Shown here one piece after another: positions 1 through 32,000 of a stretch of 32,000 nucleotides of DNA; positions within the stretch are counted from its first letter, which is position 1, and each line of letters starts with the position of its first letter. Origin of the DNA: Candidatus Hermodarchaeota archaeon (lineage in GTDB: Archaea; Asgardarchaeota; Heimdallarchaeia; Hodarchaeales; Hodarchaeaceae). Where the stretch lies: assembly GCA_048886185.1 (NCBI GenBank), contig JBHLKY010000002.1:120001-152000 (forward strand), read 5' to 3'. The notes under the pieces are model-generated. The model had not been told where the DNA came from, did not search any database, and saw only the letters and a program-made list of their open reading frames with translations. Position numbers and translations under genes: made by a program.

Positions 1-1284
1 AATAACTAAACTAATCGCACCAATTAAGAGTAGCAATCCTGCAAAAGTTAAAGGAATCCGAAGCACCTGTTCCAATCGCGGATTAGAATCGTACCATAGT
101 TGTGCTACAAATCCAGCCAAAATTGGACCAGTTAAATAACCAAGATCCTTGATAGCACGATAAAGGCCAATAATCTTTGGTTTTTCAGCTTCAGGTGAAA
201 TATCAACCGAAATTGATGGTAACACTGGATAGTACAGGCCAACACCAATACCTCCTGAAGCTGAAAGTATGAAAAGAATGAAAAAGGGAGAGCCTCCTCC
301 TTGTAATCCTAGCAAGGCAAATGCTTCTAGACAAAGGCCAATCAGTATGGGAGTTTTTCGACCTATTCGATCACTTATACGACCTGCAAATGGCATTATC
401 AAAGCCCAAGAAAGCGTAAAAATAGCTGTGATCAACCCGGTAGCTTCAATCGAAAAACCATAACCGTATACGGTACTACTTAAAAGTAAGGGGAGGAATA
501 AAACAATGATACTATCCGCCATTTTACTTATATGACCATTTAGACAAGTAATAATCACTGTTGGTCTTAATACAAGGTTCCTAAATCGAATTGGGGTCTG
601 GGGTTTCTCAATTAGTGTACGAAGCTTTTCTAATTCTTCCTGAGTTTCAGATTTGACCCTAGATTGTACAGCTATAATGGCAGTCATCAAACCAATAATA
701 GAAATAATAGCTGAGAATGTAAACGCTGTTGATGTCTCTGCTGTTATCATAGTTATCATACCAGCCCCCAAAGCTCCAAAAGAATACCCTCCATAAACTG
801 AGAGTTCCATAATGCCCATCCATTGAGCGCGTCGGGCTGCCTTACTGACATCCGACAGATATGTCATAGCTCCAGCATAAAGAAGACCCTCACCAGCACC
901 TAAGATAGAGTTTCCAAGACCAAGAAATAAAGGATCCCCATTTGACAGAAGAAGGGGAAAGGCTCCAATTACAAAACAACCTGCTCCAGAAACAATTATC
1001 TTTTTTGTACCAACCCGAGTTGAATACACTCCAGTAAAAGCACCCGCTAAGGCCTTAAATAATCCAAATCCTGATAAAGTAAACGCGATAGAAAGCCAAG
1101 TCCAATTTTCAAACCATTTCGAAAATTCAAGTTGTTCTTCGGCGAATGTTGATAGAATAGTTCTTTGAACACCATAAGCAGAAGCAACGAAAAAAAGAAC
1201 ACTCAAAATACCAAATATTAATAATATTCGGCTTCTACCTTTCTCATTGACTGTTGCTTTTCCAAGATTCCATTTGTCTGTCAT
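1..1284 (-). CDS. MFS transporter (3' end runs off the window; missing from the supplied ORF track)
   Basis: Manual translation from ATG at 1284: MTDKWNLGKATVNEKGRSRILLIFGILSVLFFVASAYGVQRTILSTF...GLGNSILGAGEG...YLSDVSKAARRAQWMGIMELSVYGGYSFGALGAG. Multiple TM helices with MFS-like loop motifs; the reading frame reaches position 1. Confidence 0.85.
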   Translation of the reverse strand, partial: MTDKWNLGKATVNEKGRSRILLIFGILSVLFFVASAYGVQRTILSTFAEEQLEFSKWFENWTWLSIAFTLSGFGLFKALAGAFTGVYSTRVGTKKIIVSGAGCFVIGAFPLLLSNGDPLFLGLGNSILGAGEGLLYAGAMTYLSDVSKAARRAQWMGIMELSVYGGYSFGALGAGMITMITAETSTAFTFSAIISIIGLMTAIIAVQSRVKSETQEELEKLRTLIEKPQTPIRFRNLVLRPTVIITCLNGHISKMADSIIVLFLPLLLSSTVYGYGFSIEATGLITAIFTLSWALIMPFAGRISDRIGRKTPILIGLCLEAFALLGLQGGGSPFFILFILSASGGIGVGLYYPVLPSISVDISPEAEKPKIIGLYRAIKDLGYLTGPILAGFVAQLWYDSNPRLEQVLRIPLTFAGLLLLIGAISLVI

Positions 1285-1470
1285 TGGAAGCGTCTCTCTT
1301 ATGATGATTGAAACTAGCTTTCATAATCATACTTAATATTTTTTTTGAAATCAGTAAGAAATCTAATCTTTTAAAAGAGTAGATAAATCACAGTACGATG
1401 ATCTTCCAGAAGTAGATAGTATACTAAGCAAATGAACACCAAATTAGGAGCCCTATAGGATGTATTTGAC

Positions 1471-1500
1471 AAAAAAGTTGGAAAAAAAGAGAAGAGGGGA
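1471..1500 (-). terminator. Putative archaeal pyrimidine/U-tract terminator of the 1512-2507 gene
   Basis: The minus strand reads TCCCCTCTTCTCTTTTTTTCCAACTTTTTT about 11 nt after the stop codon. Confidence 0.5.
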
Positions 1501-1511
1501 AATTATTCCTA

Positions 1512-2507
1512 TCAAGGAGCTTTCCCTGTATCATAACTTCCTCGAGATACGATATCGATGAAACGAACAATGATAAACAATTCTACAACGCCTACACCAA
1601 TACCAAGAGTAAATAGAATAATAAATATTAGAAAATATAACTCATCACCAGTTATTCCTTGTGATGCAATTACAAAAATCCCTGCAAAAAAGGTGTAGAA
1701 CCCAAGAAAGAACGAATATAAGAGGATTTTTCTGTGAAAACCAACTTTATATCCTGCTAGTCTTTTCTCACCGATTATAATTTTGCTTAGTATGCTATTA
1801 AAGCGTAAATAAATCAAATTGGCCTTATTGAATCCTTTATGGGGTGTGGTCACCAGAACCCTAAATAACTTAACGATAACAGAAAAAACAGCCGAAACAA
1901 TTCCAGTTTCGGAAATGATAATCCAGATAGCTGCAATAATGACTCCAATAACACCAATACCCAAGAATAATCCCAAAGGATGGTCAGTGATCAATTTAAT
2001 TATACTGGCAAGTATTTCAAATATATATCCGAGAATATCAGCAATACCAAAACGATCAAGAATGACCTTTCCTTCATCATCCTTTTTGTCATATCCAATA
2101 ATCCATAAAATGATTTCTAACAAGAAACTTAGAAAACTACCAATGGCCTCTATGACGGTTGTAAGTTCAATATTATCAAAAAAACTCGCCAGGCCTCCCC
2201 AATCAAGAAGGTAGAGAATGATAACGAAAAAAATTCCACCAAAAAACCCTGTTAATACAAAGAACCCAGGAATACTTTCCATAAATCTTCGTTCCTCTTC
2301 GCTCAACGGATTATCTGTTGCTTTAACGCGAACAAACCTTATAGAACGTCCAAAAATGCGAGATATCCACACATAAGGCCAAAAAATAATTTTGAGAATC
2401 CCTATAATAAAACGCCAAATTCCAGAAAATATTGCCATAATATCCTCCCTTCCAAAACCATCACTCAAATCGAAACTATATCCGCCTTTTTTAGTGTCTT
2501 CTGTCAA
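1512..2507 (-). CDS. Hypothetical multi-pass membrane protein
   Basis: 331-aa ORF with TTG start preceded by TGAGGT and several hydrophobic helices. No family recognised. Confidence 0.75.
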   Translation of the reverse strand: MTEDTKKGGYSFDLSDGFGREDIMAIFSGIWRFIIGILKIIFWPYVWISRIFGRSIRFVRVKATDNPLSEEERRFMESIPGFFVLTGFFGGIFFVIILYLLDWGGLASFFDNIELTTVIEAIGSFLSFLLEIILWIIGYDKKDDEGKVILDRFGIADILGYIFEILASIIKLITDHPLGLFLGIGVIGVIIAAIWIIISETGIVSAVFSVIVKLFRVLVTTPHKGFNKANLIYLRFNSILSKIIIGEKRLAGYKVGFHRKILLYSFFLGFYTFFAGIFVIASQGITGDELYFLIFIILFTLGIGVGVVELFIIVRFIDIVSRGSYDTGKAP

Positions 2508-2710
2508 ATATATAACCTCACTGTCAGATTAAAGAGTTTTTTATTTCTTTAGATGATAATTTTAAAGTCTTCATTTAAAGAGATAAGATAGCTATTCTCT
2601 CTTCTGATGAATTTTTATATGTTTTTATTTTCTTTCTAAACTGTTTAAAAAAGCTGATAATATTTTACTCTAAAAACAATAAGGGCTATTGAAGCCTTAA
2701 CACTCCAATT

Positions 2711-4189
2711 TTATCGTTTAAGATTACGAAAATCCTTTTTATTCGTGGCCATTTTCTTCAAAAAATCACTATAGTTTTTTCTAGTTATCTTATAATAACC
2801 CTTTGTTAATGCCAAAGGAGTGAGGCGATAGAGGAGTTTGATAAAATACCATGGATAAGCTCTGTGAATATTCGACCTGAAAATCCACTCTAGATCTTTA
2901 AAATTATCATAGAGATACTCAGTTAAAATTTCTACCTCCTCTGTTGTTAAATACTTGGTTCTTATATTAGCAGACAAAGCATCATAATTACTATAATCAG
3001 TAAGATTAGTTACCAAATTTTCCTTAATCAGGATCTCACGAATCTGGGTATTTGGATAAGGAGTTAAAACAAAGAATACTGGGGCATCAGCATTTATCTG
3101 TTTAGAATAGCGGAGGATGTTATCGAAATCTTTAGCTTTATCATCTGGATTTCCTACAATGAGACCACATAACGCAAGTGCGCCCTGACTTCTTATCCGA
3201 GCAACGACTACCTCAGCCTTATCTGCCATATTTGATACATTTTTCCCAATTGTCTGTAACTTCTCCTGCTTGGGATTCTCTATTCCTAAAAAAAAAGCCC
3301 GAAAATTGGCCTCCAAGGCCCTTTTCAACAAATCGGGTTTATTGTACAAACTTCCCACATGGGCTTGGGTTGTATAATGAATATCAGTCAGACCTCTTTC
3401 AATAATCCCATTACAAAGGGTTTGGAAGTGATGTGGATCTAAACTGATATTATCATCAACAAAGAAAATTGCTTCTGTTCCTTGTTTTCTACAGATTTCA
3501 ATATCATCTAATACCCTTTCAATATTAAAGGAACGAAAACTCCGTCCATACATTTTGTTTATTGAACAAAACTTACAACTATACTTACATCCACGAGATG
3601 TCTCAATTACATCTGCTTTTTTCCCAAGTATATGAAATCCTTTCGTTAATAGTCGAATGTCACGTCGAGGTAAATTTAGTGTGGATAAATCAGTTAATTT
3701 TCTCCACGGATTATGAATAAACTCTCCATTATGTTGGAAGGATAACCCATCGATATCTTGCAAGTCTGTTGTACTATTTTCAAGAGCTCGAAGCAACTCC
3801 TGAAAAGTATGCTCACCTTCTCCTTTTATTATGAAGTCCAGATCCGATTTCCAAGTTCGTCCGACTTCTTCAGGCATCATAGAAGCATGATAACCTCCCA
3901 AAACTATCTTGATGTTTGGATCAAGAGTTTTAATAAACCTCGCAATATATCTAGCGATTTGACTCTGAAAACTCATAGATGAGAGCCCAACAATGTCAGG
4001 CTGTTGATTGTTAATTTGGATTTGAAGAAAGCTCTTAAAATTTCGTCTTCTAAGGACTAGATCCGCGATTGCAACCTCATGTTCGTCACTGAGATTTCCT
4101 GCAATGGAACAAAGGGCTAAATTGGGAAGAACGGCGAAATGATTGAAAAAGTAAACAGTATTAGGCATAGATAACAATAACACACGCAT
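2711..4189 (-). CDS. Cobalamin-binding domain radical SAM protein (class B type)
   Basis: N-terminal B12-binding region (PDIVGLS...KIVLGGYHAS...DFIIKGEGE) and radical SAM motif ETSRGCKYSCKFC, followed by FFVDDN. Confidence 0.9.
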   Translation of the reverse strand: MRVLLLSMPNTVYFFNHFAVLPNLALCSIAGNLSDEHEVAIADLVLRRRNFKSFLQIQINNQQPDIVGLSSMSFQSQIARYIARFIKTLDPNIKIVLGGYHASMMPEEVGRTWKSDLDFIIKGEGEHTFQELLRALENSTTDLQDIDGLSFQHNGEFIHNPWRKLTDLSTLNLPRRDIRLLTKGFHILGKKADVIETSRGCKYSCKFCSINKMYGRSFRSFNIERVLDDIEICRKQGTEAIFFVDDNISLDPHHFQTLCNGIIERGLTDIHYTTQAHVGSLYNKPDLLKRALEANFRAFFLGIENPKQEKLQTIGKNVSNMADKAEVVVARIRSQGALALCGLIVGNPDDKAKDFDNILRYSKQINADAPVFFVLTPYPNTQIREILIKENLVTNLTDYSNYDALSANIRTKYLTTEEVEILTEYLYDNFKDLEWIFRSNIHRAYPWYFIKLLYRLTPLALTKGYYKITRKNYSDFLKKMATNKKDFRNLKR

Positions 4190-4387
4190 TTAATGTTCCT
4201 CTGTCTCAAAAATCCGAGAGGGGTCGTTCTTACATTAAGTGGACGAGTTTTTCTCTTTCTATATTTGGTAAACCATGAAGATAAAAATCAATAAAGTCCT
4301 TACCCAATTTTTGTTTAAACTCATAATTCATAATCTCAACTAAAGCTCTATAAAGGACTAATCATATTACACTAAGGTGTGATTATT

Positions 4388-4762
4388 ATGGCTGATTTGA
4401 AAGGTATTGGACGAATATTAGGTGTGCTTGGGGGAATAATTATGCTGATATTTGCTATCATCATTGCAGTCTCAAATTTAGCTGAGGATCTCGTAGAAGC
4501 AATGAGTGACATACTAGACTTAACCACAATTAATCTCACAGGACAAGCGTTGGGTGAACAAGGATGGATTATCGCTGCTACAATCACAGCAGTCTGCGGG
4601 TTAATTGCAATACTTGGATATCAGAAGTTGGCATCTAGAGATAAAAGTGCTTTAATTCTTTGGGGTATCATCTATATTGTAATTGGGATCATTGGTGGTA
4701 CTGTGGGAGGATTAATTGTATTAATCGGCGGAATAATTCTCGTAATAGACTATTTCCTCTAA
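4388..4762 (+). CDS. Small Gly-rich membrane protein, hypothetical
   Basis: ATG at 4388 follows AAGGTGTGA and is in frame with the track ORF starting at 4379. About 4 hydrophobic segments with GxxxG patterns. Confidence 0.75.
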   Translation: MADLKGIGRILGVLGGIIMLIFAIIIAVSNLAEDLVEAMSDILDLTTINLTGQALGEQGWIIAATITAVCGLIAILGYQKLASRDKSALILWGIIYIVIGIIGGTVGGLIVLIGGIILVIDYFL

Positions 4763-4770
4763 ACTAATAC

Positions 4771-4790
4771 AATTTCTCTCTTTTTTTTAT
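4771..4790 (+). terminator. Putative U-tract terminator
   Basis: TTTCTCTCTTTTTTTT about 10 nt after the stop at 4762. Confidence 0.5.
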
Positions 4791-4870
4791 TGGAAATAAT
4801 CCCTCTAATTACCACATGTGGGGCAAGTCCAAGGAGATAACCTTGAAAATACTGATCGCTACTTCTCATA

Positions 4871-4981
4871 TCAACCACTAGTTGGTACCTTAAGGTTATA
4901 ATTAGCAATAAAAACTATAATTAAAAAAACACTAATAAGAAAAAAGTTAAGAGAAGTACCATCAACTCTGACTCTTGACAT
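4871..4981 (-). CDS. Unannotated 36-aa single-pass membrane micro-protein
   Basis: TGAGGTGA directly precedes ATG. Translation MSRVRVDGTSLNFFLISVFLIIVFIANYNLKVPTSG* has a basic N-terminus and one hydrophobic helix. Confidence 0.55.
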   Translation of the reverse strand: MSRVRVDGTSLNFFLISVFLIIVFIANYNLKVPTSG

Positions 4982-5149
4982 TTCACCTCAAGATCCATTA
5001 TAAGAAAGTATAAAGACGAACCAACTATTATTGTCTCAAGGTAGTAACTAGTTTACTAGTACCAATTCACATTACTTACAAAGATTATGCAACTTTGTTA
5101 ATGAAATTTCATCTAAGCTCTTGTTCTACATATTAAAGTTCTAGAGAGG

Positions 5150-6880
5150 ATTGAACTGGAATCAATTCTGAATCAGGTTGAATCACTGGTTACTCAAGAG
5201 AATTATGAGAAAGCACTAGAACAGATTCTAAAGAATGAATTATTAGAAGAATTGGATGAATCCTCTTATTTGATAATGTTGTATTTCAAGAGTATCTGTT
5301 TTCTTAACCTTGGAGAATTAGCAAAAGCAAAGGAGATATCGACTAAATTACTCAATCTAAGTACGGAATCTCAAAAAGTTCTTCACATATTAGATGCTAT
5401 TTGCCTTCTACTCAAGATTTCCATGATGTTTGAAACAAGAGATGAAAGTAAGCAACTGATTACAGATGGGGAACGCTTTCTAAAACAAGAATTATTAACT
5501 GAATCAAATGAGTATATACAAAGGAAAGCAACTTTCCTTTATCTAAAAGCAATTACTTTCAATCCTAATACGGAATCAGATAAGATATTACCTTTGATTC
5601 AGGAGAGTTTATCGCTTAGAGAATCAATTAATGACAAAAATGGTATTGGTGAATCATTATACGGATTGGGGAACTTTTATCTATATAAAGGAGATCGTAA
5701 TTTAGCACAAAAATTCTTCAATGAAAGTTTGTCTGTAGGAGAGGAAACAGGAAATCAATATCTTATTTCACAGGCTTTTCGGGCACTAGGGAATATACAT
5801 CTATTCAGAGGAAAATTTAACCTTGCTTTAGATTATACCAAGAAAGCTCTTACTCTAGCTGAGAAAATAAAGAATAAGTGTGAGATATCACATAATATGC
5901 AACATTTGGGAGAAATATATTATTATAAAGGGGAGCTTGAATCAGCAGAGAGATGTATTACAAGTGCCCTTGAGCTTGCAGAAGCAACTGACAACACCGT
6001 CATGATTATTCTTAGCTTATATGACTTTGGAAGATTATTGCAGGACAGGGGAGAGTTTCACACTTCATTGGAATGTTATAAGAAAGCTCTAAATCTCGTT
6101 ATGAAAAGAGATGCAAAATTTTACTTGGCTGAAGGATTATATTATCTTATTCGTCTATACACTTACCATCTTACTCCAAGTAAAGCTATCCCGTTTCTAA
6201 AAGAATTGGATAAGCTGAGGAGAGAAGAGAATAATTATTGGAATAATTTAATATACCAAGCAGGAAAAGCTCTTATCTTAAAAACCAGTAAACGATTACC
6301 AGAAAAAATGGAAGCCCTTCGACTCTTTGAGGAAATTGCGAAGGAACCACATAGTGTCTATAAGGTTACAGTTGAAGCAATAATCAATTTATGTGATTTG
6401 CTTCTTTACGAATTGAAAACTACAGGGAATGAAGACCTTCTTAATGAATTAGATCGATATTGTAACCGATTACTTGAGATAGCAAATGAACAAAACTCTC
6501 ATTCGTTATTGACTGAAACATATTGGCTTCAATCAAAACTTGCTTTATTGAAGCTAGATATTCAACAAGCACAATCATTATTACTCAAAGCTCAATCTCT
6601 GGCTGAAGAAAAAGGATTAAAAACATTAGCAGACTCCATTGGTTATGATCATTATTCTTTTTTCTCTCAATTACAGAAATGGGAAGAATATATAGACAGG
6701 AATGTTTCATTGAGTCGTAGGATGGAGTTAGCTCAACTAGAAAATCTTGTTGTCAAAATGATCTACAAGCAATTAAGTGATGTTCCTGGTAAAACAATTG
6801 AGGAATTAATGAAAATAGAGGAATTTCAAGCTTACTTGAAAGAAGCCAAAAGAATTCTTTCGGAGTATAAGGAGGAATAG
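5150..6880 (+). CDS. Tetratricopeptide-repeat (TPR) protein; start uncertain (ATT 5150, CTG 5156 or TTG 5252)
   Basis: Repeated TPR-like helices (e.g. GIGESLYGLGNFYLYKGDRNLAQKFFNESL, ISQAFRALGNIHLFRGKFNLALDYTKKAL). The frame is open from 5117 and the upstream extension is helical and repeat-like. Confidence 0.85.
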   Translation: MELESILNQVESLVTQENYEKALEQILKNELLEELDESSYLIMLYFKSICFLNLGELAKAKEISTKLLNLSTESQKVLHILDAICLLLKISMMFETRDESKQLITDGERFLKQELLTESNEYIQRKATFLYLKAITFNPNTESDKILPLIQESLSLRESINDKNGIGESLYGLGNFYLYKGDRNLAQKFFNESLSVGEETGNQYLISQAFRALGNIHLFRGKFNLALDYTKKALTLAEKIKNKCEISHNMQHLGEIYYYKGELESAERCITSALELAEATDNTVMIILSLYDFGRLLQDRGEFHTSLECYKKALNLVMKRDAKFYLAEGLYYLIRLYTYHLTPSKAIPFLKELDKLRREENNYWNNLIYQAGKALILKTSKRLPEKMEALRLFEEIAKEPHSVYKVTVEAIINLCDLLLYELKTTGNEDLLNELDRYCNRLLEIANEQNSHSLLTETYWLQSKLALLKLDIQQAQSLLLKAQSLAEEKGLKTLADSIGYDHYSFFSQLQKWEEYIDRNVSLSRRMELAQLENLVVKMIYKQLSDVPGKTIEELMKIEEFQAYLKEAKRILSEYKEE

Positions 6881-6921
6881 GGGGATTGTGAATACTGATG
6901 ATTTGATACTTTCAATCTTCT

Positions 6922-7485
6922 TCAATCAGATTGTAAGAGATGTGTAAATTTCAATCTAAATGAGGCTAGTTTGGGAGAAATAACCATCTGACAATAGGAT
7001 TGAGAAGGATTATTCGCGTAATAATTCTGATGATAATCTTCAGCAGGGTAAAAAGTATCGATAGGACTTAATTTGGTAACAATTGGATTTTTCCAGACTT
7101 TTGATTCCCTTAGCTCTTCAAGGACAGTTTCAGCGATATCTTTTTGAGATTGTGAGTGATAGAAAATTTCTGACCGATACTGAGTTCCGATATCATACCC
7201 CTGACGATTTAATTGTGTTGGATCGTGTATAGAGAAAAAAATATCTAGGATTTCTCGAAAAGAAATGATATCAGGATTAAATGTAACCTGCACAACTTCC
7301 GCATGACCAGTTTCTCCACTACATACATCTTCATATGTAGGATTTTCAATAAAACCTCCCGTGTATCCTGAGACGGCGTCTGTTACCCCCCGTACATTCA
7401 TAAATATTGCTTCTAAACACCAAAAGCACCCACCTCCTAGGGTGGAAATTTCAGATTTTTTATGGACACTCAAGCCAAATAACAC
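6922..7485 (-). CDS. msrA: Peptide methionine sulfoxide reductase A
   Basis: GGGCFWCLE active site plus GYTGG, TYEDVC, GHAEVVQV, GTQYRS and AEDYHQNYY motifs, and a C-terminal YC. Confidence 0.97.
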   Translation of the reverse strand: MLFGLSVHKKSEISTLGGGCFWCLEAIFMNVRGVTDAVSGYTGGFIENPTYEDVCSGETGHAEVVQVTFNPDIISFREILDIFFSIHDPTQLNRQGYDIGTQYRSEIFYHSQSQKDIAETVLEELRESKVWKNPIVTKLSPIDTFYPAEDYHQNYYANNPSQSYCQMVISPKLASFRLKFTHLLQSD

Positions 7486-7696
7486 CTTGAACCGTTATTT
7501 AGAATATAAAGGTGGAATTAAGATAATTAACGGTATTCCTTTTATGAAAGCAATAATTCTTACCTATCTAAGAAGACTACTTTCTGATCTTCGAATTTTG
7601 TGTTTAACCCCTGAAATATCTTAGAAAAATAGCATATAAACGTTGAAGCTGTCAGGGTGAACCATAAATAGATTTCTGAGAAGCAATCCTATTTCA

Positions 7697-8056
7697 TTAT
7701 TTATCCTCAAGCATGTGTTGAAGGAGAACTGAAAATTGTGAGGCGTAGGTTATGAGAGAATTCCTCCCCAGTTCACTCAGAAAAATTTCCATCGTGGGTT
7801 TTAGTTTAATAAAGGTTTTTTTAACTTTGACAAGACCTTCATTTCGTAATTTTTTAATATGAGCTGACAAATTTCCTGAAGTAATCCCGAGAGCTTTTTG
7901 AATAACGGTAAAGGTGGCTCGACCAAGCGGTAGAAGAAACATAAGAATAGCCATTCTGGCAGGATGATGAATAAGCATGTCAACATCTAAGAGTGCCTTA
8001 AGTTCTTCTTCTTCATCTGAGTTAGGAGGCTCCTGCAGATGATAACTAACTATCAA
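7697..8056 (-). CDS. Winged helix-turn-helix transcriptional regulator (ArsR/MarR-like)
   Basis: HHPARMAILMFL...TFTVIQKALGITSGNLSAHIKKLRNEGLV...LSELGR pattern. Confidence 0.85.
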   Translation of the reverse strand: MIVSYHLQEPPNSDEEEELKALLDVDMLIHHPARMAILMFLLPLGRATFTVIQKALGITSGNLSAHIKKLRNEGLVKVKKTFIKLKPTMEIFLSELGRNSLITYASQFSVLLQHMLEDK

Positions 8057-8151
8057 TTAGATTGAGTCCCTTATTTCAAGGAAAATTGCTAGTTGAATTT
8101 ATATCAGATGATATAATCTATCTTACACTGTTTCCTGATAAGCTTATTGCA

Positions 8152-8643
8152 TTAATCGAATGGTGATGGAACCCGAGATGTCCAATTGAATGGTAGAGGT
8201 TCAATTTTTCCATTAAGAGGAACTTCCCATACCTCTGTAACCATTTTCCCTTTATGACTTGAAAAAGCACCTTTAGCTACAAAGATAGCACCAGTTAAAT
8301 CTTTTGTTTCAGGTATCGAGAATATAAATTGGATTTTTGTTTGTGTTTCTGGTTGTGCTTCCCAATCAAACACCAGTGGATCAGTTGACTCAATTTCTTT
8401 ACTATTTAATTTAATTGTGACACGTTCCCATCGCAAATATCCCATTCGATCCCCAATATTTTGAATTAGAACTATTAAATCGATATTTTCATTGCGTCTT
8501 TTTGCAACAAAAGCTTCTATTAAATTGAATTGTGGCCCACGAATTTGATTACACCATATATTATAAATTGAAAGAATTAACGCAATAAAGCCTAGTAACA
8601 GCCCTCCAAAAGCTGCAATACTCGTAATAAGATCATTTACTAA
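8152..8643 (-). CDS. Hypothetical membrane-anchored protein with beta-rich domain; longer than the track ORF (8152-8445)
   Basis: The frame is open from 8661. AAGGAGG at 8658-8652 is followed 8 nt later by TTA. The extension encodes a TM helix (ITSIAAFGGLLLGFIALILSIYNIW) and an Ig-like strand (IDLIVLIQNIGDR). Confidence 0.65.
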   Translation of the reverse strand, partial: LVNDLITSIAAFGGLLLGFIALILSIYNIWCNQIRGPQFNLIEAFVAKRRNENIDLIVLIQNIGDRMGYLRWERVTIKLNSKEIESTDPLVFDWEAQPETQTKIQFIFSIPETKDLTGAIFVAKGAFSSHKGKMVTEVWEVPLNGKIEPLPFNWTSRVPSPFD

Positions 8644-9027
8644 TTTTTTCGCCTCCTTAGTTTATTTATGATCTCAAATTTTATATTCGAAGTAAGTATC
8701 TAAATTTTATTGAGAAAGAAAATTACATTTTTTTTCTAAAAATTGTTGATAAAATTACCACAGTAATTTAACAAATTTAATTTCAATTGACTTGTCTGAT
8801 CTTTTAGGAACCTTTCTTCGTTAGGAATCAAGAAAAAATTATAGCTGCATTTAATTAGAATACTATAAACACTATTAATGGATAATCAAACCCAAAAAAG
8901 ATTATGGGAGAAAAGAATGGGGTGATCATCTCAGAAAAGTTTGTGAACACATTGAAACAATTTTAATTAGTAATAAATGTACTAGAATATAGTCTAACGA
9001 CTGAAACATACTAACTAGGTGTAAAAA

Positions 9028-9258
9028 ATGAATCAAGAATTACAGATTGAAAATACTAGTTTAATGATATTAGGGGTAATTTTATGGATGATAGCGGCAA
9101 TTTCCTTGATTGGTACATTCCTATTTTCAATTGGACTATTCCAAAGACTTACTTATGGCGGAGATTTTGAAACACTAGAACTATTAATACTACTATTGGG
9201 AATACTAAATGCTTCCTCAATCTCGGGTTCAATTTTAATCAGTTCTCGAAAAAAATGA
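9028..9258 (+). CDS. Small two-helix membrane protein, hypothetical
   Basis: AGGTG RBS before ATG; 76 aa with two hydrophobic segments. Confidence 0.65.
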   Translation: MNQELQIENTSLMILGVILWMIAAISLIGTFLFSIGLFQRLTYGGDFETLELLILLLGILNASSISGSILISSRKK

Positions 9259-9500
9259 TTCTAATAACAGAAATATCCTCTCTCTTAATATCAGAGATAG
9301 AATTAGTAGAAATATAAAGTTGAAAGATACATATTTGTACAGCACTCGAGAAGTAAGGTGTGTAAGATTCTTAGAATTCATATTTATAACTATGCTTAAT
9401 CAGAGAATAACCCATCCTCACATACAAACGATATTAATCAAATGATAAGCACACTATTAATAGATAAAATCTTATTCATTCTCAAGAACGATGATGGACT

Positions 9501-10238
9501 ATGAGTGATGAAAACCCAGGTATCTCGAAAATCCTCAAAGCTATCAATTCCACCAGCCGACGAGATATTCTCCGAACCCTGAACTTTTTGAAGAGACCGA
9601 TGTCTTTTACTGAAGTAATGAATGAGGTCGTTGAAGAATCCACCTCTTCTAGTCAATTTTCTTATCATCTGAACGTCTTAACCGATGCTGGTCTTATTGC
9701 GAAAGCTAAAGATGGCAAATATCATCTGACAACCCTCGGTAATAGAACAGGATTACTACTCGAGATGTCACAAGAAGATGAAAAATCAGCAGTTTTCTCA
9801 TCGCTCTACCTAGCTTTCAGCAATATGACACCTCGAGATTGTCTATTAGCAATATTAATCGTACCTATGCTTGCTATGATGATTAGTTCCATTTTCAACA
9901 CTTTTAATCCCTTATTGTTTGTTATATCATGTTTTCCTCTTGCTACAATACTATATTACCTGTACAAACGCCTGAATTCCTTGATCGCCATGATTTTTCT
10001 AATAAACTTCTTTTGGGTCATATTTGTCCCAGGAACAGTATATCTGATTCCTCTCTACCTCCTTGTAGTTCTATTTGTGATTTCTTTGATAGATCCTGGC
10101 GCTTTCACCCTCTATGTCGGTGGATCTCAGTTCTTCTCATTTCCACTTAACATCTTGATCAGTATCGTTCTTGGTATGGTATCTATAATAGTAGCATCGG
10201 CTTATTATCTTAGATATACCAAAAAAATGATACTTTAG
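9501..10238 (+). CDS. ArsR-type HTH regulator fused to a multi-pass membrane domain
   Basis: N-terminal STSRRDILRTL...MSFTEVM...SSSQFSYHLNVLTDAGLIAK...GKYHLTTLG, followed by about 5 hydrophobic helices. Confidence 0.8.
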   Translation: MSDENPGISKILKAINSTSRRDILRTLNFLKRPMSFTEVMNEVVEESTSSSQFSYHLNVLTDAGLIAKAKDGKYHLTTLGNRTGLLLEMSQEDEKSAVFSSLYLAFSNMTPRDCLLAILIVPMLAMMISSIFNTFNPLLFVISCFPLATILYYLYKRLNSLIAMIFLINFFWVIFVPGTVYLIPLYLLVVLFVISLIDPGAFTLYVGGSQFFSFPLNILISIVLGMVSIIVASAYYLRYTKKMIL

Positions 10239-10275
10239 CTTTCAGATTAGCTTTGTGCTTGAAAAAAGAGAATTT

Positions 10276-10300
10276 GGGATCTTTCCCTGTTAAAGATCCC
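10276..10300. terminator. Hairpin between convergent genes, possibly a bidirectional terminator
   Basis: Perfect 9-bp inverted repeat GGGATCTTT-(CCCTGTT)-AAAGATCCC. It is followed by TTTT on the + strand and by a T-rich tract on the - strand, and overlaps the permease stop codon. Confidence 0.55.
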
Positions 10301-11045
10301 TTTTATGGAAACTAATAACTGCTCCGATAGTCAAACTTATTATCCACCCTAGAGAGATAATGATCCCCGAAACCTCATCTGAAAGGCTTAGATCACCAAT
10401 CACTATTTCTGAATATTTGTTTACTAGATAGAATGGAGATAATTCACCAAACTGCCATAGAATCCCAGGCAGCGCAAAAAAAACTGCTCCAAGGAAAATG
10501 GAAGCTAATCCTGAATTTAAAACGGATAGACGAGTGCTAAACAAAGATGTTAAGGCAGTGATAAAAAAGAAAAGCAGGAGGAAGGGGATGATGACATTAA
10601 ACAAGTTCAAGTTAGGAAAATCACCTCCGAAAAGGAATCCTGTATACAACCAGGTCACACTTATTGATAATACCATGATAAATCCAATTATTGCCATTCT
10701 AGCGGCGATTTTACCTATAACATATTCATACCTCTTAATAGGATGAACTAAGTGGTAATAAACGGTACCACTTTCTATTTCACCTGCGAATATTGACATT
10801 GTGATCAAAGATACGACAATAAACCCTATTAAAGTCGTATTTTCAAGAGCTTCGATCAATGCTAATTCAGCAGTCGGTTTAGGAAGAATTCCAGGTGGTA
10901 TGCCATTGCTTTCTAAAAACATTGGTAATAACAGTATTGTCACTGCAGAGAGCATACCTTGCCCGATAAAAATGAATAATAGTATAAGATACTTAACTAT
11001 ATCATTTTGAATATCCAATTTGGCAGTTTCAATCATCTTGAACAT
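10290..11045 (-). CDS. ABC-2 type transporter permease
   Basis: FAGEIESGTVYYHLVHPIKRYEYVIGK motif, about 6 TM helices, directly downstream of the ABC ATPase. Confidence 0.9.
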   Translation of the reverse strand: MFKMIETAKLDIQNDIVKYLILLFIFIGQGMLSAVTILLLPMFLESNGIPPGILPKPTAELALIEALENTTLIGFIVVSLITMSIFAGEIESGTVYYHLVHPIKRYEYVIGKIAARMAIIGFIMVLSISVTWLYTGFLFGGDFPNLNLFNVIIPFLLLFFFITALTSLFSTRLSVLNSGLASIFLGAVFFALPGILWQFGELSPFYLVNKYSEIVIGDLSLSDEVSGIIISLGWIISLTIGAVISFHKRDL

Positions 11046-11050
11046 TTTTC

Positions 11051-11998
11051 TTACGCCTCCATTTTTCCGTTGTCACTTTCTACAATCTTTGAAAAAGCAG
11101 CTTCTAATGTTGGTTCTTCGAGACTGAAACGAGAAACAACAATGTTTTTGGTAGTAAAATGTTGTAACAGTGATAAAGAACCCTGTTCCATATTATCGAC
11201 TTCGACCCTCACGCTTCCATTATTGTCCAGTTTCCCCTGAATATTTACTATGTGAGGCACTTTCTCAAGCTCTGTGATATCAAGATTCTTTGCCTGAATG
11301 ATATATACTGGCGAAATAAATTGTCCCCTGATTTCATGTATGGACCCCTGTGTCAATAAGCGGCCCCGGTTTAGAATAGCTACTTTATCACAAATCTTAT
11401 CTATTTCTGATAGAACATGAGAGGAAACGAAAACTGAACCACCTGTATCTATAGACCAGGTTCGTATGAATTTCAACAGCTTACCTCTACTCAACGCATC
11501 CAAACCCGAAGTAGGTTCATCAAGGATTAAGAGGTCAGGTGAGTGAATCAAAGCGTTGGCAATACTTATTCGTTGCTTCTGACCTTTGGACATATGACTA
11601 AATTTTCTATTCTTATAAGAACTCATTCCAGTGACTTGTAATACATTCTTTATTGCCTCATCAATCGCTTTTCCAGATAATCCATGCATTCTTGCTGTAG
11701 CAGATAATATTGATTGGACCTTGAGATTCTTCGGTAATGATGCTCCCTCTGGCACATAACCAATCCTGTGCTTTATCGCCACCAGATTACCATTCAACTC
11801 TTCCCCGAAAATTTTCACTTTCCCTTGGTAATTGTGAATGAAACCTAGAATGATCTTGATGGTCGTAGTTTTGCCAGCTCCATTAGGCCCTAAAAAACCG
11901 TAGATCTTTTTGGATGGTACCTGAAGGTCAAGGGAATCCAGTACTTTAAAACCACGAGAATAGGACTTGGATAATTTATTTATTTCAATAACATACAT
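11051..11998 (-). CDS. ABC transporter ATP-binding protein (exporter type)
   Basis: Walker A GPNGAGKTT, signature MSKGQKQR, Walker B LLILDEPTSGLD, H-loop SSH. Confidence 0.95.
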   Translation of the reverse strand: MYVIEINKLSKSYSRGFKVLDSLDLQVPSKKIYGFLGPNGAGKTTTIKIILGFIHNYQGKVKIFGEELNGNLVAIKHRIGYVPEGASLPKNLKVQSILSATARMHGLSGKAIDEAIKNVLQVTGMSSYKNRKFSHMSKGQKQRISIANALIHSPDLLILDEPTSGLDALSRGKLLKFIRTWSIDTGGSVFVSSHVLSEIDKICDKVAILNRGRLLTQGSIHEIRGQFISPVYIIQAKNLDITELEKVPHIVNIQGKLDNNGSVRVEVDNMEQGSLSLLQHFTTKNIVVSRFSLEEPTLEAAFSKIVESDNGKMEA

Positions 11999-12030
11999 TT
12001 GATTTCACCCAAAGATTGCTAGCATTACGT

Positions 12031-12267
12031 TTAAAAGACTCCTTCGTCATCTACGACATTTTCAACAGATTTGATGGGTTCTGATCCAACTAACCAGTAA
12101 ATTGCGACCCCAATCAAACTTAAAAGGGCTATCAACAATCCGAAGAATATTTTCTTATCTCTGAGAGGATTCCTCCATAAATGCCAAAGCGAGAATACCT
12201 GCAGAGAAATTTGAATTACCGCAAAGGGTAACAGCAATATCATAATATCAGACAATTCCATTACCAT
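12031..12267 (-). CDS. Small PLDc_N-like membrane protein
   Basis: Likely start is ATG at 12267 after GGTGA. The sequence LPFAVIQISLQVFSLWHLWRNP...LLIALLSLIGVAIYWLVG fits the PLD nuclease N-terminal pattern often found ahead of ABC exporters. Confidence 0.7.
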   Translation of the reverse strand: MVMELSDIMILLLPFAVIQISLQVFSLWHLWRNPLRDKKIFFGLLIALLSLIGVAIYWLVGSEPIKSVENVVDDEGVF

Positions 12268-12423
12268 TATTTTCACCACATGGCAGTAAAAAGCCTTAAT
12301 TTTATTTTCTTGGCCTTTAACCGCCAATATAATCTGAATTATTCAAAAGAAAAAGCTTTTCATTAAAAATATTTGACTAAAGGTGGTCAAAACAGTTTTA
12401 CCACTACTCAAGAGGTTTTTACT

Positions 12424-12645
12424 TTAAGTAAAGGAATTTTGACAAGCACCTAAACTAACAGTAATGATAGAATCGAGCCTAGAAAATCCTTTTTGGTTAG
12501 CTAAAGGGATTATTGAACTAGCTGAAAGGAGATAAATAAGAGTTTGCAACCATTCGACTTCGTTTGAACTTCCAATTACGCGAACTCTACATTCTTCTTG
12601 GCAGGATTTTCCCTTCCTCCTCTTTGATATAACTTGATAGGCCAA
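12424..12645 (-). CDS. Doubtful small ORF
   Basis: 73-aa ORF with TTG start that overlaps the upstream ORF by 59 nt. No motif. Confidence 0.2.
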   Translation of the reverse strand: MAYQVISKRRKGKSCQEECRVRVIGSSNEVEWLQTLIYLLSASSIIPLANQKGFSRLDSIITVSLGACQNSFT

Positions 12646-12883
12646 TTACCGATAACAGATGGACAAGAAGAAACCCATTATAATAGAGGGAGCTAAACAC
12701 AGGATATACTTCAATTTCCCATTGAGGAAACAAATTATTAAGTACCGTAGGTATTATCCCGATGAATAATCCACCTACTACCGCCCAAATTAATAATGAA
12801 CCCCATAACCATATAAGGATGAACAACGATTTGATAAGGGTTAATTTCCAATTCAGTAATAGCTTATTTGACTTCTTCCTCAT
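12587..12883 (-). CDS. Hypothetical two-helix membrane protein
   Basis: 98 aa with two hydrophobic segments; overlaps the preceding ORF by 20 nt. Confidence 0.55.
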   Translation of the reverse strand: MRKKSNKLLLNWKLTLIKSLFILIWLWGSLLIWAVVGGLFIGIIPTVLNNLFPQWEIEVYPVFSSLYYNGFLLVHLLSVIGLSSYIKEEEGKILPRRM

Positions 12884-13109
12884 GTATCAGTCGTCCAGTT
12901 GTATTAGCAATTATTTTAGCGATTTGATCTTCAAATAATTTCAGACTTTCTGGGAAATGTAGCTTATAAAAACCATCTGACTGGGAATATGATTTGGCGA
13001 TATCAGGATCGATAAAATCATTTATATGATTAATGTAAGACTGGTTTTCAACATTTTTCTTCTGATTCATTAAGACATTCCTTGTTTTCAGTAATACTTT
13101 CTTATTCAT
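12864..13109 (-). CDS. Hypothetical protein
   Basis: 81-aa ORF with ATG start and protein-like composition. Confidence 0.5.
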   Translation of the reverse strand: MNKKVLLKTRNVLMNQKKNVENQSYINHINDFIDPDIAKSYSQSDGFYKLHFPESLKLFEDQIAKIIANTTGRLIHEEEVK

Positions 13110-13226
13110 TCAGTCTTAAAACGTCATAGAACCAATAGATCTGATTTTGTTGTGATAATAGAAGGATTCTATGACTAATTTGAATGTTTCCTCTCAAGAT
13201 TTAGATTTTTTCTTGTTACCATTAAT

Positions 13227-13859
13227 CTAAATGATTTGTACCATTGATTTTAAGCCTTTCAATCTTAAATCTGGTTTTGAAGGGTTTTTAAAAACTCTAG
13301 AAAGTGATTTTCCCTTAATAGAAACAATGATTTCATAAGTTCCAGATAACGATGTAGTTTGTGAAAAAAACCTCGAAAACTTACTCGATATTAATTTAGT
13401 TTCAGGTTGAAGAGAAAAGACTTCAACTAACCCTTGGTTGGGATTTAACAATCGCTCAAATTTATTTTGTACTAGTTTGTGTCGTAATGAAGGAGCTGTT
13501 GTCATTCTCAATCTCTTTATCTGATCTTTCTTATCGTTTTCCTTGAGAAAAGAATATGTGATTACCATAGGTGTTTGTACAATTATATCAAACTTTTTTT
13601 CTTCTGATTGAGTATTGAAGACAAGAATTAATAACTCGAATTTATCTTCAACTCTGATTTCTTCGGGATAAAACAATCTGAACAGTACTAATCCATCTTT
13701 TTCAAATGAAGGAATTTTTTGATTGTTAAATTTTTGATACAATTCCATTGGATCCGTAGTTGATCTAAAATCTTTAAATAATTCAAACACCAAATCTACA
13801 CTCCTCATATTTATTTTGTTAATATTGGTAAAAATACAACTTATAGCTTTATAACTCAT
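13227..13859 (-). CDS. Hypothetical soluble protein, beta-rich C-terminal part, divergent from actin
   Basis: 210-aa ORF; an alternative start is TTG at 13793 after TGAGGAG. Contains strand-like segments FELLILVFN and GTYEIIVSI. Confidence 0.7.
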   Translation of the reverse strand: MSYKAISCIFTNINKINMRSVDLVFELFKDFRSTTDPMELYQKFNNQKIPSFEKDGLVLFRLFYPEEIRVEDKFELLILVFNTQSEEKKFDIIVQTPMVITYSFLKENDKKDQIKRLRMTTAPSLRHKLVQNKFERLLNPNQGLVEVFSLQPETKLISSKFSRFFSQTTSLSGTYEIIVSIKGKSLSRVFKNPSKPDLRLKGLKSMVQII

Positions 13860-13917
13860 CTGTTCAGTTAAGATAAAGCCCCCTAAAAAAGAATTGAAAT
13901 TACAGTTACAATAGTTA

Positions 13918-13937
13918 TTTTAAAAAATTTTATAACT
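13918..13937. promoter_or_regulatory. Candidate back-to-back archaeal TATA boxes
   Basis: TTTTATAA at 13928-13935 on + preceded by an A-run (BRE-like), and TTTTTAAAA on - facing the divergent gene. Confidence 0.4.
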
Positions 13938-13959
13938 ACTCTCCGCCTGCAAATGAATT

Positions 13960-14526
13960 GTTATACGAGTCATGTTAATTATTTCTCTTTCATTTGAATA
14001 TCTCCCTTTCACTTTTTCCTCCCTTCCCCATAGTTTTCATGCTCGCGACTGTAAATAGTGTTCCCGAATGTATCCCATCTCTGTCATTTTTCATCTCATT
14101 CTCCCAATATTTCCTTTGTTCCCCATCCATATGGAGGTCTCCTGTCCCCTTTCCCGTAGTGCTTCTCATTTCGAGTCTTCTCCTAACCATTTTAACTTTC
14201 CCCGCCTCTTCTCCGCGTGTTGTCCTCTAACACAAACCTGTGGTGTCTTCCTCCTCCCATATTCCCCCCGCAGTACCCTTTTGTTTTTCTATCTATTTCT
14301 ATCGGATGTGTTGGGTGTTTCCTCTCTTCCGTAACTCTACGGGTGGGGTTGTAATACCTCTTAAAAACAAAACCAAAGGTTTTTAAATCAACGGAGAAGT
14401 GAGGTACTTGCATACGCAAATTAAAGGCGTCTCCGCTAGTTAAGTGAAACGGTTACTGAGACGTTTTTAAATGATCATTTGTAAAGTGATCTTTTTCTAT
14501 CGACAATCATTTTGAAGTGATATAAG
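13960..14526 (+). ncRNA. Candidate long 5' leader or ncRNA upstream of actin
   Basis: About 73% pyrimidine over 13981-14340 by hand count (96 purines in 360 nt). Stems at 14329-14342, 14355-14406 and 14421-14470 (13 bp including two G-U pairs). No convincing protein is encoded. Confidence 0.4.
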
Positions 14527-15669
14527 ATGTCAGTTGCAGAAGGAATTACTGGTAAACCCCTGGTCATTGATAACGGCACAGGGTTAAGCAAGAACGGTTA
14601 TGCTGGTGAAGACCAACCCCGCTCGGTATTCCCCACTCTAATTGGGTACCCTAAATATCAGTCGATCATGTCTGATGTTGACCACTATGTTCGTGAGTAC
14701 TATGTGGGCGAAGAGGCCATGAATTTACGTGGTGTTCTCAAGCTCATTTACCCTATTCTTCATGGGATCGTTACCGATTGGGATGCTATGGAAAAGATTT
14801 GGCATTACACCTTTCATAACGATCTTCGGGTCAATCCAAGTGAACACCCGATTTTATTGACTGAAGCTCCTTTGAACCCTGGAACTAACAGGGAAAAGAT
14901 GGCTGAAATTCTGTTCGAGACCTTCAATGTCCCCGCTATGTATGTGTCCATGCAAGCAGTCCTTTCTCTGTATGCTTCTGGACGTACCACGGGATTAGTT
15001 ATTGATGCTGGTGATGGTGTTATTCATATTGTCCCTATTTACGAAGGTTTCGCGATCTCCCATGCTATTAGTCGTATTGACATTGCTGGGCGTGACATTA
15101 CTGAATATCTTCGGCGTTTATTACGGACTCGTGGGCGGGCGTTGACCTCCTCCGCCGAGAAAGAGATTGTCCGTGATATCAAAGAACGCCTCTGTTATGT
15201 CGCTCTTGATCCTGAGAAGGAATTGAAGCTGGCAGAGAAAGTCTCTGGTATGGAAAAGCAATACACTCTCCCTGACGGGGAAACTCTCACCATTGGTCCC
15301 GAACGTTTCTTGGCTCCCGAAGCTTTCTTCAATCCAAGTGCTCTTGGAAAAGAAGAAACGCCCTTGGATGAAGCCATCTACAACGCTGTCCAACTCTGTG
15401 ATATTGACCTCCGTAAAGAACTCTATCAGAACATCGTCTTGTCTGGTGGCTCGACCATGTTCCCTGGCTTGAAAGAGCGTCTTCACAAAGAGCTAACTGA
15501 ACTCGTTCCTGATAATGTTGAGATCCGTATCGTTGCTCCTCCTGAGCGCCGCTATTCTGTTTGGATTGGTGGATCGATTCTGTCCTCCCTCAAAACCTTC
15601 CAACGCCTCTGGGTCTCCCGTAAAGAGTATCAAGAACAAGGCCCAACCGTCATCAAGCGAGCTATCTAA
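14527..15669 (+). CDS. actin: Eukaryote-like actin (Lokiactin-type Asgard actin)
   Basis: Collinear with conventional actin: [96 protein letters not shown]-like site upstream. Confidence 0.98.
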
Positions 15670-15670
15670 G

Positions 15671-15705
15671 TTCCCCCCTTCCTTTTTCTCTTCTTTTTTT
15701 TTCTT
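15671..15705 (+). terminator. Strong polypyrimidine/U-tract terminator of actin
   Basis: 35 consecutive pyrimidines starting 2 nt after the stop codon. Confidence 0.75.
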
Positions 15706-15775
15706 GATATATGCTGGTTCAAGGCCCGATTCCGTGAGTGAATACGTTTCTCCTTTTGTTTAAATTACCACTAAC

Positions 15776-16612
15776 TCAGAATTTCCCTGTTTCAACCCTT
15801 TTTCGAACACCAGTTTCTTCTTTTTTCTGATAGTAAATTCTTAAACAACACAAAACTGCAATACTGATAATCAGTTTTCCGAAACTGGCTTCATTATAAT
15901 ACATGTAACTAAATTGAACAATTAGTGAACTATGCATTATCATTGCAGTCAATAAATTTCTATCTGACAATACATAAATTGTGTCAATTGCAAAAGAAAA
16001 CACTATCATACTCAGATAAGAAAATATTGTGATTTCAATCCCATTTGCAATATTTATGGGGATATGCCATAACCACCACAAGTTTCCAAGAATAATACTA
16101 CCGAATATATGATTATAATTACTATGTAGTCTTTCAACAGCAAATCCTCTCCAACCAGGTTCTTCAAGGACTGGACTGCTTAATAATCCTGCAATTAATG
16201 TAATTGGCATTAAAAAAATGATTGTTATCCCTAATTCAGTAAGAACTTCTGGTTTAATGATTATAAAGGATTCATTCCAGCCAATCAATCGATCTATTAG
16301 ATTACCACTGATTGTAAAAAATGGTAATAAGCATGCAGCTATCACTAACCAGACTAGAATCTTAGCGTCTTTTTTAAATTGAATTTTTTGAAAAATAGAA
16401 TCTAAAGTGATCTGTTTATGAGTCAGTTTTTCAAGTATAAACAATGAAGCTAATACGCTAAGAGTACCTAAGAATTGGCCGATAATAATCGGGAGAGGAA
16501 AATTAATAATTTCTAAAGTATGGAGTGCCATTGGAATCCAAAATATCCACGCAATAAATAAAGCAAATGCAAAAAAAAAGAATGTAGGGTATTTTTCGAT
16601 TAATTTTACCAT
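15776..16612 (-). CDS. CPBP (Abi/CAAX protease-like) family intramembrane metalloprotease
   Basis: EEPGWRG, WWLWH and MHS motifs within TM helices. Confidence 0.92.
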   Translation of the reverse strand: MVKLIEKYPTFFFFAFALFIAWIFWIPMALHTLEIINFPLPIIIGQFLGTLSVLASLFILEKLTHKQITLDSIFQKIQFKKDAKILVWLVIAACLLPFFTISGNLIDRLIGWNESFIIIKPEVLTELGITIIFLMPITLIAGLLSSPVLEEPGWRGFAVERLHSNYNHIFGSIILGNLWWLWHIPINIANGIEITIFSYLSMIVFSFAIDTIYVLSDRNLLTAMIMHSSLIVQFSYMYYNEASFGKLIISIAVLCCLRIYYQKKEETGVRKRVETGKF

Positions 16613-17028
16613 TTCTATTCAACATATCGATTCTTAGATCATTCAAAAATTTTTTTCTAATGGTAAAAAGCTTTATTTGAATAAATTGAGGTCTGCCAAT
16701 CTCTAATCCCAATAGTGCTTGAAGCTAATAATATGATAAAAATAAAATGCTTAAATCAATTTACTCTTGGAATAATTTATTTGATAACATAAGAAGTTTG
16801 TAGATTTGAAAAAGGATTTCCAGAACACAAAAAATGAATCATTAAATTAATAAAGCAAGAATAACATAATATTTGTCTTATAATCCTGGTTTCCCTTTTT
16901 ATTTTACACACAAACTGTTCTGCTCCAGTCTTCCTTCCATCGACTTTATTATATGGTTCCCAATCTTTTTTATTGCCATATTAAATGTGATAGTTAGTGA
17001 AAAACTGTTAAAAACTCTTTACTGACTA

Positions 17029-17856
17029 GTGAGTGTCCTTTCAACTTCAGTTTCCTATAGCGTTAGACTAGGATTCTTTTTAGCTTGGGGAATTTTTATG
17101 GCTATAAATATCAAACAAGCAGTAAAGTATATCCTAAGTCTAGCAATATTCTTTTTTTTACTAATAATTCTAATTTCTGTTTTTCTACTCCCTGTGCTAG
17201 ATTTACTTCATGTCATCCCGAATAATTCTTTTTACATTGGTTTGTACGCTATTATCTTTGGGCTTGGGGGATTGTTGGCATCGTTCTTTTTCATAAGATC
17301 TCTTCTTGAAGTTAAAGCAAGTACCAAATGGCCTTCAACTGAAGGAAAGATTATTTCTTCGTTTTTAGATGTTCGCCAAGGGGAGGAAGGATTTTATTAT
17401 CAACCAGTGATCAACTATTCATACAATGTAGAAGGCCGAGAGTATGGTGCAACAAGAGTAATAATTGGCCAACTACCTATGAATACGGGAAAGAAATGGG
17501 CTCATACAGTCTTGGATAACTATCCTATGGGTAAAAGCGTTCGTGTTCATTACGATCCTCGTTCACCCACAAAAGCAGTTCTTGAGCCTGGAATGAACTC
17601 ACAATATAAGATTTTATGGTTTTTGACTATTGTAATAGGGGGACTCTTTCTCTGTATTATATCATTTATCCTTACCTGTTTTATTGAAACAATGCATTTA
17701 ATAGAGATTATTGAAGGTATTCAAAGGAATCTTTCTTCCTTCTTACTATTAGGAATTAGTCTGTTCATTATCCCTTTGATAATACTTTGGGGATGGTGGT
17801 CACGTAAAATGGTTCATAAAAGAGATCAAAAAGCTGAAATTATAAAGGAACCCTGA
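17029..17856 (+). CDS. DUF3592-domain membrane protein
   Basis: WPSTEGKIISS...PVINYSYNVEGREY...YPMGKSVRVHYDPRSPTKAVL flanked by TM helices. Confidence 0.8.
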   Translation: MSVLSTSVSYSVRLGFFLAWGIFMAINIKQAVKYILSLAIFFFLLIILISVFLLPVLDLLHVIPNNSFYIGLYAIIFGLGGLLASFFFIRSLLEVKASTKWPSTEGKIISSFLDVRQGEEGFYYQPVINYSYNVEGREYGATRVIIGQLPMNTGKKWAHTVLDNYPMGKSVRVHYDPRSPTKAVLEPGMNSQYKILWFLTIVIGGLFLCIISFILTCFIETMHLIEIIEGIQRNLSSFLLLGISLFIIPLIILWGWWSRKMVHKRDQKAEIIKEP

Positions 17857-17859
17857 AGA

Positions 17860-18636
17860 TCAGAGTTTAATTAAATCACTGATTGATTGTTGATACATGA
17901 CCACTAGCTCATCGGATAACTCTTGTTCCAAGATAAAATTCATTCTATCGAGAGCTCGCTGTATACGTTCGTTATCTCCAGCTTCCAATACTCGATCCAT
18001 TAATATCATCAAAGTATTGACCCGTGTATGTATCAATTTCTGTTCATCTAAAGTCAACGAAGATACAAGATAAGAATCTAAGTATTTGGTGAGATGTTCT
18101 CTGATTCTCGTGCCTTCATTAATCACTTTAAGCTTCCGTCGTAGAATCAGGTCTGTTTCGTGAGCAATTTCTTCTATTAATGTTTTTTTATGTAGAATTG
18201 GCTCCCCTTGATAATATTCAAAAAATTTGGTAAAAACAGCCTGAATTTGACGTAAATCTATCCAAGCCATCTCCATTATAACTTGGGGAAGTAAGATTGA
18301 TACTAAATTGATGCTAAAACCGCCTCGATTTGTTTCTGACGTTTCATAAAGCATAGTGCACAGTGAATATAACTCATGTTCTGGAAACGGAATACTTGCA
18401 GGCATTTTCGAATAAGAGATATGATCTGGCCGACTAGAAAAAACAGACATCCCTCTCAGAGAGATACTAAATAATAGCTCGTCTGATAACGTTTTGGGAG
18501 TCCAAACTTCGGGCATTCCTCCCCTGATGTCATCAAATGTTGTCCAAACTACCCCTATAAGAATTTTGTACGGTTTTGCATCGTTTTCTATGGATTTACT
18601 GTAAGACATCTCGCTTCTGTCCCAGAGAATTCTCAT
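17860..18636 (-). CDS. Hypothetical protein with a candidate uDENN/longin-like N-terminal domain and helical C-terminus
   Basis: The CDS is well supported; the domain call is by eye from GVVWTTFDDIRGGMPEVWTP and a later NRGGFSINLVSILL hairpin. Confidence 0.6.
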   Translation of the reverse strand: MRILWDRSEMSYSKSIENDAKPYKILIGVVWTTFDDIRGGMPEVWTPKTLSDELLFSISLRGMSVFSSRPDHISYSKMPASIPFPEHELYSLCTMLYETSETNRGGFSINLVSILLPQVIMEMAWIDLRQIQAVFTKFFEYYQGEPILHKKTLIEEIAHETDLILRRKLKVINEGTRIREHLTKYLDSYLVSSLTLDEQKLIHTRVNTLMILMDRVLEAGDNERIQRALDRMNFILEQELSDELVVMYQQSISDLIKL

Positions 18637-18746
18637 TGGTAATTTTGTGGTATTTTGTTAGAGTTTCTTTTCAACTAATTAAAGAATTTCGTTTGTTTTC
18701 CTCGTAATCAAAATTATTTTTTTCTTATTGTGATTCATATGGTAAA

Positions 18747-19106
18747 TTATTTTTGATTTTCTAACTTTTTTGCGATAAGATCCGCCACTAGTGTACAGAT
18801 TTCGAGGATCCTTGGATCAGCTAATGAATAATATACTTCATTTGCCTCCCTGCGTGTTGTTACTGCTCCTTTGTCTCTTAACACTCGGAGATGTTGTGAA
18901 ATGTATGGTTGAGGTTTTCTAGTTATAGATTTTATGTCTGAGACATTTTTTTCCCCATCTTGAAGTAATTGAAGAATTTTTAATCTGAATGGGTGAGTTA
19001 ATGACTGACACAACTCAGCTTGAAGATTTAGAGAGTTATTTTCACCCTTTACCAAGTTTAATTCTTGATCCGCGGTCATTTCTTTCACAAATGGAATATA
19101 TATCAA
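18747..19106 (-). CDS. ArsR/SmtB family transcriptional regulator
   Basis: LTHPFRLKILQLLQDGEKNVSDI...QPYISQHLRVLRDKGAV...REANEVYYSLAD. Confidence 0.93.
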   Translation of the reverse strand: MIYIPFVKEMTADQELNLVKGENNSLNLQAELCQSLTHPFRLKILQLLQDGEKNVSDIKSITRKPQPYISQHLRVLRDKGAVTTRREANEVYYSLADPRILEICTLVADLIAKKLENQK

Positions 19107-19198
19107 ATCATATATATGAGTTTTGGAATATTCAAAAAACGCAATATTTATAAAGAAGTACCAAAACTAATGAATTAGGCAATTACGGAGGATATTAT

Positions 19199-19903
19199 AT
19201 GTCTGAAGGTAAAGTACGAATCGAAGAGAAAATTTTGAATGAGGTCCGCCAAATGTTTGACGGATTGACCTCACAGGTAACGCTTCACATGTTTACAAAC
19301 AAACATCATTGTCTATTATGTAATGAAACTCTTGATTTAGCAGAACAAATCGCAAATCAATCTGATAAAATTACACTTGATCATTGTGAATGTACTCTCG
19401 ATAGTGAAAAAGCCCAGAAGTGGAAAATCGAACGGCATCCTGCAATTGCTATTGAAGGGAAAGGAAAGGGTATGATCAGGTTTTTTGGTATCCCTTCTGG
19501 TTATGAATTTGGTAGCCTGATTGAGAGCATAATTATGTCTGGTTCCGACAAAGGGGTCGAATTAGAACCTGAACTTGTTGAAGAGATTAAGAAAATTGAT
19601 CAATCCATTCACTTGCAAGTTTTTGTAACTCCAACTTGTCCTTACTGTCCAAGGGCTGTGTTGAACGCATTTAAATTTGCCATATTAAATGAGAATATTA
19701 CTGCTGATATGATTGAAGCAACTGAGTTTCAGGACTTATCTATGCAATATCAAGTGCAGGGAGTTCCAAAAACAATCATCAATGACGACTGGATTGAGGA
19801 GGAGGACGATGGTGAAATTCTTAGGTATCCTAAGTGGAGTGTCGTTGGTGCTGTTCCTGAAAAGGCGCTCTTAAATAAAGTTAAGGAAGCTCTTAGAGAA
19901 TAA
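19199..19903 (+). CDS. Protein disulfide oxidoreductase (PDO, double thioredoxin fold)
   Basis: CLLC and TPTCPYCP sites, FFGIPSGYEFGSLIE, and a cis-Pro GVPKT motif. GGAGG RBS. Confidence 0.92.
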   Translation: MSEGKVRIEEKILNEVRQMFDGLTSQVTLHMFTNKHHCLLCNETLDLAEQIANQSDKITLDHCECTLDSEKAQKWKIERHPAIAIEGKGKGMIRFFGIPSGYEFGSLIESIIMSGSDKGVELEPELVEEIKKIDQSIHLQVFVTPTCPYCPRAVLNAFKFAILNENITADMIEATEFQDLSMQYQVQGVPKTIINDDWIEEEDDGEILRYPKWSVVGAVPEKALLNKVKEALRE

Positions 19904-19941
19904 TGTTCATTTATTAATCGCCTCTCAGAAGGTTCTAGATA

Positions 19942-20535
19942 GTGTTGGAACGAATAACCGAAGTATTCTATCAAACTGGTGCCTCTTTTGATGATTTCGT
20001 GAAATCAGGTACAGAGGACGAGCAAGAACGATTTAGGTTATATTATCGTAGGCTTGAAAAGAAGTTTTCTCCTGAAGATTTCTATATAGAATTAGCTTAT
20101 CCCATTAATCTTCTGGTGGTAGCTACTACTTGGTGTTGGGATTCTAAAACTAATGTCCCTGTTTTTGTTAAGTTAGGTGAACACAATCCTAATATCAACA
20201 TTAAAATTTTCAACAAAGATGATTATCCCTTCTTAGTTGATCGTATTAATGGGGGAGAGAAAGTTCCTCAAGTTTTTGTTTTCTCCAAGGATTATTATTA
20301 TTTGGATCGCTGGGTGGAACGCTCAACTCTTGGATATCAACTGTATGGAGAAGTTCGTAAAGAATTTGGCTGGGATAAGAGTGTAGCTGATGACTTCCTG
20401 AAAGAATATCGAAAGAGATTTCTGATACGCCAAAAGGAATTGGAATCATCTCTCATTGAAGAAATCAAAACCTTATTAATTAGAAACGACGCAATCCAAG
20501 CAGCTACTTCACGATTTTTCAAGAAACAAGAGTAA
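19942..20535 (+). CDS. Thioredoxin-fold protein with a single-Cys WCxD motif (Thioredoxin_9-like)
   Basis: LLVVATTWCWDSKTNVPVF...GEKVPQVFV...WVER. Confidence 0.8.
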   Translation: MLERITEVFYQTGASFDDFVKSGTEDEQERFRLYYRRLEKKFSPEDFYIELAYPINLLVVATTWCWDSKTNVPVFVKLGEHNPNINIKIFNKDDYPFLVDRINGGEKVPQVFVFSKDYYYLDRWVERSTLGYQLYGEVRKEFGWDKSVADDFLKEYRKRFLIRQKELESSLIEEIKTLLIRNDAIQAATSRFFKKQE

Positions 20536-20727
20536 TTATTCAGCTAGAGTTACTTCTAATAGAAAGGAGTTTCTCTATTTTTCTCCTTCAGAACATTTGT
20601 TCTTTTTTCTATGCGAAAAACTCTAAGTTCAAACTCTATTTTGCTTATATTAGGTGTTTTCTTGGATCATAAACCCAAAAGTATTTCGTTTGTATCTTTA
20701 GAATGAAAATAGATTGATAATAGCTTC

Positions 20728-23346
20728 GTGAGATGCTTTAGTTTGAGGAAAAGGGTAATTGAATGGAATCTCCCATTAACAGAGATATCAAAAGCATCTA
20801 CCCATGAAAAAAGTGTACGTCATGGTCATCCGAGTACGTTACACTTATGGTGGGCGCGACGTCCGCTAGCTGCCTCACGAGCGACTACATTTGCAGCCTT
20901 AATTGATCTTCCATCCAGTTCGAATAGAAAAAATGAAATTATCTCTTTAATTAAAGAGATTGTTCCTTGGAATACTGTAAAATTTAATCTTAGTGCTCCC
21001 ATATACCAAGCTCAGGAATTCATTCAGAAACAGTGGCATGATAACGTACCAAAAGTCCTTGATCCATTTTCTGGCGGTGGTTCCATCCCCCTCGAAGCCC
21101 TCAGGCTAGGTTGTGAAACCTATGCTAGTGACTTAAACCCTTTAGCAGTATTTATCAGTAAAGCAACGGTAGAATGGCCACAAAAGGTTACTAGAGTAAA
21201 TCTTGCCTCTGCTGTCAAAAGATGGTCAACACATGTCTTTAATGAAGTGAAGCAAGAAATCGGTCATTTCTATCCAAATGATCCTGATGGAAGTATTCCA
21301 ATTGGTTACTTATGGGCGCGTACCATTCGTTGTCCCAATCCGACTTGTCAATCAGAGATGCCTTTAATCAAACATTTCTGGCTTGCTAGAACTAAGACGC
21401 GACAGATTGCCTATAAACCAATTATAAACAAGGATTTAAAGACTATTTCTTTTGAGATTCAAGAGAATCACAATATTGCCATTGATCCTTCTGTTGGTAC
21501 TATATCCCGTGCTAAGGCAAGATGTTTATTCTGTAATCAAGTGATAAATGCAGAAAAAATACGGGAGTTAGCACAACAAGGAAAAATGTACCATAAAATG
21601 ACCGTGGTCATTTTACGTTCCCCAAAAAAACCAAAAAAGCGTTATCGGGCCGCTGATGCAAAAGATAATCAGATCTTTACTGAAGCACATGAATTTCTCA
21701 TGAAAAAAGTTTCAAAATTTGAGCATATCGATTCATTATTGCCAGATGAAGAATTACCTCCTATTGGGGCCTTAGGTTTTGGAGTTCGTCAATATGGAAT
21801 GACCAAATGGCGAGATTTATTCAATTCTCGTCAACAATTAGCACTTGTAACATTTTTAGAACAAATAAAAAGAGACTACCAAATCATTGCCCAAGAGTAC
21901 CAAGATTCAATAGATACGACTCCTCACCCTATCAAACTTTCCGATATCATCTTGGCATATTTATCCATAATTTTAGGGCGACTAGCGGATAAGAATGCTA
22001 ACTTAGTGGTTTATAATGCGTATGGGGAGAAAATTGAGCATGTATTCGGCCGAACTGCGCTTCCTATGGCTTGGGATTATGCTGAATTGAATGTGTTTTC
22101 TGGTGCCAATGGTGATTGGTTACATCAGACAGATTGGGTTATTAGATTTTTAAAGAATAATCGGTGGAGATCTACCACAACTTCGACTGTAAGTCAAGCC
22201 TCAGCTACCAACCTTCCCTTCTCGAACGAATTTTTTGACGCAGTTCTGACTGATCCGCCTTATTTCGACAATGTTCCTTATTCAGATCTCTCAGACTTTT
22301 TTTATGTCTGGTTTAAGAGAGTTATTGGTGATTTATTCCCTGATCTCTTTGCTACTCCCCTCACTCCAAAATCAAAAGAAATTGTTGCTAATAAAGGAAG
22401 ACAAGATAATCCAAAAGCATTCTTTGAAGAAATGATTGGTAGATCTTTCCGAGAGATATATAGAGTCTTAAAACCTGATGGGATTGCTCTTATTGTATAT
22501 GCTCATAAATCATCTGAGGGCTGGGAAACAATGTTGAAGGCTTTAATCCAAGCTGGATTTGTTGTTACCGCTTCATGGCCTATTCAAACAGAGATGAAAA
22601 CACGTCTTAGAGCAAAGACCTCTGCAGCCCTTGCCTCTTCCATTTATCTTGTTTGTAGGAAGTATTCTCAACGAGAAATCGGTTATTTCCATGAAATCCA
22701 ACAAGAAGTCGAATATCATACCCAAAAACGATTACAAAGATTCTGGAACGATGGGATTCGAGGTGGGGATTTTTTTATTTCAGCCATTGGACCAGCAATG
22801 GAAGTTTTAAGTAAATATCGCCAGATAGAACGATATTCTGGAGAAAGTATCTCTTTCCAAGATCAATTAGCATATATTCGTTCGATTTCAACCAATTTCT
22901 TAGTCAATAATCTTTTGCAGAACCAAAGATTAATTTCCATTGATAAGATATCCCAGTTCTATCTCGCTTTTCGATGGACATTTCAAGATTCTACTGTTGA
23001 TTTTGGTGAGGTTCAGAAACTTGTTCAAGCGTGTGGTGTAGAATTTACCACTTTCTTAAAAGAAGGATTAATTGAGAAAAGAGGATCTAAGATTAAAGTA
23101 CTAGATGCTTTAAATCGACGTAAAATTAATCTTGATGAAACATCTCTTGTCAATATTATGCATCAGTCAATTATTGCTTGGAATGAAGGTAATGAAAAAC
23201 AACTTGAAACTCTGCTTTCATCTTCAGAGAATATTCTGGATACAAATTTTTGGCAATTCTGTCAAGCTATCGCTGAATGTCTCCCTCGTAATAATGTAGA
23301 GAAGCAATTACTTGAAGGATTATTAGTCTCCAAGTACAGTCAGTAA
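20728..23346 (+). CDS. DUF1156-domain adenine-specific DNA methyltransferase with Zn ribbon
   Basis: HGHPSTLHLWWARRPLAASRA, SAM-binding VLDPFSGGGSIPLE, CPNPTC/CLFC Zn ligands, catalytic TDPPYFDN and YSDLSDFFYVW. Confidence 0.92.
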   Translation: MRCFSLRKRVIEWNLPLTEISKASTHEKSVRHGHPSTLHLWWARRPLAASRATTFAALIDLPSSSNRKNEIISLIKEIVPWNTVKFNLSAPIYQAQEFIQKQWHDNVPKVLDPFSGGGSIPLEALRLGCETYASDLNPLAVFISKATVEWPQKVTRVNLASAVKRWSTHVFNEVKQEIGHFYPNDPDGSIPIGYLWARTIRCPNPTCQSEMPLIKHFWLARTKTRQIAYKPIINKDLKTISFEIQENHNIAIDPSVGTISRAKARCLFCNQVINAEKIRELAQQGKMYHKMTVVILRSPKKPKKRYRAADAKDNQIFTEAHEFLMKKVSKFEHIDSLLPDEELPPIGALGFGVRQYGMTKWRDLFNSRQQLALVTFLEQIKRDYQIIAQEYQDSIDTTPHPIKLSDIILAYLSIILGRLADKNANLVVYNAYGEKIEHVFGRTALPMAWDYAELNVFSGANGDWLHQTDWVIRFLKNNRWRSTTTSTVSQASATNLPFSNEFFDAVLTDPPYFDNVPYSDLSDFFYVWFKRVIGDLFPDLFATPLTPKSKEIVANKGRQDNPKAFFEEMIGRSFREIYRVLKPDGIALIVYAHKSSEGWETMLKALIQAGFVVTASWPIQTEMKTRLRAKTSAALASSIYLVCRKYSQREIGYFHEIQQEVEYHTQKRLQRFWNDGIRGGDFFISAIGPAMEVLSKYRQIERYSGESISFQDQLAYIRSISTNFLVNNLLQNQRLISIDKISQFYLAFRWTFQDSTVDFGEVQKLVQACGVEFTTFLKEGLIEKRGSKIKVLDALNRRKINLDETSLVNIMHQSIIAWNEGNEKQLETLLSSSENILDTNFWQFCQAIAECLPRNNVEKQLLEGLLVSKYSQ

Positions 23347-23602
23347 GAAAGCCTGTCAATAGATCACTTAAGCTGTTTAAAGCTTATTCTTTTGTCAAGT
23401 TGAGAAATTTTTGGGGAATATTACTCAAATACTCTCAATAACTTTCTGACATTTTTAAATGTCTTCCATATCTGCCACTAGAGTATTGAGATTTCTTTTA
23501 ATATTATCAGGGTGTAAATCAATGGCCAAATTAGTAGAGAACGAGGAACTTTCAGACTTATCCTCAATTAAATTTTTCCTTACGCTAAAATTGGGGAACA
23601 AA

Positions 23603-24982
23603 TTACTGGGTAGCTGTAGTGATCCGACAATCTTTAACGCGAACTGTGGGAACCCAAGTAGGAAACATGATTTCCCACCACATTACTTGTACACGATCAT
23701 TCCCCATTGCCTCAATGTTTGCAAAATGCCGTAATAAATTATCACTAATACGAAAGTTCTTTATTGGCTGCCCAATTTCCCCATCTTTAATAATAAAAGC
23801 AGCATCTCTTGGAATTGTACTATACTCGGTCGAGATCGCACTAGTGAATCGAGTGTACCAGTTACATGTAACAAGAATGGTTGGATTTGATCCCTCTAGG
23901 AGTTCTTCAAAGGAATGATCCCCATTATTAAAAACAATGTTAGTAGGAGAAGGACCCATGAATTTACTTCCACCCATGAAACCAGCTAACTCTCCATTAC
24001 CTGTACTACTTCCACCAGCCATTTTGGCTGTTGAGGTGTTGTGAATGAAGTTGACTAATACTCCTTTTTTAAAAATAGGAGTAGTTTGGCGGGGTGTCCC
24101 TTCGAAATCAAAGGGAGATGATCGTAATCCATCTGGTTGCAATCCGTTATCTTCAACTGAGACGTAATCAGGGGCTAATTTTTCTCCCATTTTATCTCCC
24201 AGAGCACTTCGACCCATCATGATCATTAGGGGATTTGCCATTCCTGGAATCTTCCCCACTAGATCTGCGGCAACTGCGGGGGTCATAATAACATCATATG
24301 TTCCCCTTTTTGCTTGCTTTGCTCCTTGGTGAAGCTTTGAAAAATGTCCAGCTCGTTCTCCTGCCTTAAGGAATTCCTTCTCTGCACTAGAAGGTATTCG
24401 ACCAGAAGCTAGACCTTGACCAGACGCATCTAGATCCTCTTGAAACGCTCTAAGTGTGAGATTATAATAAGTTCCAGTGTAACTACCGTTAGGCCCGGCT
24501 GAGCTTTTTAAATATACCCTTTTCTCTCCAAAAAGATATGATCCAGCTACTCTAACAGCCCCCGCTTCAATTGCTGCATTAATACATGTATTAATATCAT
24601 TTGGAGCTTTTTCACGATAGTCCTTAATTTTTGGGTCAGTAAGCCAGTCTTGTTTGGGATAATTTGAGATTGTTTTCTCTACGCCTTGGAAGAAAGGACT
24701 TGCAGCCATTTTTTTTGTGAACTTGACTGTTGCTTCTACCTGGTCCTTAACGTTCTCATTTGAGGTGGGGGAAAACTCACTCGTTGATACACGATTTTCA
24801 TCAACGACTACCGCCAGTTCTATGATATTTGAGTACCATTGCTTATTAATATCAATTTTATTTTGTGAAAATCTGATTTGATTTTCTATGTTTGATACAC
24901 CCCGAGCAATAATAAGATCAACATTACATTTTTGTCCAATTTCGACAGAAAAGTCAACATAAGATTTTATCTGTTCTGACAT
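23603..24982 (-). CDS. pmbA: TldD/PmbA family protein (PmbA/TldE-like, non-catalytic partner)
   Basis: QIRFSQNKI, PFDFEGTP, FIHNTSTAK and TGNG motifs. No HExxxH is seen, and it lies directly downstream of tldD. Confidence 0.85.
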   Translation of the reverse strand: MSEQIKSYVDFSVEIGQKCNVDLIIARGVSNIENQIRFSQNKIDINKQWYSNIIELAVVVDENRVSTSEFSPTSNENVKDQVEATVKFTKKMAASPFFQGVEKTISNYPKQDWLTDPKIKDYREKAPNDINTCINAAIEAGAVRVAGSYLFGEKRVYLKSSAGPNGSYTGTYYNLTLRAFQEDLDASGQGLASGRIPSSAEKEFLKAGERAGHFSKLHQGAKQAKRGTYDVIMTPAVAADLVGKIPGMANPLMIMMGRSALGDKMGEKLAPDYVSVEDNGLQPDGLRSSPFDFEGTPRQTTPIFKKGVLVNFIHNTSTAKMAGGSSTGNGELAGFMGGSKFMGPSPTNIVFNNGDHSFEELLEGSNPTILVTCNWYTRFTSAISTEYSTIPRDAAFIIKDGEIGQPIKNFRISDNLLRHFANIEAMGNDRVQVMWWEIMFPTWVPTVRVKDCRITTATQ

Positions 24983-24994
24983 GTTTATTACACC

Positions 24995-26410
24995 TCAACC
25001 AAGTCTAATATCTCGCATACGAATGCAACCCCCGCCAGCATATACAGGTACTCCTTGACTTGGATCACTTTTTCCGCAGATAGCTGGAAAATCAAATACA
25101 AGATCTTTAGTAACTCCATCAATTGAAGAAAACAGACCTATAGATGTTAGTTCCATGACTGGACGCCGTACCATGGTCTCGGTCACTACCCCATTCTTAA
25201 TTTCATAACATTCAAAACCTACATATTTCGATTGATATCGTCTATCATCAATATTCCATTCTGTGAATGAGAGCATGTATATTCCGTGTTTCACGTCTTC
25301 TACTAATTCCTCAATATCAGCAAAGTCACCTGGTTTCATATAAGTATTAGCCATACGAATAATTGGTTCACGATTAAAGTTTGCTGACCTTGATGCCCCA
25401 TTTGACCCTAAACCGAACTTTACACCATATTCTCGATTAAGTAAGGGTTCATTGATAATCCCTTCTTTGATTAAAATACGTTCACGTGCTTTAACACCTT
25501 CATCATCGTACTCATAATACCCTCCTGTCCCAGGGATTGTTGGATCTTCTACAATGGTCACATGTTCAGATCCTACTCGTGATTCGCCTAAAGATAAATC
25601 CCTCCAGAAAGACTCACCTGCTTGTGCGCCTTCACGACCCATGATTCGATCGCCTTCGCTAGGATGACCGCAGTTCTCATGACAAATAATACCGACTACT
25701 TCGGGACCTACAACAAAATCTACTTTTCCTTTAATGGTGTTATCTTCTTGAGCTGCAACTTTAGCTAGGTTGGTACATTCGACTTCAAACTGATCAATCC
25801 ATGATTTTGTCCCTTCCCATCCTGTACTCCTGGTTAAATCCACCCGGCGTTGTTCGGAATCAAGTAATCCTTTAGCTGTTAAAATTCCATAATATTTAAG
25901 CATAGATGATTCCGATTCTATTCGAGTCCCTTCTGAAGTCACAAGGTACTTTTCATAATCTTGTGCTTCAAAAATGGCTACTCGGGTGTTGATTCCATGA
26001 TCTTCAGCTCTTTTATCCATTTCCTGCAAGAGCTCAGTTATTGTATCTGTATCCACATCATTTAGTTTTTCTTTCACAGAAACAGCCCATTTCGCTTGAT
26101 TTGAAACTGGTTCACCAAAATCAATCTTTTCTTTAGGATTAGAGTTTTTCACCATTTTGACTCCGATGTTAATTACGTCCTTTACTATTTTTCTGGACAG
26201 TTCGTCAATGGACACAAATGCGAGTCCACCATTTTGTAGAACTCGATATCCAATCCCTAACCAAGGTCGATGAGTTCCAGACACTAACATACCATTTCGT
26301 AAGAATAGAAATGTTCTTTGGCCATTGATTAATCGGGCTTCTGCATAGTCTACTCCTTTTAGTTGGGCGTATTCCACCCCATATTCAGCCAAGTCTTTAC
26401 CATACGACAC
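24995..26410 (-). CDS. tldD: TldD metalloprotease subunit
   Basis: Metal motif CHENCGHPSEGDR, YEYDDEGV, IIRMANTYMKPG and the C-terminal CGK...GQGVPV. Confidence 0.92.
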   Translation of the reverse strand: MSYGKDLAEYGVEYAQLKGVDYAEARLINGQRTFLFLRNGMLVSGTHRPWLGIGYRVLQNGGLAFVSIDELSRKIVKDVINIGVKMVKNSNPKEKIDFGEPVSNQAKWAVSVKEKLNDVDTDTITELLQEMDKRAEDHGINTRVAIFEAQDYEKYLVTSEGTRIESESSMLKYYGILTAKGLLDSEQRRVDLTRSTGWEGTKSWIDQFEVECTNLAKVAAQEDNTIKGKVDFVVGPEVVGIICHENCGHPSEGDRIMGREGAQAGESFWRDLSLGESRVGSEHVTIVEDPTIPGTGGYYEYDDEGVKARERILIKEGIINEPLLNREYGVKFGLGSNGASRSANFNREPIIRMANTYMKPGDFADIEELVEDVKHGIYMLSFTEWNIDDRRYQSKYVGFECYEIKNGVVTETMVRRPVMELTSIGLFSSIDGVTKDLVFDFPAICGKSDPSQGVPVYAGGGCIRMRDIRLG

Positions 26411-26567
26411 TCTTTGTCATCTCATAAAAATAATCATTTACTAGCGATCTTATCAGTGTATTATTAGGTAATTTCCCCCCAGAATAAATATCTTTCTCTT
26501 TTTCTCCCTCTTGGATTATTATTCTAAATCATTAGACGATTTTTTGATCAATTTGGTTGATGTAAAA

Positions 26568-26594
26568 GATATTCAAGACTAAACTTTGAATATC
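26568..26594. promoter_or_regulatory. Perfect 9-bp inverted repeat (operator or hairpin)
   Basis: GATATTCAA-GACTAAACT-TTGAATATC, about 160 nt upstream of tldD. Confidence 0.35.
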
Positions 26595-26676
26595 GCCCTC
26601 TTTAGTTGAGAAAAAAGAAAGTGGGGTTATTCAAACTGATTACTTAGAAATAACAACAGAGTCTTAACTGGAAAAA

Positions 26677-26817
26677 TTAATGCCAGTTCCATCTCATTTG
26701 TGCGAGTTCTTCAGGTGAAATTTTTGGTTCCCGACCGAATTTTTTTTCCAAGTAACTCAGTTCTTCAGTTGACGATTTTTTTGAGCTATTTTTTTGAGGA
26801 GTCTTAGTTGATGACAT
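26677..26817 (-). CDS. Unannotated 46-aa micro-ORF
   Basis: MSSTKTPQKNSSKKSSTEELSYLEKKFGREPKISPEELAQMRWNWH*. No RBS; an AT-rich TATA-like sequence lies about 25 nt upstream. Confidence 0.4.
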   Translation of the reverse strand: MSSTKTPQKNSSKKSSTEELSYLEKKFGREPKISPEELAQMRWNWH

Positions 26818-26939
26818 ACAATCTTGATTAATGGATGAACCATATAAATACAAAAGAGAGAGAGTTATTCGAAAATGAGAACTTTACAATGTATGAAAAT
26901 TTTTAAGGAGTCTATTCATACAAATAACTGAGGATGATA

Positions 26940-27074
26940 ATGAAATTTGAGAAAAAACGTTTTTCTCCACCAGTAAAAAAACATAAGATCAATAAGGAAG
27001 TTGTCGAACAAATAAAAGACACTAAACGTCGCATGAAAGAGAAAATTGTTCATTCTAATTCAAAGGAAGAATAA
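26940..27074 (+). CDS. Unannotated 44-aa basic micro-protein
   Basis: GAGGATGA RBS-like site. MKFEKKRFSPPVKKHKINKEVVEQIKDTKRRMKEKIVHSNSKEE* has 15 K/R. TTTTTAAG at 26900-26907 preceded by GAAAA is a candidate promoter. Confidence 0.6.
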   Translation: MKFEKKRFSPPVKKHKINKEVVEQIKDTKRRMKEKIVHSNSKEE

Positions 27075-27111
27075 CACCTGAAAAAATCATATATTAAGGA
27101 GAGGTACCCAT

Positions 27112-27228
27112 ATGCCCCGAAAAGGAAAGGGAGTCAGACGTATTCTTCGTGAAGAAAAACGATTTAGAGAGAAAAAAAAGCAGGGAGATAAATCCTGGCG
27201 ATTTAAATCAAAGAAGGAAAAAGATTAA
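27112..27228 (+). CDS. Unannotated 38-aa highly basic micro-protein
   Basis: AAGGAGAGGT RBS. MPRKGKGVRRILREEKRFREKKKQGDKSWRFKSKKEKD* has 18 K/R out of 38. Confidence 0.7.
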   Translation: MPRKGKGVRRILREEKRFREKKKQGDKSWRFKSKKEKD

Positions 27229-27261
27229 CTCTCTTCATTCAAACAATTTTTGTGAGTGAGA

Positions 27262-27969
27262 ATGCGTTTAGATGAATGGCTTTTTCAGAAACAGGGACTT
27301 TTACCTTCCAAGTCGAAAGCTATTCAATTTATCCGTGAGATTGGTGTAGAAATTAATGGTAAGTTAGTACAAAAACCTGGATATCGAGTAAAGGATACTG
27401 ATCTGTTAGATATTGAGAGTTCTTCTTTAGAAAATTACAAGAAACCTTTTGGTTATCGTAAATTCAAGTTCTTAACTTCAAAAACTTCAATTCCCTTTAG
27501 CATCAAAGATAAGTGCTTAGATATTGGCGCCAGTGCTGGTGGATTCTCTCTTTATATGTTAGAACAAGGAGTAGAATCTGTGTTAGCGATTGAAATCTCT
27601 TCTCGTTTCCAGCCCTTTTTAGAAGAGATAAGAAAGCAATATCCTGATAAATTTTCATATTGGATAGAGGATTTTTTTAAATTAACTCTTAACAGATTTC
27701 CTCATCTTTTTAATCTTGTCACAGCGGATTTAACTTTGGATCCTTATTTTCTAGTAAGAAATCTAGATTTGTTTGTCTCAATCTTAGAGCCATCAACAAT
27801 TCAAGCACGACTTCTATTAACAATTAAAACAGGAAATATCACCTCTACAAATAATATAATGAATCAAGTTGAGGAATTAATCAACCAGATATCTTCAGAT
27901 TTGACTTACCAGTGGTTAGAATCGCTACCCGATAAACAAGAACTTTTTCTACTTCTTTTAAAGCTTTAA
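27262..27969 (+). CDS. TlyA-like S4-domain plus FtsJ-type rRNA 2'-O-methyltransferase
   Basis: MRLDEWL...SKSKA...VEINGKLVQKPG (S4), CLDIGASAGGFS (SAM binding), and candidate K-D-K-E residues (YRK, ADL, TIK, QEL). ATG at 27262 is preferred over GTG at 27256. Confidence 0.85.
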   Translation: MRLDEWLFQKQGLLPSKSKAIQFIREIGVEINGKLVQKPGYRVKDTDLLDIESSSLENYKKPFGYRKFKFLTSKTSIPFSIKDKCLDIGASAGGFSLYMLEQGVESVLAIEISSRFQPFLEEIRKQYPDKFSYWIEDFFKLTLNRFPHLFNLVTADLTLDPYFLVRNLDLFVSILEPSTIQARLLLTIKTGNITSTNNIMNQVEELINQISSDLTYQWLESLPDKQELFLLLLKL

Positions 27970-28035
27970 TACTAAATCCAATAAATAATTGCCCTCTTGA
28001 AATTACTATTTCTGATAGCAAATTAGTTTGTACCC

Positions 28036-28590
28036 TTACCCTTTTCTTGGTTCCAATTTTGTTAATTCTCCAGTCAATGTGTTATAAATGTAACCCACTA
28101 CTTTCACTCCAGCTGGAGAAATAAGTGGATGCTCTTGAATGGATTTAACAGTCTGACGTATCTGAATTTCAACATCACTGAAGCCTAAAAATGCGTCAGA
28201 GGGATCCTCAGAGCCCAAAATACGCAAAACTTCCCTATCAGGTATTCCAGTTCTTTTAGATATCTTAGATAATAATCTAACCATCTGATCCTTAGTCATA
28301 TTCCCTCCACAGTCTGTATGACCGACAACTGCAATAAGATTTACATTTAAATCAAAAATAGCAATCAATAATGAACGGAGACTATCAAATGTCAGTAGAG
28401 CTCCTGCGGTTCGAATGATAATTGCTTCTCCTGGATCTTCAATCCCAAAAATACTGGACACAATTCGACAATCCATGCAGGAGAGGATGGCTACTCTCCA
28501 CTTAGGTTGAGTAGTTAATTCACTATAAGGAAAATAGAACTTGATATTTCTCCAAACCTTAAATTTTTCATCTAACTTATATACATCCAT
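28036..28590 (-). CDS. Beta-class carbonic anhydrase (clade D/Cab-like)
   Basis: Zn ligands LSCMDCR and GHTDCGG; IIRTAGA; GYIYNTLTGEL. Confidence 0.92.
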   Translation of the reverse strand: MDVYKLDEKFKVWRNIKFYFPYSELTTQPKWRVAILSCMDCRIVSSIFGIEDPGEAIIIRTAGALLTFDSLRSLLIAIFDLNVNLIAVVGHTDCGGNMTKDQMVRLLSKISKRTGIPDREVLRILGSEDPSDAFLGFSDVEIQIRQTVKSIQEHPLISPAGVKVVGYIYNTLTGELTKLEPRKG

Positions 28591-28724
28591 TTCTCATCAC
28601 AATTAAGGTTTTCATATAATATAGGGCATCGCTCCTATTTATGCGTGTGCATGAGGGAAATGAGAAAATATTTTCTGAAATTGATCCAGAATTTCTTGGT
28701 AGAAAAAGAAGAACTCACTTACTT

Positions 28725-30446
28725 TTATGGTTCAAATGTAATTATTGGTGGTAAAGTTAGTGTGGGGATTAACGATAAATCAATTTCGAAGGAAGCTGAT
28801 GGTAAAAATACTTCCCAATTCTCAAGTATTGCTGGGGATACTTCGCCAATTGTACCTACCTCTTTATTATCAATAATGATTTTTGCAGCTCTCCCTGAAA
28901 TGAATTCAGCTGAATCTATCGCCTCAAGTATATAAGTAGTCCCTAAACTCTGAATTAATGTTTCTAGAATGCTGTGGCAATACTCAAAAGATACATCAGC
29001 ACCAGTTAAAACGATTGCTGCCTTTGTAATAGTCTTAACAACATCATTCTCTATTTTAACAACTTCTCCAACTTCAAAAAGATATTGTGGATATTCATTG
29101 TGAGTATTTTGAGAGAGAAAGTCAAGTAATCCAGGAAACAGTCGATCCCTCATAATTGAATAGGTTAGACTCACTGGATTTGCAACTTGAACACAGGAGC
29201 TTAGAACTTCACTATCGTACCCCATTAATGTGGATAATTTTGTGGGATCAGTAAGACTAAAATTAAGGACTTCCTGTAGTGAGCAGCCAGTTAGTATTTC
29301 ACGAACATAATTCTCACTCTCAGTTCTAGGAGAAATTCCTCCTATTGTTGGCACTTTTGACTCCTCTGGATCAATATTCATATAATCATATGCAATTGCT
29401 ACTTCCTCTGCTACATCAACCCAATGTAATAAATCAACACGATAAGGAGGATATCTTACAATTAGTGATCCTTTTTTCTTGATAGCTTCAAATCTTCTCT
29501 TTCTCAGTAATTTGATGATGTCATCCACAGATAATTTGAGACCCAAATAATTTTGAATATCTTTAGGGTTTACTAATATTTCGAATGGTTCCGTTTCAGG
29601 GGTAACTAACGTTTCAGGGGCATCTCCATGATTCTTGGGGTAGTGAATCTCAACACTAAAAACTTTCCCTCCACGGTCTCTTAATGCTTGAGTAATTAAG
29701 GTATTGACAACTTTAACAACTTCAAGGTTTGTCCCTGTAACTTCTACCAAAACATCGGTTGTTTCTTCATTTACGCGTCCAACGTCGTTACTATTGATAA
29801 TAGGTGGCATAGAAAGAACAACCCCGTTAGCATCGCGCAGAATTGGTAGATCACCTTCTGAAGGTAAGATATGACCATATTCTATGCCTTTTTCGTGTCT
29901 TGTTAAGATTTCAGCTAAAGTCATTTCTTCATTGTATCCAAGAGGATAAAATGATGATGATCGTGGGGTGAGACCATAAAAAATTGGGCTTTTTAACTTA
30001 TGGACATTATAAATTCCAATAGATGAACGTCGGCGGCGCCGTCCATATGAAAAATCAACTTTCTCTTGTAATTGGATCAACTGTTTAATAAGAAAATCGG
30101 AAAACTTTACTCCTCTAATTAAAGAACAAGCTATGTAAGGACGAATGGATTTAATTTCAGGATCAACTTCTATTACAAAACCACTAGGTTCTGCAGAAAT
30201 CTCAGGTAATCCTTCTTGTAAACCTATTGCACCAGTAATCTCTCTAACAAGTCCTTCTACACCCCAGATGTCAGGTCGATTAGAAGTTTTACAGTCAACT
30301 TTTATGTAGCCCTCATCAGCTAAATCATGTTCTTCTATCTCAGATTTAGCAAAGCTAAAGAGATGATCTAATTCTTCGATCGAAGTATCATCGGGGAGAT
30401 TTAGTAATTCAATGACATCGAAATAAGAAATTTTGAAAGCAACCAT
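28725..30446 (-). CDS. pheT: Phenylalanyl-tRNA synthetase beta subunit (archaeal type)
   Basis: NRPDIWGVEG, RPYIAC, SMPPIINS, YRVDLLHWVDVAEEVAIAY and NPVSLTYSIMR motifs. The likely start is ATG at 30446 after GGTGA rather than 30485. Confidence 0.96.
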   Translation of the reverse strand: MVAFKISYFDVIELLNLPDDTSIEELDHLFSFAKSEIEEHDLADEGYIKVDCKTSNRPDIWGVEGLVREITGAIGLQEGLPEISAEPSGFVIEVDPEIKSIRPYIACSLIRGVKFSDFLIKQLIQLQEKVDFSYGRRRRRSSIGIYNVHKLKSPIFYGLTPRSSSFYPLGYNEEMTLAEILTRHEKGIEYGHILPSEGDLPILRDANGVVLSMPPIINSNDVGRVNEETTDVLVEVTGTNLEVVKVVNTLITQALRDRGGKVFSVEIHYPKNHGDAPETLVTPETEPFEILVNPKDIQNYLGLKLSVDDIIKLLRKRRFEAIKKKGSLIVRYPPYRVDLLHWVDVAEEVAIAYDYMNIDPEESKVPTIGGISPRTESENYVREILTGCSLQEVLNFSLTDPTKLSTLMGYDSEVLSSCVQVANPVSLTYSIMRDRLFPGLLDFLSQNTHNEYPQYLFEVGEVVKIENDVVKTITKAAIVLTGADVSFEYCHSILETLIQSLGTTYILEAIDSAEFISGRAAKIIIDNKEVGTIGEVSPAILENWEVFLPSASFEIDLSLIPTLTLPPIITFEP

Positions 30447-30457
30447 CTGTTTCACCT

Positions 30458-31951
30458 TTAGGTTAAAGGAACTGTGCGTAACCACTTCAGGTTATGCGTA
30501 AAGAGTTCACGAATATCGTTAATTCCTCGTTTTACCATATATAGACGATCTACTCCAAGACCCCAAGCAATAACAGGCTCAGAGATACCGAAAGGAGCTG
30601 TCACTTCTGGACGAAAGATCCCAGAACCACCAAATTCAATATACCCAAGGTCGGGATGATAAGCACTGAGCTCAGCAGAGGGGCTAGTAAACGGATAATA
30701 ATCAGGTTTGAATCGAACCTTTGTAGCTCCAGCAATTTCAACGGCAAAAGTTTTTAGAAGGCCTAGAAGGGTTCTAAAAGTAATAGAAGGATCACAGGAA
30801 ATACCTTCAAGCTGATTGAACTCAGATAAGTGAACCGCATCTACGGAATCAGGTCTATAACATCGAGCTATACAAAAGTATTTAGCTGGAATTTTAAGGT
30901 TGTATAATGTCCTAGCACTAACTGCTGTTCCCTGAGGTCTTAATATAAGCCTTGCAGCTTTTTGTGGATCCCATCTGTATCGCCAACCTCGTGAACCAAC
31001 AGGTTCACCTGTTTCATGAATATGCTGAACATTTTTCACTATATTCTGATCTTTGGGCAGGGTTCCATGAGTTGGATGTTTTAATGTATAAACATCAGAC
31101 CATTCCCGTGCAGAATGATCTTGGGCTTGAAATAATGCATCAAAATTCCAGAACTCACTCTCAACTAAAGGCCCTCTCATTTCAGTAAAGCCCAATCCCA
31201 CTAATTTTTGTTTCACCTCATCTAAGAACATGAGATAAGGATGTTTCCTGCCTATTGGGAATGTTTTGGGTCGACTAGTTATATTATAGCTTTTTAATTG
31301 AAGGTTTCGCCATTCTCCAGACCGTATTTGTTCTGGTGTCAAGCGTGATACAGGTTTAACAATTTGAATCGTGGATAAAGTTTTGGATCCAGTCTCAGTT
31401 ATTTTTATAATTGTCTGTTGACGTTCTTTTAATTCAATAAAACCTCTATTCGAAAGTGCTGTTAATTGTTCCTTGGAAACAGAAGATAAGGGATTTTTAG
31501 CCAATATTTCTAAAGTGCTTTCTAATTCTTGATTCATTCTGGTTACTGATTCAACAGGAATAAGAGTCCCTTTATCAATCCTAATAATTCCAGTGTTTCT
31601 TAAATTTCCAATTCCTGCATTAATTGCTTTCTTTGTTAAACTCAGAATAGAAGAAAGTTTAGTTATTGAAATTCCATTAGGGTTATTTTTCAATACATCT
31701 AAAATGAGATTCTCAGGTAATCCGTTTTTGAGTACGTTTTGACCTTCTTTTGTAACAACAGCACGAGCTATTGTTTTTACCTCTCTTTCTGCTAGATTTT
31801 CTTGGCTTAATCGGGAGGTTATTTGCTCTGCTTTAACATGAGGTATTCCGATATCTGCAGCCAATTCATCTATTGTCATTGAGCTATTTTTGTTTAAATG
31901 ACGTAATACTTTAGCCATCTCAGGTGTAACGTAGAGAGAATCTTTGTTCAA
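30458..31951 (-). CDS. pheS: Phenylalanyl-tRNA synthetase alpha subunit (long archaeal/eukaryal type)
   Basis: GRKHPY, ESEFWNFDALFQAQDHSAR, YRPDSVDAVHLSEFNQLEG, YYPFTSPS, EFGGSGIFRPE and WGLGVDRL motifs, with N-terminal winged-helix domains. Confidence 0.98.
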   Translation of the reverse strand: MNKDSLYVTPEMAKVLRHLNKNSSMTIDELAADIGIPHVKAEQITSRLSQENLAEREVKTIARAVVTKEGQNVLKNGLPENLILDVLKNNPNGISITKLSSILSLTKKAINAGIGNLRNTGIIRIDKGTLIPVESVTRMNQELESTLEILAKNPLSSVSKEQLTALSNRGFIELKERQQTIIKITETGSKTLSTIQIVKPVSRLTPEQIRSGEWRNLQLKSYNITSRPKTFPIGRKHPYLMFLDEVKQKLVGLGFTEMRGPLVESEFWNFDALFQAQDHSAREWSDVYTLKHPTHGTLPKDQNIVKNVQHIHETGEPVGSRGWRYRWDPQKAARLILRPQGTAVSARTLYNLKIPAKYFCIARCYRPDSVDAVHLSEFNQLEGISCDPSITFRTLLGLLKTFAVEIAGATKVRFKPDYYPFTSPSAELSAYHPDLGYIEFGGSGIFRPEVTAPFGISEPVIAWGLGVDRLYMVKRGINDIRELFTHNLKWLRTVPLT

Positions 31952-32000
31952 TGTATTAATAACTCCTTAATCTGAATGATAGTAATTCTATTCAGTTTGT

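Follow-up and report, generated by a model that had tools for sequence, protein, structure and literature searches.

In an archaeon of the order Hodarchaeales, the actin gene is preceded by a long stretch of pyrimidine-rich DNA, and the right two-thirds of this stretch are the in-register homologue of a fixed-length module that accompanies actin in six sister species. The module carries neither a coding nor an RNA-fold signal, and it adjoins conserved promoter-like elements that lie between it and the gene. We propose, at about an even chance, that the pyrimidine-rich stretch acts as control DNA of fixed geometry, situated upstream of the actin promoters and untranscribed; we word it as untranscribed because the conserved promoter-like elements lie downstream of it.

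The actin-bearing DNA belongs to a 4.84-Mb metagenome-assembled genome of Hodarchaeales (Heimdallarchaeia, Asgard). The window, as the term is used below, is the whole stretch of 32,000 nt that was analysed; negative positions refer to the actin ATG. Our search of the literature for Asgard actin promoters, start sites, leaders or expression control found no paper. The publication on a Hodarchaeales isolate reports transcriptomes and no start-site map (bioRxiv 10.1101/2025.02.26.640444).

Strand skew upstream of actin

The locus consists of the following parts.

13227-13859, minus strand: divergent upstream neighbour, a 210-aa ORF without a Pfam family, not beside actin in any sister species
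13981-14127, plus strand: species-specific left part of the pyrimidine-rich stretch, without homologue
14128-14378, plus strand: conserved actin-linked upstream module, from CATATGG to AACCAAAG, 251 nt here, non-coding
14527-15669, plus strand: actin (lokiactin-type) CDS, 380 aa, Pfam Actin E = 2.5e-133
15671-15705, plus strand: 35-nt pure pyrimidine run beginning 1 nt after the stop, a C-run followed by T-runs including T9

Between the divergent ORF and the actin ATG (14527) lies an ORF-free gap of 667 nt (13860-14526), the size given in the initial annotation. The gap had been called exceptionally long, and it is indeed long, in the top 4.8% of the 3254 ORF-free gaps of the genome, but not extreme. 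Within it, positions 13981-14340 comprise A 14.7, C 32.5, G 11.9 and T 40.8%. The resulting 73.3% pyrimidine agrees with the earlier estimate of about 73%, and the claim that the stretch is much richer in C is likewise borne out (32.5%, against 18.7% for the window). Pieces of 360 nt taken within the window average 51% pyrimidine (SD 4.9%), with a maximum of 73.6% for the piece starting at 13979. Genome-wide (4.84 Mb), 0.0075% of 360-nt segments are equally skewed, and 13981-14340 ranks as the second most strand-skewed of them when N-containing segments are set aside. The two other regions of extreme skew that we looked at carry genes for small Lys/Glu-rich proteins, with the purine-rich strand as the coding one, an explanation that is absent at 13981-14340.

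The stretch is no assembly artefact, because a 44-kb contig of sequencing run X1, which is possibly a source of the same DNA, is identical to it, and contigs of run X5, from a different study, extend across 14023-14552. It is made up of two parts, a portion of the conserved module (from 14128) and a species-specific extension (13981-14127). The extension has no homologue in the 41 relatives searched or elsewhere in its own genome, and the 150 nt to the left of the module are 75% pyrimidine in the window.

The actin protein is 97-99% identical across the 22-genome genus. Its CDS had been described as C/T-biased, which holds for third positions, where Y3 is 0.65 (99.4th percentile of 2187 long ORFs) and C3 is 0.27 (99.9th percentile), but the bias is weak overall (52.5% Y). 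Third positions have the composition A 0.17, C 0.27, G 0.18 and T 0.38, and the module A 0.17, C 0.31, G 0.16 and T 0.36. Since C3 and upstream pyrimidine content show no correlation among 791 genes of the genome, the upstream skew is not a general property of highly expressed genes. T5 runs occur six times in 13860-14526 and not at all in the actin CDS; they are common inside ORFs of the genome, at 2.7 per kb, and so do not exclude read-through. Downstream of actin, the tail of 35 pyrimidines noticed earlier is confirmed (15671-15705). No other ORF among 3157 of at least 150 aa is followed by so long a pure pyrimidine run, a post-stop run of the same kind is found in seven of seven sister species, and it is likely a terminator or 3' end element.

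A module of constant length

Six species were compared, that of the window and those of the sister Hodarchaeales genomes G003, G008, G017, G014 and G010; these are close kin, and features they share are not independent observations. Titles of the sister loci records include Candidatus Hodarchaeota, Hodarchaeum mangrovi and Heimdallarchaeota bin6. Upstream DNA similar to the actin locus was found in seven genomes, with BLAST coverage of only about 14257-14526. The block common to the six sister species comprises only actin and about 400 nt upstream. The ORFs on both sides of actin differ among the six and are without orthologues beside actin, so actin and the roughly 400 nt upstream of it form a conserved unit.

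In the alignment, the interval from CATATGG to AACCAAAG, whose right end adjoins the first TATA box, measures 249-250 nt in all six species. Pairwise alignments of the module contain 0-1 gap columns at 51-82% identity, and it is 59-67% pyrimidine and 23-31% C in every one of the six. Four-fold degenerate sites of actin are about 50% identical between the window and sister species; module sequence drifts at about the synonymous-site rate, and its length is unchanged. The DNA beyond the module (-650 to -401) is unalignable, with an ungapped identity of 28%, about chance. The weakly conserved half of the module, compared in register between the window and each relative, has an identity of 0.40-0.47, against 0.26-0.30 (SD 0.04) for the same half at shifted registers. 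Further homologous modules were sought in metagenome and genome collections, and none was added.

The initial annotation had allowed for the case that related genomes contain no such region; the module is homologous in the six sister species. The module (14128-14378) lies in the shared block and has a fixed length, and 13981-14127 is species-specific. Taken at the level of sequence, these comparisons support a functional tie between the stretch and actin.

Three elements inside the module are listed here.

14129-14138, no strand: left arm of an inverted repeat, 10 bp, ATATGGTTCG in relatives and ATATGGAGGT here, overlapping CATATGG (14128-14134)
14253-14262, no strand: right arm of the inverted repeat, 10 bp, CGAACCATAT in relatives and CCTCCCATAT here
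14295-14305, plus strand: ATTTCTATCGG, within the longest run of invariant columns inside the module

Invariant short blocks within the module are CATATGG, TCTTC, ATTTCTATCGG and CAAAACCAAAG. The inverted repeat is the sole robust structural feature, and in the window both arms have changed (ATATGGAGGT and CCTCCCATAT) in a partly compensating manner. From one arm centre to the other is 124 bp, and a further 126 bp separate the right arm from the middle of TATA box 1; because there are no indels, these spacings of about 125 bp are fixed in the six species. No sense-strand TATA-like 8-mer occurs inside the module in any of the six. Runs of T7-T8 are present inside it at -285 in three relatives, and its minus strand has almost no T5 run in any of the six.

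Candidate promoters and a candidate structured leader

The 667-nt gap contains three TATA-like clusters only, which are given below with the elements that accompany them.

13917-13935, no strand: A/T-only, partly palindromic TATA-like cluster that includes TTTTATAA (13928-13935), in species-specific DNA
14371-14387, plus strand: distal promoter candidate P1, BRE-like AACCAAAGG followed by TATA box TTTTTAAA (14380-14387)
14405-14412, plus strand: initiator-like ACTTGCAT, genus-wide, lying 22-30 nt past the start of TATA box 1
14427-14463, plus strand: hairpin GCGTCTC...GAGACG, genus-wide, ending at TATA box 2
14464-14471, plus strand: proximal promoter candidate P2, TATA box TTTTTAAA, TWTWTAAA conserved genus-wide
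14514-14521, plus strand: Shine-Dalgarno-like GAAGTGAT, 5 nt before the ATG, AAGTGA genus-wide

The TATA-like box reported earlier at 13928-13935 is present, and TTTTATAA reads on the sense strand with an A-rich upstream flank. The cluster to which it belongs lies about 60-75 nt upstream of the ATG of the divergent neighbour and is most simply the promoter of that gene. It has no counterpart at a fixed position in relatives, any TATA-like boxes upstream of the module differ in position among the six species, and G014 contains no sense-strand TATA-like 8-mer between -700 and -147.

By contrast with the skewed stretch, 14371-14412 and 14464-14471 contain the elements expected of BRE/TATA core promoters, with start sites that are predictions. 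In five species the TATA box of P1 has its start at -147; the sixth has it at -143. A BRE/TATA at this position is conserved genus-wide, and ACTTGCAT follows box 1 at the spacing expected of a pyrimidine/purine initiator, about 22-27 nt. TATA box 1 is near-palindromic and reads as a TATA box both ways. P1 should nevertheless fire toward actin, because the purine-rich BRE side faces away from the gene. A start is predicted at about 14410, at a T/G step, which would give a leader of 117 nt. The hairpin folds in 19 of 19 sequences (genus genomes and close metagenome loci), with energies of -13 to -20 kcal/mol. Its 3' arm is conserved (GAAACGRT..CTG), and substitutions in its 5' arm are compensating (TTTCAC/GTGAAA, TTTCGG/CCGAAA, TTTCGCC/GGCGAAA). 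Relative to shuffled sequences, the region from -120 to -1 folds better on the sense strand (z -1.5 to -2.7) and not on the antisense strand. The hairpin and the sense-strand folding point to a leader transcribed from the putative distal promoter.

P2 has its TATA start at -63 or -62 in all six species, at a distance from the ATG within the usual range for TATA-like boxes of the genome, and TATA box 2 has a poor BRE. Its predicted start, at about 14494, would leave a leader of 33 nt. Actin transcription is thus predicted to begin at about -117 and/or -33, downstream of the skewed stretch.

Coding, RNA and repeat signals in the module

We rejected a coding module. Stops occur in every frame in some species, the lengths are 249 or 250, and mismatches are distributed by phase as 14/16/24, 14/16/17 and 14/11/19, without 3-nt periodicity. 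The 66-aa and 88-aa ORFs of the stretch have no homologue in the genomes of 41 relatives. A minus-strand frame (GKGTAWVIWFEE...) that looked kept in three close species contains stops, lacks codon periodicity and has no homologues. Plus-strand ORFs that begin at the CATATGG invariant in six of six species extend for only 10 to 105 codons; they are the stop-poor frames expected in pyrimidine-rich DNA, and the 88-aa ORF is without homologues.

A structured RNA was rejected as well. For an alignment of 268 columns, RNAalifold yields -9.8 kcal/mol on the sense strand and -11.2 kcal/mol on the antisense strand; the covariation contribution is about zero in both cases (-0.08 sense, +0.34 antisense), and the folding z-scores of single module sequences range from -2.6 to +1.1 on both strands with no consistent sign. 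Searches with Rfam 15 (E up to 10) returned chance-level matches far below gathering scores, none of them inside 13981-14310, and tRNA and tmRNA scans returned nothing. Between the TATA boxes, a C/D-box sRNA was discarded by eye, with the box order and terminal CUGA missing and a SNORD63 match at chance level.

Nor is the module a mobile element, MITE or dispersed repeat, being single copy in the 4.84-Mb genome, with the inverted repeat at the same position in six species. It has no internal direct-repeat family of the kind that parC-like iterons would form. The invariant blocks, considered as regulon sites, have only a few occurrences each elsewhere in the genome, which we estimate, without computing it, to be about chance. 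Histone-type periodicity of 10-11 bp in AA/TT/WW or SS was not found in summed periodograms of the six modules (z -1.5 to +1.8).

Interpretation

A protein-binding control region fits the stretch best because its blocks are invariant, their spacing is fixed with drift between them, there is no RNA signal, and the region adjoins a conserved BRE/TATA. Positions 14128-14378 would be this species' copy of a non-coding module that stays with actin while neighbouring genes change, and 13981-14127 would be a species-specific extension of like composition. Transcription would start at one or both BRE/TATA promoters, at about 14410 (117-nt leader with the hairpin) and about 14494 (33-nt leader). The module itself may serve as a fixed-geometry platform for DNA-binding proteins that set the activity of the actin promoter, and the candidate binders are either positioned histones or a dedicated regulator that would sit on the repeat arms. 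If one strand holds the T and C and its complement the A and G, cryptic TATA boxes could be avoided in AT-rich DNA that adjoins a very strong promoter, and an opposite skew in other lineages would fit this idea. That the stretch is untranscribed, and what binds there, we infer.

Histones make up as much as 21% of protein in Hodarchaeales strain HC1 (bioRxiv 10.64898/2026.07.02.735847), and because cells of this order are reported to be so histone-rich, positioned chromatin is a candidate partner of the module.

Several observations speak against this reading. A protein platform on duplex DNA gives no obvious reason for a strand-consistent bias in six species, and this bias, with the 35-nt run on the same strand, would fit a signal at the RNA level better. 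No 10-11-bp dinucleotide periodicity points to histone wrapping, and the rest of the genome shows no enrichment of the invariant blocks.

Could the skew be without function? The stretch might be a drifted spacer, or a decayed minus-strand gene for a charged protein, with only the promoter-proximal 150 nt of any importance. We consider this unlikely. It would accommodate the left third of the stretch (13981-14127), for which there is no homologue, the divergence of the weakly conserved half of the module at about the rate of synonymous sites, and the Lys/Glu-rich coding regions that underlie the other extreme-skew segments of the genome. The X5 contigs also fit, with 20 differences from the window in 229 nt over 14023-14251 and 1 in 316 nt over 14237-14552. 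Unconstrained DNA at such divergence should, however, show indels; module length varies by no more than 1 nt among the six species, whereas the adjoining DNA outside it cannot be aligned. Moreover, the invariant blocks persist, as does the inverted repeat with its partly compensating changes, and neither a reading-frame trace nor homologues point to a decayed gene.

A separate, unstructured ncRNA is more doubtful still. Such an RNA could be pyrimidine-rich and sense, or purine-rich and transcribed leftward from TATA box 1, and either the RNA or its transcription would modulate the actin promoter. The strand-consistent skew kept in six species is what one would expect of it, and constant length with drifting sequence is seen in some protein-binding RNAs. 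TATA box 1 is bidirectional in sequence, and on the nearly T5-free minus strand the first obvious stop for transcription running leftward would come at 13927. That scarcity of T-runs, though, follows automatically from the composition, and the BRE-like purine flank directs transcription toward actin and not leftward. For a sense RNA there is no conserved promoter upstream of the module, and neither strand offers a conserved structure, covariation or fold stability, or an Rfam family.

The initial annotation had proposed a regulatory leader or ncRNA of about 570 nt that controls actin expression or mRNA localisation. As a leader, it would start about 25 nt after TTTTATAA at 13928-13935 and continue through the stretch into actin, as a pyrimidine-rich 5' UTR for translational control or mRNA localisation. 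We judge this very unlikely. The box at 13928 is a good sense-strand TATA-like box with its A-rich flank, the skew is on the actin sense strand and agrees with the base composition at third positions of the CDS as well as with the pyrimidine 3' tail, and T5 runs in this genome do not clearly stop transcription. However, 13917-13935 lies in non-homologous, species-specific DNA, where the promoter of the divergent neighbour is expected, and relatives have no fixed upstream box (one has none from -700 to -147). Two conserved BRE/TATA boxes and the initiator-like ACTTGCAT are found downstream of the stretch. On neither strand does the module show an RNA fold that is conserved or of unusual stability, and of the T-runs only those of T7-T8, found at -285 in three relatives, weigh somewhat against read-through. 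Other high-C3 genes lack pyrimidine-rich upstream DNA, which argues that a transcription-linked effect on composition is not general. The starts predicted at -117 and/or -33, within about 120 nt of the ATG, also go against a long leader, and the stretch is probably not a 570-nt mRNA leader.

Most improbable of all, in our estimate, is that the module is transcribed as an unstructured C/U-rich RNA (a leader isoform or an upstream RNA) that, together with the 3' C/U run, is bound by one pyrimidine-tract-binding protein (KH or PCBP-like) affecting the stability, translation or placement of actin mRNA.

Parallels in other systems

Is such DNA found at other Asgard actins? Among 70 Asgard actin loci surveyed, the six sister species have in common that the DNA directly 5' of actin is pyrimidine-rich, and a few distant loci are also at least 62% Y, with unrelated sequence. 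The upstream skew that had been suggested for comparison across Asgard actins therefore holds for the six sister species, but several Asgard lineages are purine-rich upstream of actin (Y 0.27-0.32, including two complete Heimdallarchaeum genomes). In Heimdallarchaeum, long ORF-free, strand-skewed DNA likewise lies directly upstream of actin, with Y = 0.28-0.29 over 250 nt in two complete genomes. The skew there is opposite (purine) and sequence similarity is absent, whereas the module described here has a fixed length of 251 bp and invariant blocks.

Archaeal BRE/TATA promoters have regulator sites upstream, such as those of Ptr2 or Lrp- or TrmB-type activators, and these sites are usually within about 100 bp of the TATA box. 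The module resembles them in that blocks and an inverted repeat, in non-coding DNA with no RNA fold, precede a BRE/TATA facing the gene. It departs from them in being a strongly strand-skewed unit of fixed length (251 bp) followed by two tandem TATA boxes, and its regulator is putative.

Pyrimidine-rich tracts next to eukaryotic genes offer looser parallels. In 5' TOP mRNAs the motif consists of 4-15 pyrimidines from the capped first base, and to our knowledge archaea have no cap-dependent TOP pathway. As with TOP genes, a pyrimidine-rich sequence on the sense strand precedes a highly expressed housekeeping gene, but the tract here is 360 nt long and ends about 70 nt upstream of the first predicted start site. 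Fungal promoters contain CT-rich blocks (yeast glycolytic genes, the 'ct-box' of Aspergillus gpdA) that span tens of bases and are placed downstream of the TATA box, before the start site. The likeness is that very strongly expressed genes have C+T-rich DNA on their coding strand which is either not transcribed or coincides with the start site; the tract here is 250-360 bp long and upstream of the TATA boxes, and there is no sign of common descent.

Uridine tracts are archaeal termination signals that depend on aCPSF1, and this includes the action of Lokiarchaeota aCPSF1 (PMC7515710). The 35-nt post-stop run with its T5 and T9 resembles such terminators, and T5 runs also occur in the upstream stretch. 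Unlike them, the upstream stretch is C-rich as well and ten times longer, and no co-directional gene lies upstream of it in the genome.

Implications

The map of the locus now comprises two tandem promoter candidates, a candidate structured leader of 117 nt, a fixed-length module of 251 bp and an exceptional pyrimidine 3' tail. From its sequence, the locus is best described as a putative new, unusually large, fixed-length form of archaeal upstream control region beside tandem promoters and a structured leader. The function of the module we infer, and its occurrence is limited to a small clade. Current placements make Hodarchaeales the archaea most closely related to eukaryotes, with actin as their hallmark cytoskeletal gene. 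If proteins do bind the module as a control region, its size would be out of the ordinary for an archaeal promoter, and it would provide an entry point to a regulator of Asgard actin. Should it instead be transcribed, the eukaryote-like reading of the initial annotation would be back in play, and a shared pyrimidine-tract-binding protein, if real, would represent a post-transcriptional circuit resembling those of eukaryotes, in the order of archaea nearest to them.

Conserved elements in front of the actin gene

Comparison of the actin locus (coding sequence at 14527-15669, + strand) among sister species of Hodarchaeales and across the genus brought out a hairpin shortly before the gene.

14427-14463, + strand: hairpin, found genus-wide

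The hairpin is flanked by two conserved TATA boxes (14380-14387 and 14464-14471, the latter the proximal promoter candidate) and lies near an initiator-like motif at 14405-14412. Across 19 sequences, its 3' arm (GAAACGRT..CTG) is conserved and the 5' arm carries compensating changes. The hairpin is likely to be a structured part of the predicted 117-nt leader of actin; alternatively, it would serve the proximal promoter as a palindromic operator. Between the second TATA box and the actin ATG, the word (A/G)TGAT(C/A) occurs three times (14471-14491 and 14514-14521), as ATGATC, GTGATC and the SD GAAGTGAT, all complementary to the expected 16S rRNA 3' end. The first two copies are kept in six sister species, yet no start codon follows them.

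Possible rapid divergence of the pyrimidine-rich stretch

Two overlapping contigs of similar depth from X5, a DNA sequencing run of a separate study, together cover 14023-14552. Over 14023-14251, one differs from the window at 20 of 229 positions, with no gaps; over 14237-14552, the other differs at a single position (1/316). Should both contigs derive from one strain, divergence in the pyrimidine-rich stretch (13981-14340) would far outpace that of the promoter and leader, and here too it would involve no indels. The other extreme purine/pyrimidine-skewed regions examined in the source genome, C9:182787-183158 (+) and C17:112488-112796 (-), both outside the window, code for small Lys/Glu-rich proteins with the N-termini MSEKKLKEAEKKK... 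and MSERKYKEAEKLRK..., respectively. These proteins are probably coiled-coil, and possibly paralogues.

Composition and 3' flank of actin

The synonymous composition of the actin coding sequence is extreme for the genome: its C3 of 0.27 falls at the 99.9th percentile, the genome-wide average being 0.13, and its Y3 is 0.65. Over its 1143 nt, in a genome of 64% A+T, there is no T5 run and only one T4. Both the composition and the scarcity of T-runs are consistent with very high expression.

15671-15705, + strand: pure pyrimidine run of 35 nt, beginning 1 nt past the actin stop codon

The run comprises a C-run followed by T5 and T9, and is the longest of its kind behind any of 3157 ORFs of at least 150 aa in the source genome. 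A pyrimidine run of at least 25 within 60 nt of the stop occurs in only 0.5% of the genome's long ORFs. All seven sister species compared show this C-run-then-T-run layout after the stop codon of actin; the DNA beyond the run is unalignable among them.

Genomic context

13227-13859: upstream neighbour of actin, 210-aa ORF without a Pfam family
15776-16612: downstream neighbour of actin, Rce1-like CAAX protease homologue

Neither neighbour adjoins actin in the six sister species. Judged from these sequence comparisons, actin and its 400-nt upstream region relocated together, as one unit.

Follow-up and report, generated by a model that had tools for sequence, protein, structure and literature searches.

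Structured 5' leaders that bind proteins or stabilise the message are known from abundant prokaryotic mRNAs, for example the ribosomal-protein leaders and the archaeal L7Ae K-turn leader. On the DNA side, the archaeal core promoter consists of a purine-rich BRE, an 8-bp T/A box and a pyrimidine-purine start about 23-27 nt further on, and activators of the TFB-RF1 or Ptr2 type have a conserved site a constant distance 5' of a TATA box that is functional but has a poor BRE. Actin is the signature cytoskeletal protein of the Asgard archaea. A literature search found no report on the control of actin expression in these organisms, and nothing relevant on Asgard start sites, leaders or non-coding RNA was found either. 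For comparison with the locus described here, the activator TFB-RF1 (PF1088) of Pyrococcus furiosus controls a very small regulon from a site 5' of weak BREs (PMC5937170).

Here we analyse the region upstream of an actin gene of a Candidatus Hermodarchaeota archaeon of the order Hodarchaeales. The window, which is the whole stretch of 32,000 nt that was analysed, corresponds to positions 120001-152000 of contig C2 in a 4.8-Mb assembly; all positions below are those of the window. A first-pass annotation had flagged 14321-14513, just 5' of the actin start codon, as a structured RNA element with mutually exclusive helices, suggestive of a riboswitch-like regulator or an attenuator. Comparison with related species suggests a different arrangement, in which a promoter is followed by a conserved leader.

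Materials and methods

Actin loci were taken from 40 related genomes, 80 metagenome contigs and 80 GTDB genome contigs, and the upstream DNA was extracted. The base-by-base alignment comprised six close species; pairing in helices was counted in the same six species and L009 (seven species). Lineage-wide comparisons of promoter, box and hairpin cover 21 lineages. The identity at four-fold sites of actin in the six close species, 0.59, was used as the neutral yardstick. Loci and genomes are referred to by L and G numbers, respectively.

Results

The actin gene at 14527-15669 matches Pfam PF00022 with an E-value of 2.5e-133. Its upstream neighbour, a minus-strand open reading frame at 13227-13859, has no Pfam match, and the intergenic region between the two is 667 nt long. 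A repeat or mobile element was considered for these 667 nt and rejected, since they have no match elsewhere in their own genome. Actins 97-99% identical are found in MAGs labelled Hodarchaeota, Heimdallarchaeota or Promethearchaeota, including Ca. Hodarchaeum mangrovi. The GC content of the gene is 0.44-0.50, against 0.26-0.33 in its neighbourhood, which is consistent with the strong codon bias of a highly expressed gene.

The DNA upstream of actin could be aligned in the closest species only, and synteny around the gene is absent among relatives. Because the neighbours are not syntenic, the conserved upstream module belongs to actin and moves with it. When the neighbours were compared across relatives, no regulator gene linked to actin was found.

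Some further features of the locus were recorded. A tract of 350 nt upstream of the actin promoter (13980-14330) is pyrimidine-rich on the + strand and can be aligned with the closest species only; its GC content is 0.43-0.47 compared with 0.28 in the flanks, and it has a strong negative GC and AT skew. Positions 14128-14137 (CATATGGAGG) are complementary over a long range to 14253-14262 (CCTCCCATAT). The versions of the two segments in L004-L008 are ATATGGTTCG and CGAACCATAT, which means that in the lineage of the window three or four positions of each side have changed, and a third segment of the relatives, GGGTTCG (at about 14305 in the window, where it reads GGATGTG), can pair with the same CGAACC. 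This complementarity could reflect an RNA structure in a transcript from a start further upstream, or old terminal repeats. The 3' flank of actin (15670-15710) and its equivalents in L004-L019 are C/T-rich with several T runs of the CCCCCYCTTTTTTTCTTCTTTTTT kind, which are probably poly-U terminators; in composition this flank resembles the pyrimidine-rich tract upstream of the gene. Universal primer-site patterns detected no 16S rRNA gene in the G000 assembly, and ARAGORN with default settings gave only 11 tRNA genes; this MAG either lacks part of its RNA genes or has intron-bearing tRNAs.

Sequence identity varies strongly along the flagged stretch (Table 1). Judged by an identity of 0.61 against 0.59 at four-fold sites, its first third appears not to be under selection and to lie outside the conserved module. 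The selected module comprises 14373-14496 together with the Shine-Dalgarno (SD) site, which in all relatives (AAGTGA/GGTGA) is placed 5-8 nt 5' of the ATG. The constrained span includes the 5' arm at 14414-14439, and thus exceeds what a 20-bp protein site would need.

Table 1. Features upstream of the actin gene (window positions) and their sequence identity in six close species
Feature	Position	Strand	Identity	Sequence and remarks
First third of flagged stretch	14321-14372	+	0.61	Contains first-pass hairpin 14329-42 and two 5' helix arms; neutral-like
Core promoter P1	14373-14387	+	0.90	BRE-like CCAAAGG (14373-79); TATA box TTTTTAAA (14380-87)
Initiator-like element	14405-14413	+	1.00	TACTTGCAT; invariant TTGCA; predicted start G14410
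5' arm	14414-14439	+	0.87	
Main leader hairpin	14421-14470	+		Conserved core GCGTCTC (14427-33) with GAGACGT (14458-64)
Actin box	14440-14459	+	0.91	TTAAGTGAAACGGTTACTGA; invariant core GAAACG (14446-51); apical in main hairpin
Segment after the box	14460-14472	+	0.91	
TATA-like box	14464-14472	+		TTTTTAAAT; outer 3' arm of 13-bp stem; possible proximal promoter P2
Third hairpin and U run	14473-14496	+	0.79	GATCATTT/AAAGTGATC, then U5 (14492-96)
Segment after the U run	14497-14513	+	0.53	
SD site and actin start codon	14514-14529	+		SD GAAGTGAT (14514-21); ATG (14527-29)

The sequence at 14373-14410 is predicted from its geometry to be an archaeal BRE/TATA/initiator promoter. A purine block (AAAGG/AAACC) with a TTTWTAA box is present in 19 of the 21 lineages, including L029 of another family. 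The TATA box is followed by a spacer of fixed length (17 nt) and variable sequence and then by NAC-TTGCA (again in 19 of 21); across the genus, TTGCA lies 20 nt past the end of the TATA box. In the window, the pyrimidine-purine step T14409/G14410 lies 23 nt after the TATA box, and the sequence conforms to the archaeal core promoter in BRE, TATA box and initiator. Transcription would start at about G14410, and the leader would measure about 117 nt. Genome-wide, TATA-like words occupy a broad range from -130 to -30 and, with only 11 tRNA genes found, do not discriminate between this TATA box and the second, TATA-like one; the words enriched in promoters of this genome are similar to AAAA[AC]TTAT.

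All sequence features listed in the first-pass annotation were found where it had placed them: the hairpin CCGTA/TACGG (14329-33/14338-42), the helices TACCTC/GAGGTA (14355-60/14401-06) and TTAAAAAC/GTTTTTAA (14361-68/14379-86), a 13-bp stem with two G-U pairs (14421-33/14458-70), a palindrome (14469-80) and the sequence CGGAGA (14392-97), which is complementary to 14430-35. The + strand of 14321-14513 folds with a minimum free energy of -46.4 kcal/mol (z -2.30, three of 200 shuffles being equally good) and the - strand with z -1.32, so the region does fold better than shuffled sequence, but modestly. Folding the parts on either side of the predicted start separately gave a z of -1.65 for the upstream half and -2.0 for the predicted leader.

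Conservation supports one of the four helices, the 13-bp stem, in which 89% of cells are paired in the seven species; the three upstream helices, with 51%, 60% and 68% paired cells compared with 31-50% in slid controls, are not kept. The stem has six invariant pairs, four one-sided changes that preserve pairing (of the type G-U to A-U and C-G to U-G) and no double changes. Its outer A/U pairs are broken in relatives by the variants TTTATAAA and TATTTAAA, and the conserved portion is a G+C core of 7-8 bp only. Covariation was seen in none of the four helices within this close group, for which the alifold covariation term was +0.98. The argument that the G-U wobbles point to selection on RNA turned out to be weak, because one of the two G-U pairs is G-A in three relatives and the U's concerned are part of the TATA-like box. 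Nor could the mutually exclusive helices be upheld. The 3' arm GTTTTTAA is the TATA box of P1, and CGGAGA and the helices within 14329-14406 are situated upstream of or inside the conserved core promoter; with a start at about G14410 they would be outside the transcript. The competing sequences are either promoter boxes or change as fast as neutral sites, and the pairing of CGGAGA is uncompensated in L004 (CGGAAG against TCTCCA) and in L009.

Searches for known RNA families in the whole window gave no match in Rfam 15 at the gathering score, and a permissive threshold applied to 13860-14600 returned only noise (E 0.7-1.5). Scans for tRNA and tmRNA found nothing; an intrinsic-terminator scan reported 0 terminators, and the sigma-70 promoter scan run alongside is uninformative for an archaeon. 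A C/D box sRNA was rejected, as CUGA is unconserved (CUGU in five species) and the Rfam snoRNA match had an E-value of 1.5 only. A K-turn of the L7Ae type was also rejected: the stem strand GGCGUC is followed by UCC-GC, with no GA after the 3-nt bulge. Evidence in support of a riboswitch-like or attenuator function was not found in these analyses.

The most distinctive part of the leader is a 20-nt box with the consensus TTGASYGAAACGRTNNCTGW across relatives. It always lies 80-122 nt 5' of the actin ATG (genus g1 and G022 of family f2), and it was found in every member of the genus with available upstream DNA, in G022 and twice in L038. Pattern searches located one non-coding copy per genome, at actin, with reversed-pattern controls giving about zero matches. 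A wider regulon was rejected, the matches away from actin being within open reading frames apart from one chance-like intergenic site. Across the order, the box is single-copy and specific to actin. Around the 3' flank of the gene, neither a second box nor pairing between the 5' and 3' untranslated regions was found. We also noticed that AAGTGAAACGGTKTTTG recurs at the 3' end of an orthologous open reading frame of about 340 aa in L217, L218 and L220 (G007, G010 and G008), where it encodes the peptide ...PESETVFAITEEG...; this is a coding coincidence and no second regulatory site. The box is neither self-complementary nor palindromic. Mirror-image or duplicated copies occur in L019 (G001, G016) and L038, and the inverted partners of the box are 15, 30 or 6 bp away, centre to centre, on either side. 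A palindromic operator of a dimeric archaeal transcription factor was therefore rejected, there being no inverted half-sites at constant spacing.

An inverted repeat is present at the box in all 21 lineages (mean z -2.5 on the + strand, -2.1 on the - strand), and its construction differs between them. The window's clade pairs the two flanks, GCGTCTC and GAGACGT, and carries the box at the apex. Sequences of the L010/L015 clade involve the box directly, with GTTTCAC upstream as its partner, and also pair RTATCTG with CAGATAY; in L009, L019, L038 and L029 the partner is downstream, and in L019 this partner is the mirror copy of the box. The 5' arm CGTTTC of L009 can pair with GAAACG or with GAGACG. 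Pairedness of the box in the window's type is 0.48 versus 0.60 in shuffles, i.e. it is presented in a loop; elsewhere it is 0.70-0.84, within stems. No conserved multi-helix aptamer was found: the linear 20-nt box alone is kept, and the surrounding helices are lineage-specific. An invariant box without a constant RNA context fits linear-sequence recognition (e.g. of double-stranded DNA) better than it fits a fixed RNA fold.

The hairpin was followed further in an alignment of ten species of the L010 type, where 81% of cells are paired compared with 26-47% in slid controls. Six of 17 pairs have changed on both sides, and none of 500 shuffles matched the observed covariation. The relatedness of the species means, however, that there are few independent double-change events in this clade. 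With two doubtful edge pairs left out, the + strand has 10 G-U cells against 4 A-C cells, and this excess favours the actin strand.

Thirteen nucleotides after GAAACG, a second TATA-like box (TWTWTAAA, 14464-71 in the window) is found at this fixed distance in 18 of the 21 lineages; it is missing in L019, L038 and L029, where the actin box persists. It has neither an A-rich BRE nor a conserved initiator, its variants disrupt pairs of the 13-bp stem, and the start predicted from it in the window's clade falls in the run of U5-U8. It may be a proximal promoter dependent on a factor at the actin box; another possibility is that the leader is single-stranded and A/U-rich here.

The third hairpin together with U5 is terminator-like and possibly causes a pause or partial stop. 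Its GATCA/TGATC stem is kept in six species with G-U variants. The U run, of 5-8 residues, is present in five of seven close species and absent from L007, L009 and the other clades; since there is no T run 5' of actin outside the window's clade, transcripts from the distal promoter should read into actin. Two other candidates in this part of the leader were rejected. The ATG at 14471 opens a frame of 14 codons in the window and of four codons in L005; in L004 it is fused to another frame and in L015-type sequences it is absent, so a leader peptide or upstream open reading frame is not conserved in relatives. The sequence AUCAUU (14506-11) can pair with AGUGAU of the SD site (14516-21; 6 bp, 4-nt loop) and would mask the ribosome-binding site; this helix occurs in this genome only and is unconserved in relatives, and SD sequestration was rejected.

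Discussion

The flagged stretch is best read as a neutral spacer followed by a distal actin promoter and a conserved leader of some 117 nt that carries an actin-specific box. The earlier idea of a conserved cis element tied to actin is borne out, and so is the presence in it of a genuine conserved stem; its location on a transcribed leader is probable, the start being predicted from the promoter geometry. The BRE-like/TATA promoter at 14373-14387 would start transcription near G14410, and the leader would contain a small 5' hairpin, the main hairpin with the box at its apex, the A/U-rich TATA-like stretch, the GATCA hairpin with U5, and the SD site. Box and hairpin on the leader RNA would dock a dedicated factor that governs how stable the very abundant actin mRNA is or how well it is translated, and the hairpin would act by protein binding, not by ligand sensing. 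We put forward such a docking site tentatively, with somewhat less than even confidence.

Conservation, the geometry of the promoter, the specificity for actin and, in one clade, the upkeep of the hairpin with compensatory changes were observed directly. We infer the start site, the reading of the box at the RNA level and an effect on expression. Hairpin potential at the box in all 21 lineages, though built with different partners, speaks for the leader RNA, as do the two-sided changes and the G-U excess in the L010-type clade and, in the window's clade, one-sided changes that maintain pairing on the + strand. Against it stand the folding scores, which are nearly equal on both strands, and the stem of the window's clade, which has no double compensatory change; moreover, if the TATA-like box 13 nt past GAAACG were the real proximal promoter, the stem would be upstream of its start.

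A site in DNA would account for part of these data in another way. GAAACG is invariant whatever its RNA pairing context, as might be expected if a dedicated transcription factor bound the box, either as an activator just upstream of the weak-BRE proximal promoter or as a roadblock for the distal one, in which case the leader hairpins would be secondary. The constant 13-nt distance to a TATA-like box that lacks an A-rich BRE agrees with this, as do the mirror-image and duplicated copies of the box, and a precedent exists in TFB-RF1, an archaeal activator with a tiny regulon at weak BREs (PMC5937170). We consider a DNA site only slightly less likely than docking on RNA, but a number of observations are hard to fit. 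The box is not a palindrome and its inverted partners have no constant spacing or orientation; three lineages keep the box without the TATA-like sequence; the proximal promoter would have no conserved initiator and, in the window's clade, a predicted start within a T run. No actin-linked regulator gene accompanies the site, and the compensatory changes and the G-U excess would be left unexplained. Docking on RNA and binding to DNA are not mutually exclusive.

Two further possibilities concern the U run. In the window's clade conservation ends there (0.79-1.00 before, 0.53 after) and the predicted proximal start is just past it, so the product of the distal promoter might be a small RNA in its own right, about 87 nt long (14410-14496) and ending at the hairpin and U5, with actin itself transcribed from the proximal TATA-like box. 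We regard this as improbable: other clades keep promoter, box and hairpin without a T run, so that the transcript must read through, and the element never occurs apart from actin and neither belongs to an Rfam family nor has the features of a C/D or K-turn RNA. The hairpin with U5-U8 about 30 nt before the SD site could also belong to a riboswitch-like RNA or an attenuator whose exclusive helices let a ligand or signal switch the expression of actin; the two alternative partners of CGTTTC in L009 and, in the window alone, the masking of the SD by AUCAUU would be in keeping with it. However, the competing helices are in or upstream of the promoter and neither conserved nor compensated, there is no conserved multi-helix junction and structure depends on the lineage, the U run is missing in L007, L009 and all other clades, the SD-masking helix is unconserved, and neither an Rfam match nor a conserved upstream open reading frame was found, which makes a switch of this kind very unlikely. 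The remaining weight falls to chance or other explanations.

Within the preferred reading, in which a factor docks at the box and hairpin of the leader RNA, the factor might be a cytoskeletal one, either an actin-binding protein or a sensor of the monomer pool that docks at the GAAACG box and tunes actin synthesis to the state of the filaments. This is a speculative extension with little probability. If true, it would amount to post-transcriptional autoregulation of actin in the closest archaeal relatives of eukaryotes, with a feedback logic comparable to eukaryotic actin or tubulin autoregulation. More practically, a single-copy, strongly constrained 20-nt box that appears only at actin, together with a defined promoter, is a concrete bait for finding the regulator. 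The locus also holds a lesson for annotation: a long "structured" upstream region can be mostly promoter and leader, and helices that include TATA boxes should not be taken for RNA switches.

Compared with known systems, the actin leader resembles riboswitches and intrinsic-terminator attenuators in its 5' position and, in the window's clade, in its hairpin and U run; it differs from them in having no conserved aptamer, covarying alternative helices, Rfam match or conserved U run. It is similar to the TFB-RF1 site in that, in 18 of 21 lineages, the box lies a fixed short distance 5' of a TATA-like box whose BRE is poor, and in that it would serve a very small regulon. The actin motif differs from that site in sequence, no homologous regulator was identified, and the box falls within the predicted transcript of a stronger distal promoter; the proximal TATA box is missing in some lineages. 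With the structured leaders of abundant prokaryotic mRNAs it shares conservation between promoter and SD site, a hairpin with a short invariant sequence, and the restriction of a single-copy element to one gene. It departs from them in that the box sits in a different structural context from one lineage to the next and has only a postulated binding partner, and from the L7Ae leader in having no K-turn signature; the gene under its putative control is actin.

Follow-up and report, generated by a model that had tools for sequence, protein, structure and literature searches.

Two very short and strongly basic open reading frames, ORF1 and ORF2, lie directly upstream of a gene for an RNA methyltransferase-like protein in a Hodarchaeales genome (G000), raising the questions of whether they are genuine genes, whether they belong to the methyltransferase, and what kind of partner their products would bind. 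The window, i.e., the whole stretch of DNA analyzed, comprises 32,000 nt (positions 120,001 to 152,000 of contig JBHLKY010000002.1, assembly GCA_048886185.1), and its features are given below in window positions.

about 26677–26817, minus strand: ORF0, a third conserved micro-protein gene of 46 aa, divergent from ORF1
26895–26907, plus strand: promoter candidate of ORF1 (putative function), a purine-rich BRE-like stretch and a TATA-like box (gaaaa-tttttaag), gaaaatttttaag
26930–26933, plus strand: GAGG, a Shine-Dalgarno (SD)-like or initiator-region motif, 7–10 nt before the ORF1 ATG
26940–27074, plus strand: ORF1 (P0001), a 44-aa basic micro-protein, ATG at 26940 and TAA at 27072–27074 (open frame re-read)
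27097–27106, plus strand: SD-like AAGGAGAGGT, 5 nt before the ORF2 ATG
27112–27228, plus strand: ORF2 (P0002), a 38-aa very basic micro-protein, ATG at 27112 and TAA at 27226–27228 (open frame re-read)
27262–27969, plus strand: TlyA-like S4 and FtsJ-type methyltransferase gene (P0003; Pfam S4, FtsJ)

ORF1 contains 15 K/R residues (net charge +8, pI 10.1), and ORF2 contains 18 K/R and 6 D/E residues (net charge +12, pI 11.1). The coordinates, lengths and residue counts that the first-pass annotation had given for both ORFs were exact on recount, and its placement of the TlyA-like gene was reproduced, with the ATG at 27262 lying 33 nt past the ORF2 stop and an alternative GTG at 27256. Its term "unannotated" holds for the gene track it worked from, but not for the databases, as several NCBI and JGI records list homologues as "hypothetical protein". 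No Rfam families or tRNAs were found in the ORF1/ORF2 region, and a non-coding RNA or tRNA at the locus was therefore rejected.

Coding status of ORF1 and ORF2

Six-frame searches covered 40 relatives, and the genus set comprised 22 genomes, namely G000 and 21 sister genomes. Intact ORF1 was found in 15 of the 21 sisters (16/22 with G000); a profile search returned the same 15, and ORF1 was not found in six genus genomes even by this search. Intact ORF2 was found in 19 of the 21 sisters (20/22 with G000), and the conservation in relatives on which the first-pass proposal depended is hence present for both ORFs. Orthologue starts were kept as ATG, except for TTG in two ORF2 cases, and the orthologues shared a conserved core with diverging C-terminal tails. 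Their identities of 55–88% exclude that they are assembly duplicates of a single population.

Pooled pN/pS (Nei-Gojobori) was 0.36 for ORF1 (15 sequences) and 0.33 for ORF2 (19 sequences), and closer orthologue pairs gave dN/dS values of 0.05–0.7, mostly ≤ 0.3. Heterozygosity at codon positions 1/2/3 was 0.25/0.21/0.45 in ORF1 and 0.27/0.20/0.48 in ORF2, the third position being about twice as variable as the first two in both. Long antisense ORFs were also present (26912–27053, minus strand), in which the most variable site would fall at codon position 1; this opposite variability pattern indicates that the plus strand is the coding strand. In a large protein collection, ORF1 and ORF2 formed 47 and 58 clusters at 90% identity, respectively, with lengths of 36–94 aa. 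Across the 58 ORF2 clusters, ten positions within the first 27 residues were invariant (P2, R3, K6, G7, V8, E15, E20, K21, K23, and K27), giving the core motif MPRKGKGV.RI..EE.R..EK.KQ..K.

At 35% GC, the AT-rich genome would readily yield Lys-rich ORFs by chance, and ORF2 occupies the position expected of a leader ORF; both points would suit an explanation in which the two ORFs are non-functional, either as chance ORFs in an AT-rich spacer or as upstream ORFs whose translation alone matters for the TlyA-like gene. However, amino-acid purifying selection extends over about 20 species and about 50 metagenomic clusters per ORF, and both ORFs persist apart from the TlyA-like gene, making this explanation very improbable. 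On the comparative evidence, ORF1 and ORF2 are genuine protein-coding genes under purifying selection.

Gene order, expression signals and the methyltransferase gene

The species were grouped by shared gene arrangement and sequence similarity, with the following arrangements.

ORF0, then on the opposite strand ORF1, ORF2 and the TlyA-like gene: G000, G003, G008, G012, and one metagenome contig
ORF0, then on the opposite strand ORF1 and ORF2, without the TlyA-like gene: G009, G010, G014, G017
ORF1 and ORF2 only: G015
ORF0, then ORF2 and the TlyA-like gene, ORF1 not in the block: G002, G004, G013, G018, G020
ORF0, then the TlyA-like gene, ORF2 on another contig: G005, G019
ORF0, then the TlyA-like gene, ORF2 not found: G021
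ORF2 in unrelated contexts: G001, G006, G011, G016

Among the five genomes with ORF1 outside the block, G004, G013, G018, and G020 have it elsewhere, immediately before a nitroreductase-like gene, and in G002 it was not found. By gene order, ORF0 (on the opposite strand), ORF1, ORF2, and the TlyA-like gene form a small cassette that has been rearranged among species. The block is flanked by TldD/PmbA and beta-carbonic anhydrase genes, and besides these the neighbours included nitroreductase-like, AMP-binding, radical SAM, and LRR genes.

ORF0 was found in 20 of the 21 sister genomes with 1–3 copies each, and at least 13 genomes have it next to the ORF2/TlyA-like locus, among them those in which ORF2 lies elsewhere (G005, G019) or was not found (G021). 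Its N-terminal part is variable and rich in S, T, K, and P, and its C-terminus (YLEKKFGREPKIS..EL..MRWNWH) is conserved across orthologues as YLE[KR]K[YF]G[KR]EP.I...E....RWNWH-stop; searches of Pfam and the PDB gave no relative of ORF0. A TATA-like TTTATAT on the minus strand (26843–26849) lies about 26–32 nt from the ORF0 ATG, suggesting a leaderless ORF0 mRNA. Judged by these comparisons, ORF0 is a third real, lineage-restricted micro-protein gene.

Further small features were observed in this neighbourhood and elsewhere in the genome. A motif, GAAAATGA, at 26871–26878, about 60–70 nt before the ORF1 ATG and between the divergent ORF0 and ORF1 promoters, was kept in the genomes with the ORF0/ORF1 arrangement (G000, G003, G008, G009, G010, G012, G014, and G017) and may be a regulator binding site. 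Upstream of ORF2 in G013, G020, G004, and G002, at the place that ORF1 takes in the G000 window, a conserved 70-aa ORF was detected (L007:2094-2306, L019:3066-3278, L023:1870-2082, and L025:641-853, respectively), with two hydrophobic membrane-helix-like segments and the motif M[GS]RK[DE]L.KFLLVGL...APGT[MV]LKILRQR. Moreover, a scan for very basic mini-ORFs found two near-identical Lys-rich ORFs of 20–21 aa, MADKEKKTKTKKPRAKKTKKK and MAEKEKKAKTKKPRAKKTKK, on G000:C10 at about 191605 (plus strand) and about 8988 (reverse complement).

For ORF1, the BRE/TATA element proposed by the first-pass annotation is present, and this predicted promoter is well kept among relatives, with 15 of the 16 orthologous loci carrying YTTWWAW 38–42 nt ahead of the ATG, preceded by a purine-rich stretch. 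In addition, TTGAGG(A/G) before ORF1 was kept in most orthologues. Transcription of ORF1 is predicted to start about 10 nt before the ATG and thus close to this TTGAGG, so that the motif may act either as an SD element or as an initiator. Among the ORF2 orthologues, no TATA-like box recurred at a constant distance, and GAGG occurred at about -11 in 9 of 20 of them, often as TAGAGGTG. The RBS-like site claimed before each ORF was likewise recovered. These SD calls were made against the general archaeal anti-SD consensus, as the searched assemblies yielded no 16S rRNA: the archaeal SSU rRNA model RF01959 matched 14/14 control genomes and gave no match in G000 or in the single-contig sister assemblies G010 and G015. 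The rRNA operons of these three may be unassembled or interrupted.

Where ORF1 and ORF2 are adjacent, their spacers measure 37–104 nt, and co-transcription is the simplest reading for an ORF2 located behind ORF1. In G000, ORF2 is most likely expressed from the ORF1 transcript, and probable co-transcription extends to the TlyA-like gene, the 33-nt gap between this gene and ORF2 being too short to hold a promoter. An attenuator role for the T5 run at 27249–27253, behind ORF2, was considered and rejected, as the run is not conserved in orthologues.

The product of the TlyA-like gene, P0003, matched Pfam S4 (E 8.6e-11) and passed the FtsJ cut-off narrowly (26.5 bits against 24.1). Its matches to NCBIfam TlyA TIGR00478 (56.6 bits, cut-off 185.8) and NF049952 (55.6 bits, cut-off 250) were confined to the N-terminal half, as was the alignment with the closest solved relatives (TlyA 3hp7 and 7s0s). 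By these matches, P0003 is TlyA-like in architecture only. The gene was found in 12 of the 22 genus genomes (G000 included) and in one sister-family genome, and it was not found in G010, a single-contig assembly of 96% completeness. As an observation on one further copy, the G005 gene (G005:C18:1206-1898, minus strand) contains one in-frame TGA, which could reflect a pseudogene, a sequencing error, or recoding.

How closely ORF2 is tied to this enzyme was assessed across the 20 genomes that carry it. ORF2 lies directly upstream of, or overlaps, the TlyA-like gene in nine of them, and in G002, G004, G013, and G018 its stop overlaps the start of that gene by 14–23 nt, which suggests translational coupling. 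In the other 11, ORF2 is unlinked or the TlyA-like gene was not found, the latter applying to nine genomes that keep ORF2. ORF1, in turn, is unlinked to ORF2 in seven genomes. The operon with an rRNA methylase that the first-pass annotation had described, and the synteny by which it proposed to check it, are thus partly supported, by the 33-nt gap in G000 and the adjacency in nine of the 20 genomes, and not by the remaining 11 or by the ORF1 genes lying apart; on gene order, the operon fits G000 and some relatives rather than the whole ORF2 family. Furthermore, pN/pS over the first 28 codons of ORF2 was similar whether a TlyA-like gene was detected (0.16, ten genomes) or not (0.20, nine genomes). 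This equal constraint where the enzyme was not found argues that ORF2 functions independently of the methyltransferase and is not an obligate subunit.

These results also bear on the possibility that ORF2 serves the TlyA-like enzyme as a dedicated adaptor or accessory subunit, made stoichiometrically through translational coupling and aiding rRNA binding in a Trm112-like manner. The immediate upstream position in nine of 20 genomes, the stop/start overlaps, and the G000 gap free of any promoter-like motif would all suit such an adaptor. Nevertheless, it is considered improbable, given the nine ORF2 genomes (G010 among them) in which no enzyme was found and the constraint on ORF2 is the same, the location of ORF2 and the TlyA-like gene on different contigs in G005 and G019, and the converse cases of G021 and the sister-family genome G022, which have the enzyme and no detectable ORF2.

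Taxonomic range, predicted structure and possible partners

Searches for relatives beyond the close lineage returned nothing credible. An ORF1 profile run against 83 genomes of the class and an ORF2 profile run against 301 genomes across the phylum found nothing credible beyond their own genus and family, and HMMER hmmsearch of 1.84 billion representative proteins with the ORF2 profile recovered five clusters, all of its own 40–47 aa family. A metagenome scan added three further loci, and no copies of ORF1 or ORF2 were found on viral contigs. The named sources of homologues were nearly all Candidatus Hodarchaeales, Hodarchaeota, and Heimdallarchaeota MAGs, including Ca. Hodarchaeum mangrovi, with single records labelled Promethearchaeota or Thorarchaeota. 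Neither ORF matched a family in Pfam (E ≤ 10) or NCBIfam, no relatives beyond the two families were found in the ESM Atlas, and no fused or longer forms of ORF1 were found. Against all PDB chains, the ORF1 profile found nothing and the ORF2 profile only V-ATPase subunit G at a non-significant E of 0.45. A Foldseek search with the ORF2 model gave no match, a single-helix fold making such a search uninformative. A paralogous relationship between ORF1 and ORF2 was rejected (hhalign probability 0.2%). Taken together, the sequence searches show ORF1 and ORF2 to be two unrelated orphan families, both restricted to a single family-level clade of Hodarchaeales (Heimdallarchaeia, Asgard) and both already in the databases, where every named homologue is a "hypothetical protein".

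AlphaFold2 models built from the family alignments predict that each peptide consists of a basic N-terminal tail and a single long alpha-helix. In ORF1, disordered basic residues 1–18 precede a helix at 19–43 (pLDDT 75, helix core > 90), and in ORF2 one helix spans residues 6–37 (pLDDT 78) after the invariant PRKGKG. Both helices carry a narrow hydrophobic stripe, formed by I17, V21, I25, M32, and I36 in ORF1 and by V8, I11, L12, F18, and W29 in ORF2, and their hydrophobic moments were not significantly higher than those of shuffled sequence (p 0.06 and 0.15). In silico digestion of ORF2 yielded zero tryptic peptides of at least 6 aa, so ordinary tryptic proteomics would miss it, and its absence from existing tryptic proteomes is uninformative.

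The invariance of a 27-residue segment points to a specific macromolecular contact, and the charges of +12 and +8 to a polyanionic partner. Each peptide may act alone, docking the invariant basic and hydrophobic face of its helix onto such a partner, most probably a structured RNA of the ribosome or pre-ribosome, in which case it would be a lineage-specific ribosome-associated protein or factor. Binding to rRNA, the ribosome, or the pre-ribosome, with biogenesis and hibernation as variants, is therefore tentatively preferred as the best single reading. It is ranked first because an S4-domain, FtsJ-type RNA methyltransferase is the one functional neighbour that recurs, and because recent archaeal ribosome structures continue to identify former "hypothetical proteins" as ribosomal proteins of single lineages, aS36 and aS21 being examples (PMC13004131). 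Several findings count against it: ORF1 and ORF2 lie outside ribosomal-protein or translation gene clusters and their other neighbours are unrelated; a one-family distribution is narrow for a ribosomal component, and ORF1 was not found in six genomes of the genus; and the amphipathicity of the helices does not exceed that of shuffled sequence significantly. The narrower proposal that ORF2, and possibly ORF1 and ORF0, are unrecognized ribosomal proteins specific to Hodarchaeales, or peptides acting in ribosome biogenesis or hibernation, is conceivable and rather doubtful. If true, it would mean that the ribosome of an archaeal lineage often placed closest to eukaryotes gained micro-protein components of its own, and that ORF2 was originally recruited alongside an S4-domain rRNA 2'-O-methyltransferase.

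Basic single helices are equally able to bind DNA or acidic proteins, and archaea have many small basic DNA-binding proteins. ORF1 and ORF2 could accordingly be DNA- or chromatin-binding proteins or transcription co-regulators, with the basic helix placed in a DNA groove or on a transcription factor and tuning near or distant genes; their composition and single basic helix fit DNA as well as RNA, and ORF1 with its promoter precedes different genes, i.e., ORF2 in one group and the nitroreductase-like gene in G004, G013, G018, and G020. A comparable case is a small basic protein of Halobacterium that is co-transcribed with a regulator and involved in regulating bop transcription (PMC3184054). 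However, Pfam, NCBIfam, and the PDB gave no match to a recognizable DNA-binding fold or family, and the one functional neighbour that recurs beside ORF2 encodes an RNA-modifying enzyme rather than a DNA-related product, leaving a DNA-directed role unlikely relative to ribosome or RNA binding.

Alternatively, the helices might regulate a protein partner in a coiled-coil-like manner, for example by mimicking the N-terminal helix of V/A-ATPase subunit G, or the peptides might act as membrane-active cationic peptides. The weak profile match aligns ORF2 residues 5–38 with residues 5–38 of V-ATPase subunit G, and the hydrophobic stripes of both peptides have roughly heptad spacing. Nonetheless, no signal peptide or hydrophobic segment was found, the hydrophobic moments are not above those of shuffled sequence, and no link to ATPase genes was seen, so that this class of explanation appears quite improbable. 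The likeness to the subunit G N-terminus itself was rejected, being non-significant and driven by E/K/R composition. Ordered by probability, ribosome or RNA binding comes first, followed by a role in DNA binding or transcription, an adaptor of the methyltransferase, other protein partners, and finally the absence of function.

As constrained, lineage-confined micro-proteins, ORF1 and ORF2 are concrete and cheap targets for ribosome cryo-EM, top-down proteomics, and binding assays. Ribosome binding would make them lineage-specific additions to an Asgard ribosome, and even without it they stand as new orphan families whose 27-residue core is unusually invariant.

Comparison with known systems

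The first-pass annotation had drawn an analogy with eL41/eS32 (PF05162), a protein of about 25 aa composed almost wholly of Arg and Lys. ORF1 and ORF2 share with it the character of a tiny Lys/Arg-rich single-helix peptide often missed by annotation, but they are longer, contain 6–7 acidic residues, and have no PF05162 match (E ≤ 10). Moreover, an eL41-like 22-aa ORF, MRNKWKKKRLRRRKRKERRRTR, which begins MRNKWKKKRLRR, was identified in G000 itself (G000:C8:92737-92805), and a canonical 25-aa eL41 was found in the sister-family genome G023 (L072:1498-1575, minus strand), downstream of a thioredoxin-like gene. A six-frame genome scan with PF05162 was insensitive, matching 1 of 14 control genomes and missing the G000 eL41-like copy. 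The analogy consequently fails as homology, and the idea that ORF2 is a diverged or replacement eL41 was rejected, given the separate eL41-like ORF in G000 and the missing PF05162 match. A likeness of ORF2 residues 6–15 to the basic patch of the histone H4 tail, noticed by eye, was likewise rejected, with no histone found in the PDB or Pfam even at E ≤ 10.

With respect to the neighbouring enzyme, TlyA is a 16S/23S rRNA cytidine-2'-O-methyltransferase, and P0003 resembles it in domain order, with an FtsJ-type SAM-binding motif (DIGASAGGF) behind an S4 RNA-binding domain, but differs in aligning over the N-terminal half only, in scoring far below the NCBIfam cut-offs, and in its patchy distribution (12/22). 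Trm112 is a small protein that supports partner methyltransferases; ORF2 is likewise small and encoded together with an RNA methyltransferase, perhaps with co-translation of the two, but it has neither a zinc knuckle nor the Trm112 fold and persists where the enzyme was not found.

Hibernation factors such as Lso2/CCDC124, Stm1/SERBP1, archaeal Hib/AHA, and Sri/Dri are comparable in being basic and partly disordered or helical and in threading rRNA channels, the mode considered here for ORF1 and ORF2. No Pfam domain of the factors compared (HPF/RaiA-CBS Hib/AHA, Lso2/CCDC124, Stm1/SERBP1, TMA7, and SERF) was found in either ORF at E ≤ 10, nor did the PDB and protein-collection profile searches show similarity to such factors, and the hibernation factors known from archaea to date are larger and contain several domains (10.1101/2025.10.11.676729; PMC13004131).

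The nearest parallels in kind are small archaeal ribosomal proteins of restricted range. The proteins aL45–aL47 of Sulfolobales are lineage-restricted small ribosomal proteins. Similarly, aS36 (DUF5350) and aS21 of Methanosarcina are small, lineage-restricted ribosomal proteins, formerly "hypothetical proteins", that were found in cryo-EM maps (PMC13004131). ORF1 and ORF2 bear no sequence relationship to any of these in Pfam (DUF5350 included) or the PDB, their profiles showed no similarity to solved ribosome chains in the PDB, and their range is far narrower, being limited to one family. In common with them, ORF1 and ORF2 are small, basic, restricted in range, and have long been "hypothetical", and their predicted helices would suit an rRNA surface. 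Thus, it is in kind (size, charge, shape, and restricted range), rather than by family membership, that ORF1 and ORF2 resemble small ribosomal proteins.
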